In this document: piece by piece, positions 1 through 64,000 of the stretch | How positions within the stretch are numbered: position 1 is the stretch's first letter | Layout: each line of letters begins with the position of its first letter | Source: Geopsychrobacteraceae bacterium | GTDB lineage: Bacteria; Desulfobacterota; Desulfuromonadia; Desulfuromonadales; Geopsychrobacteraceae | DNA: 64,000 nucleotides | Reading direction: 5' to 3' | Assembly: GCA_963665685.1 (NCBI GenBank) | Contig: OY762430.1 | Location: 91,838-155,837 of the forward strand | Made by a program: the position numbers and the translations under genes | The notes under the pieces: generated by a model | What the model saw: the letters and a program-made list of their open reading frames with translations, nothing else | Told to the model about the DNA's origin: nothing | Databases searched by the model: none

Positions 1-1
1 C

Positions 2-85
2 AGCTACGTACGTTACCAGCTTGGTGAAGGTATCGAGAAAAAAGAAGACGATTTTGCTGCAGAAGTAGCTGCATTGAGCAAATAG
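2..85 (+). CDS. tsf: Elongation factor Ts, C-terminal fragment (gene starts before window)
   Basis: Frame from nt 2 reads SYVRYQLGEGIEKKEDDFAAEVAALSK*, the conserved EF-Ts C-terminus (RxxLGEGIEK..DFAAEV); directly upstream of pyrH. Confidence 0.93.
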   Translation, partial: SYVRYQLGEGIEKKEDDFAAEVAALSK

Positions 86-170
86 TTTTCCTTTCGAAAG
101 CTGATCTGTTGCCCTTTACTTCATTAGATAGGTAAAGGGCAACTAAATAATATTCCAGACAGGAGTTCCT

Positions 171-902
171 GTGGCTACGGTTAAATACCGAAGAATATTG
201 TTGAAGTTAAGTGGCGAAGCACTTGCTGGTGAGCAGGGTTTCGGCATTGACCCCAATGTCATAAATGGCATTGCTGGAGAAATTAAAGAAGTTGTTGACC
301 TTGGTGTTGAGGTTGCCCTGGTGATCGGAGGAGGAAATATCTTCCGTGGTCTGGCGGCATCATCTCAAGGGATGGAACGGGCGAGTGCTGATTATATGGG
401 GATGTTAGCTACGGTTATGAATAGCCTTGCTATGCAGGATGCCCTTGAAAAGCAGGACGTCGATACTCGGGTCCAGTCTGCAATTGAGATGCAGCAGGTT
501 GCCGAACCTTATATCCGGCGGCGCGCTGTTCGTCACCTTGAAAAGGGGCGCGTGGTTATTTTTAGTGCTGGCACCGGCAACCCTTACTTTACCACCGATA
601 CTGCGGCCAGTTTACGGGCGATGGAGATAAACGCTGAAGTCATCATTAAGGCCACTAAGGTTGATGGCGTTTATTCCGCTGACCCGAAAAAGGACAGTGC
701 TGCTGTCAAACTTCCAACATTGACCTATCTTGATGTCTTGCAGCGTGGCCTTCAGGTTATGGACGCAACCGCGACTTCATTATGTATGGACAATAACCTG
801 CCGATGATTATTTTTGATATGACCCAGCCTGGTAATATCAAAAAAGTTGTTCTGGGCGAAAATATCGGAACAATCGTCAATGGAGGTGAAACAAATGATT
901 AA
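171..902 (+). CDS. pyrH: Uridylate kinase
   Basis: [44 protein letters not shown] motifs; GTG start with AGGAG RBS; tsf-pyrH-frr synteny. Confidence 0.98.
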
Positions 903-1452
903 AGAAGTTCTGAGTGATGCACGTGACTCCATGGATAAAGCTGTTAAGGCTTTAAAAAAGGACATGGCCAAGGTTCGTACCGGTCGTGCCAGCGTTTCTT
1001 TGCTGGATGACGTTCGGGTTGATTATTATGGGGTTCCTACTCCCCTGGCACAGGTTGCATCCCTGTCTGCTCCCGAACCACGTCTTATTACCGTTCAGCC
1101 TTGGGAAAAGAACCTCATTCCTGATATCGAAAAAGCAATTTTCAAGGCTGATATCGGCTTAACTCCGTCCTCCGATGGACAGCTTATCCGCCTGCCTGTG
1201 CCCGCACTGACCGAAGAGCGACGCCGCGAAATGGCTAAGATTGTAAAGCGGATGGGCGAAGAATCTAAAATTTCAATTCGCAATGCGCGCCGTGATGCAA
1301 ACGAGACACTTAAGATGCTCGAAAAAGAAAAAGAAATTACGGAAGATGATTTAAAGCGCAGTGAAAAGGATGTTCAGCAGGTAACCGATGAATTTGTCAA
1401 TCTTATCGACTCCGTCGTGCAAAACAAAGAGCAGGAAATTATGGAAGTTTAA
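895..1452 (+). CDS. frr: Ribosome recycling factor
   Basis: [26 protein letters not shown] motifs; ATG 895 preceded by GGAGG (ORF-track start at 847 lacks an RBS). Confidence 0.97.
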
Positions 1453-1495
1453 TTCCATTAGTCTCGGGTTTCCGACCCGGAGAGGGAGTGTTCTG

Positions 1496-1660
1496 ATGGC
1501 GTTACGAATTAATGAAGAATGTATTGGTTGTGGCACATGTGTTGACTCTTGCCCTCTTGGGGCCATCGTGGAATGTGGTGAAATATACCGTATCACCGAT
1601 GAGTGTAGTGAGTGTCGAGCATGCGTTGATACATGTCCAGTTAATGCAATAGTTGATTAA
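1496..1660 (+). CDS. 2[4Fe-4S] ferredoxin (54 aa)
   Basis: Two CxxCxxCxxxCP motifs (CIGCGTCVDSCP, CSECRACVDTCP); ATG 1496 with GGGAG RBS. Confidence 0.9.
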   Translation: MALRINEECIGCGTCVDSCPLGAIVECGEIYRITDECSECRACVDTCPVNAIVD

Positions 1661-1683
1661 TTGCACAAAATAGTTATTCTATC

Positions 1684-1711
1684 AAAGGGCGTTTGATACG
1701 CCCTTTTTTTT
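1684..1711 (+). terminator. Intrinsic terminator after frr-ferredoxin
   Basis: AAAGGGCGT-TTGAT-ACGCCCTTT followed by a T run. Confidence 0.85.
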
Positions 1712-1770
1712 ATGATTATCAATTAATTGAGATGGTTTGTTTACTTTTAAGTAGATGAGAAGTTTGACTG

Positions 1771-2523
1771 ATGCGAGAAATAAAATCTTCTGAGCCGGTT
1801 CAGCCGGTACGCCATTTAGCTATTATTATGGATGGTAATGGGCGGTGGGCTCAACAGCGTGGCTTGCCACGCGTTGCCGGGCATCAGCGTGGTGTTGAAA
1901 CCGTCTTGAACGTGGTTGAAGAATGCCGGCGCATAGGGGTTGAGGCTCTAACCCTTTATGCTTTTAGCTCTGAAAACTGGGGGCGCCCAGAAGATGAAGT
2001 TAATGCGTTGATGGCTTTACTTGTTGAGTTTCTAGCGGCTCAACGTCAGAATATGCTCGATAAGGGAATGAGATTTCGCGTTATTGGTGATACTTCACGC
2101 ATGCCGAAAAATGTTCAGGATGCGTTACTTGCTGCGCAGACTACAACTGCTCATGGTGACGGGATGACCCTTGTTCTGGCGCTGTCTTACGGGGCTCGGG
2201 ATGAAATTGTCCGGGCGGCACGGTCTGTTGCCGCCTCTGTGCGCGACAAAGATCTGAGCTTAGAGGATATTACCGAAGAGCTTTTTTCGGAGCGGCTCGA
2301 TACTCATGATCTGCCTGAGTTGGATTTACTGATAAGAACCAGTGGAGAAGTACGCATCAGTAATTTTATGCTCTGGCAATTAGCTTACGCTGAACTATAT
2401 TTTGCTGATGTTTTGTGGCCCGACTTTTCTGCTGAGGAGCTGGCTGTTGCGTTACGTGATTTTCATCAGCGACGCAGACGTTTTGGGTTAACCGATAGTC
2501 AGTGCCAGCAAGGTAAGTCTTAA
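1771..2523 (+). CDS. uppS: Undecaprenyl diphosphate synthase (isoprenyl transferase)
   Basis: HLAIIMDGNGRWA, YAFSSENWGRP, IRTSGEVRISNFMLWQLAYAE motifs. Confidence 0.97.
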   Translation: MREIKSSEPVQPVRHLAIIMDGNGRWAQQRGLPRVAGHQRGVETVLNVVEECRRIGVEALTLYAFSSENWGRPEDEVNALMALLVEFLAAQRQNMLDKGMRFRVIGDTSRMPKNVQDALLAAQTTTAHGDGMTLVLALSYGARDEIVRAARSVAASVRDKDLSLEDITEELFSERLDTHDLPELDLLIRTSGEVRISNFMLWQLAYAELYFADVLWPDFSAEELAVALRDFHQRRRRFGLTDSQCQQGKS

Positions 2524-2677
2524 TTCGTAGTTGTTCGCGCAGAGTCTTTTTATTTGGCCAGTATGAGATTTGTTTCTTGTCCTGACATCTTTATTATTTA
2601 TTCCATAATCGTATCGATATGTGCCAGACTAGCCTGGGATTATGCTTCCCGGTGGGTGCTTGTAATGGAGGTTTGTT

Positions 2678-3478
2678 ATCAAACAGCGAATTATCACAGC
2701 TCTATGTTTGTTGCCCGTATTGGTTCTGCTGCTCGGTTTTGCCAGTGCGTTCTGGTTTGGTGTTTTTCTTACCGTCGTTTTGGGGCTTAGTCTGTATGAG
2801 TACAATCGTATGGGGCTCGGCAGCAATAGGACTTATGAACAATGGTTTGCTGCAGTAATCGGAGCCAGTGTTTTGCCACTGCTTCTTGCTCAACGCAGTG
2901 ATTTGCTCATCCCTGTCTATGCTGTAGGCTATCTTGTTCTTGCCTCTCTGTTTCTGTTCAGGCGCCTTACTATTGAGGATACTGGTAAGGATTTTGGCTG
3001 GCTTCTTAGTGGTTTGATTTACCTTCCTTTTCTGTTAAGTCATGCTTATCTGTTACGGACTTTGCCATTGGGAAAGCAGTGGATTTTTATGCTGTTAATG
3101 GCTGTAATGGCTTGTGATTCCCTGGCTTATTTCGTTGGTCGTAAAATTGGGCAGCGCAAATTGTACCCTAAAGTCAGTCCAAACAAGAGTATTGAAGGTG
3201 CTATTGGCGGTATTTGTGGTGCTGTTCTCGGTGTCTATATGGCGAAATGGTTGTTTATGCCAGTCATTGGGTATGCGGCAGGGTGTTTTATTGCTATCGG
3301 CATCAGCGTTGCCGGGCAAGTTGGAGACCTGTTCGAGTCCCTGTTAAAACGTTCCTGTGGCGTCAAAGATAGTGGCACGATGATTCCTGGTCACGGAGGC
3401 TTGCTTGACCGCCTGGATAGCCTGCTGTTTGTTTTTCCTCTTGTCTATTATATTGCAGTTCTTTTTTATGGAGGCTAG
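2678..3478 (+). CDS. cdsA: Phosphatidate cytidylyltransferase; probable non-canonical ATC start at 2678
   Basis: SPNKSIEGAIGG, GDLFESLLKR..GVKDSG..IPGHGGLLDRLDS motifs; frame extends upstream of TTG 2708 as IKQRIITALC to ATC 2678, 6 nt after GGAGG, bounded by in-frame TAA at 2663. Gene call is solid; the start is an inference. Confidence 0.93.
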   Translation: MKQRIITALCLLPVLVLLLGFASAFWFGVFLTVVLGLSLYEYNRMGLGSNRTYEQWFAAVIGASVLPLLLAQRSDLLIPVYAVGYLVLASLFLFRRLTIEDTGKDFGWLLSGLIYLPFLLSHAYLLRTLPLGKQWIFMLLMAVMACDSLAYFVGRKIGQRKLYPKVSPNKSIEGAIGGICGAVLGVYMAKWLFMPVIGYAAGCFIAIGISVAGQVGDLFESLLKRSCGVKDSGTMIPGHGGLLDRLDSLLFVFPLVYYIAVLFYGG

Positions 3479-3484
3479 CTTCAT

Positions 3485-4642
3485 TTGAAGAAACTCGCCC
3501 TGCTTGGTTCTACCGGTTCTATTGGAACCAGTACTCTTGACATTGTTCGTGCTTTTCCTGATCAGTATGAAATCGTTTCCCTTGCTGCTGGCCGTAATAT
3601 CAATTTGTTGTTGCAACAGATTGAGGAATTTCGTCCTGCCCATGTAGCTGTCGTTAAGGAAGAGGATGCTGACCGGCTTCGTTCCCGCATTTCCTCTAGC
3701 GATGTTACGGTTCATGCCGGTGTCAAAGGTATGATCGAATGTGCTACTCTTGACGACGCTGAAATGGTGGTCGCGGCAATTGTTGGTGCAGCAGGTTTGG
3801 TGCCGACTATGGCGGCTATAAAGGCCGGCAAAGATATCGCATTAGCTAATAAAGAAACGTTGGTTATGGCCGGCGCCTTAATTATGGCCGAAGTTAAGCG
3901 TCGTGGTGTAAGGCTGATTCCGGTGGATAGCGAGCATTCCGCTATTTTTCAATCTTTGGAAGGTCATCGCAATGAGGATATCAGGCGCCTTATTCTGACC
4001 GCTTCCGGAGGTCCTTTTCGCACCTGGGATTATGCGCTCTTTAAACAGATCTCCCCTGCGGATGCCCTTGCTCATCCGAATTGGGATATGGGTAAAAAAA
4101 TCAGTATCGATTCCGCAACAATGATGAATAAGGGGCTGGAAGTCATTGAGGCCCGGTGGTTGTTTGATATTCCCGCAGAGCAGATCGCTGTGCATATTCA
4201 CCCTGAAAGTATCGTTCATTCTTTAGTTGAATATCGGGATGGCGCTTTAATTGCTCAATTGGGAATTCCCGACATGAAAACCCCTATCGCCTATGCTTTG
4301 TCATGGCCGCAACGGTTACCTCTTGAACAGCGGCCACTTGACCTCTGCCAGCAAGGCCAGTTAACCTTTTCAGAGCCGCAGTTGGATAAATTCCCATGTC
4401 TTAAACTTGCGTATGAGGCGCTCGCCCAAGGCGGCACCTTGCCAGCGGTCATGAATGCCGCCAATGAGATAGCCGTTGATGCTTTCTTGACGCACAACAT
4501 CAGTTTCCTTGGTATTGCAGGATTGATTGAAAAAGTAATGGCACGTCATCATTGTGAGCAGGCGGGAACGTTAGATCGTATTCTGCAAGCTGATCTGTGG
4601 GCGCGCAACGAAGCCAAACGTATTCTTGGCGGAGGAATATAA
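3485..4642 (+). CDS. dxr: 1-deoxy-D-xylulose 5-phosphate reductoisomerase
   Basis: [50 protein letters not shown] motifs; TTG start. Confidence 0.98.
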
Positions 4643-5961
4643 TGACTACAATTATCGCCGGCATTCTGATGTTGGGTGTATTGGTTTTTGTACACGAACT
4701 GGGCCACTTTTTAGTTGCTAAAATGTGTGGTGTCAAGGTGTTGAAGTTTTCACTGGGCTTTGGTCCCAAGCTCGTATCTCGACAGCGTGGAGAGACCGAG
4801 TATCAGATTTGTGTCATCCCTTTAGGTGGGTATGTACAGATGCTTGGAGAAGGTGGAGGTGAGGACGGAGAAGATGCTGAACTGACTCCGGAGGAAGAAA
4901 AACGTTCTTTTGCTAAAAAACCGGTTTCTAACCGGTTGGCGATCGTTTTAGCCGGGCCGGTAATGAACCTTGTTTTGCCGTTACTTATCCTGCCGATCTC
5001 CTACTTGATTGGTGTTCAGTTACCAAGCTATTTCGATGAGCCTGCCTGCGTCGGGTATGTTGTTCCGGATACCGCCGCGCAGCAAGCTGGCTTTCTTGCC
5101 GGAGACTGCATTACGGATGTTAATAATTTGCCTGTTTCCAGTTGGAGTAACACGAATAAAGTTTTTGTCGGTCAGGCTGGTGTGCCGCTTCAGTTTAAAA
5201 TCGAGCGCAATAATCATACTCAGACGCTCACTGTTCCGGCTGAAAATAACAGTCTGGAGGGGATGCAGGCGTTAGGGTTATTACCGAGGCAGGATGCCCG
5301 TATTGGCGGCCTGGCTCCAGATATGCCCGCCATGAAGGCAGGACTGAAAGAGAATGATCTTATCCTTTCTGTTGCCGGGGTACCGGTAGCATCGTGGTAC
5401 GATCTTAAGAGTATTGTTCAGAAATCTGGCGAGGTCGCTATCCCGGTTGTCGTTGACCGTGGTGGGGATCAGGTTTCAATTGAATTGGTCCCGGAACGCC
5501 GTGAAGAAGGTGGTGACTTGCTACTTGGCATTGCTCCGCTGCAAAGCTCACAGTTTAAGCGTTTTACTTTTGGCGATGCTATTGTCGAGGGGGCTCATCG
5601 AACTTGGGAGCTCATTGAGCTGACTGTTGTGTTTGTGCAGAAGTTGTTTACCGGCAATGTGTCGACCAAAAACATAGGCGGTCCGATTACTGTGGTGCAA
5701 ATTGCCGGGCAGGCAGCTCAGACCGATATCGCTGCAATAATCTCAGTACTTGCATTTATTTCTATTCAGCTTGGAATTTTAAACCTGTTGCCGATTCCAA
5801 TATTGGATGGTGGCCATATTCTTTTTTACGCCATAGAACTTATCATCCGGCGTCCTTTATCAGTAAGGGCCCGTGAAATGGCTCAGCAGATCGGTATGGC
5901 TATGTTGCTGATGTTGATGGTTCTTGCTTTTTATAATGACATTATGCGTTTGTGGGGATAG
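4642..5961 (+). CDS. rseP: RIP metalloprotease RseP (site-2 protease with PDZ domains)
   Basis: HELGH zinc motif, NLLPIPILDGGH motif, two PDZ-like segments; ATG 4642 with GGAGG RBS. Confidence 0.96.
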   Translation: MTTIIAGILMLGVLVFVHELGHFLVAKMCGVKVLKFSLGFGPKLVSRQRGETEYQICVIPLGGYVQMLGEGGGEDGEDAELTPEEEKRSFAKKPVSNRLAIVLAGPVMNLVLPLLILPISYLIGVQLPSYFDEPACVGYVVPDTAAQQAGFLAGDCITDVNNLPVSSWSNTNKVFVGQAGVPLQFKIERNNHTQTLTVPAENNSLEGMQALGLLPRQDARIGGLAPDMPAMKAGLKENDLILSVAGVPVASWYDLKSIVQKSGEVAIPVVVDRGGDQVSIELVPERREEGGDLLLGIAPLQSSQFKRFTFGDAIVEGAHRTWELIELTVVFVQKLFTGNVSTKNIGGPITVVQIAGQAAQTDIAAIISVLAFISIQLGILNLLPIPILDGGHILFYAIELIIRRPLSVRAREMAQQIGMAMLLMLMVLAFYNDIMRLWG

Positions 5962-5968
5962 TTGGACA

Positions 5969-6679
5969 ATGACGACGACACCTAAAATTCTTGCCGTTGA
6001 TACTGCTGCATTTGCTGGTAGTGTTGCTTTGGCTCATGGGGATACGCTGGTAGCAGAATCGTTGCTTAATGTTCGCAGTACTCATAGTGAAAAACTGTTA
6101 AAGCAGATCGATCTGTTGTTAGCTGAAGCAGGTTGGGCCCTTGCCGATATTGAGCTGCTTGCCGTTGTCGTTGGCCCTGGGTCCTTTACTGGTTTACGTA
6201 TTGGTCTGGCCACGGTTAAGGGGCTCGCTCAGACGTTAAACGTTCCTGTTGCAAGTGTTTCCGCTCTCGAGGTTAGTGCTCTGGGATTTCCCTCTGAAGA
6301 TGTTCCCGTGTGTGCCTTTCTTGATGCGCGAAAAAAAGAAGTCTATACCCAAATTTTTAAAGTCGGGGAGCAGGGGCCTGTTGCAACTAGTGACGCTCGG
6401 GTTGTCGCACCGGAGGTCTTGTTGGGTGAGTTAACCGGGACCGTTGGTTTTGTTGGTGATGGAGTCCCGGTTTATCAGCATTTAATCAAGGAAAAAGAGG
6501 GTTTAAATGCGCTTCTTGCTCCGCATCCATGTCATCAGCGTCGTGGTGGTCAGGTAGCTTGGCTCGCCTATCAGCGTTGGTTGGAAGGTGTTGTTGATAG
6601 TGCCACTGAAGTCACGCCTGTTTATATTCGCCCCTCTGATGCAGAGTTAAATTTTTCGTCCAAAAACAAGCGCTCCTGA
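5969..6679 (+). CDS. tsaB: tRNA threonylcarbamoyladenosine biosynthesis protein TsaB
   Basis: ILAVDT, HSEKLL, GPGSFTGLRIG, DARKKEVY, P.YIRPSDAE motifs; ATG 5969. Confidence 0.95.
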   Translation: MTTTPKILAVDTAAFAGSVALAHGDTLVAESLLNVRSTHSEKLLKQIDLLLAEAGWALADIELLAVVVGPGSFTGLRIGLATVKGLAQTLNVPVASVSALEVSALGFPSEDVPVCAFLDARKKEVYTQIFKVGEQGPVATSDARVVAPEVLLGELTGTVGFVGDGVPVYQHLIKEKEGLNALLAPHPCHQRRGGQVAWLAYQRWLEGVVDSATEVTPVYIRPSDAELNFSSKNKRS

Positions 6680-6767
6680 AATTTAGTTAAGCGGTTGACA
6701 ATCCGCTTCTAATTTGGTTAATTGGAGTTAGTCAATTCGGAAATTTTTTCTGACTGTACCCGGTAAC

Positions 6768-6891
6768 GTCCCTGGCCTGAACCCTCTTTGCCAGAAGGAC
6801 TAAGGCTTGGCAATTTCTTCGAATCCGAATCTATTTCGGTCGACTTTTCAGGATGAAAGGCAGTTTTTCAGAATGGTTTGAGATCAGGGAC
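6768..6891 (+). ncRNA. Candidate structured RNA / 5' leader of the DUF465-like gene (family unassigned)
   Basis: Closing stem GTCCCTG(6768-6774)/CAGGGAC(6885-6891) extended by GAACC/GGTTT; three internal hairpins TTGCCA/TGGCAA, TCGA..CCGAA/TTCGG-TCGA and CTTTTCA-GGA-TGAAAG. Confidence 0.5.
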
Positions 6892-6922
6892 ATAAACCCT
6901 AAGCAAGTGCGCGGAGGTGCCA

Positions 6923-7141
6923 ATGGAAATTGAACAGAATGTTTTAGAAACCCTCATCACCGAAAACTCCCGTTTCCGCATGCTCTACGAAGAACATCAT
7001 ATTTTTGAAAAACAACTCTCCGAATACCAAAAAAAGACATTTCTTACCCCCCAGGAAGAACTCGAAAAAAATAAAGTCAAAAAGATGAAACTCGTTGGTA
7101 AGGACGAGATGAAGAAGATTGTACAGGCTGTCACTGCTTAA
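6923..7141 (+). CDS. Small coiled-coil protein, DUF465/YdcH-like (72 aa)
   Basis: FRMLYEEHHIFEKQL...LTPQEELEKNKVKKMKLVGKDEM matches the DUF465 pattern (F..L..EH..L...I...LK..KL..KD.I); GGAGG 5 nt before ATG 6923. Confidence 0.8.
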   Translation: MEIEQNVLETLITENSRFRMLYEEHHIFEKQLSEYQKKTFLTPQEELEKNKVKKMKLVGKDEMKKIVQAVTA

Positions 7142-7171
7142 TCTTTTATCTTAAAAAAACCAACGCTTTTT

Positions 7172-7204
7172 AAAAGGGCCGAGGCATTTTGCTTCGGCCC
7201 TTTT
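7172..7204 (+). terminator. Intrinsic terminator after the DUF465-like gene
   Basis: AAAAGGGCCGAGGC-ATTTT-GCTTCGGCCCTTTT. Confidence 0.88.
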
Positions 7205-7335
7205 CTTGTGCTGTTTAGCTGAGTATAGGTGGTTTTAGACGTTAAATGAGGACCAGTTATCATCTAACTCTTGACAACCTGGTGTGAGTTGTCGAGACTG
7301 TCATGCTTATCATATTTTATTTATATCATGATCGG

Positions 7336-7540
7336 CTTTTCAGGATCTCCTCAGCCAGATGCAATAAATGATTTGCGACCGTGGGGCTTGATGCTTTTGA
7401 GGAGTTGGTTATGTGGGTTATGCGTGAGCAGGACGAGGGCGTTCTTGCTTTCCATATAGAAGACAGATATTAGTGATTTCAATGTCGATATCGTTTATAC
7501 AACAGACGGTTCCTGGTGAAATCGCTATGAGGAGGATGAC
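7336..7540 (+). promoter_or_regulatory. Candidate structured 5' leader of ilvB with anti-Shine-Dalgarno
   Basis: CTCCTCA (7347-7353) is complementary to TGAGGAG at 7398-7404 and to the ilvB SD TGAGGAG at 7528-7534; additional stem GTGATTTCA(7473-7481)/TGAAATCGC(7517-7525). Confidence 0.4.
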
Positions 7541-7542
7541 AC

Positions 7543-9240
7543 ATGGAATTAACCGGATCGCAAATATTACTTGAATGCTTAAAACGTGAAGGCGTTGACA
7601 CCGTTTTTGGCTACCCCGGTGGCGCAGTTATAAACATATATGATGATCTTTATGATTCATCTCTTGAGCATGTTCTGACCAGGCACGAGCAGGCTGCTGT
7701 ACATGCAGCTGATGGTTATGCCCGGAGCACAGGGAAAGTTGGTGTTGCCATCGCGACGAGTGGCCCCGGTGCGACCAACACTATTACCGGGATAGCAACG
7801 GCTTACATGGATTCTATTCCAATGGTGGTCATTACCGGGCAGGTTCCGACGCCATTGATTGGCAATGATGCTTTTCAGGAAGCTGATATCTGTGGCATGA
7901 CCCGTACCTGTACCAAGCATAATTTTTTGATCCAGGATATTCGTGACTTGGCGCGCACAGTCAAAGAGGCCTTTTATATTGCCAGAACTGGTCGCCCTGG
8001 ACCGGTATTGATTGATTTGCCAAAAGATATCCAGATAGCCAAACATAAATTCTCTTACCCCGATCGCGTTAGTCTCAGAGGCTATAAGCCGACCTATAGT
8101 GGTAACTTCCGCCAGATTGAAAAAGCCGCTAAAATGATTCTGGCGGCCAAGAAACCCCTGCTTTATATCGGTGGGGGCATTAATTTGTCGGCAGCGACTG
8201 ATGAATTGCTGAAACTGACTGAATTGACCCAAATACCGGTAACCACCACGTTGATGGCAATGTCAGGTTTTCCGCAGTCTCACCCCTTGGCTCTCGGCAT
8301 GCTTGGTATGCATGGTACCTTCTATGCAAATATGTCTGTTGCAGAGTGTGACCTGCTCATTGCTGTTGGCTCTCGCTTTGATGATCGTGTGACGGGGCGC
8401 ATCGATTGCTTTGCCGAAAAAGCGAAAATCATCCATGTCGATATCGATCCGACCTCAATTCATAAAAATGTTGCGGTTGATTTGCCAATTGTTGGTGACT
8501 TAAAGGATGTTTTGAGCAAGCTGACGGGGCACCTAAACCAAAAGCCGGAGTTGCTGGAGGATATGGTTGAAGCGAGTCACGCCTGGCGCAAGACGATTGA
8601 AGGGTGGAAGGCGGCTCATCCTATGGGATATCAACAGTCTTCTGATGAGATTAAGCCCCAATATGTTATTGAAAAAATAAGTGAATTGACTGCTGATGAT
8701 GCGATTATCACGACTGAAGTCGGCCAACACCAAATGTGGACAGCTCAGTTTTATAACTTTTTAAAGCCACGCACCTTCTTAACCTCAGGTGGTCTGGGAA
8801 CGATGGGCTTCGGTTTGCCCGCAGCGCTTGGAGCTCAGGTCGCATGTCCTGATCGTCAGGTTATCGATATCTCCGGAGATGGCTCGTTTCAAATGAATTC
8901 GCAAGAACTTGCCACTCTTGTTCAGTATAAACTGCCGGTTAAGATAGCGATTCTTAACAATAATTACCTGGGGATGGTCAGACAGTGGCAACAGATGTTC
9001 TTTGACCAGCGCTATAGTCAGACTCCACTTGAGGTTCCTATCGATTTTATCAAGTTGGCAGAGGCTTACGGAGCCACTGGTCTTCAAGCGACTAAAGTTG
9101 AAGAAGTTGAGGATGTCATCAAAAAAGCGCTCGAAATTCCAGGACCGGTATTGATGAATTTTAAAGTTTGTCGTGATGAGAATGTTTTACCCATGGTTCC
9201 GGCAGGTAAAGCCATTCATGAAATGGTTCTGGCTTCTTAA
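7543..9240 (+). CDS. ilvB: Acetolactate synthase large subunit
   Basis: [54 protein letters not shown] (TPP-binding) motifs. Confidence 0.98.
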
Positions 9241-9280
9241 ATTTTATGTCAATTGCTGACACTTTAGGGGATATGTAAAA

Positions 9281-9772
9281 ATGAAACACACAATTTCCGT
9301 ATTGGTTGAAAATGAATTCGGTGTTCTGTCACGAATTTCAAGCCTGTTTTCTGGTCGTGGTTTTAATATAGAGAGTCTGTCTGTGGCTCCAACTCTTGAT
9401 CCTGAAATTTCACGTATGACGTTAGTCACTCATGGTGATGACCGTATTATTGAGCAGATTACGAAGCAGCTGAATAAGCTTATTTCAACGATTAAGGTGG
9501 TTGATTTTACCGGTGGCGAATTTATTGAGCGAGAGTTGGCGTTAATTAAAGTCGCGACTGAAGCCGATACCCGTGCCGAGGCGTTACGTATTGTAGATAT
9601 TTTTAGAGCAAAAGTTATTGATGTTACACCAAAATCATATACCATTGAGATGACGGGCAGCCCTAAGAAAGTTGATGGAATTCTTGAGTTGCTGCGTCCG
9701 ATGGGAATAAAAGAAGTCGTTCGGTCTGGACCTGTTGTGATTGGCCGTGGTGCAAAGGGTGTCGCTGGTTAA
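9281..9772 (+). CDS. ilvN: Acetolactate synthase small (regulatory) subunit
   Basis: HTISVLVENEFGVLSRISSLFSGRGFNIESLSV ACT domain. Confidence 0.97.
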   Translation: MKHTISVLVENEFGVLSRISSLFSGRGFNIESLSVAPTLDPEISRMTLVTHGDDRIIEQITKQLNKLISTIKVVDFTGGEFIERELALIKVATEADTRAEALRIVDIFRAKVIDVTPKSYTIEMTGSPKKVDGILELLRPMGIKEVVRSGPVVIGRGAKGVAG

Positions 9773-9797
9773 TTACCACAGAACGTGGAGAGGTTAA

Positions 9798-10442
9798 ATG
9801 AAGAATCAAAATCAACCAATTGCAAAAGAAGGTTATCCTTTTATCGCATTATTCGGGTTTGTGACCCTCGTTTTTGCTTTACTCGATTGGTCTTTCCTCA
9901 CCTTGATATTGCTGCTGTTGACCCTGTTCAGTGTTTATTTTTTTCGTAACCCTGAGCGTAACACTCCTGGTGGCGATAAGCTTATCGTCGCACCTGCCGA
10001 TGGCAAAGTTATCTTTGTTGGTGACGTCGATGAAGAGCGTTTCTTTAATCAGCGGGTGACCAAGGTCAGTATTTTTATGTCGGTGTTCAATGTGCATGTT
10101 AACCGCGTGCCTTGTGATGGTAAAGTGGTCGATATGTATTATCAAAAAGGGGATTTTATCAATGCCTCTTACGATAAGGCCAGCGAGCGCAATGAGCAGT
10201 CAGGCATTTTGCTTGAAACTGAAGGTGGCTCTCGCATTGTTTTTGTGCAGATTGCCGGTCTGATCGCACGTCGTATCGTAACTTATCCCGTTATTGGTGA
10301 TGTGTTACGTTGTGGTGCACGTTATGGCCTGATCCGTTTTGGCTCACGGGTTGATATCTATTTCCCTAAGCACAGTGATGTTACCATTACCCTTGGTGAG
10401 AATACCGTCGCTGGCGAAACGATTTTAGGAACATTGCCTTGA
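9798..10442 (+). CDS. psd: Phosphatidylserine decarboxylase proenzyme (short type)
   Basis: FFRNPER, APADGKV, IFMSVFNVHVNRVP, QIAGLIARRIV, FGSRVD cleavage motif. Confidence 0.95.
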   Translation: MKNQNQPIAKEGYPFIALFGFVTLVFALLDWSFLTLILLLLTLFSVYFFRNPERNTPGGDKLIVAPADGKVIFVGDVDEERFFNQRVTKVSIFMSVFNVHVNRVPCDGKVVDMYYQKGDFINASYDKASERNEQSGILLETEGGSRIVFVQIAGLIARRIVTYPVIGDVLRCGARYGLIRFGSRVDIYFPKHSDVTITLGENTVAGETILGTLP

Positions 10443-11197
10443 ACGAAGAAGAAATTTTATTAAAGGATAAGCGGGAGAATGTCCGTAAGGGTGTTTACCT
10501 GTTGCCTAACCTGATTACCGCTGGTGGTATTTTTGCAGGTTTCTACGTGATTATTGCTTCTACCAGTGGTGAATACCAACGAGCGGCATGGTTTATTATG
10601 TTAGCCGCTATTTTTGATGGTCTCGATGGTAAGGTCGCCAGGTTGACTGGAACTGCCAGTAAGTTCGGGGTTGAGCTTGACTCTCTGGCAGATGTTATCT
10701 CCTTCGGCGTTGCTCCGGGGGTGTTGCTCTACGAATGGGCATTACGACCCTTTGGGAAATTAGGCTGGCTGGCTGCTTTTTTATATGTCATTTGCGGCGC
10801 TTTACGTCTGGCGCGTTTTAATGTTCAAGTGGCAACGGTTGAGTCGCGACGTTTTATTGGTATGCCCATCCCTGCTGCCGCATGTATTGTCGCCACTTGT
10901 GTTCTGCTTTTTTATGAATTGGGCGGAACCGGTACGGTTAAGATGGTTTCCATGGTCATGTTGGTCTTCTTGCTGGCATTTTTAATGGTGAGCAATGTTA
11001 AGTACCTGTCGCTGAAAGACCCTGAGCTGTTTAAGCGCCAACCATTTATCATGTTGGTGTTAGCGATCATTCTATTAATTGTTATTGTTGCCAAGCCAGA
11101 GATTATGCTTTTCCTTATAGGCATGGCTTACCTGGTCTCTGGGCCTGTGGGTTATTTCTGGGGGCGAAAACGTGTAGCTGCCAGGAAAGATTCTTAA
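10439..11197 (+). CDS. pssA: CDP-diacylglycerol--serine O-phosphatidyltransferase
   Basis: DGLDGKVAR....ASKFGVELDSLAD CDP-alcohol phosphotransferase motif, LRLARFN; adjacent to psd; TTG start. Confidence 0.95.
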   Translation: MNEEEILLKDKRENVRKGVYLLPNLITAGGIFAGFYVIIASTSGEYQRAAWFIMLAAIFDGLDGKVARLTGTASKFGVELDSLADVISFGVAPGVLLYEWALRPFGKLGWLAAFLYVICGALRLARFNVQVATVESRRFIGMPIPAAACIVATCVLLFYELGGTGTVKMVSMVMLVFLLAFLMVSNVKYLSLKDPELFKRQPFIMLVLAIILLIVIVAKPEIMLFLIGMAYLVSGPVGYFWGRKRVAARKDS

Positions 11198-11304
11198 TTT
11201 GTGCCAGGCAGGCTTGTAGAAATGATTATGGAAAATTATTATCAAATGTTAAAATAACTTGACTTGGGTGGTTGTTTCGGTTTCAATCACTCTTCACAGC
11301 AAAA

Positions 11305-11557
11305 GCGTTGAAGAGGAGTAGTAAGTAGTCTTTTCCGTCTGAGAGAGCCAGTGGTTGCTGCAAACTGGTACGGAAGATACTGAACTCGCCTCGGAGCTGT
11401 CAAGGTGAAGCTTTGGTTAGCCTTGATCGTGAGCCTGCGTTAAAGGACAATTAAGGCTTTGGATAAATAGTCCAGGGCGAACCAGGGTGGTACCGCGAAG
11501 CTTTCAAAGCTCTCGCCCCTGTATTTAATCACAAATACAGGGGCGAGAGCTTTTTTT
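11305..11557 (+). ncRNA. T-box riboswitch, leucine specifier (CTC), terminator type
   Basis: Stem I with AGAGA and GCTG distal motifs, GAA-CTC specifier (11385-11387), T-box AGGGTGGTACCGCG (11484-11497), 21-bp terminator stem 11506-11553 plus T run; upstream of leuA. Confidence 0.95.
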
Positions 11558-11694
11558 GTTTAAACTGATGAAAGGGGGTGGTTCTGTAGTGGAATCTGAC
11601 CTAAGTGACCTGCTGACGAAAGACCATATCAACCAGAGAATCGTTAAGAACTGCCCTGCACCGCAATGACGGGGCGCAGCCAAAGGAGCCTGAA

Positions 11695-13239
11695 ATGAGC
11701 CAGGATAAAGATAAAGTTATTATTTTTGATACAACGTTGCGTGACGGTGAGCAGTCACCAGGCGCAAGTATGAATATTGAAGAAAAAATTCGTATTGCGA
11801 CCCAGCTTGAACGTCTTAACGTCGATGTTATTGAAGCGGGTTTCCCTATCGCGTCAGAGGGTGACTTTGAAGCGGTTATGAAGGTTGCTCAAACCATTAA
11901 AAAATGTCAGATCGCTGGTTTATCTCGGGCTAATAATGCTGATATCGATCGCGCATGGGAAGCTTTGAAGTATGCGGGGGACAGAGCTCGTATTCACACC
12001 TTCATTGCCACCAGTGATATTCATATGAAGTATAAACTCAAGATGAGTGAGCAGGAAGTTCTTGATGCTGCTGTTGCTGCAGTAAAGAGGGCTGCTGGTT
12101 ATACTCCGAATGTTGAGTTTTCTCCTGAAGATGCGGTGCGTACTCGCCTGCCATTTTTGGCTCAAGTTGTCGAGGCTGTTATTGCCGCTGGTGCGACTAC
12201 GGTAAATATTCCCGATACTGTAGGTTATACGATTCCATCGGAATACGCGGAAATTATTACTTACCTCAAAGAGAATGTCAGCAATATTGAACAAGCGGTT
12301 ATTTCTGTCCATTGTCATAATGACCTGGGGCTTGCGGTGGCAAACTCCATGGCTGCGGTTCAGGCTGGTGCACGTCAGGTTGAATGTACTATTAACGGGA
12401 TTGGTGAACGGGCGGGTAACTGTTCGCTGGAAGAAATCGTCATGGCACTTAAAACCAGACATGATATTTTGCCGTTTTATACCGATATTGAGACCGAACA
12501 TATCACTCCGGCAAGTAAACTGCTTTCGACCATCACCGGATTGTTGATTCAGCCCAATAAGGCTATTGTCGGGGCGAATGCCTTTGCCCATGAGGCAGGC
12601 ATTCATCAGCACGGTATGTTGATGGATAAATCGACCTATGAAATCATGACTCCTGAATCGGTTGGCCTGAACCAGAATAAACTGGTTTTGGGCAAGCACT
12701 CCGGGCGCCATGCATTTATTGATCGGCTGAAACAGTTGGGTTATGACCTGTCGCGTGAAGAGTGTGATAAAGCATTTGTTCGCTTTAAAGCTTTAGCGGA
12801 TCTTAAAAAAGAAATTTTCGACGAAGATCTTGACGCTATTGTTGCTGATGAGGTTTTGCGTGTTCCTGAAGTTTATAAATTGCTGCAGATGAATGTCACC
12901 TCCGGTTCTTTTGCCGCCCCAACAGCAACGGTAGAGATGGAAATTGAAGGCAAGGTTAAGAAGACCGCAATTATGGGGGATGGGCCGGTTGATGCCACTT
13001 TTAAAGCGATTAAGAAGCTAACTAAAAGCAAGGCTCCGTTGTTGACTTTTGCTGTTGGAGCTATCACTGGTGGTACTGACGCCCAAGGTGAGTGCACTGT
13101 TCGTCTTCAGGCTGATGATGGTCGCGAAGTATTAGGGCAGGGGGCACACCCTGATATTGTTGTCGCCAGTGCTAAAGCTTATATAAATGCATTGAATAAG
13201 ATTGTTAATAAGCCAGTGAAGACTAATCCGCAGGTTTAG
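11695..13239 (+). CDS. leuA: 2-isopropylmalate synthase
   Basis: [38 protein letters not shown]-terminal regulatory domain GDGPVDA. Confidence 0.98.
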
Positions 13240-13275
13240 GCTGATTGGTTAGATCACTATTAAATAGGAGATTTC

Positions 13276-14559
13276 ATGGGTAGGACATTAGCTGAAAAGA
13301 TTTTTGACAGTCACTTGCGTGATGAACCATTTACGGGCACCAAGGTTCTCGATCTTGACCGTGTATTGTGTCACGAAATAACCACACCGGTTGCGATAGC
13401 AGACCTGGTCTGGCGTGATAAGGATCGTGTTTTCGATAAAGATAAGATAAAAGTTGTCATCGATCACGTTACCCCGGCGAAAGATTCAAAGACAGCAACG
13501 CAAGCTAAAATTTTGCGTGATTGGGCAAGGCGTCATGATATTCCTGACTTTTTTGATGTTGGTCGTAACGGTGTCTGCCATGCCATTTTTCCTGAAAAAG
13601 GCTACATTCGTCCCGGTTATACCGTCATTATGGGGGATAGCCATACCTGTACTCACGGCGCTTTCGGTGCTTTTGCAGCCGGAGTCGGTACGACTGACCT
13701 TGAAGTTGGGATTCTGAAAGGGGTCTGTGCTTTTCGTGAGCCAGCATCGATTAAAGTTAACCTGACCGGTACGCTTCCTGAGGGTGTTTACTCAAAGGAT
13801 GTTATTCTTTATGTTATTGCTCAGTTGGGGGTTAATGGTGCCACTGATCATGTGATCGAGTTCCGTGGGCCTGTGGTTGATGCCATGAGTATGGAAGCAC
13901 GCATGACTCTGTGTAATATGGCCATTGAGGCTGGTGGAACCTCGGGAATATGCATGCCTGATATGGTCACCGTTGATTATCTGTGGGACTTTATCAAGGA
14001 TGACTATGCTGATAAGGCTGCAGCCCTTGCGGATTATCAACAGTGGGTTTCGGATGATGACGCTGTTTATGCCAAAGTTCTTGATGTTGATGTATCAAGC
14101 CTTGAGCCTCAAGCGACCTATGATTATAAGCCGGATTGTGTAAAAGCAGTTAAGGACCTGGCTGGAACTCGGGTTGACCAGATTTATATCGGAACCTGTA
14201 CCAATGGCCGGATTGAGGACTTACGGCAAGCAGCTGCTATCCTTAAAGGACGTACTATTGCCGATTCTGTCCGCGCTATTGTGTCACCGGCAACTCCCAA
14301 GATCTTTAACGATGCTTTGGCTGAAGGCTTGATTCAGATTTTTATGGATGCTGGATTTTGTGTGACCAATCCAACTTGTGGTGCCTGCCTGGGGATGAGT
14401 AATGGGGTTCTCGCTGAAGGTGAGGTCTGTGGCTCCACCAGTAACCGTAATTTTAATGGACGTATGGGTAAGGGTGGTATGGTGCATTTGATGAGTCCTG
14501 CGACGGCTGCAGCAAGTGCTATTACTGGCGTCATTACCGATGCCAGAACCCTCGTTTAG
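13276..14559 (+). CDS. leuC: 3-isopropylmalate dehydratase large subunit (short, homoaconitase-like type)
   Basis: GDSHTCTHGAFG, IGTCTNGRIEDL, CGACLG, STSNRNFNGRMG; lies between leuA and leuD. Confidence 0.93.
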   Translation: MGRTLAEKIFDSHLRDEPFTGTKVLDLDRVLCHEITTPVAIADLVWRDKDRVFDKDKIKVVIDHVTPAKDSKTATQAKILRDWARRHDIPDFFDVGRNGVCHAIFPEKGYIRPGYTVIMGDSHTCTHGAFGAFAAGVGTTDLEVGILKGVCAFREPASIKVNLTGTLPEGVYSKDVILYVIAQLGVNGATDHVIEFRGPVVDAMSMEARMTLCNMAIEAGGTSGICMPDMVTVDYLWDFIKDDYADKAAALADYQQWVSDDDAVYAKVLDVDVSSLEPQATYDYKPDCVKAVKDLAGTRVDQIYIGTCTNGRIEDLRQAAAILKGRTIADSVRAIVSPATPKIFNDALAEGLIQIFMDAGFCVTNPTCGACLGMSNGVLAEGEVCGSTSNRNFNGRMGKGGMVHLMSPATAAASAITGVITDARTLV

Positions 14560-14574
14560 TACAGGAGTTATATA

Positions 14575-15105
14575 ATGCAGAAAAAGTTTGGTGGAACGGC
14601 GATTGTTCTTGACCGTTCTGATATTAATACCGATGAGATTATTCCGGCAAAATATCTGACTGAGGTCACGAAAGAAGCTTTACGTCCATATATTTTAGAA
14701 GATCTGAAACTTGATGGATTTGACCCTAAAGGGGAAAAACTCAAGCAGGCAACAGTTGTTGTTGCTCGCCAGAACTTCGGCTGCGGCTCTTCCCGTGAGC
14801 ATGCTCCATGGGTCTTTGAGGTCAATGACGTACATACCGTTATAGCTGAGAGCTATGCACGGATCTTCCGGCAAAATATGTTCAATTGCGGAATGTTGGC
14901 GATTGAGCTCCCCGCTACTGATATCGATGCTTTAATCGCGTTGGAAAAACAGGGCGATGTTGCTATCGCGGTAGATCTGGAGCAACAGAATATAACGGCT
15001 AGCGCAGGCGCAGAGTCTAAAGTATTCAGCTTTGATATTTCGGCCTTTGACAAGGCTCTGGTTCAAGCAGGCGGATGGGTTGAGTTTGCCGATGCTCGCT
15101 ATTAA
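14575..15105 (+). CDS. leuD: 3-isopropylmalate dehydratase small subunit
   Basis: DINTDEIIPAKYL, NFGCGSSREHAPW, AESYARIFRQN motifs. Confidence 0.94.
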   Translation: MQKKFGGTAIVLDRSDINTDEIIPAKYLTEVTKEALRPYILEDLKLDGFDPKGEKLKQATVVVARQNFGCGSSREHAPWVFEVNDVHTVIAESYARIFRQNMFNCGMLAIELPATDIDALIALEKQGDVAIAVDLEQQNITASAGAESKVFSFDISAFDKALVQAGGWVEFADARY

Positions 15106-15108
15106 TTA

Positions 15109-15284
15109 GTTTTCATTCGGAAACGGCCCTTTTTCGCCGTGGCTGTGTCAATCTGCGGGCTTGCTTGTGCGACGTAAAGTACTACGTCTTAAGCGCAAGC
15201 TCTTGATTTTCTTGCCACGACGAAAAATTGCTCGTTTCCAATTTGAAAACTTGAAAGTTTCAATTAGAATTTCCGGATGGAAGC
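15109..15284. repeat. MITE/REP-like palindromic repeat, copy 1
   Basis: About 92% identical (hand alignment) to 48727-48903, with 63 nt identical; imperfect terminal inverted repeats GTTTTCATTCGGAA / TTCCGGATGGAAGC; long internal hairpin centred on GACGTA-AAGTAC-TACGTC; no ORF. Confidence 0.85.
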
Positions 15285-15328
15285 AAAAACGAAAGCCCCT
15301 GGTTCTGTCAGGGGCTTTCGTTTTTTTT
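15285..15328. terminator. Bidirectional intrinsic terminator between leuD and dsbC
   Basis: AAAAACGAAAGCCCCTG-GTTCTGT-CAGGGGCTTTCGTTTTT with A and T runs on both sides; convergent genes. Confidence 0.9.
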
Positions 15329-15355
15329 ATTGAATGGATTTATTTTTTGTTGTGT

Positions 15356-16096
15356 TTACTTGTTTGCAGCTATCTCTGCCAACAGGTTCTCTAGAGGGCG
15401 ATAGCCCGGTACAATTTTCCCATTTGGCATAATCATCGTTGGGGTGCCACGAATACCTAGCTGCTGTGCTAGTTGGACGTTTTTTTCTGGCACATCAGAC
15501 TGACAAGTTGGTTCCGGCAACGATTTTCCGGCAAAAGCAAGTTCAAGTTGTTCCAGCGACTGATTGCAGATAATTGTGCGGGAAATTTCTTTCGAGCTTT
15601 GCTTGAACGGAGCAACTTTAATTTTAAAAGACAAGGTTGGATCCTGCTTAACCGCTTCATGCAGCACCTGATGCAACTTGCTGCAGTAGGGGCAGTGTGG
15701 ATCAGTAAAGACAATGATAGGTTTACTGCTCTTGACAGCGCCAAGAGTCAGGGCATCTTCAAGAGGTATGGCTGTCGTATTGACCGGGTTGAGCTCTTTA
15801 AAGGTCTCTTCTGTCAGGTTGAGTCGATCCTTAATGCGAATAATATTGCCACTAAATAGATAGCCTCCGCTGGCATCAAGATAGAGAGGATATAGTTTGC
15901 CTTGCATCTGCATGTTGACCTGGTAGATTCCGGGGACTTCTGAGGCTTTAACGGCAGTTACTTCACCCTGGATCCCCTGAAGTATTTTGACGACATCTTC
16001 TTTGGTTAATTCGGGTTGCTCAGGATCGGCTGCCACTGCTAAATTCAGGTTTGCTGAGAAACATAATAAGAAAAAGAAAAATAACGCTTTGCGCAT
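15356..16096 (-). CDS. dsbC: DsbC-family periplasmic thiol:disulfide isomerase
   Basis: Signal peptide, N-terminal dimerisation segment (LYLDASGGYLFSGNII), VFTDPHCPYC active site, GIRGTPT cis-Pro loop, second Cys pair. Confidence 0.85.
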   Translation of the reverse strand: MRKALFFFFLLCFSANLNLAVAADPEQPELTKEDVVKILQGIQGEVTAVKASEVPGIYQVNMQMQGKLYPLYLDASGGYLFSGNIIRIKDRLNLTEETFKELNPVNTTAIPLEDALTLGAVKSSKPIIVFTDPHCPYCSKLHQVLHEAVKQDPTLSFKIKVAPFKQSSKEISRTIICNQSLEQLELAFAGKSLPEPTCQSDVPEKNVQLAQQLGIRGTPTMIMPNGKIVPGYRPLENLLAEIAANK

Positions 16097-16187
16097 AGTA
16101 TGTACTCCTTGATGGAAAAGTTCAGACGAAACCGAACCTTAGCATAACTGAATGTCTTCTGTCAGTAGTATCAGAGCTAAAAAGAGT

Positions 16188-16216
16188 TTGACAAAAAAAT
16201 ACCCCCTTTCTATAGT
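16188..16216 (+). promoter_or_regulatory. Sigma70-type promoter for leuB
   Basis: TTGACA(16188-16193)-17 bp-TATAGT(16211-16216). Confidence 0.8.
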
Positions 16217-16354
16217 TTTAGCCATTTTTCAAAGGCGGGAACTTATCCTGCAACGCTATTTCAGTGAACGATATCTGTGGATGTCGTTTGACGCAGAACT
16301 TTTTCAGCTAAGGCTTTTGGGAAGCCAACTGGATCTGTTTTATAAAAAATCTAA

Positions 16355-17464
<1,110 letters not shown>

Positions 17465-17493
17465 TGCTTGTTTGATGTTACTCTGATTTGGCG

Positions 17494-17517
17494 AAGGGAG
17501 TCTTTGGGCTCCCTTTT
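17494..17517 (+). terminator. Possible weak terminator after leuB
   Basis: AAGGGAGTC-TTTG-GGCTCCCTT followed by a short T run. Confidence 0.5.
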
Positions 17518-17529
17518 GCTCTTTTGACT

Positions 17530-18285
17530 ATGCAAAAGTCTGAGGTTTTATATCGGGCTGGGAATTCGTGCCTGCACCGCTTGGATCCGCGCCTTAAGTT
17601 AATTTTTACTGGTGCGCTGGTGGCCGCTCTGTTTTCCAGTTTTGAGCCATTGCGGCTCGGTGTGCTGGCAGGTATCTGGTGTCTGGGGGCAATACTCGCC
17701 CGGCAGTCTGTTGCCCATTTGTGGCGTATTGTACGGCTATTGAAGTGGTTGTTGCTCTTTTCCCTGTTTGTTCATCTGTTTTTCACCCCGGGGCAGACTC
17801 TTTGGGGCCTGCGTTGGTTAAGTCTTGATGGGCTGATAAATGGGCTTTGTGTGGATGCTCAAATTCTCCTTGCGGTCCTTTTTTCCTTGCTCATTTCGAC
17901 CACAACGACAGCGGAAGATCTTAGTCATGCTCTTGTAAGTATCTTATCTCCATTACGCCTGCTTAAGGTTCCGGTGGCTGAGATCGGTGCTATGTTCCTT
18001 CTTGTGTTACAGTTTTTCCCTATTTTGAAAGATGAAATGGCGCCATTAAGACCTGATCGGAAAAACTCCAAACAGCCGCTACTTGAACGGGTAAAATCTT
18101 GGTCAGAGCATCTTGAACTGGTATTGTTGCGCTTGCTTGATCATGGTGATCGCCTGGCCGATGATCTTGTTGGGCAGGGCTCTTCTGATTCGGTATCTGT
18201 GCCAAGAGTTGAGCCGTTAACCCGGCATGCTTTGTTGGTTCTTGTCTGTGGCCTGGGTGCCATATCCTTGCTATGGTGGTTGTAA
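17530..18285 (+). CDS. Energy-coupling factor transmembrane component T (CbiQ/EcfT family), degenerate
   Basis: LHRLDPRLKL N-terminal signature, HLFFTPG, multiple TM helices, QFFP in place of RFIP; start uncertain (17488 TTG or 17530 ATG). Confidence 0.78.
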   Translation: MQKSEVLYRAGNSCLHRLDPRLKLIFTGALVAALFSSFEPLRLGVLAGIWCLGAILARQSVAHLWRIVRLLKWLLLFSLFVHLFFTPGQTLWGLRWLSLDGLINGLCVDAQILLAVLFSLLISTTTTAEDLSHALVSILSPLRLLKVPVAEIGAMFLLVLQFFPILKDEMAPLRPDRKNSKQPLLERVKSWSEHLELVLLRLLDHGDRLADDLVGQGSSDSVSVPRVEPLTRHALLVLVCGLGAISLLWWL

Positions 18286-18288
18286 TAA

Positions 18289-19023
18289 ATGAGTCGCGTT
18301 GTTTTGACCGTCGCTTATGACGGCAGTGCCTATGTGGGTTGGCAATGTCAGCCTAATGGCGTTTCTGTACAGCAGCGCCTGGAAGAAGCGATAACCGAGT
18401 TATCTGGTGATTTTCATCGCGTACATTCTTCCGGCCGTACCGACGCAGGTGTTCATGCCCGAGGTATGGTTTGTCATTTTGATACCGACTCAACTCTTCC
18501 GGTTAAGGCCTGGCGTGATGGGCTTAATAGCAGGTTGCCCGCAGATATTGCTGTTCAGCATGCACGTGTAGTCAGCGCTGATTTTCACGCACGTTATTCT
18601 GCTTCAGGAAAGTTATATCGCTATCAGATATTAGCTGCAGCTGTGCGCTCACCACTTGACCGATGTCAAAGTTGGCACATAAAAAAGACGCTTGATCTGG
18701 AGGCAATGAAATCAGCGGCAGATTTTTTTGTAGGCGAGCATGATTTCTCTGCGTTCAGGACTACGGGCTGCGCTGCTAAAACCACCAGGCGCACGATTGT
18801 TAAGGTTGATATTAATTATCAACAGGATCTGATTGTCGTCGATGTCGAAGGGACTGGTTTTCTGAAAAACATGGTGCGTATGATGGTTGGTACCCTGGTC
18901 GATGTCGGTTTGCATAAGCGACCACCTGAGGACGTTGCTCATCTGCTGCATCGGCCTGGTGACGTGAAGCCTGCATTGACTGCGCCTGCTCATGGTCTAT
19001 GTCTTGTAGAAGTGTTTTATTGA
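18289..19023 (+). CDS. truA: tRNA pseudouridine(38-40) synthase
   Basis: AYDGSAYVGWQ, SGRTDAGVHA, DFHARYSA, FLKNMVRMMVG, TAPAHGL. Confidence 0.97.
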   Translation: MSRVVLTVAYDGSAYVGWQCQPNGVSVQQRLEEAITELSGDFHRVHSSGRTDAGVHARGMVCHFDTDSTLPVKAWRDGLNSRLPADIAVQHARVVSADFHARYSASGKLYRYQILAAAVRSPLDRCQSWHIKKTLDLEAMKSAADFFVGEHDFSAFRTTGCAAKTTRRTIVKVDINYQQDLIVVDVEGTGFLKNMVRMMVGTLVDVGLHKRPPEDVAHLLHRPGDVKPALTAPAHGLCLVEVFY

Positions 19024-19128
19024 TCAATGTTGATTGAATAATAGTTGCGATTTAAAGTAGTTGGATGGCAACGATTCGGCTTTTTTGAACGGGAAGACAA
19101 ATAAAGAAAAATTAGCTGACAAAATGTC

Positions 19129-19157
19129 TTGACAATCATGGGCGAGTCAGATAGATT
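19129..19157 (+). promoter_or_regulatory. Sigma70-type promoter for rplM-rpsI
   Basis: TTGACA(19129-19134)-17 bp-TAGATT(19152-19157). Confidence 0.75.
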
Positions 19158-19212
19158 TTCCGCTTTGTGAGCCCCACAACCCTTTAGAGATAAATGTTTG
19201 GAGAGGAATGCG

Positions 19213-19641
19213 ATGAGTACTCAAGTCGCTAAAGAGCATGAAGTTGTAAGAGACTGGTTTGTTGTCGATCTGGAGGATGTTGTCCTCGGTCGTGCAGCGA
19301 CTGAAATCGCCCGTGTATTGCGTGGCAAGCATAAGGCTATTTACACCCCAAGTGTTGATGCTGGTGACTTTGTCATTGTTATTAATGCTGACAAGGTTAA
19401 GCTTACCGGTAACAAGCTGGCTGATAAGAAATATTATCGTCACACTGGTTACCCAGGTGGAATTCGCGAGATTTCTGCTGGCAAGTTGCTTGAGAAAAAA
19501 CCAGAAATGGTGGTTCAGGCTGCTGTTAAAGGTATGCTTCCAAAGAATACTTTGGGACGTAAAATGTTTCGTAAACTTAAGGTTTATGCCGGAGGCGAAC
19601 ATCCTCATGCCGCCCAGCAACCTAAAGAACTGAAGTTTTAA
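19213..19641 (+). CDS. rplM: 50S ribosomal protein L13
   Basis: [44 protein letters not shown]; ATG 19213 with GAGGA RBS. Confidence 0.98.
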
Positions 19642-19657
19642 TCAGGGAGATAGTTAG

Positions 19658-20050
19658 ATGGCTGAGCAGAAGTTTTATGCAACTGGCAAAAGAAAAACCT
19701 CGATCGCTCGTGTCTGGATGAAACCAGGTACTGGTGAAATTGTTGTCAATAAGCGTCCTTTGGATGTCTTTTTTGGCCGCGAAACGTCCAAGATGGTTGT
19801 TCGTCAACCTTTGGAACTGACCAATAATTCCGGTAAATTTGACATTTTTGTCAATGTTGCTGGTGGTGGTGCTTCCGGTCAAGCTGGTGCTATTAAGCAC
19901 GGCATTACCAAAGCACTGCTTGAAGTTGATCCAGAACTGCGTTCAGTTCTGAAAAAAGCGGGTTTTATTACTCGTGATAGTCGTGTTAAAGAACGTAAGA
20001 AATACGGTCGTGCTGCTGCTCGCCGGAGTTTCCAGTTCTCCAAGCGTTAA
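19658..20050 (+). CDS. rpsI: 30S ribosomal protein S9
   Basis: [38 protein letters not shown]...QFSKR. Confidence 0.98.
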
Positions 20051-20085
20051 TTGCCAGTCAATTTTCGTTTGTACACAGCTTTATC

Positions 20086-20118
20086 AAAAGGGAAATCCGC
20101 AAGGGTTTCCCTTTTTTT
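20086..20118 (+). terminator. Intrinsic terminator after rpsI
   Basis: AAAAGGGAAATCC-GCAA-GGGTTTCCCTTTT with GNRA loop and T run. Confidence 0.9.
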
Positions 20119-20232
20119 ATCTGTTTAAAGCTTTTATACTTTCTTCATTAGTGGCAGCGTATTTGTTTTTTATCTACCCTTAATAGTTTATAAGGTCTGT
20201 TTTTGCTGCCAATTCAGATGTGGAGTTTTGCT

Positions 20233-21270
20233 ATGATTAATGTTGCAATCGTTGGTGCCAGTGGTTATACCGGAGTCGAGCTTATTCGTCTTTTGGTCAA
20301 TCATCCGCAGGTTAAAATAACCAGTGTTACCTCCCGACAGCATGAGGGCGCTCCGATTAGTGCTGCTTTCCCTTCTTTAAGTGGTTTTTGCGATTTAATC
20401 TGTGAGAGTCTTGATGTGCCGACTATTGCAGCAAAAGCTGATCTGATTTTTACTGCCTTGCCCCATAAATCTGCTATGGAAGTCATTCCTGACTTTCTTG
20501 CCGCTGGTTGTAAGGTTGTTGACCTTTCCGCTGATTACCGGTTACGCGATAAAAATGTTTACGAACAGTGGTATCAGGAACATACAAGTCCTGAGTTATT
20601 AGATGAAGCTGTTTATGGGTTACCAGAAAAATATCGTACTGAGATTGCTCAAGCAAGATTAGTTGCGAATCCTGGTTGTTATCCTACGACCGTCACTCTA
20701 GGCCTTAAGCCTTTGTTAGTGCAGCAGTTGATCGATCCGTCAACGCTGGTAATCGATAGTAAGTCCGGGACGAGCGGTGCTGGCCGTGGGGCTAAGCAGG
20801 GGAGTTTGTTCTGCGAGGTTAATGAAGGATTTAAAGCTTACGGTGTTGCCAGTCACCGTCATACGCCTGAAATTGAGCAGGAATTATCAGCGATCTATGG
20901 TAGTCCGGTACAAATCAATTTTACCCCTCATTTGTTGCCACTTAATCGGGGTATGCTGTCGACCTGCTATGCGAGTGCCCGCGGAGTTAAGGATAGTGCT
21001 CAGTTGATTCAACTGTACAAAGAGCACTATGCTAATGATCCCTTTGTGCGTATTATGCCCGGCGGTGAGCTTCCTAACATCGCCTATGTGCAAGGGACTA
21101 ATTTGTGTGATATCGGTCTCGTTTACGATCAGCGTACTGAACGTGTTATTGTTATTAGTGTTATAGACAATCTGGTTAAAGGTGCGTCAGGGCAAGCTGT
21201 TCAAAATATGAATATCATGTGTGGCTTTGATGAAGTTCTCGGTTTGGGAATATTGCCAACATTTCCTTGA
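20233..21270 (+). CDS. argC: N-acetyl-gamma-glutamyl-phosphate reductase
   Basis: [51 protein letters not shown]. Confidence 0.97.
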
Positions 21271-21334
21271 TGTTTAAATTCAGGTCGCCTGATCGGTTCG
21301 GGTGATTTCTTGACTGCATGTGTGGTGGAGTCTT

Positions 21335-23464
21335 ATGTCGCAAACTGGACAGATTATACAAGACTGTCAAATCGTTGAAGAGCTTTCAGCGAATGATGGA
21401 TTTGTTTCCTATCGGGTTACTTGCCCAGACATTGGTTCTTGCCGATTATTGCTTGCACATCCTCAGGCTCGCTTAGCTGTTAAGGGGAATAGTGCTTTTT
21501 TTGAGCGTGCCGAGCAACTTTCTCAATTAGATGTTCCTGGTATTGCCACAGTCCTTGAGGTTGGTTTTTACCAGGAGAGATTAGCTTGTCTGCTGCCTTT
21601 ATGTGATGGCCAACCGCTGTATGATTATATGGCGCAGCAGCGTAGTATAGGTGATGTGCTGTCTCTTGTGCGCGCTCTTGTTGATGCTCTTTCTGTTGTT
21701 CACCAGCGTGGAATGTGTCATGGGAATCTGACCCCGGCACTTATTCTTGTGAATCAACAGCAGCAGCCTGAATTGTGTGATTTTGCCCTGTCTCAACTAT
21801 TTGTTCTTGATTATAACAGTGGCGTAGATCCACGCTATTGTAGCCCGGAGCAGGTGAGGGGAGAAGTCGCTACTCCTGCCTCTGATATTTATAATCTTGG
21901 CTGTATTTTATATCGTCTTCTCAGTGGTAATCCCCCATATCGTGGCAAGAATAATTTTTCCATTGCCACTCGTCATTTAGAGGGAGAGTTTCCTGCTCTG
22001 CCAGAATCTGTCACTAAATGTTCCGATCTTATTAACGCCATGGTGCCATTGATTCCGTCACGGCGTATCACCGCGGTCGAGGTATTAAATTGGATTGATC
22101 GGCTTCTAGGTGATGATGAATTATCAGATATCCTCTGCTGTGAGCCTGAAGATATCTCAATAGTTGAATTTTCTTCATCTTATGAAGAACAGGCAGATTC
22201 TTCTCAGGAGCCTCTATCTTCAATCTCATCCAGAGTCGAAGAGTTGTTGAAAGATCAAAATTTCGTCATGCCTGAACCAGAAGATGACAGTAATGATACG
22301 CTGGATGCTCTTCCTGCCCCTGCCGTGAATCTGCAGCGCCCATCCAGCTCCGGCCTATATCGACGCTACGTTGTTCTGTTGCTGCTAGGCGTAGTTTTAG
22401 GGATGTCCGCTTTTTTAGGTTATTCCTACTGGCAGGATTCTTCCTCGGACTCTTCATCGGCCAGCGTTCCTGTCTTTCCTGTTGCTAGCCTTGATGATGC
22501 TTTGCAGGCATGGGGTAATAAAAAAACAGATGTCGCTGAAGATGGTTTAGAATTATTAATCGCTGAACATCCTGATGATCCTCGTGCTTATAATAATCTC
22601 GCTGCTTTTTACGCTGCTCAAGGAGATTTAGACAATGCCCGTAAACTATTGGAGCGGGGCTTAAGGACCAACACCGAGTACCTTACAATCCATCAGAATC
22701 TTGGTTCTGTCTATGCTGAAATGGCGCGTGAGTCGTACGGTAAAGCATTGCAATTAAATGCTGAGGAACGGACTATTCCGTTGCAGGTCTTTTCCAGTCA
22801 AGGGCTTTTTCTTTTGCAGCGAAAACAGAGTGGTGCCGCAGATGATAGCACTCTCCTTGCTCTTGACGAGGTTCCTTCTTTAAATATTGCTGAGAGCGTG
22901 ATTGAGGCGGGTGAATCCGTTGAGTCTCAGGAGATTAGTGAGCCCTCTCCGGTAGAGACTAGCGCTGAAGGTGATGTCGCCCTGGCTGAGGCAGAACCGA
23001 CTGAGGCTGTTGAAAAAATAGAGAACGTCCCTGAAGAAATCTCTGAACCGAGCCCTGTCGTTAAGCCCCAGGCCGATACTGCTATTGCCCAATCGAAAGA
23101 AGTGGCTACAGATATCATGGTTGAGGTACAGCAGACTCTTGAAAATTGGGCGGCTGCGTGGGCGGATCATGATGTAGAAAGATACCTTTCTTTTTATGCT
23201 GATTCTTTTCGGCCTGCTGGCGGTATAGAAAAGGTTGCATGGGAAAAGCAACGACGTCGCCGTTTGCAGGTTCCCGGTGCTATTCAGATCAGTTTGTCTG
23301 AGATAAATATTGTCGAAGAGGGTAGTGAAGAGATTGTTGTTGAGTTACTGCAGACTTATCAAAGTGAACGTTACAGTGATGTGACCCGTAAGCAATTTGA
23401 GTTGATGAAGTCAGTAGATGGCTTGAAAATTGTTCGTGAGAATGCTTTGGAGATTATGCGTTGA
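21335..23464 (+). CDS. Membrane pseudokinase (Hanks fold, catalytically degenerate) - TM - TPR - acidic linker - NTF2/SnoaL-like (Csd6 C-terminal-like) protein
   Basis: HGNLTPALILV (HRD loop), CDFA (DFG), YCSPEQ (APE), SDIYNLG; TM YVVLLLLGVVLGMSAFLGYSYW; TPR DPRAYNNLAAFYAAQGDLDNARKLL; C-terminal WAAAWADHDVERYLSFYADSF. Confidence 0.8.
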   Translation: MSQTGQIIQDCQIVEELSANDGFVSYRVTCPDIGSCRLLLAHPQARLAVKGNSAFFERAEQLSQLDVPGIATVLEVGFYQERLACLLPLCDGQPLYDYMAQQRSIGDVLSLVRALVDALSVVHQRGMCHGNLTPALILVNQQQQPELCDFALSQLFVLDYNSGVDPRYCSPEQVRGEVATPASDIYNLGCILYRLLSGNPPYRGKNNFSIATRHLEGEFPALPESVTKCSDLINAMVPLIPSRRITAVEVLNWIDRLLGDDELSDILCCEPEDISIVEFSSSYEEQADSSQEPLSSISSRVEELLKDQNFVMPEPEDDSNDTLDALPAPAVNLQRPSSSGLYRRYVVLLLLGVVLGMSAFLGYSYWQDSSSDSSSASVPVFPVASLDDALQAWGNKKTDVAEDGLELLIAEHPDDPRAYNNLAAFYAAQGDLDNARKLLERGLRTNTEYLTIHQNLGSVYAEMARESYGKALQLNAEERTIPLQVFSSQGLFLLQRKQSGAADDSTLLALDEVPSLNIAESVIEAGESVESQEISEPSPVETSAEGDVALAEAEPTEAVEKIENVPEEISEPSPVVKPQADTAIAQSKEVATDIMVEVQQTLENWAAAWADHDVERYLSFYADSFRPAGGIEKVAWEKQRRRRLQVPGAIQISLSEINIVEEGSEEIVVELLQTYQSERYSDVTRKQFELMKSVDGLKIVRENALEIMR

Positions 23465-24795
23465 AGTTGAAACGCTTCATATTTCTATTTTTCTGTGTCG
23501 GGGCTATTGGGCTGAGTGGTGTGAAGGTTAGAGCTCTTTTACCTCAAGAACCCGCTTTGCCGGGTGAATTGCCTTTCGTGAGAGTTGAAGCTTTGAAGGA
23601 TATTTCTGCTTCTGCGAATGATCCTGAAATAGAACCGCTCAATGGGCGTCTGAATGAAAACCCTGATGATTATGAAGCACGCCTTCTTAAGGGGCTGTTG
23701 CTTTTTCAGAAAGGTCTGTTAGGTGAAGCGATTTATGAGCTCGAGGATTTAACTGGCAGGGCACCACGGTTCCAGCTGGCTCATCTTGTGCTAGGGGATT
23801 TGCTTATCGCACGTTATGGGCGCTTTCAGCCATTACAAGCGGATCGCCTTGATATGGAATTAGCAGAGGCAAGTAAAACTCAAATTGCGCATCTGCAAAG
23901 TGAAGCGCGGGCACGCTTGACTGGATATCTATCTTTAGTCGGAAATACTGCCGTCCCTGAAGTTTTGCTGTCTTTGAGTCCCGAAACAAAGTATGCCCTG
24001 GTTGTTGATAAAAGTAAAAATCGTCTTTATGTTTTTAGTAATTCAGGCGCTGGATTACCGCCAACGCTCATTGATCATTTCTATATTGTGCTTGGTAAGG
24101 TTCCTGGGGATAAGCTGAAAGAAGGGGATTTAAAAACCCCAAATGGGGTCTATTTTGTCACCAGTTACCTTGCTGATGAACAATTACCGCCGCTTTATGG
24201 GGCGGGTGCTTTTCCGGTTAATTATCCGAATGAATTCGATCGGCGCCTAAAGAAGACAGGCCGGGGTATCTGGTTGCATGGTACGGATAAATCGTTATAC
24301 AGCCGTCCTCCGCTCGATAGTGAAGGGTGCGTGGTATTAACCAATGACGAATTTGACGAAATTACCCAATACGTAGAAGTTGGACGCACGCCTATTGTTA
24401 TTAGTGATCGTGTTAACTGGATTAGTAGCCAACAGTGGTTGGGTGAAAATATTGAAATTCAGGCGGCTCTTGAAACTTGGCGACAGCGTTGGGAAAGTGC
24501 TGATACCGGACAGTATTTACAATTTTATGCTTCTGATTTCTGGAGCGATGGATATGATCTGACGCATTGGAAGGAGTATAAAAAGCAAGTTTTTGCCGGT
24601 AAAACCTACCAAAAAATTGAGCTGTCCGATTTGTCTCTTTTGGCCTATCCCTTACATGATGATAAGCGACCAATGGTCGTTGCTAATTTTGTTCAGCGTT
24701 ACCGTTCCAATAACTATAACGGTGATATGCGTAAACGGTTGTACCTGGTGAAAGAAGATCGTCATTGGCAGATTCTTTACGAAGGTCCACAGTGA
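23461..24795 (+). CDS. L,D-transpeptidase/carboxypeptidase (YkuD domain) with TPR and NTF2-like C-terminus, Csd6-like
   Basis: Signal peptide; ALVVDKSKNRLYV, EGDLKTPNGVYFV, PVNYPNEFD, GIWLHG...SEGCVVL (His/Cys pair); C-terminal WRQRWESADTGQYLQFYASDF; 4-nt overlap with the upstream gene. Confidence 0.85.
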   Translation: MKLKRFIFLFFCVGAIGLSGVKVRALLPQEPALPGELPFVRVEALKDISASANDPEIEPLNGRLNENPDDYEARLLKGLLLFQKGLLGEAIYELEDLTGRAPRFQLAHLVLGDLLIARYGRFQPLQADRLDMELAEASKTQIAHLQSEARARLTGYLSLVGNTAVPEVLLSLSPETKYALVVDKSKNRLYVFSNSGAGLPPTLIDHFYIVLGKVPGDKLKEGDLKTPNGVYFVTSYLADEQLPPLYGAGAFPVNYPNEFDRRLKKTGRGIWLHGTDKSLYSRPPLDSEGCVVLTNDEFDEITQYVEVGRTPIVISDRVNWISSQQWLGENIEIQAALETWRQRWESADTGQYLQFYASDFWSDGYDLTHWKEYKKQVFAGKTYQKIELSDLSLLAYPLHDDKRPMVVANFVQRYRSNNYNGDMRKRLYLVKEDRHWQILYEGPQ

Positions 24796-24797
24796 TT

Positions 24798-24992
24798 TTA
24801 TAGCGAATCGTTTAGCTGTTGTAATAATAGATCCAGGTTTAGCTGATGATGGGTGGCAATTTCTTCAATGGTTGCAAATAGCATAGAGCAACAAAGACAG
24901 GTTATGGTTTCTTTTTCATACGCTTTAATGACGCCCATAGTCTTGGGAAAATGATCCAGTATATCGAGAAGAATATCGGTTTTCTTTATCAT
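24798..24992 (-). CDS. Small DUF1858-like protein (64 aa) with CxxC-type motif
   Basis: MIKKTDILLDILDHFPKT...TCLCCSMLFATIEEIATHHQLNLDLLLQQLN resembles the DUF1858 pattern; GGAG RBS before ATG at 24992. Confidence 0.62.
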   Translation of the reverse strand: MIKKTDILLDILDHFPKTMGVIKAYEKETITCLCCSMLFATIEEIATHHQLNLDLLLQQLNDSL

Positions 24993-25162
24993 TAAAAGCT
25001 CCCGGTGGGTGAACTGTTCGTTATTCAGATTAGCATGCTGATCTGACCGCACCAAGAGTTGTTTTTTGTTGCCAGCGTTATCTTTTGCACAAGTAAAATA
25101 TTTGACATTGAAGGTCTTCTGTGATCTCCTAGGGCGCTGTTTGAGGGAGATAGAAAGACCAC

Positions 25163-26197
25163 ATGCTGTTAACAGATTTTGACTATGAACTACCTGAAGA
25201 ACTGATTGCCCAGGAACCGTCTTTCTGCCGTGACGGTTCCAGGATGATGGTTCTCAATCGCGCTAATCAACAGGTCTCTTGTACTGATTTTAAAAGTATT
25301 ATTGACTATTTCAGGTCTGGTGATGTGCTGGTTTGTAACGATACCGAAGTTATCCCGGCTCGTTTATTAGGACATAAGGTCACCGGTGGAAAGGTTGAGA
25401 TCTTTCTTGTTCGTCGCGAAGCTGGATGTGACGACGAAACTTGGTTGTGCCTCACTAAAAGTTCTAAAAGTATCCGTTCCGGAACGATTGTTCATATTTC
25501 TGATGGGCTGATGGCTGAAGTTCTTGAAGAGGCAGAAGCTCCATATCGACGGGTGAGATTTGACTGCGCAGGTGATTTCCTGGAACATGTCGATAAAATT
25601 GGCCATTTACCATTGCCTCCATACATTCGCCGGCCAGATGATCCTGCCGATCGAGAACGTTACCAAACCGTATTCGCACGGGAAAAAGGTGCGGTTGCCG
25701 CGCCAACTGCGGGACTTCATTTTACTCCTGAAATTCTGGCTCGTCTGCAGGAAGCTGGCGTTATCCTTGCTCCTTTGACATTGCATGTTGGCCTTGGTAC
25801 CTTTTTGCCCGTCCGAGTCGAAAATGTCCTTGAGCATAAAATGCATACGGAAATTTATCAGGTGCCAGAGCAAACAGCGACCCTGATTAATCAAGCTCAT
25901 GCGCAGGGAAATCGAGTCATCGCTTTGGGAACGACGAGTGCGCGCGCGCTGGAAACTGCGGCAACTCAACCAGGGGTTATAAAAAGCGGTTCCGGGGAGA
26001 GTGATATTTTCATTTATCCTGGCTATCAGTTTAAAATTGTTGATGGGTTGATTACCAATTTTCATCTGCCTAAATCGACCTTATTAATGTTAGTATCGGC
26101 TTTGGCCGGAAAAGAATTCATTTTGTCTGCATATCATCGTGCTGTTAAAGAGCGTTTCCGCTTTTTTAGTTATGGTGACTGTATGCTCATTCAGTAA
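25163..26197 (+). CDS. queA: S-adenosylmethionine:tRNA ribosyltransferase-isomerase
   Basis: DFDYELPEELIAQEP, NDTEVIPARL, LPPYIRR, AVAAPTAGLHFT, TNFHLPKSTL, FFSYGDCMLI. Confidence 0.98.
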   Translation: MLLTDFDYELPEELIAQEPSFCRDGSRMMVLNRANQQVSCTDFKSIIDYFRSGDVLVCNDTEVIPARLLGHKVTGGKVEIFLVRREAGCDDETWLCLTKSSKSIRSGTIVHISDGLMAEVLEEAEAPYRRVRFDCAGDFLEHVDKIGHLPLPPYIRRPDDPADRERYQTVFAREKGAVAAPTAGLHFTPEILARLQEAGVILAPLTLHVGLGTFLPVRVENVLEHKMHTEIYQVPEQTATLINQAHAQGNRVIALGTTSARALETAATQPGVIKSGSGESDIFIYPGYQFKIVDGLITNFHLPKSTLLMLVSALAGKEFILSAYHRAVKERFRFFSYGDCMLIQ

Positions 26198-27328
<1,131 letters not shown>

Positions 27329-27383
27329 TTTGCCCCTTGAAAATTATACTATTCAGTTAATTTCTAACCTTACGGAGGATTTT

Positions 27384-27692
27384 ATGGCAACTGAAGCATT
27401 CGCAATGGCGGGAAATGCCGCAGCTCAGGGACAGGGTGGATATGAAAGCATCATTATGTTGGTGGCAATGTTTGCCATCTTCTACTTCTTACTGATTCGT
27501 CCACAACAAAAACGTGCTAAACAGCATAAAGAATTGATTGGTAATGTTAAAGCCGGTGATACCGTTGTTACTGCTGGTGGTATCCATGGTAAAATTGCTC
27601 ATGTTGACGAGACCACCATCAACCTGGAAGTTGCTACCGGTGTCAAGATCAAGATGAACCGTTCTTCCATCAGCGAAGTAAAGCAATCCTGA
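27384..27692 (+). CDS. yajC: Preprotein translocase subunit YajC
   Basis: FYFLLIRPQQKRAK, GDTVVTAGGIHG; ATG 27384 with GGAGG RBS. Confidence 0.96.
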   Translation: MATEAFAMAGNAAAQGQGGYESIIMLVAMFAIFYFLLIRPQQKRAKQHKELIGNVKAGDTVVTAGGIHGKIAHVDETTINLEVATGVKIKMNRSSISEVKQS

Positions 27693-27751
27693 TAATTGTT
27701 GTCACTTCTACCTGCCGATGTTGCTTGCGTATATAGGGAGATACAACGCAG

Positions 27752-29350
27752 ATGTCCAATAGTCTAAAATTCAGGGGCGTGCTCGTCATCCTCTGCCTGC
27801 TACTGTCAGTTTTTGCCATTGCCCCGACTCTGACAGGCGGTCAGTTACCACAGTGGTGGACGAATACCTTTGGTCCCATTCAGTTGGGTCTTGACCTGCA
27901 AGGTGGTATGCACCTGGTTCTGGGTGTTGATGTTGATAAAGCTGTTGAGAGTCGGGTTGATACCATCATTGACCAGGCTGAAGCTCAATTGCGGGAAAAA
28001 GACATTATCTTTAAGCGGATTGAAAAGCGTCAGGGTGACCGCGTTGTTGTCCTCGTTTACGATGAAGACGAAGGTGCTAAGGTTGATGCCCTTTTTGCTG
28101 ATGATTATCCAGCATTAGAAGCAGAAACCTTTACCGGCACAGGCGGCTATATTGAGAAACATTATCGCTTAAGTGATAATGAAATTACGAATATCGAAGA
28201 TTACGCTGTACGCCAGGCGCTGGAAACCATGCGTAACCGGGTTGACCAGTTCGGGGTGAGTGAACCAACATTGCAGCGTCAGAGTGATAATCGCATTCTG
28301 ATTCAGTTACCAGGTGTTGAGGACCCAGATCGTGCTATCGCACTGTTGGGTAAAACGGCTCGTCTTGAATTTAAAATGGTCGATGAAACCGCTAATGTTC
28401 AGGACGCTGTTGCCGGGAAATTAGCTCCCGGAACACAATTGTTGTATGAGCGTAATGTTAATCGCCAGACTGGCGCAACCACAGAAACACCGATTGTGGT
28501 CGAAGACAAAACAGTTCTGACTGGTGATTTGCTGGCTGACGCTAATGTGCGTATCGATACACGTTTTAACGAACCCTATGTTGCTATCGACTTTAACGCT
28601 GTTGGTGCTAAACGTTTTGATCAGATTACTGCTGCCAATGTCGGTAAGCGTATGGCCATCGTTTTGGATGATACTGTGTACTCAGCACCGGTCATCCGTG
28701 AGCGTATCTCTGGTGGTAGTGCCCAGGTTTCCGGATCTTTCAGCTCACAAGAGGCGACTGATCTGGCGATTGTCTTGCGTGCTGGTTCTTTACCTGCACC
28801 GGTTAAAATCCTCGAAAACAGAACCGTTGGCCCCTCTTTGGGACAAGACTCCATTGACAAGGGAATCAAGTCAATTTGGGTTGGTGCTCTGCTCGTTGTT
28901 ATTGCGATGATTATTTATTACCAGTTCTCAGGTCTGGTTGCTGTTATCGCTCTGATTCTTAATATTCTGTTTATTGCTGCAATGTTGTCCATGTTTGGTG
29001 CGACTCTGACCTTACCCGGGTTGGCTGGTATCGTTTTGACCGTCGGTATGGCGGTTGATGCGAACGTGCTTATTTTTGAGCGTATACGGGAAGAAATTCG
29101 ACTTGGTCGTGCACCTAAGCTGGCCTTGGATTCCGGGTACAGTAAGGCGTTTTTGACCATTATCGATGCTAACTTGACAACCTTGTTGGCTGCTCTGGTA
29201 CTTTTCCAGTTCGGGACCGGTCCGGTTCGCGGGTTCGCTGTAACCTTGTCAATCGGTATCATCGCGTCTCTGTTTACTGCGATTTTTGTCTCCCGAGTTA
29301 TTTTTGACCTTTACCTGAAAGGCCGCGATATCAAGCGGCTGAGTATATAA
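27752..29350 (+). CDS. secD: Protein translocase subunit SecD
   Basis: LGLDLQGG, RNRVDQFGVSEP, LRAGSLPA, GPSLGQDSI, GMAVDANVLIFERIREE. Confidence 0.98.
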   Translation: MSNSLKFRGVLVILCLLLSVFAIAPTLTGGQLPQWWTNTFGPIQLGLDLQGGMHLVLGVDVDKAVESRVDTIIDQAEAQLREKDIIFKRIEKRQGDRVVVLVYDEDEGAKVDALFADDYPALEAETFTGTGGYIEKHYRLSDNEITNIEDYAVRQALETMRNRVDQFGVSEPTLQRQSDNRILIQLPGVEDPDRAIALLGKTARLEFKMVDETANVQDAVAGKLAPGTQLLYERNVNRQTGATTETPIVVEDKTVLTGDLLADANVRIDTRFNEPYVAIDFNAVGAKRFDQITAANVGKRMAIVLDDTVYSAPVIRERISGGSAQVSGSFSSQEATDLAIVLRAGSLPAPVKILENRTVGPSLGQDSIDKGIKSIWVGALLVVIAMIIYYQFSGLVAVIALILNILFIAAMLSMFGATLTLPGLAGIVLTVGMAVDANVLIFERIREEIRLGRAPKLALDSGYSKAFLTIIDANLTTLLAALVLFQFGTGPVRGFAVTLSIGIIASLFTAIFVSRVIFDLYLKGRDIKRLSI

Positions 29351-29366
29351 GAGGAGGCTTAACGGC

Positions 29367-30275
29367 ATGCAGCTGATCAAGCCGGATACTAATATTGATT
29401 TTGTCGGTAAACGTAAAATTGCGTTTATTGTTTCTATTGTTTTGATTGTTGTTGGTTTGCTTTCTTTGCTGGTCAAAGGTGGCCCCGACTATGGCATAGA
29501 TTTCGCTGGAGGAACTCTGGTCCAGGTTCAGTTTACTGATGGAACAGATGCCAGTGACATCAAAGATGCTTTGAAAGGGCTCGACATCGGTTCTCCTATC
29601 GTTCAAAGCTTTGGAGAAGACCAGAATGAGTTCTTGATTCGTGTCGAAAAAACCTCTGCTGAGTTGCAGGGATTATCGGTCCAGATTCAAGATGCTCTTG
29701 AGAAAACTTACGAAAAAGGGAAGGTTTCTATTCGCCGGGTTGAAATGGTTGGCCCTCAGGTTGGAAAAGACCTGCGTAGTAAAGGCCTCAAGGCGATTCT
29801 TTATGCTATGCTTGGCATCCTGATTTATATCAGTTGGCGGTTTGAATTCCGTTTTGCTGTTGGTGCCATCATTGCGTTGGTCCATGATGTGGTCATTACT
29901 CTCGGGGCCTTCAGTGTTTTCGGTAAGGAAATTGATTTGCCGATTATTGCAGCTTTCCTTGCTATTATCGGTTATTCCTTGAACGATACTATTATCGTCT
30001 ACGATCGGATTCGCGAAAATCTTGGTAAGCACAATAAGGAGTCATTTTCCTTCGTTGTCAACCGGAGTATCAACGATACTTTGTCCAGAACTCTTTTGAC
30101 TTCAGGGACAACCTTGTTAGTTGTCCTTGCCCTGTTTGTTCTTGGTGGTGGTGTTATTCACAATTTTGCCTTTGCTATGTTAGTAGGGGTATTAATCGGA
30201 ACCTATTCCTCAATTTTTGTCGCCAGCCCTATTTTGATTCTATGGCAACAAAAGAAATTTGGATTAAAAAAATAG
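29367..30275 (+). CDS. secF: Protein translocase subunit SecF
   Basis: GIDFAGGT, VGPQVGKDL, GYSLNDTIIVYDRIRE, GTYSSIFVASP. Confidence 0.98.
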   Translation: MQLIKPDTNIDFVGKRKIAFIVSIVLIVVGLLSLLVKGGPDYGIDFAGGTLVQVQFTDGTDASDIKDALKGLDIGSPIVQSFGEDQNEFLIRVEKTSAELQGLSVQIQDALEKTYEKGKVSIRRVEMVGPQVGKDLRSKGLKAILYAMLGILIYISWRFEFRFAVGAIIALVHDVVITLGAFSVFGKEIDLPIIAAFLAIIGYSLNDTIIVYDRIRENLGKHNKESFSFVVNRSINDTLSRTLLTSGTTLLVVLALFVLGGGVIHNFAFAMLVGVLIGTYSSIFVASPILILWQQKKFGLKK

Positions 30276-30384
30276 GGTTTTTTCTTTACCGGAAGAACAG
30301 TCAATGGTTACAATTTAAGATATTATCATTGTCTTGCAGGCATCATTGGTTTGGTGCCTGCAATTCTTTTTCCTGAAGAGGTAA

Positions 30385-30960
30385 ATGATGAAAAAAGAAA
30401 CCGTTTTGTTGACTGTGATTGTTCTTATAGTTGGTGTTCTTGTCGGTATTATCTACTCAAACTGGCGTAAAGATTCTGCCTCTACCTCGTCTACTCTACA
30501 GTCCCCGCCTCCTGCGGTTGTCAATTACGACCAAAAGATAACTACGCTCGAAGGGATTGTTGCTAAAGAACCTGAAAACCGTAATGCCTGGGTTCAGCTT
30601 GGCCATAATTTTTTCGATTCCGACCAACCAATGAAAGCAATAGATGCCTACCAAAAGGCACTTGATCTTAATGATCAGGATCCGAATATTCTTACTGATC
30701 AGGGTGTTATGTTTCGACGTGTGGGTTGGTATGATAAAGCGATAAATAATTTCACTAAGGCTTCCGCCATCAATCCATCCCATCAACAGAGCCTTTATAA
30801 TCTAGGGATTGTTTATCGCTATGATCTTAAGGATTTTAAAAAAGCACTGCTGGCTTGGGAAAAGCTTCTTGACCTAAATCCTTCAGCTCCTGGAGCTGAT
30901 CAACTTCGCCAGGAGATTTCTTTTCTAAAGAATCATCCTGAACCTTCGACGCCACAATAA
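30385..30960 (+). CDS. Membrane-anchored tetratricopeptide repeat protein
   Basis: N-terminal TM helix followed by several TPR motifs (NAWVQLGHNFF, NILTDQGVMFRR, QSLYNLGIVYRY). Confidence 0.85.
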   Translation: MMKKETVLLTVIVLIVGVLVGIIYSNWRKDSASTSSTLQSPPPAVVNYDQKITTLEGIVAKEPENRNAWVQLGHNFFDSDQPMKAIDAYQKALDLNDQDPNILTDQGVMFRRVGWYDKAINNFTKASAINPSHQQSLYNLGIVYRYDLKDFKKALLAWEKLLDLNPSAPGADQLRQEISFLKNHPEPSTPQ

Positions 30961-31005
30961 GTTCTTCTGTGGTATCTGCCTTTCGTCTTTTGTCGGTTTA
31001 TAATT

Positions 31006-32742
31006 ATGGAACCCGTCTCTATTCGTAATTGGCAGTTGCGCAACGAACAACCACCCGATGACTTGGTTAAGGAATTATCCAGTGATCTTAATGTTCCAGA
31101 AATTGTTGCTCATCTGCTTTGGTTGCGTGGTATTCAGTCGCCTGCCAGCGCGCAGTCTTTTTTAACCTCTAAGTTAGCTGACCTGCCAGATCCTGATCTA
31201 CTCCCTGATATGAAGAAAGCATGCAAGCGGCTTGTTGATGCTTTACGCAATGGTGAGAAGATTGCCGTGCACGGTGATTACGACGTCGATGGCATTACCG
31301 GATGCAGTCTTCTGGTTGAGGTCCTCAGGGCCATGGGGGGGACGGTTGATTATCATATTCCCCTACGCATGGTTGATGGGTATGGTTTGTCGGAAGATGC
31401 TCTTCGTGAGGCGCACGGGCAAGGGTGTAAAGTCATTGTTTCCGTTGACTGTGGTGTGTCCGCTATCCATGAAGCTGCCGTTGCTCAGTCCTTGGGGCTA
31501 GATCTGATTATCACTGATCACCACCAGCCTCCTGATCCGTTGCCCCATTGTTTTGCTTTAGTTAATCCTCATCTGCCTGAAAATAAATTTCCATGGCCTG
31601 ACCTCGCTGGTGTTGGTGTTGCCTTCTTTCTCGTCTTAGGTCTACGGCGTATGTTGCGGGCTGAAAACTATTTTACTTCTCTTAAAGAGCCTGATTTACG
31701 CTATGTCCTCGATCTTGTCGCGCTGGGTACTGTTGCCGATATCGTACCGCTTAAAGGAACCAATCGTGTGCTGGTTAAATTGGGACTGCAATTATTAGAT
31801 AAATCGTTGCGACCAGGTATTAAGGCTTTGAAAACCGTAGCGCAAGTCAAGGAGGTGACCAGTGGTGTCGTCGGTTTCCGCCTGGCGCCACGGCTGAACG
31901 CTGCAGGTCGTCTTGAAGATGCCGCTATGGGAGTCGAACTACTGCTCAGTCACGATGCAAATAGTTGCTCTGAATTAGCGGAATTTCTCGATAATTGTAA
32001 TCACGATCGGCAAGCGGTTGAGCAACAGACGTTACAAGAGGCCATATTAATGGTCGAAAACGATATTCCTGAAGATAATTATAGCATTGTCCTCGCGAAA
32101 GAGGGCTGGCATGCAGGGGTTATCGGTATTGTGGCCAGCCGTCTGGTTGAGCGTTATCATCGGCCGGTCGTTATGATTGCGTTGGAAAATGGGGAAGGGA
32201 AGGGGTCTGCTCGCTCTATTAACGGCTTTCATCTTCACAATTCTCTTGCTCAGTGTAGTGACTTGCTGCGTGGCTTTGGTGGTCATGCTATGGCGGCGGG
32301 GATGACAGTTGATAGCGGACAGATAGCTCCATTCAGAGAAGCTTTCGAATCGGTTGCAAAAGAATCTCTTGATATCGATCTGTTACAACCAAGTTTGAAT
32401 CATGATGGAGAAATATCATTAGATCAGCTAACCATCGAAATCCAGAACCAGATTGATGAACTGAATCCCTACGGCGCGGGAAACCCTTTACCGACGTTCG
32501 TTAGCCGTGGTTGCCGGACATATAATTGTCGTGTCGTTGGTAAAAATCATTTAAAACTTGATATTGAACAGGGTGATAGTTTTGTTTCTGCCATCGCTTT
32601 CGGCATGGCAGAACGGATGGCTGAATGCTCTGGTCTGGTTGATATTTTATATCGACCAGGAATCAATGAGTGGCGTGGAGAACGCTCTTTGCAACTACAG
32701 GTTATCGATTTTCAGGAATCGGAGTTAGCTAAGCGTGGATAA
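31006..32742 (+). CDS. recJ: Single-stranded DNA-specific exonuclease RecJ
   Basis: HGDYDVDG, SVDCG, ITDHH (DHH), DLVALGTVADIVPL, PRLNAAGRL, FGGHAMAAG. Confidence 0.97.
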   Translation: MEPVSIRNWQLRNEQPPDDLVKELSSDLNVPEIVAHLLWLRGIQSPASAQSFLTSKLADLPDPDLLPDMKKACKRLVDALRNGEKIAVHGDYDVDGITGCSLLVEVLRAMGGTVDYHIPLRMVDGYGLSEDALREAHGQGCKVIVSVDCGVSAIHEAAVAQSLGLDLIITDHHQPPDPLPHCFALVNPHLPENKFPWPDLAGVGVAFFLVLGLRRMLRAENYFTSLKEPDLRYVLDLVALGTVADIVPLKGTNRVLVKLGLQLLDKSLRPGIKALKTVAQVKEVTSGVVGFRLAPRLNAAGRLEDAAMGVELLLSHDANSCSELAEFLDNCNHDRQAVEQQTLQEAILMVENDIPEDNYSIVLAKEGWHAGVIGIVASRLVERYHRPVVMIALENGEGKGSARSINGFHLHNSLAQCSDLLRGFGGHAMAAGMTVDSGQIAPFREAFESVAKESLDIDLLQPSLNHDGEISLDQLTIEIQNQIDELNPYGAGNPLPTFVSRGCRTYNCRVVGKNHLKLDIEQGDSFVSAIAFGMAERMAECSGLVDILYRPGINEWRGERSLQLQVIDFQESELAKRG

Positions 32743-33700
32743 GTTAAAAGATACGACCTTTGTCGACTGTTTGGCCGACCAGAATGTCGGTGATATTTGT
32801 GTTAATGCGGTTCTGGCAGATCATAATACCTGGCGGATTGGTGGACGCGCATCTGCCTTAGTTGAGCCAAGTGATGTTAGCCAAGTACAGAGATTGGTCA
32901 ATTTTTCTTATCAGGAAAATATCCCCCTTGTGGTTATTGGACAAGGGAGTAACTTGTTGTTTGATGATCGCGGAGTTGATGGCATTGTTTTAAAGATAGG
33001 CGCAAAGCTGAGTCATTTAGATCTTCATGAGGGTGAAATTAGTGCCGGAGGAGGAGTTTGGGTCCCCCAACTGGCACGGAAATCGATGGCTGCAGGTTTA
33101 ACCGGGCTTGAACACTGTATCGGGATTCCTGGAACTCTTGGTGGTTTAATTATGATGAATGGCGGGAGTCAACGACACGGCATTGGTGAAAATATCGTCA
33201 ATGTCACCTGTGTCTCTCCTTTGGGCGAATTGATTCATCTTTCCAGACAGGAGTGCGATTTTTCTTACCGTCATAGTGCCTTACAAGGAACCGGGTTGAT
33301 CGTTGTCGGCGCTGAGCTTTTCTGTCCAAAGGGGGATCAATCTGCTATCCGCCGCGATATGATAAGTGATCTGAAAAACCGTAGATATAAATTTCCTCGT
33401 AAACAGCCAAATTGTGGTTCCGTCTTTTTAAGCACTGCTGAAATGCATGCGAGTGTTGGACCTCCCGGGAAGATCATTGAAGAATGCGGCTTAAAAGGTA
33501 CCCGTCGTGGTCATGCTGAGGTGTCCCGCCAGCACGCGAATTTTATTGTTAATACTGGCCATGCAACCTCCGCTGATGTCCTTGCTCTTATTGCTCATAT
33601 CCGCGAAACCGTTCATGAGCGTATTGGGTTTGATTTGTGTTGCGAGGTACGTTATGTGAGTCCCTCCGGGCAGATTATGCCTGCCCATTTGGCAATTTAA
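32735..33700 (+). CDS. murB: UDP-N-acetylenolpyruvoylglucosamine reductase (MurB family), outside the dcw cluster
   Basis: TWRIGG, IGQGSNLL, GIPGTLGG..MNGG, FSYRHS, PNCGSVF, SRQHANFIVN, CEV. Confidence 0.88.
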   Translation: MDKLKDTTFVDCLADQNVGDICVNAVLADHNTWRIGGRASALVEPSDVSQVQRLVNFSYQENIPLVVIGQGSNLLFDDRGVDGIVLKIGAKLSHLDLHEGEISAGGGVWVPQLARKSMAAGLTGLEHCIGIPGTLGGLIMMNGGSQRHGIGENIVNVTCVSPLGELIHLSRQECDFSYRHSALQGTGLIVVGAELFCPKGDQSAIRRDMISDLKNRRYKFPRKQPNCGSVFLSTAEMHASVGPPGKIIEECGLKGTRRGHAEVSRQHANFIVNTGHATSADVLALIAHIRETVHERIGFDLCCEVRYVSPSGQIMPAHLAI

Positions 33701-33712
33701 AACAAAGAAAAC

Positions 33713-33744
33713 AAAAAATCCTCGCAGTTGCGCGAGGATTTTTT
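33713..33744. terminator. Bidirectional intrinsic terminator between murB and ettA
   Basis: AAAAAATCCTCGC-AGTTGC-GCGAGGATTTTTT. Confidence 0.88.
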
Positions 33745-33803
33745 GTTTTTAGAGCGATAGCTTTACCTTCTGAAGGTATGCTGAGTGTTCAAATTTTTTG
33801 AGC

Positions 33804-35480
33804 TTATTGTCTGGTTAATGAGCGATAGCGAATACGGTGTGGTTGATCTGCATCGCGACCGAGGCGGCGCTTGCGATCCTCTTCATACTCAGAATAATTG
33901 CCCTCAAACCAAACCACTTGTGAGTCACCTTCAAAGGCCAAAATATGAGTTGCGATACGATCCAGGAACCAGCGGTCGTGACTGATGACCACCGCACAAC
34001 CACCAAAGTTTTCCAAACCCTCTTCAAGGGCGCGCAGAGTATTAACATCCAGGTCGTTGGTAGGTTCGTCAAGTAGTAGAACGTTAGCTTCCTCGCGGAG
34101 CATTTTTGCCAGGTGAACACGGTTGCGCTCTCCACCAGATAATACCCCGACCTTTTTCTGCTGATCAGAGCCAGAAAAGTTAAAGCGTGCAACGTAGGCG
34201 CGAGAATTAACCGATTGTCCTCCCATCATAAAATTGTCGTTACCATCGCTGACTTCTTCCCAAATGGTTTTGTTGGGATCAAGCTCACGCCCCTGGTCAA
34301 CATAGCCGAGCTGGACGGTTTCGCCAACTTTAAAGCTGCCGGAATCAACTTCTTCCTGACCAATAATCATTTTAAACAAGGTGGATTTACCGGCGCCGTT
34401 CGGGCCGATAACACCAACAATACCACCCGCTGGCAAGTTAAAGTTTAAATTATCGATCAGCAGACGTTCGCCAAAGCCCTTGCAGAGCTCTTTTGCTTCG
34501 ACGACAACATTACCTAAGCGCGGACCTGGCGGGATAAATAGCTCCAGAGTTTTCTCTTTTGCCAAACCTTCGTTGCCTAGAAGTTTTTCGTAAGAATTAA
34601 TCCGGGCCTGAGATTTCGCATGGCGTCCTTTAGGAGACATGCGAATCCATTCTAATTCTCGTTGCAGGGTTTGTTGGCGTTTGCTTTCAGCTTTTTCTTC
34701 TTTACGCAAACGCTCCTGTTTTTGTTCCAGCCAACTGGAATAGTTTCCTTTCCAGGGAATGCCGTGACCACGGTCAAGCTCGAGGATCCAACCTGCGACA
34801 TTATCAAGGAAATAACGGTCGTGGGTAACTGCTATAACGGTGCCCTGGTAACGCTGTAGATGTTGTTCCAGCCAGGCAACGGTTTCTGCATCCAGATGGT
34901 TGGTTGGCTCATCGAGAAGGAGAATGTCTGGTTTGCTTAGTAGCAGGCGGCACAGTGCAACTCGGCGCTTTTCACCACCGGACAGGTTTTTGATCGGGGT
35001 CTCAGGTGGAGGACAGCGTAACGCCTCTTCTGCTAACTCAAGCCGGGAATCAAGCTCCCAGGCATCAGCGGCATCAAGTTTATCCTGAACTTCAGCCTGG
35101 CGAGCGAGGAGTTTATCCATATCACAGTCTGGATCGGCAAAGGAATTATTGATCTCCTCAAACTCAGCAAGTAGGTCGACGACTTCCTGAACACCTTCCT
35201 TAACAATTTCGCGAACCGTCTTTTCATCATCAAGTTGAGGTTCCTGTTCCAGATAACCTACGCTGTAACCCTCAGATAAAACGGCTTCACCGTTAAACTC
35301 TTTATCAACACCGGCCATAATTTTTAGCAAGGTTGATTTACCAGACCCGTTAAGACCAAGGACACCAATCTTGGCACCATAAAAGTATGATAATGATATG
35401 TCTTTGATAATGGTCTGCTTGTTGTACGATTTGCTGACCTTCATCATTGAATAAATAATTTTTTTTGTATCTTCGCTCAT
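33804..35480 (-). CDS. ettA: Energy-dependent translational throttle protein EttA (ABC-F)
   Basis: [23 protein letters not shown], two ABC cassettes, [39 protein letters not shown]. Confidence 0.96.
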
Positions 35481-35764
35481 GTCTGTCCTCTAGGAAAAAA
35501 ATAAAGCAGTCAATATATCTATGATGACCCGATTCGATTCTGTAAATATTGGGTGCGTGTCATGGAATTACATGGTCTTTTAAAATTCTGTCAGCGTTCG
35601 GTTTGGTTCAACATAAAACCATAATGCTCCGAAAATTCTTATGGATTTATAACATTGCCGGTCTCTTCCTGCAACTGATCAGAATGGGTTTGATACATTT
35701 TGGTAAGAGGATTTTCATGCTGAGATCTTTGTTTGAGTAAACGTTTTCTGCCTAGCCATAATGG

Positions 35765-36934
35765 CTAGGAGGGGTCCTGATCTACTTGGGACATTGCATT
35801 TAGAAAGGAACGAGTTAGTTGAGGGTGTAATGATTTTCCAATACTGTCGTTCATAATCTGTTGAATACGGCTGAAAGTCATGGGCTCTTTATAACTACGA
35901 CGGGTGCGCAGAGCGTCGTAAATATCTGAAATGGTCGTCATATGGCTGCATATACTGAGATTGCGTTTTTTCGTGGTTTCCGCAGGATAGCCGTTGCCGT
36001 CAAAACCCATATGATGCTCATATGCATTAATGATTGCCAAGTAGGGGATCCCCGGACAATTGATCAAGTATTCTGCGCCTAAGCGCGGGTGTTCTTTGAT
36101 TAATTGCCATTCTTCATCAGTGGGCCGTCCTGGCTTATTGAGAATTTCTGCTGGTATAAACATTTTACCGACATCGTGTAGCATCGCCGCAATGCCAATG
36201 TCTTTGAGTGCAGGACCGGTAATCCCAAGTAATTTTGCCTGGGCGAGATTCAGCAGGCAGATATTTGTGGAATGCACATAAACATATTCATCCATAGAAC
36301 GTAACGGTGCCATAGCAGACAAAATATGACTATGGGATGAAAATGAACTAATAAAGTCGTCGACTATTTCTCCAATAGCAATAGCAGAAACTTTGCTTTT
36401 AGCGACATTGGTGTATGTCTCCATAAACTTCCCACAATTTTTGGTAGCGACTTCATGAAAATCATGACTGCTTTTGTCGATGTGCTGTGTGTTACTTTTA
36501 TCGATGGTTAATTGCCCAATTTCTATGTGCGGAGCGTTCTGTAGCGATAAAATATTGTTTCGGGAATTAAGGTGTTGAGCAAAAGCGAGCAGTTCCTCTT
36601 GTGTAACTCCGGCAGTGATTTCGAGAAAGTTAATGTTTTTGTCTTGTAGCAAATGATTAAAACGTTCATTGCTGATTGTTTCTTCACAGCGCACATCATT
36701 AATAATGAGTCTGTTTTTAAGTCGTTTGAAGGTGAATTTCTGTTCATTTCTAAAGCTGTTGGCTAATTGCTCAAGGGCTTTGGTACACAGGTTGTGTATT
36801 TGGGGGTGACTTGATCCATATAATGAAATATTAGCTGTAATCGCTATAATATGTTGGATAAAAGGCTGAATGCTATTTTTGACACTATTGCTGCTATCCA
36901 CATTAGCTCCGCTCTGCCAGAGTTTCTTTTTCAT
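35765..36934 (-). CDS. HD-GYP domain phosphodiesterase, paralog B (RSYK)
   Basis: DEYVYVHS, LHDVGK, EHP..G, EHHMGFDGNGYP, DIYDALRTRRSYK. Confidence 0.88.
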   Translation of the reverse strand: MKKKLWQSGANVDSSNSVKNSIQPFIQHIIAITANISLYGSSHPQIHNLCTKALEQLANSFRNEQKFTFKRLKNRLIINDVRCEETISNERFNHLLQDKNINFLEITAGVTQEELLAFAQHLNSRNNILSLQNAPHIEIGQLTIDKSNTQHIDKSSHDFHEVATKNCGKFMETYTNVAKSKVSAIAIGEIVDDFISSFSSHSHILSAMAPLRSMDEYVYVHSTNICLLNLAQAKLLGITGPALKDIGIAAMLHDVGKMFIPAEILNKPGRPTDEEWQLIKEHPRLGAEYLINCPGIPYLAIINAYEHHMGFDGNGYPAETTKKRNLSICSHMTTISDIYDALRTRRSYKEPMTFSRIQQIMNDSIGKSLHPQLTRSFLNAMSQVDQDPS

Positions 36935-36979
36935 GAACAGTTCTTTTTGTGACTGTTTGCTGCCTCTTCATTAATCTCT

Positions 36980-39007
36980 TTATTTACCAAACATTTCTAA
37001 TGCCTGTTTCACTTCAGTATGGAATATCTTTTGTTTACGGGGCCGAAAGAATCCTTTGACTGTAAGTATCTTAGTCAAAAAGGTTTGACTGCGAGGGTGG
37101 CCAATAACTGCCAAAGTCTTGAGTATCTGTTTTGCCATTGTCAACTCGTCCTCCGTCTGGGGTGTCGCTTGTATAAGTTTATGCAGTTGCTCTATTATTT
37201 TGTGATCATGGTTTTTTTCCGCAAGTTCACACATCTCTACAATCGTAGCGGAATCATCAGAGGTTAATTCTTTATAGATTAAACGAAGAGCAATACCCGG
37301 GTTTTTTCCCGCTAAAATCTTGATGGCTTCTTTACGTATCTGAGGGTACTCATGATTAGAGTATTTTAAAATGGTTTTGGTTGGGACTGATTCGTTCTGG
37401 CGGCCCATAATAAAAAGTAAATTGCGGATCAAAAACCATGGACCACTTTCAAGGTTTGCGATGATTATGGGATGAGCTTTTGCTCCTAACTCGACCAGCA
37501 GATCCATCCACAAGTGACGTCGTACTTTGTCTTCGTCAACTTTCAGACGTTCGACAAGTTGTTCTGCATATGGCTCCCCGATAAGTTTTATGTATTCAAC
37601 AATCTCTGCATATTTTTCTTCGGTCCAGAGCCTGATGGTATCGAGGACCTCATTAATAAAAGCAGTTGTTGTTTGGTTGGCAAGAACTTGTTCTTCAAGA
37701 AAGAGAACATGAGACGATCCACTGTAAAGATATCTTGACCAATTGAGGAATATGTTGCTCAACGATTTAAAATCGCCTGTTTGGACAAAAAAATTGGCCA
37801 GTTCAATGAAGGTATTCTGAATGTTTAATTCTGTTTGTTTGTCAACTTTTCGGTCAAGAAGCTCAAAGAGGGTCTCGCAACAATGTTTTTCAATATTAAA
37901 GCGTTGAAAGTCCGCGCAGTATAGAGCTGCTTCAGAGGGGGCCATATTGCTGATTACTTCTCCCGCCAGGATTTTATGAAGTGAATTCTGGTATTGAAGG
38001 GGGACATAATCATCAAGATTTTCTTCATGAAATAGTAGATCAAGTGGTTCTGATGATGACTTGGTTTCCTGCACAAAGATTGGCGTTGTGCTTTGTGGTC
38101 CAGTACTTTGTGAAAATTCACCAAGCAGGTCAAAAATGCGGGATGAGATTTTCAGGCTTTTATTGGCCGCCCGTTGAAAGGTTTCACTGAGAACCTCTTT
38201 TGGTAGCGAAGCCACAATGGCTGGGGCTTTGTCCGGGCATTTATCAAGGGTAGAAAACGTACTGGCTAATAGAGTATCAAGAACCTTTGGGCTCAAAGTT
38301 TGGGCCAGTCTCATCGTCTTGTCATCTAATTTTTGGTCGGTATGGTAGCGGGCCTGCAATATGCGGTTCAGTAGAGATCCCATCTGTTGTTCACCCAAAC
38401 TGTTACTCTCTGTATTATCCACATATTCATCAAGGAAACTTTCGACCTCTTTGTTATTCGAGACCCCTCCAAAAGAAATGGTGCTAATGAGTGTTTCCCA
38501 TAGTATGTCTTCATGATGAGTTTCATCGTTAGACGAAGATTCTTTTTTGTGCAGATGCGAATAATCGATGAAATTTATCTGGATATTGTCGAATGCTAAT
38601 TGGGCAAATTCTTCAGCAGGAGCCAGGTTATGGTTTGCCCCTCTATCTTGGTGCCATAAAAATTTGTGGAGTTTGTGAATTTCTTCTGGCTTCAGGTTTT
38701 TATGAAAGTGTATCGCGACAATATCATGAGCGGTAAAAAGTGATTTAAGGCTGTTAATCGCATGGTCTTGCTGCGGAAGCTCATGGTTGTCGACGAATAA
38801 AAAGTCCTGGCTACAGTGCAAAGAAAGTGATTCCGTACTGTCGTTACAGCAGTTTTGCAGTGCAGTCATCACCGAATGAATAATATTCTCCCGTTGAGGA
38901 TGCCCGGACGGATAAAAAGCTAACTGTCGACCCGCTAAAGCAAGGCTCTGCAAAAAAGAGAGTATGTTTAATAGTGATTCGTCAGAGTGCAATAGATTTT
39001 CCCCCAA
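36980..39007 (-). CDS. HEAT-repeat protein, paralog B
   Basis: C-terminal alpha-solenoid with PWFLIRNLLFIMG and QIRKEAIKIL repeats; homologous to 40214-42361; TTG start. Confidence 0.78.
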   Translation of the reverse strand: MGENLLHSDESLLNILSFLQSLALAGRQLAFYPSGHPQRENIIHSVMTALQNCCNDSTESLSLHCSQDFLFVDNHELPQQDHAINSLKSLFTAHDIVAIHFHKNLKPEEIHKLHKFLWHQDRGANHNLAPAEEFAQLAFDNIQINFIDYSHLHKKESSSNDETHHEDILWETLISTISFGGVSNNKEVESFLDEYVDNTESNSLGEQQMGSLLNRILQARYHTDQKLDDKTMRLAQTLSPKVLDTLLASTFSTLDKCPDKAPAIVASLPKEVLSETFQRAANKSLKISSRIFDLLGEFSQSTGPQSTTPIFVQETKSSSEPLDLLFHEENLDDYVPLQYQNSLHKILAGEVISNMAPSEAALYCADFQRFNIEKHCCETLFELLDRKVDKQTELNIQNTFIELANFFVQTGDFKSLSNIFLNWSRYLYSGSSHVLFLEEQVLANQTTTAFINEVLDTIRLWTEEKYAEIVEYIKLIGEPYAEQLVERLKVDEDKVRRHLWMDLLVELGAKAHPIIIANLESGPWFLIRNLLFIMGRQNESVPTKTILKYSNHEYPQIRKEAIKILAGKNPGIALRLIYKELTSDDSATIVEMCELAEKNHDHKIIEQLHKLIQATPQTEDELTMAKQILKTLAVIGHPRSQTFLTKILTVKGFFRPRKQKIFHTEVKQALEMFGK

Positions 39008-39090
39008 TACCTAGCACGGACACCCTATAGAAAAAAGTTATTTAAATGGAATAAGGTTTATCTGATAATTGTGTAATGTTTTCAACCTTT

Positions 39091-40227
39091 TTAATAAACT
39101 TTTTGAGAGTCGAGTTGTTGCAGGATAGTTAAAAAGTTGTACGTCAACTGAGGGTGAAGCTTGTTGCCTGCCAGGTTATGCATAATGTTAACAATCTGGG
39201 TTTGATCCAATGCGTCTTCGTAACTACGGTTTGTTCGCATGGCATCATAAGTGTCTGAAATAGCTGTTAAGTAGGAGCAGAAATGCTGTTGCCAGCCCGA
39301 GTCGACTTTGGGATACCCCGCAAGATCGTAGCGCATATGATGCTCGTACGCGGTAATCACCGCTAGACGTGGCACACCGGGAACGGTGAGTAAGTATTCT
39401 GCTCCAAGTCGTGGGTGCTCTTTCATGGCGCACCATTCACTATCGCTTAAAGCCTCTGTTTTGGTCAGGATCGATGGCGAAATAAACATTTTCCCGACAT
39501 CATGAAGCATTGCAGCAATACCAATATCAATAAGAAGTTGTCCCTCTATTCCCAAAGCTTTTGCCTGGGCGAGGTTCAGCAGGCAGATGTTGGTTGAATG
39601 GGTATACGTATATTCATCGATCGCCCTTAAAGGCGCGAGAGCCATAAAGGCATCCCCCTGTTTATTGAATGAATGAGCAAAGCTATTAACGATGTCTGTT
39701 ATTCCCGCAATTTTAACCTCTTTTTGTTGCTGAATATTCTCGTACAGGTCATTTATGTGGGTTGCTTCTACAGCCGCAATTTCCCCGAGATTTAAGAGGA
39801 CAAAATCATCATCGTCTGAGCTTTGATAACGAACTTCAACCTGACCAAAATGAATATGCTTACTATCGTATACGGTACCCGAACTGTCGTCTCCATGGCT
39901 TAAAACCTGAATAAGGTTGAGTAACTCTTCTGTATAAATACCGTCTTCAATTTTTAAATAACTGATATTTCGCTGCGAAAAGGAAGTAATCAGTTTTTTG
40001 ACAGTCATAGTTTCTTCTAATGGTTTGTTATTGTAAATCAGCTGATGATTGATCAGGCGTAAAATTAATGCATCTGTTGCACTGGTCAGTTGCTGCAGTA
40101 TGACCAGGGCCTGTTTGTTAAAACGTAATACCTGGTTGTGGTTTATATCGTAGAGGGCCGCATTAGCCGCAGCAGTCATCAGCAGACGAATAAAATTATA
40201 GATTGGAGTCTGGTCAAGTGGCTTCAT
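39091..40227 (-). CDS. HD-GYP domain phosphodiesterase, paralog A (RSYE variant)
   Basis: DEYTYTHS, LHDVGK, EHHMRYDLAGYP, DTYDAMRTNRSYE; ATG 40227 with AGGA RBS, overlapping the upstream gene end. Confidence 0.88.
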   Translation of the reverse strand: MKPLDQTPIYNFIRLLMTAAANAALYDINHNQVLRFNKQALVILQQLTSATDALILRLINHQLIYNNKPLEETMTVKKLITSFSQRNISYLKIEDGIYTEELLNLIQVLSHGDDSSGTVYDSKHIHFGQVEVRYQSSDDDDFVLLNLGEIAAVEATHINDLYENIQQQKEVKIAGITDIVNSFAHSFNKQGDAFMALAPLRAIDEYTYTHSTNICLLNLAQAKALGIEGQLLIDIGIAAMLHDVGKMFISPSILTKTEALSDSEWCAMKEHPRLGAEYLLTVPGVPRLAVITAYEHHMRYDLAGYPKVDSGWQQHFCSYLTAISDTYDAMRTNRSYEDALDQTQIVNIMHNLAGNKLHPQLTYNFLTILQQLDSQKVY

Positions 40228-42361
40228 GAGATTCCTGTTGTGCATTAGACAAGGCAGTTTGCATTAATTCCTTAAATTTCCCCCCAGCAAGTTCTTGAAT
40301 CAACTTTTTGGCACCTGGTCCTGAAAAATAGGGCAGGACTTGGATAATTTCCTGCTGTAGAGCTTTAATTCTGGGCGAAATAAAAAGCCCTTTTTTGGCG
40401 AGTAAGCGGCGAAACACAATGACACTGTCAGGGTTAGCGATTTCACCAAGAGTTCGTATGGTGGTCATTTGTAGCTGTAACTCTATGTCGGATGCTGCTG
40501 GAGTTTGAACAAGTGCGTGTAGAGTACTGAGAACTTCAGGGTCTTTACTCAAAGAAGCAATTTTAACGGCGGCTTCTCTCGTCCAAGGGTCATCGCTTTG
40601 CAGCTCTTGCCGTAAATACCGATTGGCCGGAACGGGATTGGTGAGAAGCAAGTTACCAATAGCCTCAATTCTGACCATTGGGTGGTCGTGATTACAAAAG
40701 GGCAAACTCGCTTTTAAGGTTGCCTGATTGGGTTGTTCTCTCAAGGCGATTAATAAGTTTCGAATCAGGTACCAACGTTCATCGGCGAGCGCTGAAATAA
40801 TTGTTTGTTGGGTATTGCTGCTAATCTTTTTAAGAATGTGTAGCCAGTGCATCCGTTCTTCTTTTGACGGGGCTAAACCAAGACGTTCAATAACCGGGGC
40901 GACGTAATGTTCCCCAACCGTTTGGACATAATGGGTCAATTCAATATGTTTTTCAGCCTCCCAGATATTGAAACCATCGAGGGTTTCGGCGATAAATGAT
41001 TTCTGAGAATGCGCTGCAATGACCTTCTCGGCAAAAATATCAAGGTTTGCATCGCCGCTATTCAGATGCTGGTTCCAGCTGATATAAATACTGGTGAGTT
41101 TTTTGAACCGTCCCGTATCCAGATAATATTTGGTCAGTTCAAGGAGTTGTTCCTGAATGGCGAGTTCTTGCTCCTTGGTAAGAGGATTCTCTAATAGTTT
41201 GAGGATGATTTGGGAAAAATGATCTTCAATTGACTGGTGTTCTAATAAGTAGCGCAATTCCGTCTTAACATTGTCTGGTATCAGATCGGGGCTGACTTTT
41301 TTTGAAAAAACATCATTTAATGCGGATTGGTATTGCTCTGGGAGATATGTTTCCTGCTGTTCTTCGCGAAATAGTTCATCGAGCCTGGCCTTGATGACAT
41401 CAGCCGACAAAGCAGCCCCTGAATGACGTTTACGTTGAGATTCGGAATTATTGTCAGAGAAGAGCTCCAGGAGGTTAACGAGGCGTGAAGAAACCTGTTG
41501 CTTTTGCTGACTTAATGACGCAAGGGATGCATTGATATATTGAGAAGATATTCCGGCTAAAATATTTTCCGCGGGCTGTGGATTTTTATCCAGTGCATTA
41601 ACAATGTGGCTTAGGAAGTGTTCTCTTGTCCTCGGATTCAGTTGTTGGAGGAGTTGATTTAAGCGTTGCCCGGCTTTGATTTGCTGGCTATTAGAACGTT
41701 CAGCATACATACTGTGAGTAATAAATTCAGTCAGGTTGGCGTGGTCATTGGCTGAGGGCTGGGTCTGAAGTTGATTTAAACTGTGTGCCAAATCAGAGAG
41801 TCTCTGGTCATTGTCACTGTCAAACGCCAGAATCCCACGGCTCAGACCGAAGAGGAAATTTCCCCACAAGTCAGAGTCTTCATTGTTCGTGTTGTTGCCT
41901 AATTCTTTGGCTTGAAAAGCGTCATAGTCAATAGCGATGACTTGGATATGAATGATACGCTGGTCCTCAAGAATAGAAGAGAAACCGCCGAACGATTCAA
42001 TATCGTTACGGTTACTTCTGAGTAATTGATTGAAGCGCATCAGTTCGTCTGTGGTTAATCCTTTTTGAAAGTTGACTGTTGCTATTCCGAGGTGGGTGAA
42101 AAAACGACAAAACTCTGCTACAGCTGAATGCTCATCGGTAAATTTCAATTGTTCAAAATAAACTGAATCCGGACCGATTCCTAGAGAGATTAATGGCGAA
42201 GAAAGAAAAAAATCTTGCAAAACCGCCAAGGTATTATTAATACTTTCCACAATCGCCGGATGCTCAGGAGGGTAGGTTGCCTGATGGCGCCTGGCGACAT
42301 TAAGCCTTTGGAGAAAAGTAATAATAAGAGGATTTTCAGTTTCTAATGGCCGTTTAGTCAT
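40214..42361 (-). CDS. HEAT-repeat protein, paralog A
   Basis: RWYLIRNLLIAL, MVRIEAIGNL, TTIRTLGEIA HEAT-like repeats; ATG 42361 preferred over the 42400 ORF start. Confidence 0.78.
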   Translation of the reverse strand: MTKRPLETENPLIITFLQRLNVARRHQATYPPEHPAIVESINNTLAVLQDFFLSSPLISLGIGPDSVYFEQLKFTDEHSAVAEFCRFFTHLGIATVNFQKGLTTDELMRFNQLLRSNRNDIESFGGFSSILEDQRIIHIQVIAIDYDAFQAKELGNNTNNEDSDLWGNFLFGLSRGILAFDSDNDQRLSDLAHSLNQLQTQPSANDHANLTEFITHSMYAERSNSQQIKAGQRLNQLLQQLNPRTREHFLSHIVNALDKNPQPAENILAGISSQYINASLASLSQQKQQVSSRLVNLLELFSDNNSESQRKRHSGAALSADVIKARLDELFREEQQETYLPEQYQSALNDVFSKKVSPDLIPDNVKTELRYLLEHQSIEDHFSQIILKLLENPLTKEQELAIQEQLLELTKYYLDTGRFKKLTSIYISWNQHLNSGDANLDIFAEKVIAAHSQKSFIAETLDGFNIWEAEKHIELTHYVQTVGEHYVAPVIERLGLAPSKEERMHWLHILKKISSNTQQTIISALADERWYLIRNLLIALREQPNQATLKASLPFCNHDHPMVRIEAIGNLLLTNPVPANRYLRQELQSDDPWTREAAVKIASLSKDPEVLSTLHALVQTPAASDIELQLQMTTIRTLGEIANPDSVIVFRRLLAKKGLFISPRIKALQQEIIQVLPYFSGPGAKKLIQELAGGKFKELMQTALSNAQQESHEAT

Positions 42362-42489
42362 GACTGTATTTCCAAAAAAATCAATTATTATAAGTTGCAA
42401 TACAACAGTATATCAGGAATATGGTCTATGCCGATAGTTCTCTTTAGACGGATTGTCAACTGCCAGAATTCTGCTTGTTCGACAAACTA

Positions 42490-42518
42490 TTGCATTAACC
42501 AATTTTTGGTGCTAGATT
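42490..42518 (+). promoter_or_regulatory. Sigma70-type promoter for the phoH operon
   Basis: TTGCAT(42490-42495)-17 bp-TAGATT(42513-42518) with extended -10 TG. Confidence 0.6.
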
Positions 42519-42554
42519 TCGAAAACCTATGAACAGACAACTAGTAGACTGCAC

Positions 42555-43541
42555 ATGAGCGTACGCGAACGATTTGAAGTTGGCGATGCGGCTCTTGCCA
42601 TAGAGTTATTTGGCCAGCAGAATAAACATCTTAAGCTCATCGAAAAAAAAATGGGCATCCGCCTCGGTAGCCAGGGCACAAGTCTCACTCTGACCGGTGA
42701 GAAAACCCAGGTTGAAATCGGGATCAGGTTATTTGAGGAACTCTGTGCGTTATTACGTGACGGGATGCCTGTATATCCTGCCGATATCGACTACGCTATC
42801 CGTATTCTCTCTGCAGATTCTAGTTCCTGCCTGAAAGATATTTTCTGCGATACCGTATTTGTCTCTGCCCGTAAAAAAATCATTGCTCCTAAAAGCTTGG
42901 CCCAAAAGCATTATATAGACCAGATCAGGCAAAATAACGTGGTCTTTGGTGTTGGCCCCGCTGGTACCGGGAAAACCTATCTGGCCATGGCTATGGGAGT
43001 TGCAGCGCTCATGCGTAAAGAGGTGAGCAGGATTATGCTGGTTCGTCCTGCGGTTGAAGCTGGCGAAAAATTGGGGTTTTTGCCTGGGGATCTGGCTGAG
43101 AAGGTTAATCCTTATTTGCGGCCTCTTTATGATGCTCTTTACGATATGGTCGATTTTGATAAAGCAAAGGAACTCGTTGAGACTGGCGTTGTTGAAGTTG
43201 CTCCACTGGCGTTTATGCGTGGTCGCACATTAAATGACGCTTTTGTTATTTTAGATGAGGCCCAGAATACGACCGTAGAACAAATGAAAATGTTTCTAAC
43301 TCGCCTTGGTTTTGGCAGTAGCGCTGTCATTACCGGGGATGTCACTCAGATAGACTTACCACGCGAAAACAAATCCGGGTTATTGAATGCTATTGATGTC
43401 CTTGTTGGCGTTCCCGGAATTGCCTTTACCCATTTCAGTGATGCTGACGTTGTTCGACACCCAATTGTTCAAGCAATTGTTCAGGCTTATCAACGCGCTG
43501 ATTTGCGTGCTCACGGCCAGGGGCACAGGGCCCGCGGGTAA
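42555..43541 (+). CDS. phoH: PhoH family protein (YbeZ-type ATPase)
   Basis: GPAGTGKTYLA, RPAVEAGEKLGFLPG, APLAFMRGRTL, LDEAQN, DVVRHP. Confidence 0.96.
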   Translation: MSVRERFEVGDAALAIELFGQQNKHLKLIEKKMGIRLGSQGTSLTLTGEKTQVEIGIRLFEELCALLRDGMPVYPADIDYAIRILSADSSSCLKDIFCDTVFVSARKKIIAPKSLAQKHYIDQIRQNNVVFGVGPAGTGKTYLAMAMGVAALMRKEVSRIMLVRPAVEAGEKLGFLPGDLAEKVNPYLRPLYDALYDMVDFDKAKELVETGVVEVAPLAFMRGRTLNDAFVILDEAQNTTVEQMKMFLTRLGFGSSAVITGDVTQIDLPRENKSGLLNAIDVLVGVPGIAFTHFSDADVVRHPIVQAIVQAYQRADLRAHGQGHRARG

Positions 43542-43568
43542 TACGCCTTTAGTGCTGACAGAGAGTAT

Positions 43569-45968
43569 ATGACTAAAGAAGATAAGAATAAGCTTTTGCG
43601 TAGCAGAGCAAGTTATTTTGGCGCTGGCTCAAACGCAAAGGGACGAGACCAGGTTGCTGGTTGGCTGCTTTTAGCAGTAACTCTTATATTGACGTTAATC
43701 GTTGTTCCTAAAGGTGGTTTTATCCCGGATTATCATGAGCCAGGGGATATTGCTGCCCGCGATATTAAATCTCCACGCGATCTTTTGGTCGAGGACGTGC
43801 CGCTCACTAATTCTAAACGAGAAGAAGCGGCTAATGGCATTCCTCTTGTTTATGATTATGATGTTGCTGCAGGTAGCCAGGCGATAAAGCGGATAAAGGA
43901 TGGTCTTGGCTTGCTCCTTCAACGCCAGGAAAATCCTTCGCCCCTTAATCTTGGCGAATTTTTGCCTTTGCTGGAAGCTGATTTTGGTGTCCCTTTAACG
44001 CCTGAAGAGTATCAGCCTTTGCTCAGCCTGCCTCTTGATCACGACCTTCCTGGTGCGACTGCAGATCTGCTTAAACCTGTTTTTTCTCACCCTATTGTTG
44101 CAAACATGGCAAATTTTAAGGCCCAGAAAGAAAAAGGGCTGATGCTGGTTGACCGCAATGCCGGAACAGAGCTTCCTGCTCAGTTACTGGAGCGTGTCAC
44201 AAGCCTTAATGATGCCCTGGCTGATGCACAGCGTCAACTCGACTTACTTGAAATTTCTGAGGTCCAAAGAGCTATTTTACTCAAGGTTGTGCAACAGCAG
44301 TTGCGGCCAAACCTTGCTTACAACGAAAGTGCAACAGAGCAGCGGCGGCAGGAAGCCAGTGCCCAAATTACTCCTGTTCTGTTTCAGATTAAAAAGGGAG
44401 AAATGGTGGTTCGCGAAGGTGAGCGTGTCACCTCCGACCAAATTCTGAAGTTAAAAGCCATTCGCGACTCAGGGCGTGATAATCGTAATTTTCAGACCGT
44501 GGCTGGCTTGTTCCTGTCTACATTGTTACTGTTATTTGTTGTAAATCTCTTTGCTAAGACCAATATCAGTAAGTATCGTCCTGATTCACGTGACCTCCTG
44601 TTTTTATCGGTCGTTTTCGTTGCTTTATTTGTCCTGATCAAAATCTCTATTTTTATTGCTGCTGCAATGGGTAGTACTTTTGCCTATCTTGATTCTTCTG
44701 CTTACCTTTATGCCGTTCCTTTTGCTACTGGCGCCATGCTGGTACGGATTGTCTTAAATTCCGAAACTGCGCTGCTTTTTGCCGTTTGTTTTACTCTGCT
44801 CGTAGGGGTTATCTTCGGTAATAATTTAATGATGGTTCTTTTTGTCCTTGCAGGCAGCTTGATGGGCGCACACGGAGTTCGTCACTGTCAACAGCGGACA
44901 ACTTTGTATCGGGCCGGTTTGTGGATTGGTCTCACGAATATGGCCTTGGTCCTGGGAACTCATCTTCTGGCTGGACACGTTTTTGAGTTGTTGCTGTTAT
45001 GGAAGATGGGGTTTGCTTTTTGTGGTGGTATCTTCAGTGCCGTATTTGTCAACGGTACAATTCCATTGGTAGAGCTGTTGTTTAAATACACCACGGATAT
45101 TAAGCTTCTTGAACTGGCCAATATGAACTCTCCTATTTTACGTCAGCTCATGATGGAAGCGCCTGGCACCTATCATCACTCTATACTAGTTGGAAATCTT
45201 GCTGAGTCTGCCGCTGAAGCGATTAATGCAAACCCTCTGTTGGCGCGTGTAGCTGCTTATTACCATGATATCGGTAAAATCAAAAAACCTCTGTACTTTA
45301 TTGAAAATGCTGGTGGTCAAAGAAATAAACACGATAAACTTGCACCCTCGATGAGTGCTTTGATCCTGACCTCACACGTTAAAGATGGTGTTGAGCTTGC
45401 TCGCGAGCACAAATTGGGAACCGAATTGATCGATATTATTCAGCAGCATCATGGGACCACGCTGATCAAATTTTTCTATGATCGAGCCAAAAATCAGTCA
45501 GATCCTGAGGTTCATCAAGTTTCCGAGCGTGATTACCGTTACCATGGGCCAAAGCCTCAGACCCGTGAGGCTGCGTTGATCATGTTGGCTGATGCTATAG
45601 AAGCTGCCAGCCGTACGCTTGCGGATCCGACCTCCGCCCGTATTCAGGGCATGGTTCAAAAGCTCATCAATAATATCTTTATTGATGGTCAGTTGGATGA
45701 ATGTGATTTGACTCTTAAAGATCTTAATCTGATTGCCAAAAGTTTTAACCGTGTCTTGTCCAGCTCATTCCATCATCGTGTTGATTATCCTGAGCCCGTT
45801 CATATTGTCCGGGATAAAGGTGAGACGGTTGAAAAATCTCCCGTCAAAGACAAAGTAAAGGTTAAATGTGCGAATTCAGATCGAAAACCAGCAGACAAAG
45901 TTCAAGATTCAGAAGCGTCAACTTCGCAAGGTAGCTCAGAAGATCTTAGACGTCTCGGGATTTCCTAA
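43569..45968 (+). CDS. 7TM-HD family phosphohydrolase (PgpH-like)
   Basis: Extracytoplasmic domain, about 7 TM helices, APGTYHHS, YYHDIGK, IIQQHHGT, YHGPKPQTREAALIMLADAIEAA. Confidence 0.92.
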   Translation: MTKEDKNKLLRSRASYFGAGSNAKGRDQVAGWLLLAVTLILTLIVVPKGGFIPDYHEPGDIAARDIKSPRDLLVEDVPLTNSKREEAANGIPLVYDYDVAAGSQAIKRIKDGLGLLLQRQENPSPLNLGEFLPLLEADFGVPLTPEEYQPLLSLPLDHDLPGATADLLKPVFSHPIVANMANFKAQKEKGLMLVDRNAGTELPAQLLERVTSLNDALADAQRQLDLLEISEVQRAILLKVVQQQLRPNLAYNESATEQRRQEASAQITPVLFQIKKGEMVVREGERVTSDQILKLKAIRDSGRDNRNFQTVAGLFLSTLLLLFVVNLFAKTNISKYRPDSRDLLFLSVVFVALFVLIKISIFIAAAMGSTFAYLDSSAYLYAVPFATGAMLVRIVLNSETALLFAVCFTLLVGVIFGNNLMMVLFVLAGSLMGAHGVRHCQQRTTLYRAGLWIGLTNMALVLGTHLLAGHVFELLLLWKMGFAFCGGIFSAVFVNGTIPLVELLFKYTTDIKLLELANMNSPILRQLMMEAPGTYHHSILVGNLAESAAEAINANPLLARVAAYYHDIGKIKKPLYFIENAGGQRNKHDKLAPSMSALILTSHVKDGVELAREHKLGTELIDIIQQHHGTTLIKFFYDRAKNQSDPEVHQVSERDYRYHGPKPQTREAALIMLADAIEAASRTLADPTSARIQGMVQKLINNIFIDGQLDECDLTLKDLNLIAKSFNRVLSSSFHHRVDYPEPVHIVRDKGETVEKSPVKDKVKVKCANSDRKPADKVQDSEASTSQGSSEDLRRLGIS

Positions 45969-46323
45969 AGGCGAATTATCGATTCTTATTTTAGATAATC
46001 AGGGCATTCAGGAAATTAATCGTGACTATCTGCAGCGTGATCGTCCGACGAATGTGATATCTTTTGCTATGCAGGAAGGGGAGGGTGGTGGTGTTAATCC
46101 AAACCTTCTCGGAGATGTGATTATATCTGCTGAGCGGACTGCCGCAGATGCACAAGAGGCCGGGATCTCATTCGATGAAGAGCTTTGGTTTCTTTTGCTG
46201 CATGGTATTTTACATCTGCTAGGCTATGACCATGAACGTGGTAGTGTCGCTGATGCTGAAGAGATGGAAGCAAAGGAAAGAGAGATCTTTGCCGTAGTGA
46301 AGGACTCTTTTTTGTTGTCCTGA
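45868..46323 (+). CDS. ybeY: rRNA maturation RNase YbeY
   Basis: INRDYLQRDRPTNVISF, LGDVIIS, HGILHLLGYDH zinc motif; GTG start, 101-bp overlap with the upstream gene. Confidence 0.95.
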   Translation: MRIQIENQQTKFKIQKRQLRKVAQKILDVSGFPKGELSILILDNQGIQEINRDYLQRDRPTNVISFAMQEGEGGGVNPNLLGDVIISAERTAADAQEAGISFDEELWFLLLHGILHLLGYDHERGSVADAEEMEAKEREIFAVVKDSFLLS

Positions 46324-46356
46324 ATATTAATCTGATCATAGGAGAAATAACATACT

Positions 46357-47217
46357 GTGGATACGGAACACTCGCAAGAGCCTGCCGGTTGGCTGACACG
46401 TTTATCTAGACGGTTGGTGCAGCGCCCGCAGGCTCATACTGAAGAAGATCTTCATGAATTTATTGACGCCTCTGAGCAGCAGGGGATCATTGATGAAGAC
46501 GAGGGGGATATGCTCCAGTCTATTTTGGAGCTGGATGAAACAATTCTACGTGAGATTATGGTTCCGAGGACCGGAATGGTCTGCATTGGTGCCGATGCTC
46601 CACTTAGTCATGCTCTGCAGACAATTCTTGAATCCGGTCATTCCCGTATTCCCGTTTATAAAGGTAATATCGATAACATCATCGGGCTCATCTATGCCAA
46701 GGATCTGTTGCGCTTCTGGGGCCGGGAAATAGATGATATCGCCCTTGCTGAAGTGTTACGCCCGCCTTACCTGGTACCAGAGTCTAAGCTGGTCAGTGAT
46801 CTGCTGAAAGAATTCCGTGAAACACGTGTCCATATTGCTATCGTCATAGATGAATATGGTGGCACGTCCGGCCTGATAACCATTGAAGATTTGATTGAAG
46901 AAATTGTCGGCGATATTCAGGATGAATACGACCGGGAAGAAGACTGGCTGGTGGAAGAACCTGACGGTACTGTTCTTGTTGACGGGCGTTTGGGAATTGA
47001 GGAATTTGAAGAACATTTTGATATTGAGGTTGAACGCGAAAAATTTGATACCGTAGGTGGCTATATCGTCGAACAATATGGTCGTGTGCCCGCCGCAGGA
47101 GAAAGAGTCAGAGTCGGCACTTTTGATATGCGTATTGAGCAGGGTAATGAACGCGTGATTCGAAAAATCCGTATTTTCCCAATTGTACCAGAAGCTACTG
47201 AAGACGATGAGGCTTGA
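46357..47217 (+). CDS. corC: HlyC/CorC family CBS-domain protein (Mg/Co transport associated)
   Basis: REIMVPR, GHSRIPVY, AIVIDEYGGTSGLITIEDLIEEIVGDIQDEYD. Confidence 0.9.
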   Translation: MDTEHSQEPAGWLTRLSRRLVQRPQAHTEEDLHEFIDASEQQGIIDEDEGDMLQSILELDETILREIMVPRTGMVCIGADAPLSHALQTILESGHSRIPVYKGNIDNIIGLIYAKDLLRFWGREIDDIALAEVLRPPYLVPESKLVSDLLKEFRETRVHIAIVIDEYGGTSGLITIEDLIEEIVGDIQDEYDREEDWLVEEPDGTVLVDGRLGIEEFEEHFDIEVEREKFDTVGGYIVEQYGRVPAAGERVRVGTFDMRIEQGNERVIRKIRIFPIVPEATEDDEA

Positions 47218-48727
47218 TCTTCCTCGCCTTGATAAGGTGTTGATTCTACCAGTCATATCCGGAATTCTCCTTAGTCTGGCTTTTCCTTTGGGGGATTTAT
47301 ATCCGTTAGCATGGTTCGGTTTGGTGCCAATGCTTCTGGTTATGAAAAAGCGTCCTTTTGCCTCTGGCTTTGCTAGCGGGATAGCTTTTTTTGCATCTAC
47401 GTTGTACTGGTTGAATATCGTCATGACAACCTATGGCGGTATGGCTCTGCTCTTTTCCTTGCTCGCCTATCTGTTCCTGGTCGTCTATCTCGCTGGTTAT
47501 TTTGGCTTGGCAACCTGGTTGGCTTGTCGCCTTCAACGTGAATTCTCTGTGCCTTCACTGGTTTCACTGCCGGTTTTGTGGGTCGCAGCAGAATACCTTC
47601 GCGGCTTATTGTTAACGGGGTTTCCCTGGGCGCTGCTCGGTTATTCGCAACAAAACTTTGCCGCGGCAATACAAAGTGCTGACGTGACAGGGGTCTATGG
47701 AGTCAGCTTTTTGCTGGTGGCAGTCAACTGTGCTTTAGCTGCATTGTTGTTGTCTCGTCATGATAAAAGGACTTGGGCAGGGGTCGCTCTTGTTGTGCTC
47801 ATGACCATCAGCCACATTGGGTATGGTTTTTTTCGCTTATCTGAAGATCTTGATCGTCGGTCAGAACAACTCAAGGTTTCTTTAGTTCAGGGTAATATTG
47901 ATCAGAAGCAAAAATGGGATGCCGGTTATCGCGAGGCAAATATTAATAAATATGTCCATTTATCCGAGTACGCTGCACAGCAGAGTCCGCAACTGATTGT
48001 CTGGCCTGAAGCGGCGACACCTTTCTATTTGCAGGAAAATAGCCAGTTCTCAACGCTGGTCAAGCAACTCCCTGAAAAAACAGGAGCTTATTTTTTGATT
48101 GGCAGTCCTGCTTACGAAGGGACTTCAGCTGCAACAGTCAGGTACTTTAATAGCGCTTTTCTGCTGGGTCCTGATGGGGCGATGATTGGTCGCTCTGATA
48201 AGATTCATCTGGTCCCTTTTGGCGAGTATGTTCCTCTCGCCAGCATCCTCTTTTTTATTGATAAGCTGGTTGTTGGTGTTGGTGATTTTTCCGCAGGTTC
48301 TGTTTCTCCTCTTCCAGTTGACGGGCAAAGTCTCGGAGTTTTAGTCTGTTACGAGGTTATCTTTCCTGAACTGGCACGGGCATATGTCGCTGGCGGGGCG
48401 GGACTATTGGTTAATTTGACCAACGATGCCTGGTTTGGGCGTTCCGCTGCCCCTTATCAGCATCTTGCCATGGCACGTTTCCGGGCCATTGAAAATCGTG
48501 TCTGGCTAGCCCGGGCAGCAAATACTGGTGTTTCTGCTGTTATCTCTCCTTCGGGACGAATTATTGCGTCTAGTCCATTGTTTGAAGATCGAGTGTTGAC
48601 TAATCGTGTTGGCCTGGGTGCAGATAAAACCTTTTACACTCGTTTTGGTGATGTCTTTGCCTGGGGGTGTCTGCTTGTTTCTTGCCTGTTAGGTTGTGGT
48701 CTTTTGTATCGCCGCTTTGCGAGCTAG
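47207..48727 (+). CDS. lnt: Apolipoprotein N-acyltransferase
   Basis: TGFPW, VQGNIDQ..KW, VWPEAA, KIHLVPFGEYVP, LVCYEVIF, NLTNDAWFG, RAANTGVS (E-K-C triad). Confidence 0.97.
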   Translation: MRLDLPRLDKVLILPVISGILLSLAFPLGDLYPLAWFGLVPMLLVMKKRPFASGFASGIAFFASTLYWLNIVMTTYGGMALLFSLLAYLFLVVYLAGYFGLATWLACRLQREFSVPSLVSLPVLWVAAEYLRGLLLTGFPWALLGYSQQNFAAAIQSADVTGVYGVSFLLVAVNCALAALLLSRHDKRTWAGVALVVLMTISHIGYGFFRLSEDLDRRSEQLKVSLVQGNIDQKQKWDAGYREANINKYVHLSEYAAQQSPQLIVWPEAATPFYLQENSQFSTLVKQLPEKTGAYFLIGSPAYEGTSAATVRYFNSAFLLGPDGAMIGRSDKIHLVPFGEYVPLASILFFIDKLVVGVGDFSAGSVSPLPVDGQSLGVLVCYEVIFPELARAYVAGGAGLLVNLTNDAWFGRSAAPYQHLAMARFRAIENRVWLARAANTGVSAVISPSGRIIASSPLFEDRVLTNRVGLGADKTFYTRFGDVFAWGCLLVSCLLGCGLLYRRFAS

Positions 48728-48903
48728 TTTTTATCCTGAAACGGCCCTTTTCCGTCGTGGCTGTGTCAATCTGCGGGCTTGCTTGTGCGACGTAAAGTAC
48801 TACGTCTTAAGCGCAAGCCCTTGATTTCCTTGCCACAACGAAAAATCGCTCGTTTCTAACCTGAAAACTTGAAAGTTTCAATTTGGAGCTTCCGGATGGA
48901 ACC
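48727..48903. repeat. MITE/REP-like palindromic repeat, copy 2, flanked by direct repeat GAGCTA
   Basis: Homologous to 15109-15284; GAGCTA at 48721-48726 and 48904-48909 (CGAGCTA if the boundary is shifted 1 nt). Confidence 0.87.
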
Positions 48904-49099
48904 GAGCTAATTATTTTACCTGTTTTGATTCTTTCTTGATCATTCCTTTTTCTGCCTTAATTGCTGTTCTGTTGCTATTGCTTGCTTTGGGATAGTGATC
49001 GTTTTATGTATTTTATCTTTGTTGCCATTTTTACTCTTTTTTGTCTTATAATTTTTACTTACCTGCTATCAGATTTACCTGCTTTGAGGGCTTAGCGTT

Positions 49100-50890
49100 A
49101 TGGTAAAAGGTTTTTCCTTATGTATCTTTATCAGCGTTCTTGGGTTGTGCTGTGTTACTGACGCTTTGGCATCGACCAGTGCTGGCGATCTCAGTTGGTG
49201 GGGCATGGCCATGGGAGTTTGTGGTGGTTTAGCTCTTTTTCTTCTTGGTATGGGGCATTTAACCGATGCGCTAAAGGCTGCAGCAGGTAAGCAACTCCAG
49301 CTCATTTTGACACGTCTGACAGGTAACCGGTTTATGGGGGCGATTGTTGGCGCTTTTACAACCGGGGTCATTCAGTCTTCGTCAATCACCACTGTCCTTG
49401 TGGTTGGTTTTGTCAGTGCCCAGGTAATGACCCTCAGTCAGGCCATAGGCGTTATCATGGGAGCCAATATCGGCTCTACGGTAACTGCTCAGATTATAGC
49501 TTTTAAGGTCACTCATCTTGCTCTGGCTTTTGTCGCCTTGGGGTACTTGCTCGCACAATTATGCCGCCGTGATGTGGTTAAACACCTTGGTGGTGTGCTG
49601 CTCGGTCTGGGAATGATTTTTCTGGGCATGAATGTCATGAGTGAGGCAATGTCTCCATTGCGTTCTTTTCAGCCATTCATTGATCTTATGGCTAGTGTCG
49701 ATAATCCGTTCTGGGGCTTGCTGATTGGGGCAGCAATCACCGCGCTTATTCAGTCTTCTGCAGCCACAACCGGTATTGTTATTATGTTGGCAAGCCAGGG
49801 CGTTATGCCGTTAATTACCGGAGTAACAATCGCCCTGGGAGCAAATATCGGGACCTGCGTAACTGCACTACTGGCAACCATAGGGCGGCCTCGTGTTGCT
49901 TTGCGGGCTGCGGCTGTTCACGTTACATTTAACCTTGCTGGTGTCGCTTTGTGGGTCATGTTTATTGATCATCTAGCTGCCCTCGCTGTTATGGTTTCTC
50001 CAGGCTACCCTGATTTAACCGGAGTTGCACAGTTGGCGGCTACGGCCCCGCGTCAGATTGCAAACGCAAATACCCTCTTTAATGTCATTAATACCATATT
50101 ATTTATTGGCCTTACCCCGATGTTCGAGCGTTTCGTTTTGTGGCTTATCCCTCCTTCTTTACAATTGCTACCGCCCGCGGGCCAACCCCAGTTTTTAGAG
50201 CAAAGGTTATTGGAGACTCCTGCTGCGGCTCTTAAAATGGTGCGTCTGGAGATTGGCCGTCTTGGCGAGCAGGTGTTGCTGATAATGCTAAAAGTTAAGC
50301 CGCTTCTTGAATCGCCAGATTTGCAGGAAATCAAAGATATAAAGCAGGCTGATGACGCTATCGATGCGTTGCATAATGCTATTATGGAGTATCTTAACCT
50401 GATCGGTAAGCGGGAATTAACCGATGCTGAAATCACCGAATACTTTCAGTTGCTTCAGGTGGTTGAATTGCTGGAAGGGATCGGTGATATCTTTGAAGGT
50501 GAAATTACTAAGTTGGGGACCCGCATGGCAGACCAGCACATATTGCCGAGTGTTGCTATGCGTGAACTATTGGAAGTGTTGTACGGGCGTGTCTATACCG
50601 CAGTAAAAATGGTTATTCAGGCGGCTGTGAAAAATGAACCTGATGCTGCTCGCCAAGTATTAAATATGCGTAATAAGATCGATTCTGCTGCCAATGACGC
50701 TTTTGCGCATCAAGCGTCCAGTCTGGCTACGAGCCCTGCCGAAAGGCTTACGATTTTACAGGTTGAGTTTGAACTTGCGGACCAGTTAAAGAGAATCTAT
50801 TCGGTATGTAAGCGAATTGCGCGCCTATTTGGTGACTTTGATAATGGTGATAATGGTGCAAGTGAAATAAATTCTCCAATTGGCCGTTGA
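49100..50890 (+). CDS. Na+/phosphate cotransporter family protein (NptA/YjbB-like, with PhoU-like C-terminus)
   Basis: GGLALFLLGM, IQSSSITT, IMGANIGST, repeated IQSSAATT..LGANIGT; helical cytoplasmic C-terminal domain. Confidence 0.92.
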   Translation: MVKGFSLCIFISVLGLCCVTDALASTSAGDLSWWGMAMGVCGGLALFLLGMGHLTDALKAAAGKQLQLILTRLTGNRFMGAIVGAFTTGVIQSSSITTVLVVGFVSAQVMTLSQAIGVIMGANIGSTVTAQIIAFKVTHLALAFVALGYLLAQLCRRDVVKHLGGVLLGLGMIFLGMNVMSEAMSPLRSFQPFIDLMASVDNPFWGLLIGAAITALIQSSAATTGIVIMLASQGVMPLITGVTIALGANIGTCVTALLATIGRPRVALRAAAVHVTFNLAGVALWVMFIDHLAALAVMVSPGYPDLTGVAQLAATAPRQIANANTLFNVINTILFIGLTPMFERFVLWLIPPSLQLLPPAGQPQFLEQRLLETPAAALKMVRLEIGRLGEQVLLIMLKVKPLLESPDLQEIKDIKQADDAIDALHNAIMEYLNLIGKRELTDAEITEYFQLLQVVELLEGIGDIFEGEITKLGTRMADQHILPSVAMRELLEVLYGRVYTAVKMVIQAAVKNEPDAARQVLNMRNKIDSAANDAFAHQASSLATSPAERLTILQVEFELADQLKRIYSVCKRIARLFGDFDNGDNGASEINSPIGR

Positions 50891-50948
50891 CAATAGCTTC
50901 AATTCGCGTAAATATCAGCGCTTTGTTCAAATTACGAAAGGGTTGTTT

Positions 50949-51701
50949 ATGGCCAAAGCAACAGCAATTATTCCGGCTCGCTACGCATCGACACGGTTTC
51001 CTGGTAAGCCTCTGGCTATATTGGCTGGTAAGCCTATGATTCAACATGTTTGTGAACGTGTTGCTCAGGCAAAAGGCGTGAGTAGGGTTATCGTTGCTAC
51101 TGATGATCAGCGGATTTTCGATGTTGTTCAGGGCTTTGGTAGCGAAGTTTTTATGACTCGCGATGATCATCCGACGGGTACGGATCGCCTGGCCGAGGTT
51201 GCTGCGCAAATTGAGGCTGACCTGATCGTTAATGTTCAGGGTGATGAGCCGCTGGTTGATCCGCGCATGGTTGACGAGGCTGTTGCCCCTTTGTTGGCAG
51301 ATGATACGATTCAGATGGGGACGGTTGCTGCTCAAATTGACAATATTGATGATTTTTATAATCCTAATGTTGTTAAGGTTGTGCGTGCTCAGGATCATTT
51401 TGCCATGTATTTTTCTCGTGCCCCTATTCCATGGCCACGCGATTATAACAAAGAGGCTTTAACTGCATTGCTCCCTTCAAGTCAATATTTGCGTCATATC
51501 GGGTTGTATGTCTATCGGCGTCAGTTATTGCTTGATTACCCGACCTGGCCAAAAACTCCTGTTGAGTCGTTGGAAAACCTGGAACAGCTCCGGGCTCTGG
51601 AACGGGGTATTCGTCTCTATGTCGCGGAAACCAGTTTTAATTGTCATGGTGTTGATACTCCTGCCGATCTGGAGCGGGTACAAGCTCTTTTGGTGTCGTG
51701 A
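50949..51701 (+). CDS. kdsB: 3-deoxy-manno-octulosonate cytidylyltransferase
   Basis: IIPARYASTRFPGKPL, VNVQGDEP, YFSRAPIP, HIGLYVY, LEQLRALE. Confidence 0.97.
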   Translation: MAKATAIIPARYASTRFPGKPLAILAGKPMIQHVCERVAQAKGVSRVIVATDDQRIFDVVQGFGSEVFMTRDDHPTGTDRLAEVAAQIEADLIVNVQGDEPLVDPRMVDEAVAPLLADDTIQMGTVAAQIDNIDDFYNPNVVKVVRAQDHFAMYFSRAPIPWPRDYNKEALTALLPSSQYLRHIGLYVYRRQLLLDYPTWPKTPVESLENLEQLRALERGIRLYVAETSFNCHGVDTPADLERVQALLVS

Positions 51702-51765
51702 AAAAGCAGTGATTAGAGTTGCTTAGCTGTCTATTCTAAGTGTGGTCGGTTTTTTGCATAAAGGG

Positions 51766-51794
51766 TTTCCATAGCTGGTAAATCCGTGTAGAAT
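51766..51794 (+). promoter_or_regulatory. Possible sigma70-type promoter for pyrG-kdsA
   Basis: TTTCCA-17 bp-TAGAAT. Confidence 0.5.
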
Positions 51795-51855
51795 CATGAA
51801 GCTGCTTATGCAGTATTTATAAACATAATCATTCAGTCAGAAACGGAAAAAGTAG

Positions 51856-53460
<1,605 letters not shown>

Positions 53461-53462
53461 TA

Positions 53463-54287
53463 ATGAATCAAGTGAATGTCGGGCCGGTTACTTTTGGTGG
53501 CTCAAAGCAGTTGGTTCTTATTGCCGGACCATGCGCTATTGAAAGTGAAGCCTTAGTCTTACGCACTGCTGAGGCATTAAAAGAGATCACTTCCTCAGTT
53601 GGTTGTGAACTAATTTTTAAATCCTCTTACGATAAGGCCAACCGGACTTCAGTGACATCTTTTCGTGGCCCCGGGATTGACGAAGGTCTGCGTATTTTGC
53701 AGCGGGTCAAAACTGAATTTGAGTTGCCGGTAATTTCCGATGTCCATGATATTTCGCAAATTATGCCTGCTGCTGAAGTTCTGGATATCATCCAGATTCC
53801 TGCCTTTCTTTCACGGCAAACTGATTTGCTGGTCGCTGCCGGTGAAAGTGGTAAGGTGATCAACGTGAAAAAGGGGCAGTTTCTTGCTCCTTGGGATATT
53901 CAGCATGGTATCGGTAAGCTCGAGAGCACTGGCAACAAGAATATTTTGTTAACCGAGCGTGGAGTTTCTTTCGGTTATAACAATCTGGTTACTGATATGC
54001 GTTCCTTGGTGATTATGCGCGAAACCGGTTATCCTGTTATTTTTGATGCGACCCATTCCGTTCAATTGCCGGGTGGCGCTGGAGGTTCTTCAGCCGGGCA
54101 ACGGCAATATGTCGGGGCCTTGTCCCGTGCCGCTGCTGCAACTGGTATAGATGGTCTGTTTTGGGAAGTCCATGAAGACCCTGAACATGCTTTGTGTGAT
54201 GGTCCGAATTCTCTTCCTCTTAGTCAGGTTAAGGAAATGCTCAAGCAGATTCTGGCCTTTGACGCCATCTTTAAGCAGTCGGTCTAA
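53463..54287 (+). CDS. kdsA: KDO8P synthase
   Basis: IAGPCAIE, FKSSYDKANRTS, QIPAFLSRQTDLL, NVKKGQFLAP, FDATHSVQ. Confidence 0.98.
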   Translation: MNQVNVGPVTFGGSKQLVLIAGPCAIESEALVLRTAEALKEITSSVGCELIFKSSYDKANRTSVTSFRGPGIDEGLRILQRVKTEFELPVISDVHDISQIMPAAEVLDIIQIPAFLSRQTDLLVAAGESGKVINVKKGQFLAPWDIQHGIGKLESTGNKNILLTERGVSFGYNNLVTDMRSLVIMRETGYPVIFDATHSVQLPGGAGGSSAGQRQYVGALSRAAAATGIDGLFWEVHEDPEHALCDGPNSLPLSQVKEMLKQILAFDAIFKQSV

Positions 54288-54297
54288 GGTTTATCTC

Positions 54298-55260
54298 ATG
54301 AAAGATACCGCCAAGAGGGTTTTGCAGATTGAGGCAGATGCTGTGCTTGCTTTACAAGAACGAATTGATGAGCACTTTGAAACGGCCGTCCAGATTGTCC
54401 TTGGGTGTCAGGGAAAGGTTGTTATTACCGGTATGGGGAAATCGGGCCTGATCTGTCAAAAAATAGCTGCAACTATGGCCTCAACTGGTACCCCGACGTT
54501 CTTTCTTCATCCCGCTGAAGGGATTCATGGCGATCTCGGAATGCTGTCCAAAGGTGATATTGTTATCGCTGTTTCCTACTCAGGAGAAACTGACGAGGTC
54601 TGTCGTATTTTACCTGTCATTAAGCGGATGGGGCTACCCCTGATCACCATGTCGGGAAACCCGCAAAGTACTCTTGGCGTTGCTGGTGATGTTCACCTTA
54701 ATGTTCATGTTGAGGAGGAGGCTTGCCCGCTGGGATTAGCACCAACAGCCAGTACTACAGCTACTTTAGCTATGGGAGACGCTCTGGCGGTTGCTTTGTT
54801 GGATCAGCGAGGCTTCAAGGCTGAAGACTTTGCCATGTTTCATCCCGGTGGTTCACTTGGGCGCAAGCTTCTGCTGCGCGTTGAAGATATGATGCATTCT
54901 GGTAGTGAGGTTCCGCTGGTTAAAACAACAACGCTGGTGCGAGAAGCTTTGTTTGAAATTACCAGTAAAAAGCTCGGAGTGACCGGGGTTGTAAATGCAC
55001 AAGGCGTGCTAGTGGGGGTGTTTACTGATGGTGACTTACGTCGTCTGATGGAAACAGGCCTGGATAGTCTGGAAGCTCCAATAGGTGATGTTATGTCGCG
55101 TTCTCCAAAACGTATTCTACAACGTAATTTAGCAGCCAAGGCTGTTCAGGTTATGGAAGCCAATTCAATTACATCACTGTTTGTCTTTGCTGATGAAGAG
55201 GAGCAGATCCCTGTCGGGATTATTCATCTGCATGATCTGCTTAAATCTGGAGTTGTGTGA
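54298..55260 (+). CDS. kdsD: Arabinose-5-phosphate isomerase (KpsF/GutQ family)
   Basis: TGMGKSG, HPAEGIHGDLG, EACPLGLAPTAST, FHPGGSLG, CBS pair; ATG 54298. Confidence 0.96.
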   Translation: MKDTAKRVLQIEADAVLALQERIDEHFETAVQIVLGCQGKVVITGMGKSGLICQKIAATMASTGTPTFFLHPAEGIHGDLGMLSKGDIVIAVSYSGETDEVCRILPVIKRMGLPLITMSGNPQSTLGVAGDVHLNVHVEEEACPLGLAPTASTTATLAMGDALAVALLDQRGFKAEDFAMFHPGGSLGRKLLLRVEDMMHSGSEVPLVKTTTLVREALFEITSKKLGVTGVVNAQGVLVGVFTDGDLRRLMETGLDSLEAPIGDVMSRSPKRILQRNLAAKAVQVMEANSITSLFVFADEEEQIPVGIIHLHDLLKSGVV

Positions 55261-55778
55261 TGGAAAATAAGCTTGCTGTTATAAAAATGCTGGTGCTTGA
55301 TGTTGATGGCGTTCTTACTGATGGTCGTATTATTTATGACAACGAAGGCAACGAGATGAAATCCTTCGACGTCAAAGATGGTCACGGTCTAAAAATGTTG
55401 CAACGAGCCGGAATTAAAATCGGCATAATAACCGGTCGATCTTCTGCTGTTGTTCAGCGCCGTTCTGAGGAACTTGGCCTGGATGCGCTTTTTCAAGGGG
55501 CTTTAAAGAAGCTCGATCCGTATGAGGAAATCAAAAAAGAATTTGGTTTAACCGATGAGCAGATAGCATATGTTGGTGATGATCTAGTGGATCTGCCCAT
55601 TTTGCGCCGGGTTGGTTTTAGTGCTACCGTGGCTGATGCTGTGCCTGACTTATTCCCTTTGGTGGACTATGTCTGTGAGCGTCATGGTGGGCGTGGCGCA
55701 GTTCGGGAAATATGCGATATGCTTTTAAGAGCTCAAGGCCAGTGGGATGAACTGACCCAACGCTATTTTGTCGCTTAA
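55257..55778 (+). CDS. kdsC: KDO8P phosphatase (HAD)
   Basis: LDVDGVLTDG, FDVKDG, YVGDDLVD, GGRGAVRE. Confidence 0.96.
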   Translation: MMENKLAVIKMLVLDVDGVLTDGRIIYDNEGNEMKSFDVKDGHGLKMLQRAGIKIGIITGRSSAVVQRRSEELGLDALFQGALKKLDPYEEIKKEFGLTDEQIAYVGDDLVDLPILRRVGFSATVADAVPDLFPLVDYVCERHGGRGAVREICDMLLRAQGQWDELTQRYFVA

Positions 55779-55810
55779 GTCCGGGTTGTTTTGTCTCTGG
55801 AGTGATCTTC

Positions 55811-56380
55811 TTGAAGTTTAAGCATGTCCTTGCCATCGCTATTATTGCTACCGTTGTTTTTCTCGGTGTGGTAATCGTTCGTCATGTCCTGGAAGCACCA
55901 TCATTAGACGAAGAATCTCCTCTTCCTGCGAATGTTGATATTGCCTTGACGGATCTTCATTATTCACACAATGAGGATGGTGTAAAGCAGTGGTCACTCG
56001 ATGCTGACCAGGCAGAGTATCAGCGTCAGGATGGGCTTGCGCAACTTGACCATATACAACTTAACTTTTTTGCGGCTTCAGCTTTTTCTGAGGTTGTTTT
56101 GACAGCGGAACATGGGACCTTTGATCAGAATAACCAGGTTATTAAAGTTTGGGATCAGGTGGTTGTTACGACCGATCGCGGGGATCGGTTAACTCTCGAT
56201 CAGTTGCGTTATGAGCAGAAATCCCGCCAGTTGTATTCAGATGGTCCAGTTTCTTATCGATCTCCGCAGTTATTGCTGTCGGGGCAGGGCTTACATCTTG
56301 ATGTCGAAAATGGGGTCATGAAAATTCTGCATCAGGTTAAAGCTACATTAAATTCACCGTCAGATAGGTCTAAAAATTGA
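55811..56380 (+). CDS. lptC: LPS export protein LptC
   Basis: N-terminal TM followed by beta-jellyroll-like sequence (WSLDADQAEY); position kdsC-lptC-lptA; TTG 55811 is best spaced from GGAG (alternative GTG 55802). Confidence 0.85.
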   Translation: MKFKHVLAIAIIATVVFLGVVIVRHVLEAPSLDEESPLPANVDIALTDLHYSHNEDGVKQWSLDADQAEYQRQDGLAQLDHIQLNFFAASAFSEVVLTAEHGTFDQNNQVIKVWDQVVVTTDRGDRLTLDQLRYEQKSRQLYSDGPVSYRSPQLLLSGQGLHLDVENGVMKILHQVKATLNSPSDRSKN

Positions 56381-56883
56381 AACGTTGTGCGTTAGTTATA
56401 GTCTTTCTTATCTGTTGCCTGACCACTTCTGTTTGCTTTGCTGCCGAACCTTTGGCTGGCATCAGTTTTGATCAGCCGCTTGAAATTTCTTCAGAGAGCT
56501 TGGCTGTTTATCAGAATGAACAAAAAACTGTTTTTTCCGGGCAAGTTGAAGCCGTACAGGGCGATTTTAAGCTGACAACTGATCGTCTGACGGTGTTCTA
56601 TAATCAGGAGCAGAGTCAGATAGCTCGTCTTGAAGCCGATGGGTCGGTTCAGGTCGTCCAGCTAGACCGTGAGGCTAGCGCTGATCATGCTCGTTTTATT
56701 CAGGCTGAGCAATTGCTGGTGTTGACGGGGAATGCTATATTACGTCAAGGTAGTAATCAGGTTGCCGGAGAAGAAATTATTTTTGATCTGGCTAAAAATA
56801 CCAGTACCGTTAAAAGCTCTGCCGGGGGGCGGGTTAAAGCGACAATTTTACCGCCAACCAAAAAAGAAAGTAGTAACCCGTGA
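56377..56883 (+). CDS. lptA: LPS export periplasmic protein LptA
   Basis: Signal peptide, PLEISSESL, FSGQVEAVQGD, LTGNAILRQG, GGRVKATILP. Confidence 0.9.
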   Translation: MKRCALVIVFLICCLTTSVCFAAEPLAGISFDQPLEISSESLAVYQNEQKTVFSGQVEAVQGDFKLTTDRLTVFYNQEQSQIARLEADGSVQVVQLDREASADHARFIQAEQLLVLTGNAILRQGSNQVAGEEIIFDLAKNTSTVKSSAGGRVKATILPPTKKESSNP

Positions 56884-57604
56884 CTCGAAGCTTACGTGCT
56901 GTTGATCTGCATAAAAGTTATACTGGTCGCCAGGTTGTAGGAGGCGTAAGTCTCGAGGTCTCTTCCGGCCAGGTTATCGGCTTGCTGGGACCCAACGGTG
57001 CAGGGAAGACAACGAGCTTCTATATGGTTGTTGGTCTTGCTCAACCTGATCAGGGTGGGGTCTTTCTGGATGATAAAAATATCACTGCTGTGCCTATGTA
57101 TCAGCGGGCCAGAGCGGGATTTCTTATCTGCCTCAGGAAGCATCTGTGTTTCGTAAGTTAAGTGTAGAAAACAACTTACTTGCTATTCTTGAAACCATCG
57201 GTTTGAGCAGCGTTGATCAACAACGACGCCTTGAAGAACTTCTTGATGATTTAAATATCGGGCACATTCGTCATTCAATGGGGTATGCCTTGTCGGGGGG
57301 GGAGCGCCGACGTGTTGAAATTGCGCGATCATTAGTTCTCGAACCTGATTTTTTGCTTTTGGATGAACCTTTTGCTGGTATTGATCCTATCGCAGTTATC
57401 GATATCCAAAATATTATTGTTCAGCTGAAAGAACGTGGTATCGGTATTCTCATTTCTGATCATAATGTTCGTGAAACCTTAGGGGTATGTGATCAGGCTT
57501 ATATTCTTAACCAGGGCCAGGTTCTTGAGTTTGGCACTCCTGATGCTATTGCTGAAAGTCCAGTGGCCAGGGAAATCTATCTGGGGGAAAAATTTAGACT
57601 TTAA
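56880..57604 (+). pseudogene. lptB: LPS export ABC ATPase LptB, split by a 1-bp frameshift (likely sequence error)
   Basis: 5' part has GPNGAGKTT; 3' part has [28 protein letters not shown]; restoring one G in the GGG run at 57116-57118 gives continuous [19 protein letters not shown]. Confidence 0.92.
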
Positions 57605-57633
57605 AAATCGGCTGGTTACCTTGCCGATTTTTT
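57603..57633 (+). terminator. Possible intrinsic terminator between lptB and rpoN
   Basis: AAAAATCGGC-TGGTTACCTT-GCCGATTTTT followed by T. Confidence 0.65.
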
Positions 57634-57720
57634 GAAAGGGAACTAATTGATAGCTGATCGTCTTCGTCTCTGCTATTGTGTGTATTACCTATTAACTTTT
57701 AACTGGATTAGAACAAAATT

Positions 57721-59169
57721 ATGGCTCTAGATCTGCGCTTACAAGTTAAACTCAGTCAGCAGCTGGTCATGACGCCGCAACTCCAGCAAGCGATTAAATT
57801 GTTACAACTTTCGCGTATGGAGTTGGTGGATGTCGTTAACCAGGAATTAGCTGAAAATCCTTTGCTAGAAGAAGGGCAGGATGCCAAAGAGGAACGAGAA
57901 GATTCCTCCTTGACTGAGGAAAACTCTGAAACTTTTGAAGCTCCACCCGAGCAGGAAATCAAGGGTGAAGATGAAGGTATGGGGGACATTGACTGGCAGA
58001 CGTACCTCGAAGGTTATAATCTTTCCAGTAGTGATAGTCGTGATAGTTACGAGGACCTTGAAGAGCGACCTTCTTATGAAAGTTTGTTGACCAAACAGAA
58101 TAGCCTTCACGATCATCTCATGTGGCAATTAAGTTTGTCGCCATTTACCGAAGAGGAACTGGTTGTTGCCGGAGAAATTATTGGTAATCTGGACGAGTCT
58201 GGCTATCTGAAATCGAATATAGAAGAACTTGTCGAAATTACTCAGCAGGAGCCTGAATTTGTCGAAGCTGTGTTGTATAAAGTTCAGGAGTTCGATCCGG
58301 CCGGAGTTGCCTGCCGCGATTTACAGGAATGTCTGATCTTACAGCTTGAGCGGGTTGATCTGGACGAATCTTTAGCCGCGGATATCCTTAATAATTGTCT
58401 AACTGAGTTAGAGGGTCGTAAATATCCTGTCATCGCTAAAATGCTCAAGGTTTCGGTTGATGAGGTTCTTAGTGCCGCTAAGCTGATTTCTGAACTTGAT
58501 CCCCGTCCCGGGCGTGCCTATAACGAAGAGGAGATCCATTATATATCTCCAGATATTTTCGTGCATAAGGTCGGTGATGATTATGTTGTGACTCAGAATG
58601 ATGAGGGCTTACCTAACCTGCGTATCAATTCCTTTTACCGTAACGCATTAAGTGATAGTACTAGCGTTGACAAGAAGGCCGGGGAATACATTCAGGATAA
58701 AATGCGCAGTGCTGTTTGGCTAATAAAAAGTATTCATCAACGCCAGCGAACCATTTATAAGGTGACCAAAAGTATTGTTAAGTTCCAGCGGGAATTTTTT
58801 GATCATGGCATTGAACATTTAAAGCCGTTAGTGTTACGAGATGTAGCTGAAGATATTGAGATGCATGAATCAACGGTTAGCCGTGTCACCACAAACAAAT
58901 ATGTACAGACACCACAAGGCTTGTTTGAGCTGAAGTTCTTTTTTAATAGTGGTATCAATACTGCCGATGGGGATGCTGTCGCTTCTGAGAGTGTCAAAAG
59001 CCGGATTAAAGAAATTATTGCCGGGGAAGATCCTAAAAAACCATTTTCTGACCAGAAAATAGTCACTTTACTCAAAGAGCAGGATATAAATATTGCCCGG
59101 CGAACTGTGACAAAATATCGTGAAATGCTCGGCCTTGGATCTTCGACCGAACGGAAACGACTTTTCTGA
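57721..59169 (+). CDS. rpoN: RNA polymerase sigma-54 factor
   Basis: MTPQLQQAIKLLQL, MHESTVSRVT, RpoN box ARRTVTKYRE. Confidence 0.99.
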   Translation: MALDLRLQVKLSQQLVMTPQLQQAIKLLQLSRMELVDVVNQELAENPLLEEGQDAKEEREDSSLTEENSETFEAPPEQEIKGEDEGMGDIDWQTYLEGYNLSSSDSRDSYEDLEERPSYESLLTKQNSLHDHLMWQLSLSPFTEEELVVAGEIIGNLDESGYLKSNIEELVEITQQEPEFVEAVLYKVQEFDPAGVACRDLQECLILQLERVDLDESLAADILNNCLTELEGRKYPVIAKMLKVSVDEVLSAAKLISELDPRPGRAYNEEEIHYISPDIFVHKVGDDYVVTQNDEGLPNLRINSFYRNALSDSTSVDKKAGEYIQDKMRSAVWLIKSIHQRQRTIYKVTKSIVKFQREFFDHGIEHLKPLVLRDVAEDIEMHESTVSRVTTNKYVQTPQGLFELKFFFNSGINTADGDAVASESVKSRIKEIIAGEDPKKPFSDQKIVTLLKEQDINIARRTVTKYREMLGLGSSTERKRLF

Positions 59170-59272
59170 TCATTTTTAATCCCAGGGGGGGATGTGTGAC
59201 GCGTAATTCTGCGTTATAATTATAGATAAAACAGGTTCTATACCAGAATCTGTGCTAGCAAGGAGGCTGCTT

Positions 59273-59821
59273 ATGCAAATAACCGTTACCTTTCGTCATA
59301 TGGAAAGCAGTGAAGCCGTGCGCAGTTATGTCGAAGAAAAACTCGCTCGTGTAAAAAAGTATATTGATGAGCCAATTGATGCTCAAGTCGTTTTATCTGT
59401 TCAAAAAAAGATTAACCACCGTGCTGAGGTAACTATGGTCGCCAAAGGTTTGACTATGAAAAGCATGGAGGAGAAAGATGATATGTACGCTGCCATCGAC
59501 TTGATGGTCGATAAGATTGAACGGCAGTTAAAAAAGTACAAAGAAAAACTTAAGCAACATAAAGGTTCTAGCGAGAACCAGCGTCTCGTTGCTAAATCAG
59601 TGCTTTCCGCAGAAAGCGTTGATGAAGGGTATGATACCCCGGAAATTATTCGCAGTAATTCTTTCTTCGTCAAACCAATGTCGGTCGAAGAAGCCGTTAT
59701 GCAGATGGATCTGCTTGATAAGGACTTCCTTGTGTTTACTGATGATCGTTCAGAAGAGATGAACGTTGTTTATCGACGTAAAGACGGCAACTATGGCCTT
59801 ATTGTGCCACAAGGAAGTTAA
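59273..59821 (+). CDS. hpf: Ribosome hibernation promoting factor, long form
   Basis: MQITVTFRHM, DMYAAIDLMVDKIERQL, C-terminal KPMSVEEAVMQM..VVYRRKDGNYGLI; ATG 59273 with GGAGG RBS. Confidence 0.95.
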   Translation: MQITVTFRHMESSEAVRSYVEEKLARVKKYIDEPIDAQVVLSVQKKINHRAEVTMVAKGLTMKSMEEKDDMYAAIDLMVDKIERQLKKYKEKLKQHKGSSENQRLVAKSVLSAESVDEGYDTPEIIRSNSFFVKPMSVEEAVMQMDLLDKDFLVFTDDRSEEMNVVYRRKDGNYGLIVPQGS

Positions 59822-59908
59822 CTATATTTAGGTAAAAATACGGGTCTGCTTCGGTATAAGTTGAAGCAGGCCCGTACTTTCTCTAGCACTAACAATAAAG
59901 AACATGTT

Positions 59909-60364
59909 ATGAAAATTTCTGAATTATTAAATCCCGAAGCTATTGTTGCCGATCTGGCTGCCAAAGACAAAAGTGGTGCCCTGGCAGAATTGACCGATGC
60001 CCTTATTACTTGTGAGCCTGGTTTAGAACGGGAAGATGTCATCGCTGTTCTGCAGGAACGCGAAAAACTTGGTAGTACCGGAATAGGAGATGGTGTTGCT
60101 ATTCCCCATGGTAAACTGCCGGGACTTTCAGATCTTAAACTTGCCTTTGGTCGTAGTCGGGGCGGGGTCGATTTTGAATCGATGGATGGCCAGCCTGCTT
60201 ATCTGTTTTTCCTTTTGGTGGCACCGGAAGAATCTGTCGGTGTACATTTGAAGACCCTGGCACGTATTTCTAAATTATTAAAAGATTCTACCGTGCGAAA
60301 GCAGCTTATCGATGCCGCTGATAGTCAGGAAATTTATCAAATCATTTTAGATGAGGAGGGGTAA
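59909..60364 (+). CDS. ptsN: PTS IIA nitrogen-regulatory (Fru/Ntr-type) component
   Basis: REKLGSTGIGDGVAIPHGK, FESMDGQP, HLKTLARIS; ATG 59909. Confidence 0.92.
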   Translation: MKISELLNPEAIVADLAAKDKSGALAELTDALITCEPGLEREDVIAVLQEREKLGSTGIGDGVAIPHGKLPGLSDLKLAFGRSRGGVDFESMDGQPAYLFFLLVAPEESVGVHLKTLARISKLLKDSTVRKQLIDAADSQEIYQIILDEEG

Positions 60365-60414
60365 CCCTCCTTGCTCCCTTAAGGCGAAATATTTTCTAGC
60401 CGCTCGAGGTCTTT

Positions 60415-61389
60415 ATGCCAAAGCTCTCCATACAGGAAATACTTGCAGAAACGGAAGCTGGACTTGATCTTGAGCTATTGGCCGGGGCAGGTGGACTTAA
60501 CCGGTGTATCGCGGTGCCAAGAATCCAAAAGCCTGGTTTGGCTCTGGCTGGGTATATTGATAGTTTACACACCGATAGGGCTCAGATTTTAGGAACAACG
60601 GAGCTCAGTTTTTTAGCCGGAATGCCGATTGACAATGCTAAAGAGCAGATTGATCGCTTGTGTCACTATAATCTGTCATGCTTAATTGTAACCAAAAACC
60701 AGGTTGTTCCAGAGTACCTCATAGATTTTGCCAATCATGGTAACACGCCTTTATTAAGAACCAGCCACCTTAGTTCTCATTTCATTTCATTAATAACCCG
60801 TTTCCTTGAAGAGCGACTGCTGCCGACGTCAACTCTGCATGGTGTCCTTGTCGATGTCCTCGGTGTTGGTGTTTTGATCCAGGGTAAGAGTGGGGTAGGT
60901 AAAAGTGAGTGTGCTTTAGAATTAATATTAAGGGGACATCGTTTAGTTGCGGATGATATTGTTAAGGTCCGCTTTAAGCTGCCTTCAGTTATTTTTGGTG
61001 AAGGGATGGACTTGCTTCATCATCACATGGAAATACGTGGTCTTGGTATTATTAATCTAAAACATTTATTCGGTGTTGCTGCGATTCGGGAACGGAAAAA
61101 AATTGAATTGGTTGTCGAACTTGTCGCCTGGGATGATAGTGAGACCTATGATCGCCTTGGGGTTGATGACATGACGTTTAACCTGCATGGTGTTGAACTG
61201 CCCTTCGTAAGAATTCCTGTTGCTCCGGGGCGTAATATAAGCTCAATCGTTGAGGTTGCTGCTAGAAATCAGTTACTGAAGGAAATGGGTTATCACAGTG
61301 CCCGTGAATTCCAGGAACTGCTCGAACGACGTATGGCTGAGGCTGCTCATCTGCACTCTCATACTATTATAGGGGACGATCTGGAATGA
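60415..61389 (+). CDS. hprK: HPr kinase/phosphorylase
   Basis: RIQKPGLALAG, LHGVLVDVLGVGVLIQGKSGVGKSECALELI, LVADD, MEIRGLGII. Confidence 0.96.
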   Translation: MPKLSIQEILAETEAGLDLELLAGAGGLNRCIAVPRIQKPGLALAGYIDSLHTDRAQILGTTELSFLAGMPIDNAKEQIDRLCHYNLSCLIVTKNQVVPEYLIDFANHGNTPLLRTSHLSSHFISLITRFLEERLLPTSTLHGVLVDVLGVGVLIQGKSGVGKSECALELILRGHRLVADDIVKVRFKLPSVIFGEGMDLLHHHMEIRGLGIINLKHLFGVAAIRERKKIELVVELVAWDDSETYDRLGVDDMTFNLHGVELPFVRIPVAPGRNISSIVEVAARNQLLKEMGYHSAREFQELLERRMAEAAHLHSHTIIGDDLE

Positions 61390-62246
61390 TTAAGCGCCTG
61401 TTGATTATTACTGGTTTGTCTGGCTCAGGAAAATCTACAGCAGCCAGAGCTTTGGAAGATCAGGGCTTTTTCGTTATTGATAATCTGCCATTGGTCATGC
61501 TCCCGGATCTTCTCCATCGGGTCGAAGAGTCTCTGCAGGATGGTGTTAACGTTGCTGTCGTTATTGATGTCAGAAATCGTAACTTTCTCGTCAATCAGGC
61601 TGGAACTTTTGAAGCTCTCAGAAGCGCAGGCTACAAGCTCGATATTCTATTCTTTGAGGCTGCAGATGACGTTTTGCGACGGCGATATTCAGAAACGCGC
61701 AGGCTTCATCCTTTAGCCGCATCCAGCTCTGTATTATCCGGCATCGAAAGAGAACGACAACAGCTTCACCTGCTGCGGGAAAGTGCCAGCCAGATCATTG
61801 ATAGCAGTAATTTAAATACTCACCAATTGCAAAAGCATGTTTTGAATTGGCTTGGTGACGAGTTTAAATCTGCTTTAATTGTCAATATCGAATCGTTTGG
61901 TTATCGATATGGCGTCCCTGCCGCAGCTGATTTGGTTTTTGATGTACGCTTTCTCCCCAATCCTCACTATATTGATAACCTTCGGCCGCTATCTGGTCGA
62001 GATCAGGTTTTGCGTGATTATGTCCTTAATCAGCCCGCATGCAAAGAATTTCTTGGTCATTTCGAGCCTTTGTTAAAGTTTCTGATACCTCATTATCATA
62101 GTGAGGGGAAAAGCTATCTGACCATTGCTATCGGTTGTACTGGTGGACGACATCGCAGTGTTTCTATTGTCGAATATTTACGGAATAATTTTCCTGCCTC
62201 TCAAGTTGAAATTCGTGTGCAACATCGTGATATCGACAAAGGATAA
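61386..62246 (+). CDS. rapZ: RNase adapter / P-loop ATPase RapZ (YvcJ family)
   Basis: ITGLSGSGKS, IDNLP, RRYSETRRLHP, DVRFLPNPHY, IGCTGGRHRSV. Confidence 0.95.
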   Translation: MIKRLLIITGLSGSGKSTAARALEDQGFFVIDNLPLVMLPDLLHRVEESLQDGVNVAVVIDVRNRNFLVNQAGTFEALRSAGYKLDILFFEAADDVLRRRYSETRRLHPLAASSSVLSGIERERQQLHLLRESASQIIDSSNLNTHQLQKHVLNWLGDEFKSALIVNIESFGYRYGVPAAADLVFDVRFLPNPHYIDNLRPLSGRDQVLRDYVLNQPACKEFLGHFEPLLKFLIPHYHSEGKSYLTIAIGCTGGRHRSVSIVEYLRNNFPASQVEIRVQHRDIDKG

Positions 62247-62250
62247 GTAA

Positions 62251-62658
62251 ATGATTGGTCTGGTGATAATTACACATGGTAAACTGGCTACTGAGTTAAT
62301 CCGTTCCGCCGAAATGATTGTTGGCCCGCTGGACAAAGTTATGAGTGTTGCTCTGGAAAAAGGCACTTCCCCGGAGTTGGCGACAGAACAATTACATTCT
62401 GCTGTCGCTACTGTTGGTGCTGATAATGAAGGTGTCCTTATTTTAACGGATTTGTTTGGCGGAACACCGACTAACCTGAGCGTTGAATTGCTGACTAACG
62501 ATAATATTGAAATTGTTACCGGGGTTAATTTACCAATGATTTTAAAAGGTGCTAGTGGCAGACTCTCTAAGGATGTTATAGAATTAGCTGTTTTCCTTAA
62601 GGATTATGGGAAAGATGCCATTATCCGCCCCAGTGAATTATTAAAATCATCTGACTAA
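62251..62658 (+). CDS. PTS mannose/fructose-type IIA component
   Basis: IGLVIITHG, ILTDLFGGTP, TGVNLPMI. Confidence 0.92.
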   Translation: MIGLVIITHGKLATELIRSAEMIVGPLDKVMSVALEKGTSPELATEQLHSAVATVGADNEGVLILTDLFGGTPTNLSVELLTNDNIEIVTGVNLPMILKGASGRLSKDVIELAVFLKDYGKDAIIRPSELLKSSD

Positions 62659-62673
62659 AATTTGAGGCGCTTT

Positions 62674-63162
62674 ATGTCCCTTGTATTAACACGTATTGAT
62701 AACCGATTAATTCATGGCCAGGTTTTAGAGTCATGGGTGCCTTTTGTGCAAGCTGATTGTATTTTGGTTGCTAATGATGATATCGCCGCTAATCCGCTAA
62801 AAAAAATGATGATGGAAGCCTCGGTGCCTAGTCGAGTCAGTGTGAAAATTGACAGTGTTGAGCATATTGCACAACTACTTAAAGCTGGAGAGTATCAGCA
62901 GGCTAAAATTCTTTTGCTTTTTGGTACAACGACTGATGCTTTGAAAGCGTTTCATCTTGGTCTTGAATTTGCGCAATTGAATCTTGGCAATCTCCATGCT
63001 GAAAAAGGGAAAGCGCAGTTATGCTGTACTGTATTTCTCGATTCTTCTGATGTTGAAGATCTTGAATATTTAGACCAGCACGGAGTAGAAATATCGGCTC
63101 GTTGTATTCCGGCAGATAACGCGCGTCCATGGCGTAAACTTGTGCCGCTGACAAAGGGGTAA
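62674..63162 (+). CDS. PTS mannose/fructose/sorbose-type IIB component
   Basis: RIDNRLIHGQV, LVANDDIA, LNLGNL. Confidence 0.92.
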   Translation: MSLVLTRIDNRLIHGQVLESWVPFVQADCILVANDDIAANPLKKMMMEASVPSRVSVKIDSVEHIAQLLKAGEYQQAKILLLFGTTTDALKAFHLGLEFAQLNLGNLHAEKGKAQLCCTVFLDSSDVEDLEYLDQHGVEISARCIPADNARPWRKLVPLTKG

Positions 63163-63167
63163 GAACG

Positions 63168-63857
63168 GTGGTCGAAAACGTTCTTATCGGTGGGTTGGTC
63201 AGTCTGGTTTGCGGGCTGGACCGTATTGCGATTATGCAGGTTATGATCTCTCGTCCCCTCGTGGCAGCATCCTTAATAGGGTGGCTGGCCGGGGCTCCTG
63301 CGATTGGGTTGCAGGTCGGTGTTATGCTCGAATTACTCTGGCTTGCGCGTTTGCCTGTTGGTGCCGCAGTTCCTCCCGATGATACTCAGGTGGCTATTGC
63401 TGGAACAGTGCTGGCAGTGTTTTTTTCGGGTGTTTATCCAGATGCTGGCCGTGAAATTATTATCCTTTGTCTGATAATTAGTTTGCCATTTGGAAAGATT
63501 GGTCAATATTTTGATCATTTTGCCCGCCAGTTTAATAATCGTTTGCCGCGAACGGCTGAAACAATGATTATCGAGGGGAACCTTCACTTGGCAGAAATGC
63601 AACATTTGCGTGGTTTGCTAAGTTTTTCGGTTGCCATTATTTGTACCTATAGTGTGATTATTGCTGGTGGTCTTGTTGTGGTTCCATTGTTGTGGCCCGT
63701 TATTGCTCAATCGATGGCGAACTCTGCCTCCTGGTTGACACTGGCATGGCCATTGGTCGGTATTGCTGTCATATTGGGAACTATCAACGTTAGCCGTGCC
63801 TTGACCTTGTTCTGCGCTGCATTCGGTATGGCTTTTCTCCTTTTGTGGCTGGTTTGA
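63168..63857 (+). CDS. PTS mannose/sorbose-type IIC component
   Basis: QVMISRPLV, LELLWL...PVGAAVPPD, multiple TM helices. Confidence 0.88.
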   Translation: MVENVLIGGLVSLVCGLDRIAIMQVMISRPLVAASLIGWLAGAPAIGLQVGVMLELLWLARLPVGAAVPPDDTQVAIAGTVLAVFFSGVYPDAGREIIILCLIISLPFGKIGQYFDHFARQFNNRLPRTAETMIIEGNLHLAEMQHLRGLLSFSVAIICTYSVIIAGGLVVVPLLWPVIAQSMANSASWLTLAWPLVGIAVILGTINVSRALTLFCAAFGMAFLLLWLV

Positions 63858-63859
63858 TT

Positions 63860-64000
63860 ATGGTTATTACTCCGGCAACTAAATTGCATATCTGGTTACG
63901 GTTAATGTTTCTTCAGGCCAGTTGGAACTTTGAACGACATCAAGGGCTGGGTTTTTTCTATGCGTTATTACCTGGCTTAAAGAAGCTTTATAGCGGTCAG
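63860..64000 (+). CDS. PTS mannose-type IID component, N-terminal fragment (runs off window)
   Basis: MVITPATKLHIWLRLMFLQASWNFERHQGLGFFYALLPGLKKLY: the QxSWNFER IID signature. Confidence 0.85.
   Translation, partial: MVITPATKLHIWLRLMFLQASWNFERHQGLGFFYALLPGLKKLYSGQ

Follow-up and report, generated by a model that had tools for sequence, protein, structure and literature searches.

A bitopic protein with a Hanks-type pseudokinase and an NTF2-like domain, encoded with a Csd6-like peptidase homologue in Geopsychrobacteraceae, is probably an adaptor for cell-shape control

The closest described counterparts of the locus presented here are the peptidoglycan-trimming enzymes Csd6 of Helicobacter pylori, Pgp2 of Campylobacter jejuni and Bd1075 of Bdellovibrio bacteriovorus, in which a YkuD domain with a His-Gly/Ala...Cys active site is combined with an NTF2-like domain of the Cds6_C family. 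Bd1075 is directed to the convex side of the cell by its NTF2 domain (PMC8938487), and in Pgp2 it is the NTF2 pocket that binds peptidoglycan (PMC8038945). The papers on Bd1075 and Pgp2 describe no dedicated NTF2-bearing partner (PMC8938487, PMC8038945), and the Bd1075 study notes that there is no known mechanism by which a protein is directed to a single lateral wall (PMC8938487). The present locus bears on the open question of what restricts shape-determining peptidoglycan hydrolases to one face of a cell. The locus also touches on bacterial pseudokinases, families of which have been catalogued and are almost entirely uncharacterised (PMC12599244). It encodes a YkuD-NTF2 enzyme together with a membrane-anchored protein that carries a second NTF2-like domain on one side of the membrane and a Hanks-type pseudokinase on the other, and which is probably an as yet undescribed adaptor in the control of cell shape and not a signalling kinase.

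The window, that is, the whole stretch of DNA analysed, comprises 64,000 nt, and all features given here lie on its + strand. The pseudokinase gene (21335..23464; open frame 21320/21335..23464) encodes 709 aa plus stop, arranged as pseudokinase, TM helix, TPR, linker and NTF2. Its ATG at 21335 is preceded at a distance of 5 nt by the Shine-Dalgarno sequence GGTGGAG, the starts of homologues coincide with this ATG in the alignment, and about 67 full-length homologues share the Pfam architecture of the product, while a scan for promoters and terminators returned nothing above the shuffled expectation. The first-pass annotation had read the same order of domains from the letters, citing the motifs YCSPEQ, SDIYNLG, HGNLTPAL, DFA and LAVK and two copies of EISEPSPV; all of these are found in the translation, DFA as CDFA, and Pfam domain calls, hydropathy and AlphaFold2 agree on the layout. 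The cytoplasmic pseudokinase domain spans residues about 8-262 (21356..22120), as supported by Pfam, AlphaFold2, Foldseek, hhalign and dN/dS. It is followed by a cytoplasmic linker, disordered apart from a conserved juxtamembrane helix at residues 298-306 (22226..22252; alignment consensus IAARIEARLKE, predicted as a helix by AlphaFold2), which also occurs in kinase-less Geopsychrobacter-type proteins (JMTM hits). The trans-envelope topology proposed at the outset is borne out by a single hydrophobic segment, the only one where 19-residue Kyte-Doolittle hydropathy exceeds 1.6 (windows beginning at 343-348), whose N-terminal flank has a charge of +3 and its C-terminal flank one of -1, and which AlphaFold2 models as a helix at 341-369; we place the transmembrane helix at residues about 343-367 (22361..22435), with the N-terminus inside. 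In the periplasm follow TPR repeats at residues 383-471 (22481..22747), seen as helices by AlphaFold2 and matched by Pfam TPR_19, TPR_14, TPR_11 and others at about 389-463, then a disordered, acidic linker rich in Pro, Glu and Ser at residues 496-589 (22820..23101; pLDDT <50, mean identity 0.15, dN/dS 0.2-0.66), in which the two EISEPSPV copies, at residues 533 and 568, differ at synonymous sites. The C-terminal NTF2-like domain occupies residues 596-709 (23120..23461), with a Cds6_C (PF24125) match at residues 598-703 (E 2.1e-16, 60.6 bits against a cut-off of 27).

The N-terminal domain has the Hanks kinase fold, as indicated by the Pfam Pkinase profile (PF00069; residues 59-252, E 2.1e-24, 86.8 bits against a cut-off of 31.7), by a bilobal AlphaFold2 model with block-mean pLDDT of 84-98 over residues 11-270, and by Foldseek, whose best structures are PknA, Stk1 and PknB with TM values of 0.64-0.81 normalised to the target (PknA 0.78-0.81). 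Its landmarks are HGN at residues 129-131, DFA at 149-151, SPEQVRGE at 170-177 and DIYNLG at 184-189. Active-site positions were mapped by profile-profile alignment (hhalign) to 46 kinases with intact HRD and DFG (probability 100%, E 3.5e-48), which pairs L39 with the VAIK Lys, R58 with the alphaC Glu, HGN with HRD and DFA with DFG. It had been claimed beforehand that the N-terminal ~260 aa keep a Hanks scaffold without a Gly-rich loop, that the catalytic Asp has become Asn in HGNLTPAL and DFG has become DFA, and that Leu appears to stand at the beta3 Lys position, and the alignment agrees on each count. LSANDGFVSY occupies the place of GxGxxG, a motif that appears in no family member, and the downstream LAVK, which is only moderately conserved, falls in the loop before alphaC and does not align to the beta3 Lys. 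Across the family the beta3 Lys column is Leu, within a poly-Leu beta3 consensus, and the alphaC Glu column is R, H or Q. The HRD position reads H-G-[N/S/A/H/G] in 38/38 short (~700-aa) fusions compared, the window's included; among the sequences compared, HRD is kept only by a 1232-aa coiled-coil variant, and the catalytic-loop Lys and Asn are likewise replaced in most family members. Of the residues needed for catalysis it is the DFG Asp that is retained, in the window (DFA) and in ~85% of members, with E or Q in a few; nearby, the column two positions N-terminal of the beta3 Lys is conserved as K or R, and the one directly preceding the alphaC Glu as an acidic residue. The retained Asp and nearby K/R leave some nucleotide or metal binding possible, as far as sequence can tell. 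Judged by its residues, the pseudokinase domain is catalytically dead, as had been claimed, since catalytic residues are missing in all ~700-aa fusions.

The C-lobe framework is kept, including the activation segment, the P+1 loop, alphaF and the subdomain XI Arg, and conservation peaks at the activation segment, the P+1 loop and the alphaF-alphaG region and is not even over the fold. In Hanks kinases these regions form the face that binds substrates and partners. The dN/dS values are 0.07-0.27 for the C-lobe and 0.10-0.41 for the N-lobe, or about 0.1-0.2 for the kinase domain overall, similar to those of the TPR and NTF2 parts (0.05-0.27), and reach 0.15-0.66 in the linkers; the TPR is the best-conserved region of the protein, with a mean pairwise identity of 0.53. 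Purifying selection acts on each of the three folded domains. Because dN/dS is low, pLDDT is above 90 and the C-lobe fold and binding-surface residues are invariant, the pseudokinase domain is functional and not decaying.

The partner gene (23461..24795) encodes 444 aa with a signal peptide, a TPR-like N-terminal region, a YkuD domain (Pfam E 6.3e-17) and a Cds6_C NTF2 domain (9.7e-33). Its YkuD catalytic residues H273, G274 and C290 are kept, and it matches the structures of Bd1075 (7O21, E 1.6e-46 over residues 165-440), Csd6 (4XZZ, 2.5e-31) and Pgp2 (6XJ6, 5.2e-26), in each case over YkuD and NTF2. The product is predicted by homology to be a Bd1075/Csd6/Pgp2-type enzyme, presumably with L,D-carboxypeptidase rather than transpeptidase activity. 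The two genes share 4 nt at their stop and start (cgTTGAag, 23461-23464), and the pseudokinase gene is translationally coupled to that of the Csd6-like peptidase; both the operon and the overlap with the YkuD-NTF2 gene are conserved. In relatives, at 33-58% identity, the pair lies in the same argC...queA-tgt-yajC-secDF neighbourhood, and it is found at every locus whose contig reaches far enough. Operon membership is the only tie between the pseudokinase protein and the YkuD enzyme.

The pseudokinase protein itself has no YkuD domain in the Pfam scan, that domain being confined to the neighbouring gene, and it is therefore not an enzyme of the Csd6/Pgp2/Bd1075 family. Its C-terminal domain had been described as homologous to the C-terminus of the next gene's product, which fits the finding that both are Cds6_C domains, with 10 positions (W, W, Y, Y, W, Q, Y, S, K, E) invariant in both NTF2 families. 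In the pseudokinase protein these form a conserved pocket framework of W605, W609, Y617, Y621, W636, Q673, Y675, S677, K686 and E702. With phmmer the domain matches that of Bd1075 (7O21) at E 7.1e-12, and Y675 aligns with Y274, the Tyr at the base of the Bd1075 pocket (PMC8938487). At 8 further positions the NTF2 domains of the pseudokinase protein and of the enzyme differ, each being at least 85% conserved within its own family, and these family-specific switches suggest that the pseudokinase protein's NTF2 domain has a ligand related to, but distinct from, that of the enzyme.

The fusion is carried by about 40 species genomes, nearly all of Geopsychrobacteraceae (Desulfuromusa, Malonomonas, Pelovirga) and at 30-60% identity, among them two cultured strains that are not pathogenic, Desulfuromusa kysingii DSM 7343 and Malonomonas rubra DSM 5091. 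The YkuD gene always lies 3' of it, the ORF is the same throughout (690-750 aa), and several of the genomes are complete chromosomes. A survey of lineage limits, proposed with the first-pass annotation, finds the fusion confined to Desulfuromonadales and mainly to Geopsychrobacteraceae. Its recurrence in about 40 species genomes rules out chance read-through or an assembly fusion. Separate kinase and TPR-NTF2 genes in relatives were likewise discounted: in the one kinase-less relative checked (G061), a 392-aa gene adjoins argC with no kinase gene between. Generic active kinases of one other Desulfuromonadales genome (L025) that match the family profile at 1e-41 to 1e-46 have ordinary HRD and DFG motifs and other C-terminal domains, and were set aside as unrelated.

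Kinase-less TM-TPR-NTF2 proteins paired with YkuD-NTF2 enzymes are found in Geopsychrobacter, Desulfuromonas and Gammaproteobacteria. Among homologues of the periplasmic part the kinase-less form of 270-470 aa predominates, only ~24 of the best 150 cluster representatives being ~700-aa fusions, and the 1232-aa variant is a relative with a long coiled coil in place of the short linker. A tree of the periplasmic part requires one gain of the kinase and at least two losses. As traced by this tree and distribution, the core conserved unit is the widespread kinase-less pair of TM-TPR-NTF2 protein and YkuD-NTF2 enzyme, and the kinase is a lineage-specific addition lost at least twice. Since the kinase was lost again in some lineages, the cytoplasmic domain is dispensable for the core task.

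In the complete 4.69-Mb host genome the pseudokinase is the only Pkinase match in Pfam, and an independent, unfiltered HMM search of this genome yielded, besides it, only UbiB and a truncated paralogue, which is a half-kinase. NCBIfam matches to defence-system kinases (MADS6, PglW, TOMM, lanthionine synthetase) are generic and far below their cut-offs, and that assignment was dropped. No FHA domain is found in the complete host genome, and the pseudokinase is also the sole Pkinase match in 17/41 family genomes. With no other Hanks kinase or FHA domain in the genome, a role via an active Hanks kinase does not apply; a partner or substrate of such a kinase, on the model of MviN and PknB, is ruled out for the host genome and for these 17 of the 41 family genomes. 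A Hanks pseudokinase can hence persist under selection in genomes without an active Hanks kinase. Bactofilin was considered as a cytoplasmic partner or complementary alternative and rejected: it is absent from the host genome and present in 37/41 family genomes irrespective of the kinase fusion, a pattern that is uninformative.

We cautiously lean towards a reading, in which the function is what we infer, of the pseudokinase protein as a non-catalytic, bitopic trans-envelope adaptor that works with the co-translated L,D-carboxypeptidase in the trimming of peptidoglycan stem peptides, and so probably in producing the curved rods typical of this family. The periplasmic TPR-NTF2 part would be the ancestral working unit and would act as a 'reader', in that it binds peptidoglycan by its NTF2 pocket, or binds the enzyme, and trimming is thereby targeted or gated. 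The pseudokinase, added later, would serve as a cytoplasmic docking or oligomerisation platform that ties the periplasmic module to a cytoplasmic partner or position, and would act neither by phosphotransfer nor through an active Hanks kinase. Information could flow in either direction, as inside-out positioning or as outside-in reporting. For Desulfuromusa, a curved-rod shape is given as a diagnostic trait (PMC4961709); the host organism here is uncultured, and the curvature argument is drawn from Desulfuromusa. Possible, though we would sooner doubt it than rely on it, is a reading in which the orphan pseudokinase is the cytoplasmic foot of a peptidoglycan 'reader': NTF2, its pocket re-lined at the eight conserved positions that set it apart from the enzyme's, would read the state of the stem peptides (e.g. 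the product) or some local property of the wall, the enzyme would be held by the TPR, the intact substrate-binding face of the dead kinase would dock onto a cytoplasmic landmark, and the resulting one-sided trimming would generate curvature. If true, it would make this the first bacterial pseudokinase shown to act in morphogenesis without any phosphorylation system.

How much the cytoplasmic domain contributes is judged differently by the other explanations. The TPR-NTF2 part and the L,D-carboxypeptidase might do everything in the periplasm, the pseudokinase being a folded cytoplasmic plug or a dimerisation domain by which the membrane anchor is stabilised or oligomerised, with no specific cytoplasmic partner; the prevalence of short, kinase-less homologues (270-470 aa), the occurrence of kinase-less pairs within the same bacterial family and the repeated loss of the kinase are all in keeping with this, and the coiled coil that replaces the short linker in the 1232-aa variant suggests that oligomerisation matters. 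The kinase domain, however, is under purifying selection equal to that on the periplasmic domains, and its conservation is centred on the activation segment, P+1 and alphaF-alphaG instead of being spread over the fold, and we regard a purely periplasmic function as unlikely. The same C-lobe conservation, with dN/dS of about 0.1-0.2 over some 40 genomes that share 30-60% identity and a confidently predicted fold, makes it highly improbable that the domain is a functionless relic of a once-active receptor kinase on its way to deletion, since a neutral relic would not stay intact over such divergence, even though its catalytic residues are gone, some relatives have already lost it and the host genome contains the truncated half-kinase. 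An atypical active enzyme or a nucleotide-dependent switch would instead use the retained DFG Asp and the nearby Lys/Arg to bind nucleotide and would signal the state of the peptidoglycan inward by non-canonical phosphotransfer, by other chemistry or by a ligand-dependent conformational change; it draws on the DFx Asp of most members and on the conserved K/R and acidic residue close to the beta3 Lys and alphaC Glu columns, respectively. Kinases with unusual active sites have precedents in WNK, CASK, SelO and HER3. ULK4 and DLHK are also discussed in this context, yet poly-Leu sites are judged unlikely to bind ATP in the same review of bacterial pseudokinases (PMC12599244). As the catalytic Asp, Gly-rich loop, beta3 Lys and alphaC Glu are all gone, the loop Lys and Asn are gone in most members, a bulky Leu or Trp fills the Lys position and the genome has no FHA readers, this explanation appears to us quite improbable. 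On the adaptor reading, the module consists of an enzyme and a non-catalytic partner with a diverged copy of its targeting domain, which in one lineage reaches a conserved cytoplasmic domain, and it would provide a genetically tractable handle on how such hydrolases are placed.

Compared with Bd1075, Csd6 and Pgp2, the pseudokinase protein shares the Cds6_C family but is membrane-anchored and has TPR and a cytoplasmic domain. With the PASTA kinases (PknB, PrkC, StkP, Stk1) it has in common a bitopic layout in which a single TM helix joins a Hanks domain in the cytoplasm to a peptidoglycan-related module outside it, a fold nearest PknA, PknB and Stk1, and the bacterial-type SPEQxRG and alphaG motifs. 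Unlike them it lacks catalytic residues and any PASTA domain, and its host is Gram-negative; the PASTA independence first proposed holds in that the Pfam scan of the protein gives no PF03793 match, and the score for NF033483 (Stk1/PknB family) is 94 against a cut-off of 450. Gee et al. reportedly found in 2012 (Sci Signal 5:ra7) that the MviN pseudokinase is phosphorylated by PknB and then recruits the FHA protein FhaA. Mycobacterium tuberculosis MviN/MurJ, for which PMC3844677 cites that study, resembles the present protein in placing a Hanks-type pseudokinase on a membrane protein of cell-wall synthesis with an extracytoplasmic sugar- or wall-related domain. In contrast to MviN, the present protein has no MurJ domain, its operon partner is a hydrolase, and its genome has no active Hanks kinase or FHA protein. 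Csd5 of H. pylori is said, after Blair et al. in 2018, to be a bitopic scaffold of the shape complex whose periplasmic domain binds peptidoglycan and whose cytoplasmic part binds cytoplasmic partners. It is similarly bitopic with periplasmic and cytoplasmic parts, but has SH3 and no kinase fold, and binds the bactofilin CcmA, whereas the present host genome has no bactofilin. In type VIIb secretion, the bitopic membrane pseudokinase EssB/YukC serves as a structural scaffold (PMC9600267); it belongs to a secretion machine of Firmicutes, and the pseudokinase protein has no Pfam match to EssB/YukC.

The kinase domain resembles GLW, a membrane-associated family of bacterial pseudokinases of unknown function catalogued in 2025 in the bSTK atlas, in which GLW replaces HRD and the DFG Asp is lost in 100% of members (O'Boyle et al.; PMC12599244; bioRxiv 10.1101/2025.01.12.632604). 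Like GLW, the present family has a poly-Leu/Trp stretch where the beta3 Lys would stand (CRLLLAH in the window; AKLFLLL or AKLLWVV in related sequences; consensus AKL[FL][LW]L), and its kinase domain is followed by a TM helix (343-367). Its catalytic-loop consensus is AGLW-HGN. The family differs, in a comparison made with GLW by description only, in that HGN aligns to HRD and GLW stands just before it in most relatives (RGMC-HGN in the window), and in that the DFG Asp is mostly kept. The first-pass annotation knew of no description of this fusion, and that stands, as far as the GLW papers go, for the combination, as these mention no NTF2 domain or YkuD pairing and do not link TPR repeats to GLW (PMC12599244; bioRxiv 10.1101/2025.01.12.632604), but not wholly for the kinase domain, which resembles a catalogued family. 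Going by GLW's description, the pseudokinase domain may belong to this uncharacterised family, and if the adaptor reading holds, the gene pair would give a bacterial pseudokinase family its first functional context.

The gene at window positions 21335-23464 (+) encodes a pseudokinase of receptor-like layout, fused to a shape module of the Csd6 type. Its reading frame is open from 21320 or from ATG 21335 and runs to 23464; GGTGGAG precedes ATG 21335, and homologues begin at the equivalent point. In the 709-aa product, Pfam identifies a Pkinase domain (residues 59-252, E 2.1e-24), TPR families (residues ~389-463) and Cds6_C (residues 598-703, E 2.1e-16), which is the NTF2-like domain at the C-terminus of H. 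pylori Csd6. A single hydrophobic segment, residues 343-367, is a candidate for a membrane span and is flanked by net charges of +3 on the N-terminal and -1 on the C-terminal side, hence the kinase domain is cytoplasmic and the TPR-NTF2 part periplasmic. This hydropathy- and Pfam-based topology is matched by an AlphaFold2 model derived from 50 homologues, which predicts a kinase fold at residues 11-270 (block-mean pLDDT 84-98), a helix at 341-369, TPR helices at 383-471 and an alpha+beta NTF2 domain at 585-708, with disordered linkers at 274-339 and 496-589. Foldseek places the kinase domains of bacterial PknA, Stk1 and PknB near the top (TM 0.64-0.81 on target). The top match of the full-length model (m643cda079db8) is the CaMKII holoenzyme (5U6Y, 727 columns aligned), in which a kinase domain is likewise joined to an NTF2-like hub; the resemblance most likely reflects a chance similarity in domain content, because in the pseudokinase protein the membrane separates the two. 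All motifs quoted in the first-pass annotation were found in the translation, including EISEPSPV twice. The two copies of the latter, in the disordered linker (22931-22954 and 23036-23059), are identical as peptides but agree at only 15 of 24 bases. A 96% relative has the repeat, which is missing at 60% identity; it is either of old origin or conserved as a peptide.

The fusion is genuine and conserved, with ~67 full-length homologues of Pkinase, TPR and Cds6_C architecture (31-96% identity) in a search of 5.8 billion proteins, and 40 fusion loci in a scan of one genome per species, where a YkuD-NTF2 gene is next wherever the contig continues. Carriers belong to the Geopsychrobacteraceae, Desulfuromusa, Malonomonas, Pelovirga and unclassified Desulfuromonadales, and include D. 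kysingii DSM 7343 and M. rubra DSM 5091. The first-pass annotation had raised the question of whether the kinase fusion is confined to Desulfuromonadia; among 151 sampled genomes of the order, 15 gave full-length matches, all in the window's own family. One locus (L047, JADFVC010000316.1) is labelled as a Chloroflexota MAG and is nearly identical to a Desulfuromonadaceae MAG locus (L045; branch lengths 0.03-0.04), so that the contig is probably mis-binned rather than evidence of transfer to Chloroflexota. In three relatives (33-58% identity) the gene has the same surroundings, with rplM-rpsI-argC upstream and queA, tgt, yajC, secDF and a small DUF1858-like gene downstream, and in all three the YkuD-Cds6_C gene follows with an overlap of 1 or 4 nt. 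Publicly, family members are annotated as "tetratricopeptide repeat protein" or "serine/threonine protein kinase".

The partner gene (23461-24795, +), whose start overlaps the stop codon of the pseudokinase gene at cgTTGAag, encodes a 444-aa protein that starts with a signal peptide and continues with a weak TPR-like region, YkuD and Cds6_C (Pfam); the Cds6_C match in both products bears out the proposed homology of their C-termini. The catalytic residues H273, G274 (His-Gly) and C290 are retained. Its nearest solved relative is Bd1075 of Bdellovibrio (7O21, E 1.6e-46), and Csd6 (4XZZ, E 2.5e-31) and Pgp2 (6XJ6, E 5.2e-26) are also matched, each over both domains. All three are L,D-carboxypeptidases that convert tetrapeptide stems to tripeptides and are required for curved or helical shape. 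Bd1075 is targeted to the convex face of the cell by its NTF2 domain (PMC8938487), and the NTF2 pocket of Pgp2 binds peptidoglycan (PMC8038945). After the YkuD gene, Malonomonas-type loci (L047, L048, L049, L051, L054, L061, L064, L082) carry a third gene of ~255-275 aa, encoding a secreted N-terminal domain (with a WRIPTREEL/WRLPRKDEL-like motif in the related L024 and L022 copies) and a further Cds6_C NTF2, which makes three consecutive NTF2-bearing proteins; the window has no such third gene. A small convergent gene at 24798-25055 (-), encoding 85 aa with a CxxCC motif, ends 2 nt past the YkuD stop and is kept in position in relatives at 33-58% identity; DUF1858 Pfam marks are weak or faint in its positional counterparts from two of the three relatives and absent from the third, and no link to the pseudokinase/YkuD pair is evident.

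The NTF2 domain of the pseudokinase protein aligns with that of Bd1075 (E 7.1e-12), and Y675, invariant in the family, corresponds to Y274 at the base of the Bd1075 pocket (PMC8938487). When 55 partner-type domains (pseudokinase-protein side) were compared with 54 enzyme-type domains, ten positions were invariant in both (W605, W609, Y617, Y621, W636, Q673, Y675, S677, K686, E702), while eight were switched, being at least 85% conserved within each type (pseudokinase-protein residue first, enzyme residue after the slash: A606/R, S610/E, R640/K, R643/V, P647/K, I650/Q, D682/G, F688/L); the enzyme type has an additional invariant Tyr-Pro insertion. The pocket of the pseudokinase protein is therefore kept but re-lined, and its residues suggest a ligand that may be related to, yet distinct from, that of the enzyme.

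Judged by its sequence, the kinase domain is clearly a pseudokinase, and the loss of catalytic residues, including beta3 Lys to Leu, noted in the first-pass annotation is upheld. The HRD position reads H-G-[N/S/A/H/G] in 38 of 38 short (~700-aa) fusions compared, the window's included, and HRD is retained only in a 1232-aa coiled-coil variant; the catalytic-loop Lys is replaced by Ser or Thr in nearly all fusion proteins, and none of those compared has a Gly-rich loop. In a profile-profile alignment of the family with 46 kinases keeping HRD and DFG (probability 100%, E 3.5e-48), the VAIK Lys column is a Leu of a poly-Leu stretch, following a 3-residue deletion, the alphaC Glu column is R/H/Q, the HRD column HGN and the DFG column DF[A/S], with the DFx Asp retained in ~85% of family members. 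The LAVK reported downstream of beta3 was located; it falls within the loop that precedes alphaC, and its conservation is only moderate. The C-lobe framework is retained, namely a short, highly conserved activation segment (LDYxSGxDPxYxSPEQVRGE), alphaF DxYxLG, a PknB-like alphaG region and the subdomain XI Arg.

A domain so altered might be a decaying relic, yet this is unlikely, as Nei-Gojobori dN/dS over ten orthologue pairs was 0.10-0.41 for the kinase N-lobe and 0.07-0.27 for the C-lobe, comparable to the TPR (0.05-0.17) and NTF2 (0.05-0.27) regions, with linkers at 0.15-0.66; the pseudokinase is therefore under selection about as tight as the periplasmic domains. A partnership with an active kinase would follow the mycobacterial MviN model, in which the pseudokinase is reportedly phosphorylated by PknB and then read by FhaA. 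In the window's own genome, a complete 4.69-Mb chromosome, the pseudokinase gene is the single PF00069 match and no FHA domain was found; an unfiltered search with an HMM from active kinases added only a UbiB-type protein and a weak match to a paralogue. The pseudokinase is likewise the sole Pkinase match in 17 of 41 family genomes, the remainder having one ~800-aa canonical kinase besides, hence the MviN model is inapplicable and such a partnership is ruled out for the own genome and for those 17. Bactofilin (~140 aa) occurs once in 37 of the 41 family genomes, including all five others of the genus, whereas the own genome yielded no match to PF04519 and none by tblastn with a same-genus bactofilin at E <= 10, thus a Csd5/CcmA-like link is not required.

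The paralogue, outside the window (own genome, G000:C1:3227055-3228737; locus L006 145-1827), is clade-restricted (558-560 aa, 5 homologues only). Its residues 1-156 align end-to-end with the family's first 156 positions (hhalign 97.5%, E 7e-12), with THG at HRD and ENFG at DFG. There the kinase fold stops; a coiled-coil-like stretch rich in Asn/Lys comes next, then a TM helix and, without TPR, a Cds6_C NTF2. The gene adjoins an IS-type transposase and has no YkuD gene beside it.

Kinase-less versions of 320-440 aa (TM or signal anchor, TPR, NTF2) occupy the same genomic place, followed by YkuD-NTF2, in Geopsychrobacter and Desulfuromonas, and also occur in Gammaproteobacteria (Thioalkalispiraceae, Ectothiorhodospiraceae). 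A split into separate kinase and TPR-NTF2 genes is ruled out in the kinase-less relative G061, whose TPR-NTF2 gene directly follows argC, so that the kinase is absent. With the periplasmic part as query, an exhaustive HMMER search gave 235 cluster representatives at E <= 1e-30, mostly of 270-470 aa, with only about 24 ~700-aa fusions among the best 150. Some proteins from this search carry TPR and 4-5 tandem Cds6_C domains and others an N-terminal BamE lipoprotein domain and three Cds6_C (P0131, P0132, P0135, P0201, P0168, P0248); Cds6_C behaves as a mobile envelope module.

Rooted on gammaproteobacterial proteins, a maximum-likelihood tree built from the TPR+NTF2 part requires three changes of state in kinase presence, the simplest history being one gain at the base of the Desulfuromonadales clade and at least two losses. 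The earliest-branching member (1232 aa) has a kinase that retains HRD and DFG but lacks a Gly-rich loop and carries His in place of the beta3 Lys, and an ~800-aa coiled coil lies between kinase and TM helix. The juxtamembrane helix motif persists in the kinase-less proteins of the Geopsychrobacter type, which is consistent with kinase loss. The core module is therefore the periplasmic pair, to which the kinase was added on the cytoplasmic side in a lineage-specific manner, degenerating early. Desulfuromonadales MAG-BB-08 (JAAXQG010000039.1; L024 = L084; P0169, P0171) has an expanded four-gene cluster: a 703-aa kinase-TPR-NTF2 protein (HQS, DFS, beta3 Lys kept), a 1232-aa protein (kinase with HRD, DFG and His at beta3 Lys, ~800-aa coiled coil, TM, TPR, NTF2), a YkuD-NTF2 protein and a 255-aa secreted protein with a C-terminal NTF2. 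Its kinase proteins look like intermediate stages of degeneration.

The pseudokinase protein is most likely a non-catalytic trans-envelope adaptor, whose periplasmic TPR-NTF2 part would bind the wall, the co-translated L,D-carboxypeptidase or both, and this binding could target or gate stem-peptide trimming, while the dead kinase domain may act as a cytoplasmic docking or oligomerisation platform. The observation in the first-pass annotation is confirmed, and its reading of a dead trans-envelope scaffold or sensor for a peptidoglycan peptidase is supported as far as sequence analysis goes. Curved rods are given as diagnostic of Desulfuromusa (PMC4961709), which is compatible with a curvature module.

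The consensus of the window's family (AGLW-HGN, AKLFLLL) resembles, as compared by description, "GLW", a proteobacterial pseudokinase family of a 2025 bacterial Ser/Thr kinase atlas and its companion review, in which beta3 carries a poly-Leu, the domain is followed by a TM helix and the function is uncharacterised (bioRxiv 10.1101/2025.01.12.632604; PMC12599244). Neither atlas nor review mentions NTF2 or YkuD, or connects TPR repeats with GLW; according to them the DFG Asp is always lost in GLW, whereas the window's family retains it in ~85%. PASTA receptor kinases have a similar layout, but the pseudokinase protein lacks a PASTA domain and the activity motifs. With the MviN pseudokinase it shares a link to wall metabolism, although its genome lacks the kinase or FHA system, and it resembles Csd5 and EssB as a bitopic scaffold.

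What the first reader, a model, noticed from the sequence alone, without database searches (positions are those of the whole stretch)
39181..39320. The two HD-GYP paralogs differ at the nucleotide-specificity residue (RSYE vs RSYK)
Seen: HD-GYP-B has RRSYK (AAA codon, 35888-35890 on the minus strand) and HD-GYP-A has NRSYE (GAA codon, 39217-39219). Both also have HHM in place of the canonical HHE before GYP. Established: the RxxK/R motif recognises guanine of c-di-GMP, and Gln/Asn substitutions (Myxococcus PmxA, Bdellovibrio Bd2325) shift HD-GYP enzymes toward 3',3'-cGAMP; Geobacter uses cGAMP signalling. Inference: the duplicates may have split into a c-di-GMP enzyme and one with altered specificity (cGAMP or c-di-AMP) or a binding-only role. 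An RxxE variant is not one I know to be characterised.
Basis: partly seen in the sequence, partly recalled or inferred. Interest (0 to 1): 0.65.

Follow-up and report, generated by a model that had tools for sequence, protein, structure and literature searches.

The report
HD-GYP paralog with conserved RxxE pocket
One of two neighbouring second-messenger-degrading enzymes has swapped the lysine that normally reads guanine for a glutamate, a change conserved across a whole bacterial family, so it probably degrades a different signalling nucleotide than its twin, though no one has tested this.

Summary
HD-GYP-A (39091-40245, minus) reads NRSYE, with GAA at 39217-39219. HD-GYP-B (35765-36934, minus) reads RRSYK, with AAA at 35888-35890. 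Both have HHM instead of HHE.

The Glu is not a private mutation or a read error. It aligns with PmGH K317 and defines a monophyletic clade of 131 proteins (E 124, D 5, Q 2, never K/R). This clade occurs as one copy in 48 of 72 genomes of the window's own family (Geopsychrobacteraceae: Desulfuromusa, Malonomonas, Pelovirga) and in none of 161 other genomes of the order. The B clade keeps K/R (47 of 48).

All metal and catalytic residues are invariant in both clades. The only three catalytic-domain columns that separate A from B (336 M/L, 343 E/K, 358 L/S) are nucleotide-contact positions in the PmGH and DvhD crystal complexes.

The genome encodes a GacA-type Hypr GGDEF, two c-di-AMP cyclases, and no RxxQ/N HD-GYP. 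Each HD-GYP follows a HEAT-repeat partner that shares its unnamed N-terminal domain.

Most likely A is an active phosphodiesterase with changed base preference, 3',3'-cGAMP being the best guess. The substrate is unproven. I rate it a new variant of a known kind, of moderate interest.

The parts
40214..42400 (-). HEAT-A: 728-aa HEAT-repeat partner protein encoded directly upstream of HD-GYP-A, overlapping it by 32 nt. Its N-terminal ~110 aa are homologous to the N-domain of the HD-GYPs.
   Evidence: ORF. Pfam HEAT_2 E 9.9e-13. 27% identical to HEAT-B. hhalign of N-domains gives prob 97.9%, E 4.8e-13. An orthologue sits directly upstream of the clade-A gene in 46 of 48 genomes.
39091..40245 (-). 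HD-GYP-A: 384-aa protein made of an unnamed N-domain, a linker and an HD-GYP phosphodiesterase domain, carrying RSYE. Numbering follows the longest ORF. Database homologues start 6 residues later.
   Evidence: AF2 model pLDDT 81, with best Foldseek hits PmGH 4MCW, PA4781 4R8Z, DvhD 9RBZ and Bd1817.
39883..40212 (-). N-terminal domain of HD-GYP-A (residues 12-121; invariant Y32 and H36, the 'LYxxxH' motif). It is shared with the HEAT partners.
   Evidence: hhalign. AF2 of residues 1-140 gives pLDDT 88, pTM 0.82. No significant PDB fold match, best Foldseek E 0.55. No Pfam or NCBIfam hit.
39106..39648 (-). HD-GYP catalytic domain of A (residues ~200-380). Metal and catalytic residues D210, H216, H248, D249, K252, H277, H302, H303, D331 and D334 are all present. 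Y212 replaces the third-metal Glu, so this is the binuclear type.
   Evidence: Alignment to PmGH. Column conservation in 187 homologues. Residue roles from PMC4159591.
39217..39219 (-). Glu343 codon (GAA), at the fourth position of RxY[K/R]; equivalent to PmGH Lys317.
   Evidence: Clade A has E124/D5/Q2; clade B has K42/R5/E1.
39238..39240 (-). Met336 codon (DAM). Equivalent to PmGH Leu310, a hydrophobic contact to c-di-GMP, and to DvhD Met646, which buttresses the second guanine.
   Evidence: Clade A has M in 131/131; clade B has L in 48/48. Mapping. Contact roles.
39172..39174 (-). Leu358 codon. Equivalent to DvhD Glu668, which hydrogen-bonds the N2 amino group of the second guanine, and to PmGH Gln332.
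   Evidence: Clade A has L in 131/131; clade B has S40/N8; clade C has E6/Q1/L1. Mapping. Contact role.
39310..39342 (-). HHMRYDLAGYP motif of A: HH metal ligands, Met in place of the canonical Glu, and the GYP motif.
   Evidence: HH[M/I/L] is found in 126 of 150 subfamily representatives.
36980..39007 (-). HEAT-B: 675-aa HEAT-repeat partner of HD-GYP-B.
35765..36934 (-). HD-GYP-B: 389-aa paralog with the canonical pocket (DAL...RRSYK; KPG motif kept). The Lys349 codon AAA is at 35888-35890.

Best explanation
HD-GYP-A is a catalytically competent, binuclear-type HD-GYP phosphodiesterase. Its nucleobase pocket has been remodelled relative to its neighbour HD-GYP-B.

Three changes define the remodelling:
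- The Lys that donates a hydrogen bond to guanine O6 (PmGH K317) is a Glu.
- The Leu that packs on the nucleotide (PmGH L310 / DvhD M646) is a Met.
- The polar residue at the position that reads a guanine N2 amine in DvhD (E668) is a Leu.

Inferred: Glu343 accepts a hydrogen bond from an adenine N6 amine while the retained Arg340 reads N7. A would then prefer an adenine-containing cyclic dinucleotide. The best candidate is 3',3'-cGAMP made by the family's GacA-type Hypr GGDEF. B, with the canonical L...RxYK pocket, would stay a c-di-GMP enzyme.

Each enzyme is encoded behind a large HEAT-repeat protein that carries the same unnamed N-terminal domain. Inferred: that partner regulates or localises the enzyme through N-domain pairing.

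Shown: the sequence facts, conservation, phylogeny, the mapping onto crystal contacts, gene pairing, and the presence of the synthases. Inferred: the substrate, the hydrogen-bond scheme and the partner's role.
For: 1. Glu343 aligns with PmGH K317. K317 and R314 make the only side-chain hydrogen bonds to guanine base-1 (PMC4159591).
2. E/D/Q is fixed in a monophyletic clade of 131 sequences, and K/R in the sister clade B. The clade-A DNA signature is present once per genome in 48 of 72 genomes of the family and 0 of 161 elsewhere in the order.
3. Thresholds were set before the structure papers were read. With them, only 4 columns separate A from B, and the 3 inside the catalytic domain (336, 343, 358) all belong to the ~12 known nucleotide-contact positions out of ~181. 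The chance of that is C(12,3)/C(181,3), about 2e-4.
4. All metal ligands and the proposed catalytic D/K are invariant, and the fold is HD-GYP.
5. Within clade A the only alternatives to E are D and Q. RxxQ is the experimentally validated cGAMP signature.
6. Met336 accompanies a non-basic residue 343 across the subfamily: M with E/D/Q/N 244, non-M with K/R 129, M with K/R 36, non-M with E/D/Q/N 14. This includes a separate Geobacter/Trichlorobacter/Oryzomonas M...RxYQ clade housed in the same HEAT+HD-GYP module.
7. The genome has a REC-GAF-GGDEF with the Hypr Ser ('NDTHGHLAGS'). Its best PDB match is the G. metallireducens GacA Hypr GGDEF 6D9M (E 7.5e-53, against 1e-40 for the next hit).
8. None of the other seven HD-GYPs has RxxQ/N, so the cGAMP-phosphodiesterase role is otherwise unfilled.
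Against: - There is no biochemical evidence at all.
- K317A and R314A barely reduce PmGH activity, and a natural RxxS enzyme (HdgA) still cleaves c-di-GMP. The position tunes rather than dictates activity.
- A carboxylate can also read guanine: DvhD E668 bonds the guanine N2 amine. E is therefore not proof of adenine.
- The Hypr GGDEF is present in 23 of 24 family genomes that lack clade A, as well as in 16 of 16 that have it. Phyletic co-occurrence does not discriminate.
- No GEMM-I riboswitch was found in the genome, though that search's control did not ring.
- Leu358 also occurs with Lys343 in other paralogs, and Met336 occurs with Arg in 36 sequences. The triad is not a strict unit.
Confidence: 0.45

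Rival explanations
1. HD-GYP-A is still a c-di-GMP phosphodiesterase. The K-to-E change alters only affinity, product release or regulation, for example a higher Km that gives the cell a low-affinity and a high-affinity enzyme. The two modules would differ mainly in the signals their HEAT partners and N-domains receive.
For: PmGH K317A and R314A keep near wild-type activity (PMC4159591). RxxS HdgA hydrolyses c-di-GMP. Arg340, Tyr342, Tyr311, Lys252 and all metal ligands are unchanged. The genome has about 35 GGDEF proteins and few EAL/HD-GYP enzymes to balance them. The HEAT partners are far more diverged (27%) than the enzymes (42%), consistent with input divergence.
Against: A charge reversal opposite guanine O6 has been kept for the whole history of a family-wide clade and never reverted to K/R in 131 sequences. 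The remaining A/B-specific changes sit on nucleotide contacts. In PmxA a single Q-to-R swap at this site switched preference from cGAMP to c-di-GMP.
Confidence: 0.27
2. HD-GYP-A acts on a different adenine-containing or other nucleotide: c-di-AMP, a linear dinucleotide such as pApG or pApA, or another cyclic di- or oligonucleotide. It would be the first HD-GYP class dedicated to such a substrate.
For: Both base-proximal polar readers of guanine are gone: K317 equivalent to E, E668 equivalent to L. This would fit two adenines. The genome encodes two DAC (c-di-AMP cyclase) domains. The module lies next to, and divergent from, a PgpH-type 7TMR-HD gene in three genera. Wright et al. raised the possibility that HD-GYP variants act on newly discovered cyclic dinucleotides.
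Against: A PgpH homologue, the known c-di-AMP phosphodiesterase type, is already present. The phoH-pgpH-ybeY neighbourhood is a common housekeeping operon, so adjacency may mean nothing. Both A and B lack the third-metal Glu that usually goes with hydrolysis of linear dinucleotides. PmxA (RxxQ) did not cleave c-di-AMP.
Confidence: 0.18
3. HD-GYP-A is a non-catalytic nucleotide receptor or protein-interaction module, like DvhD, RpfG-type or HnoD-type degenerate HD-GYPs.
For: HHE is HHM and KPG is KTE in this protein. A obligately pairs with a large scaffold-like HEAT protein. Its Pfam HD_5 score is the lowest of the nine HD-GYPs in the genome.
Against: Known receptors have lost metal ligands: DvhD has HD changed to SQ and HH changed to MN, and HnoD and ECA3548 have altered HD/HHE. 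In clade A, H216, H248, D249, H277, H302, H303, D331, D210, K252 and D334 are invariant in 131 of 131 sequences. HH[M/I/L] is shared with clade B and the whole subfamily.
Confidence: 0.05
4. The Glu is a sequencing error or a strain-private mutation with no meaning.
For: None found.
Against: The same residue occurs in 124 of 131 clade members from independent genomes and metagenomes and in 48 species-level genomes.
Confidence: 0.01

Closest known systems
PmGH (Persephonella marina GAF-HD-GYP; PDB 4MCW/4MDZ), the reference c-di-GMP phosphodiesterase
   Same: Best sequence and fold match: phmmer E 1.9e-19, profile E 3.8e-33, Foldseek E 7e-10. It shares the H..HD..H..HH..D ligand set, the catalytic D/K, the GYP Tyr, and the Arg and Tyr of RxY.
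   Different: A has Glu where PmGH has K317, Met where it has L310, Tyr where it has the third-metal ligand E185 (binuclear rather than trinuclear), and HHM instead of HHE. A carries an unnamed N-domain instead of GAF.
cGAMP-selective HD-GYPs (GAPs): PmxA (RxxQ), Bd2325 (RxxN) and the G. metallireducens candidate (RxxQ)
   Same: A non-basic hydrogen-bond acceptor replaces K/R at the same position. The host encodes a Hypr GGDEF. Two clade-A members actually carry Q. Geobacter, Trichlorobacter and Oryzomonas homologues in the same HEAT+HD-GYP module carry M...RxYQ.
   Different: The residue is a charged carboxylate, not an amide. No RxxE enzyme has been assayed, and no paper in the library combines 'RxxE' with HD-GYP. 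The domain architecture differs from PmxA (Cache-TM-HAMP). I could not confirm that the tested G. metallireducens protein belongs to this subfamily.
PA4781 (P. aeruginosa; PDB 4R8Z), a binuclear HD-GYP
   Same: It lacks the third-metal Glu. Fold match: Foldseek E 4e-8, TM 0.66-0.69 on the target.
   Different: PA4781 has REC as its input domain and keeps HHE.
DvhD HD-GYP domain (D. vulgaris; PDB 9RBZ), a c-di-GMP receptor
   Same: Same fold. It has Met at the DAM position (M646) and shares the RxY motif. It supplies the contact map used here.
   Different: DvhD has lost the HD and HH metal ligands and is inactive. A keeps them all. DvhD has RSYR and E668; A has RSYE and L358.
Bd1817 family (DUF3391-HD-GYP)
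   Same: Similar size and layout: a small N-domain, a helical linker, then HD-GYP. Foldseek E about 2e-5.
   Different: There is no DUF3391 match. The N-domain has a different secondary-structure order (two long helices first, then beta-beta-alpha-beta-alpha-beta) and no PDB fold match.

Membership tests
HD-GYP phosphodiesterase domain | HD-superfamily metal ligands H...HD...H...HH...D (PmGH H189, H221, D222, H250, H276, H277, D305) | tested here: met
   A has H216, H248, D249, H277, H302, H303 and D331, aligned. They are invariant in clades A, B and C.
HD-GYP phosphodiesterase domain | GYP motif in the loop after HH | tested here: met
   G310-Y311-P312 in A (39310-39318). Invariant in 187 homologues.
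HD-GYP phosphodiesterase domain | Glu of the HHExxDGxGYP consensus | tested here: not met
   A and B have HHM. 140 of 150 subfamily representatives have HH plus a residue other than E (126 with M, I or L), 1 has HHE, and 9 had no motif match. The role of this Glu is not described in the papers read.
HD-GYP phosphodiesterase domain | RxY[K/R] nucleotide-binding motif | tested here: not met
   A has R340-S-Y342-E343: the R and Y are kept and the fourth position is Glu. B meets the motif (RSYK).
HD-GYP phosphodiesterase domain | HD-GYP fold | tested here: met
   AF2 model pLDDT 81. Top Foldseek hits are 4MCW, 4R8Z, 9RBZ and 3TM8.
HD-GYP phosphodiesterase domain | Metal-dependent hydrolysis of a cyclic dinucleotide | not testable with these tools
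   Needs enzyme assays.
Trinuclear HD-GYP subgroup | Acidic third-metal ligand (PmGH E185) | tested here: not met
   The equivalent residue is Y212, invariant in all clades. This places A and B in the binuclear group.
cGAMP-specific HD-GYP (GAP, Rxx[Q/N]) | Gln or Asn at the fourth motif position | tested here: not met
   A has Glu. Clade A overall has E124/D5/Q2.
cGAMP-specific HD-GYP (GAP, Rxx[Q/N]) | A cGAMP synthase in the same genome | tested here: met
   A GacA-like REC-GAF-GGDEF with the Hypr Ser; best PDB hit 6D9M. Orthologues are present in 39 of 40 family genomes tested.
cGAMP-specific HD-GYP (GAP, Rxx[Q/N]) | Preference for 3',3'-cGAMP over c-di-GMP | not testable with these tools
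   Needs LC-MS or biosensor assays.
Degenerate HD-GYP receptors (DvhD, HnoD, ECA3548 type) | Loss of HD and/or HH metal ligands | tested here: not met
   All ligands are intact and invariant, unlike DvhD with SQ and MN.
Bd1817 family (DUF3391-HD-GYP) | N-terminal DUF3391 (PF11871) domain | tested here: not met
   No Pfam hit at E <= 0.01. The profile match to 3TM8 starts only at profile position 129, outside the N-terminal domain (residues 12-121). The N-domain model finds no PDB fold.

The most novel reading that the evidence does not exclude
RxxE HD-GYPs form a previously unrecognised specificity class. They would be either the first HD-GYP enzymes dedicated to c-di-AMP or another non-guanine cyclic nucleotide, or a carboxylate-based solution for cGAMP recognition. 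They would work as obligate two-protein units with a HEAT-repeat partner through a structurally new shared N-terminal domain.
Probability: 0.15. Interest if true: 0.75.

Novelty: new variant of a known kind. Interest (0 to 1): 0.52.

Why it matters
HD-GYP enzymes are usually annotated wholesale as c-di-GMP phosphodiesterases. The one residue shown by experiment to reprogram them is this fourth motif position: Q or N gives cGAMP preference.

A family-wide clade under purifying selection carries a carboxylate there. It sits beside a canonical K-type paralog in the same genome, which gives a clean natural experiment on how cyclic-dinucleotide erasers partition substrates.

If A prefers cGAMP, it would fill the missing cGAMP-degrading step in Geopsychrobacteraceae and extend the predictive signature from Q/N to E/D. 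If it prefers c-di-AMP or something else, it would add a new activity to the HD-GYP fold.

The invariant pairing with an uncharacterised HEAT-repeat protein that shares a fold-novel N-domain also points to an undescribed mode of phosphodiesterase regulation. This module is present across Desulfuromonadales and Geobacterales, organisms studied for metal respiration and electroactive biofilms.

Tried and rejected
1. BLASTP of the A N-terminus against the HEAT-A N-terminus found nothing. Only profile-profile comparison showed the homology.
2. The first DNA pattern for the Hypr GGDEF (NDTHGHLxGS, up to 1 mismatch) suggested that GacA was missing from most clade-A genomes. This was a false negative. 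A protein search found Ser-bearing orthologues in 16 of 16 genomes. Co-occurrence then proved uninformative, because GacA is also in 23 of 24 clade-A-negative genomes.
3. A general motif pattern ending in NNN was trimmed by the tool, so the fourth residue could not be read from its output. I fetched 20 regions instead.
4. A search of the own genome for the GEMM-I riboswitch (RF01051) found nothing, but the control genomes also gave nothing, so this is inconclusive.
5. I tried to tie the tested G. metallireducens GAP (Gmet_3476) to this subfamily. No sequence is available in the papers or supplements, cluster names were uninformative, and no G. metallireducens hit was listed in the last homology search.
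6. Model coordinates are not exposed to the Python box, so I could not superpose the model on 4MDZ/9RBZ or measure distances.
7. NCBIfam gave only a weak sub-threshold NosR-family hit.
8. The ideas that E is exclusive to clade A, or that L358 is coupled to E, were rejected. RxYE occurs sporadically elsewhere (L023, L029), and L358 occurs with K in other paralogs.
Full report
**Observation.** The window holds four co-oriented minus-strand genes:
- HEAT-A: 40214-42400, 728 aa
- HD-GYP-A: 39091-40245, 384 aa
- HEAT-B: 36980-39007, 675 aa
- HD-GYP-B: 35765-36934, 389 aa

A reads DTYDAMRTNRSYE, with GAA at 39217-39219. B reads DIYDALRTRRSYK, with AAA at 35888-35890. Both read YEHHM...GYP.

The two enzymes are 42% identical (E 2e-90). 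The two HEAT proteins are 27% identical (E 1e-81). Both enzymes pass the Pfam HD_5/HD cut-offs, and HEAT-A matches HEAT_2.

**Where the residue sits.** phmmer against PDB sequences aligns A without gaps to PmGH (4MCW) across this stretch:
- A-D331 = D305, a metal ligand
- A-D334 = D308
- A-R340 = R314
- A-E343 = K317
- A-Y212 = E185, the third-metal ligand, so A and B are of the binuclear type

[quoted passage not shown] O6 bonds to R314 and K317, and N7 bonds to R314. A309 and L310 give hydrophobic contacts. K317A and R314A change activity little (PMC4159591).

Wright et al. showed that PmxA has RxxQ and prefers cGAMP, and that Q518R switches it to c-di-GMP. Rxx(K/R) makes up 88% and Rxx(Q/N) 4.7% of 11,504 HD-GYP domains (bioRxiv 10.1101/600031). 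Galperin and Chou add RxxS (still active on c-di-GMP) and RxxH variants. No paper in the library combines 'RxxE' with HD-GYP.

**Conservation.** The two homology searches returned 185 distinct proteins, which with the window's own A and B gave 187 sequences. In a FastTree tree they fall into three groups:
- clade A: n = 131; E 124, D 5, Q 2
- clade B: n = 48; K 42, R 5, E 1
- a small third clade: n = 8; R, S, C, N

Clade A stays monophyletic when 80 more sequences are added.

The DNA signature for DTYDAMRTxRxY[D/E] occurs exactly once in each of 48 of the 233 species-level genomes of the order. All 48 are in the window's own family, where 72 genomes were searched. The reversed control pattern gave no hits.

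Named relatives are Geopsychrobacteraceae MAGs (76% identity), Desulfuromusa, Malonomonas, Pelovirga and Geopsychrobacter.

**What else differs between A and B.** I set the thresholds before reading the structural papers. With them, only four alignment columns cleanly separate clade A from clade B:
- 153 (L/F), in the low-confidence linker
- 336 (M 131/131 versus L 48/48)
- 343 (E versus K)
- 358 (L 131/131 versus S/N)

A profile alignment to DvhD (9RBZ) gives A336 = M646, A340 = R650, A342 = Y652 and A358 = E668. In the 1.8 Å DvhD-c-di-GMP structure, M646 buttresses the second guanine. [quoted passage not shown] A336 is also PmGH L310.

So all three catalytic-domain discriminators fall within the roughly 12 known nucleotide-contact positions out of about 181. 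The chance of this is C(12,3)/C(181,3), about 2e-4. The other contact, metal-binding and catalytic residues are invariant in both clades: D210, Y212, H216, L247, H248, D249, K252, K262, H277, H302, H303, Y311, D331, D334, A335, R340, Y342. The AF2 model (pLDDT 81) finds PmGH, PA4781, DvhD and Bd1817 as its best folds.

A therefore looks like an active enzyme whose divergence from B is concentrated on the base pocket.

**Wider subfamily.** An exhaustive search gave 403 representatives at E <= 1e-30. Among the best 150, 140 have HH followed by a residue other than E (126 with M, I or L), and the fourth motif position is R 66, Q 31, K 19, S 7, H 6, E 2. HHM is thus a subfamily trait.

Geobacter, Trichlorobacter and Oryzomonas carry a large clade with D[C/V]FDAMRTRRPYQ, that is Met336 plus Gln343, in the same two-gene module. 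Across the subfamily, M336 goes with E/D/Q/N (244 sequences) and non-M with K/R (129). The exceptions are M with K/R (36) and non-M with E/D/Q/N (14). These counts are not corrected for phylogeny.

In the tree, the Q clade is not sister to clade A. A, B and the third clade group together. A non-basic residue at 343 therefore arose more than once, twice together with Met336. RxYE also appears sporadically elsewhere (L023 and L029).

**Genomic setting.** The own genome is 4.69 Mb in one contig and 45% GC. It has nine HD_5 matches, and A and B score lowest. Six of the other seven have RxY[K/R]; the seventh is a REC-linked degenerate copy without the motif. Six of the seven keep HHE together with GYP, and the exception reads HHEKYDGSGYN. 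None has RxxQ/N.

One of about 35 GGDEF proteins, a REC-GAF-GGDEF, has Ser at the Hypr specificity position (NDTHGHLAGS). Its best PDB match is the G. metallireducens GacA Hypr GGDEF 6D9M (E 7.5e-53). Orthologues with the same Ser are present in 16 of 16 clade-A-positive genomes. Full-length orthologues are also present in 23 of 24 clade-A-negative genomes of the family, although I did not re-check the Ser in those. The synthase is therefore available, but its distribution does not discriminate.

Two DAC (c-di-AMP cyclase) domains are also encoded. No GEMM-I riboswitch was detected, but that search's control also failed.

The module lies between a divergent phoH-pgpH(7TMR-HD)-ybeY-corC-lnt operon and an ABC-F gene. 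The same synteny holds in Desulfuromusa kysingii and Malonomonas rubra. D. kysingii has a single cassette (clade A, RAYD). M. rubra has A (RSYE) plus a third-clade copy (RSYR).

**The partner.** A HEAT-A orthologue lies directly upstream on the same strand of the clade-A gene in 46 of 48 genomes. The two exceptions are at contig ends. Other paralog types and the Geobacter Q type are paired in the same way.

Profile-profile comparison shows that residues 12-121 of the HD-GYPs are homologous to residues 23-133 of the HEAT proteins (prob 97.9%, E 4.8e-13). The domain models confidently (pLDDT 88, pTM 0.82). It has no Pfam or NCBIfam match and no significant PDB fold match (best Foldseek E 0.55).

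**Interpretation.** Shown:
- a conserved charge reversal at the K317 site
- co-divergence of two more nucleotide-contact positions
- intact catalytic machinery
- an obligate HEAT partner with a shared N-domain
- the presence of cGAMP and c-di-AMP synthases
- the absence of a Q/N-type phosphodiesterase

Inferred: Glu343 accepts a hydrogen bond from adenine N6 while Arg340 reads N7. A would then prefer an adenine-containing cyclic dinucleotide, most likely 3',3'-cGAMP, and B would remain a c-di-GMP enzyme.

My probabilities are:
- cGAMP-type shift: about 0.45
- still c-di-GMP with tuned affinity or regulation: about 0.27
- c-di-AMP or another nucleotide: about 0.18
- receptor only: about 0.05
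- artefact: about 0.01

**Verdict.** This is a new variant of a known kind, an RxxE HD-GYP clade. It is of moderate interest and directly testable with standard enzymology and residue swaps.

Noticed in passing
window 39883-40212, 36550-36900, 42000-42330, 38610-38940 (N-termini of all four module proteins): All four proteins share a ~110-aa N-terminal domain (invariant Tyr and His in an 'LYxxxH(P)' motif). It has no Pfam or NCBIfam family and no significant PDB fold match, so it may be an undescribed sensor or pairing domain.
   Followed up: yes
window 43569-45968 (+): A PgpH-type 7TMR-HDED/7TM-7TMR_HD/HD protein, the known c-di-AMP phosphodiesterase type, is encoded in the phoH-ybeY-corC-lnt operon divergent from the HEAT/HD-GYP module. 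The same synteny holds in Desulfuromusa and Malonomonas.
   Followed up: partly
own genome C1:1404740-1406158 (-), outside the window: A GacA-like REC-GAF-GGDEF with Ser at the Hypr specificity position (NDTHGHLAGS). Its best PDB hit is the Hypr GGDEF 6D9M. Orthologues are present in 39 of 40 family genomes tested.
   Followed up: yes
own genome C1:3320460-3321197 (-), outside the window: A small GGDEF protein (GGEEF) with Asn instead of Asp at the same substrate-specificity position (GHETGN). This is another candidate non-canonical cyclase.
   Followed up: no
own genome C1:2201918-2203243 (+), outside the window: A REC-HD-GYP protein with HHHENYDGSGYP but no D305 equivalent and no RxY[K/R] motif (…VANKFEKVF…), plus a ~90-aa C-terminal extension. 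It is probably a degenerate, non-catalytic HD-GYP.
   Followed up: no
L023 (G008, another family of the order) and L029 (G053): RxYE also occurs sporadically outside clade A: DTFDALRTRRAYE in an HHM-type paralog and DVFDALRTDRPYE in a canonical HHE-type HD-GYP.
   Followed up: partly
L131, L133, L136, L137, L141, L142 (Geobacter / Trichlorobacter): A large Geobacterales clade of the same HEAT+HD-GYP module carries Met plus RxYQ (D[C/V]FDAMRTRRPYQ), the validated cGAMP-type signature. It may include the G. metallireducens enzyme tested by Wright et al., but this could not be confirmed.
   Followed up: partly
G155:C1:4970339-4972339 and G131:C241:9637-11748 (relatives): Single in-frame stops interrupt HEAT-partner orthologues in two relatives: TAA in a same-genus HEAT-B orthologue and TGA in a HEAT-A orthologue. 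These could be pseudogenes or assembly errors.
   Followed up: no
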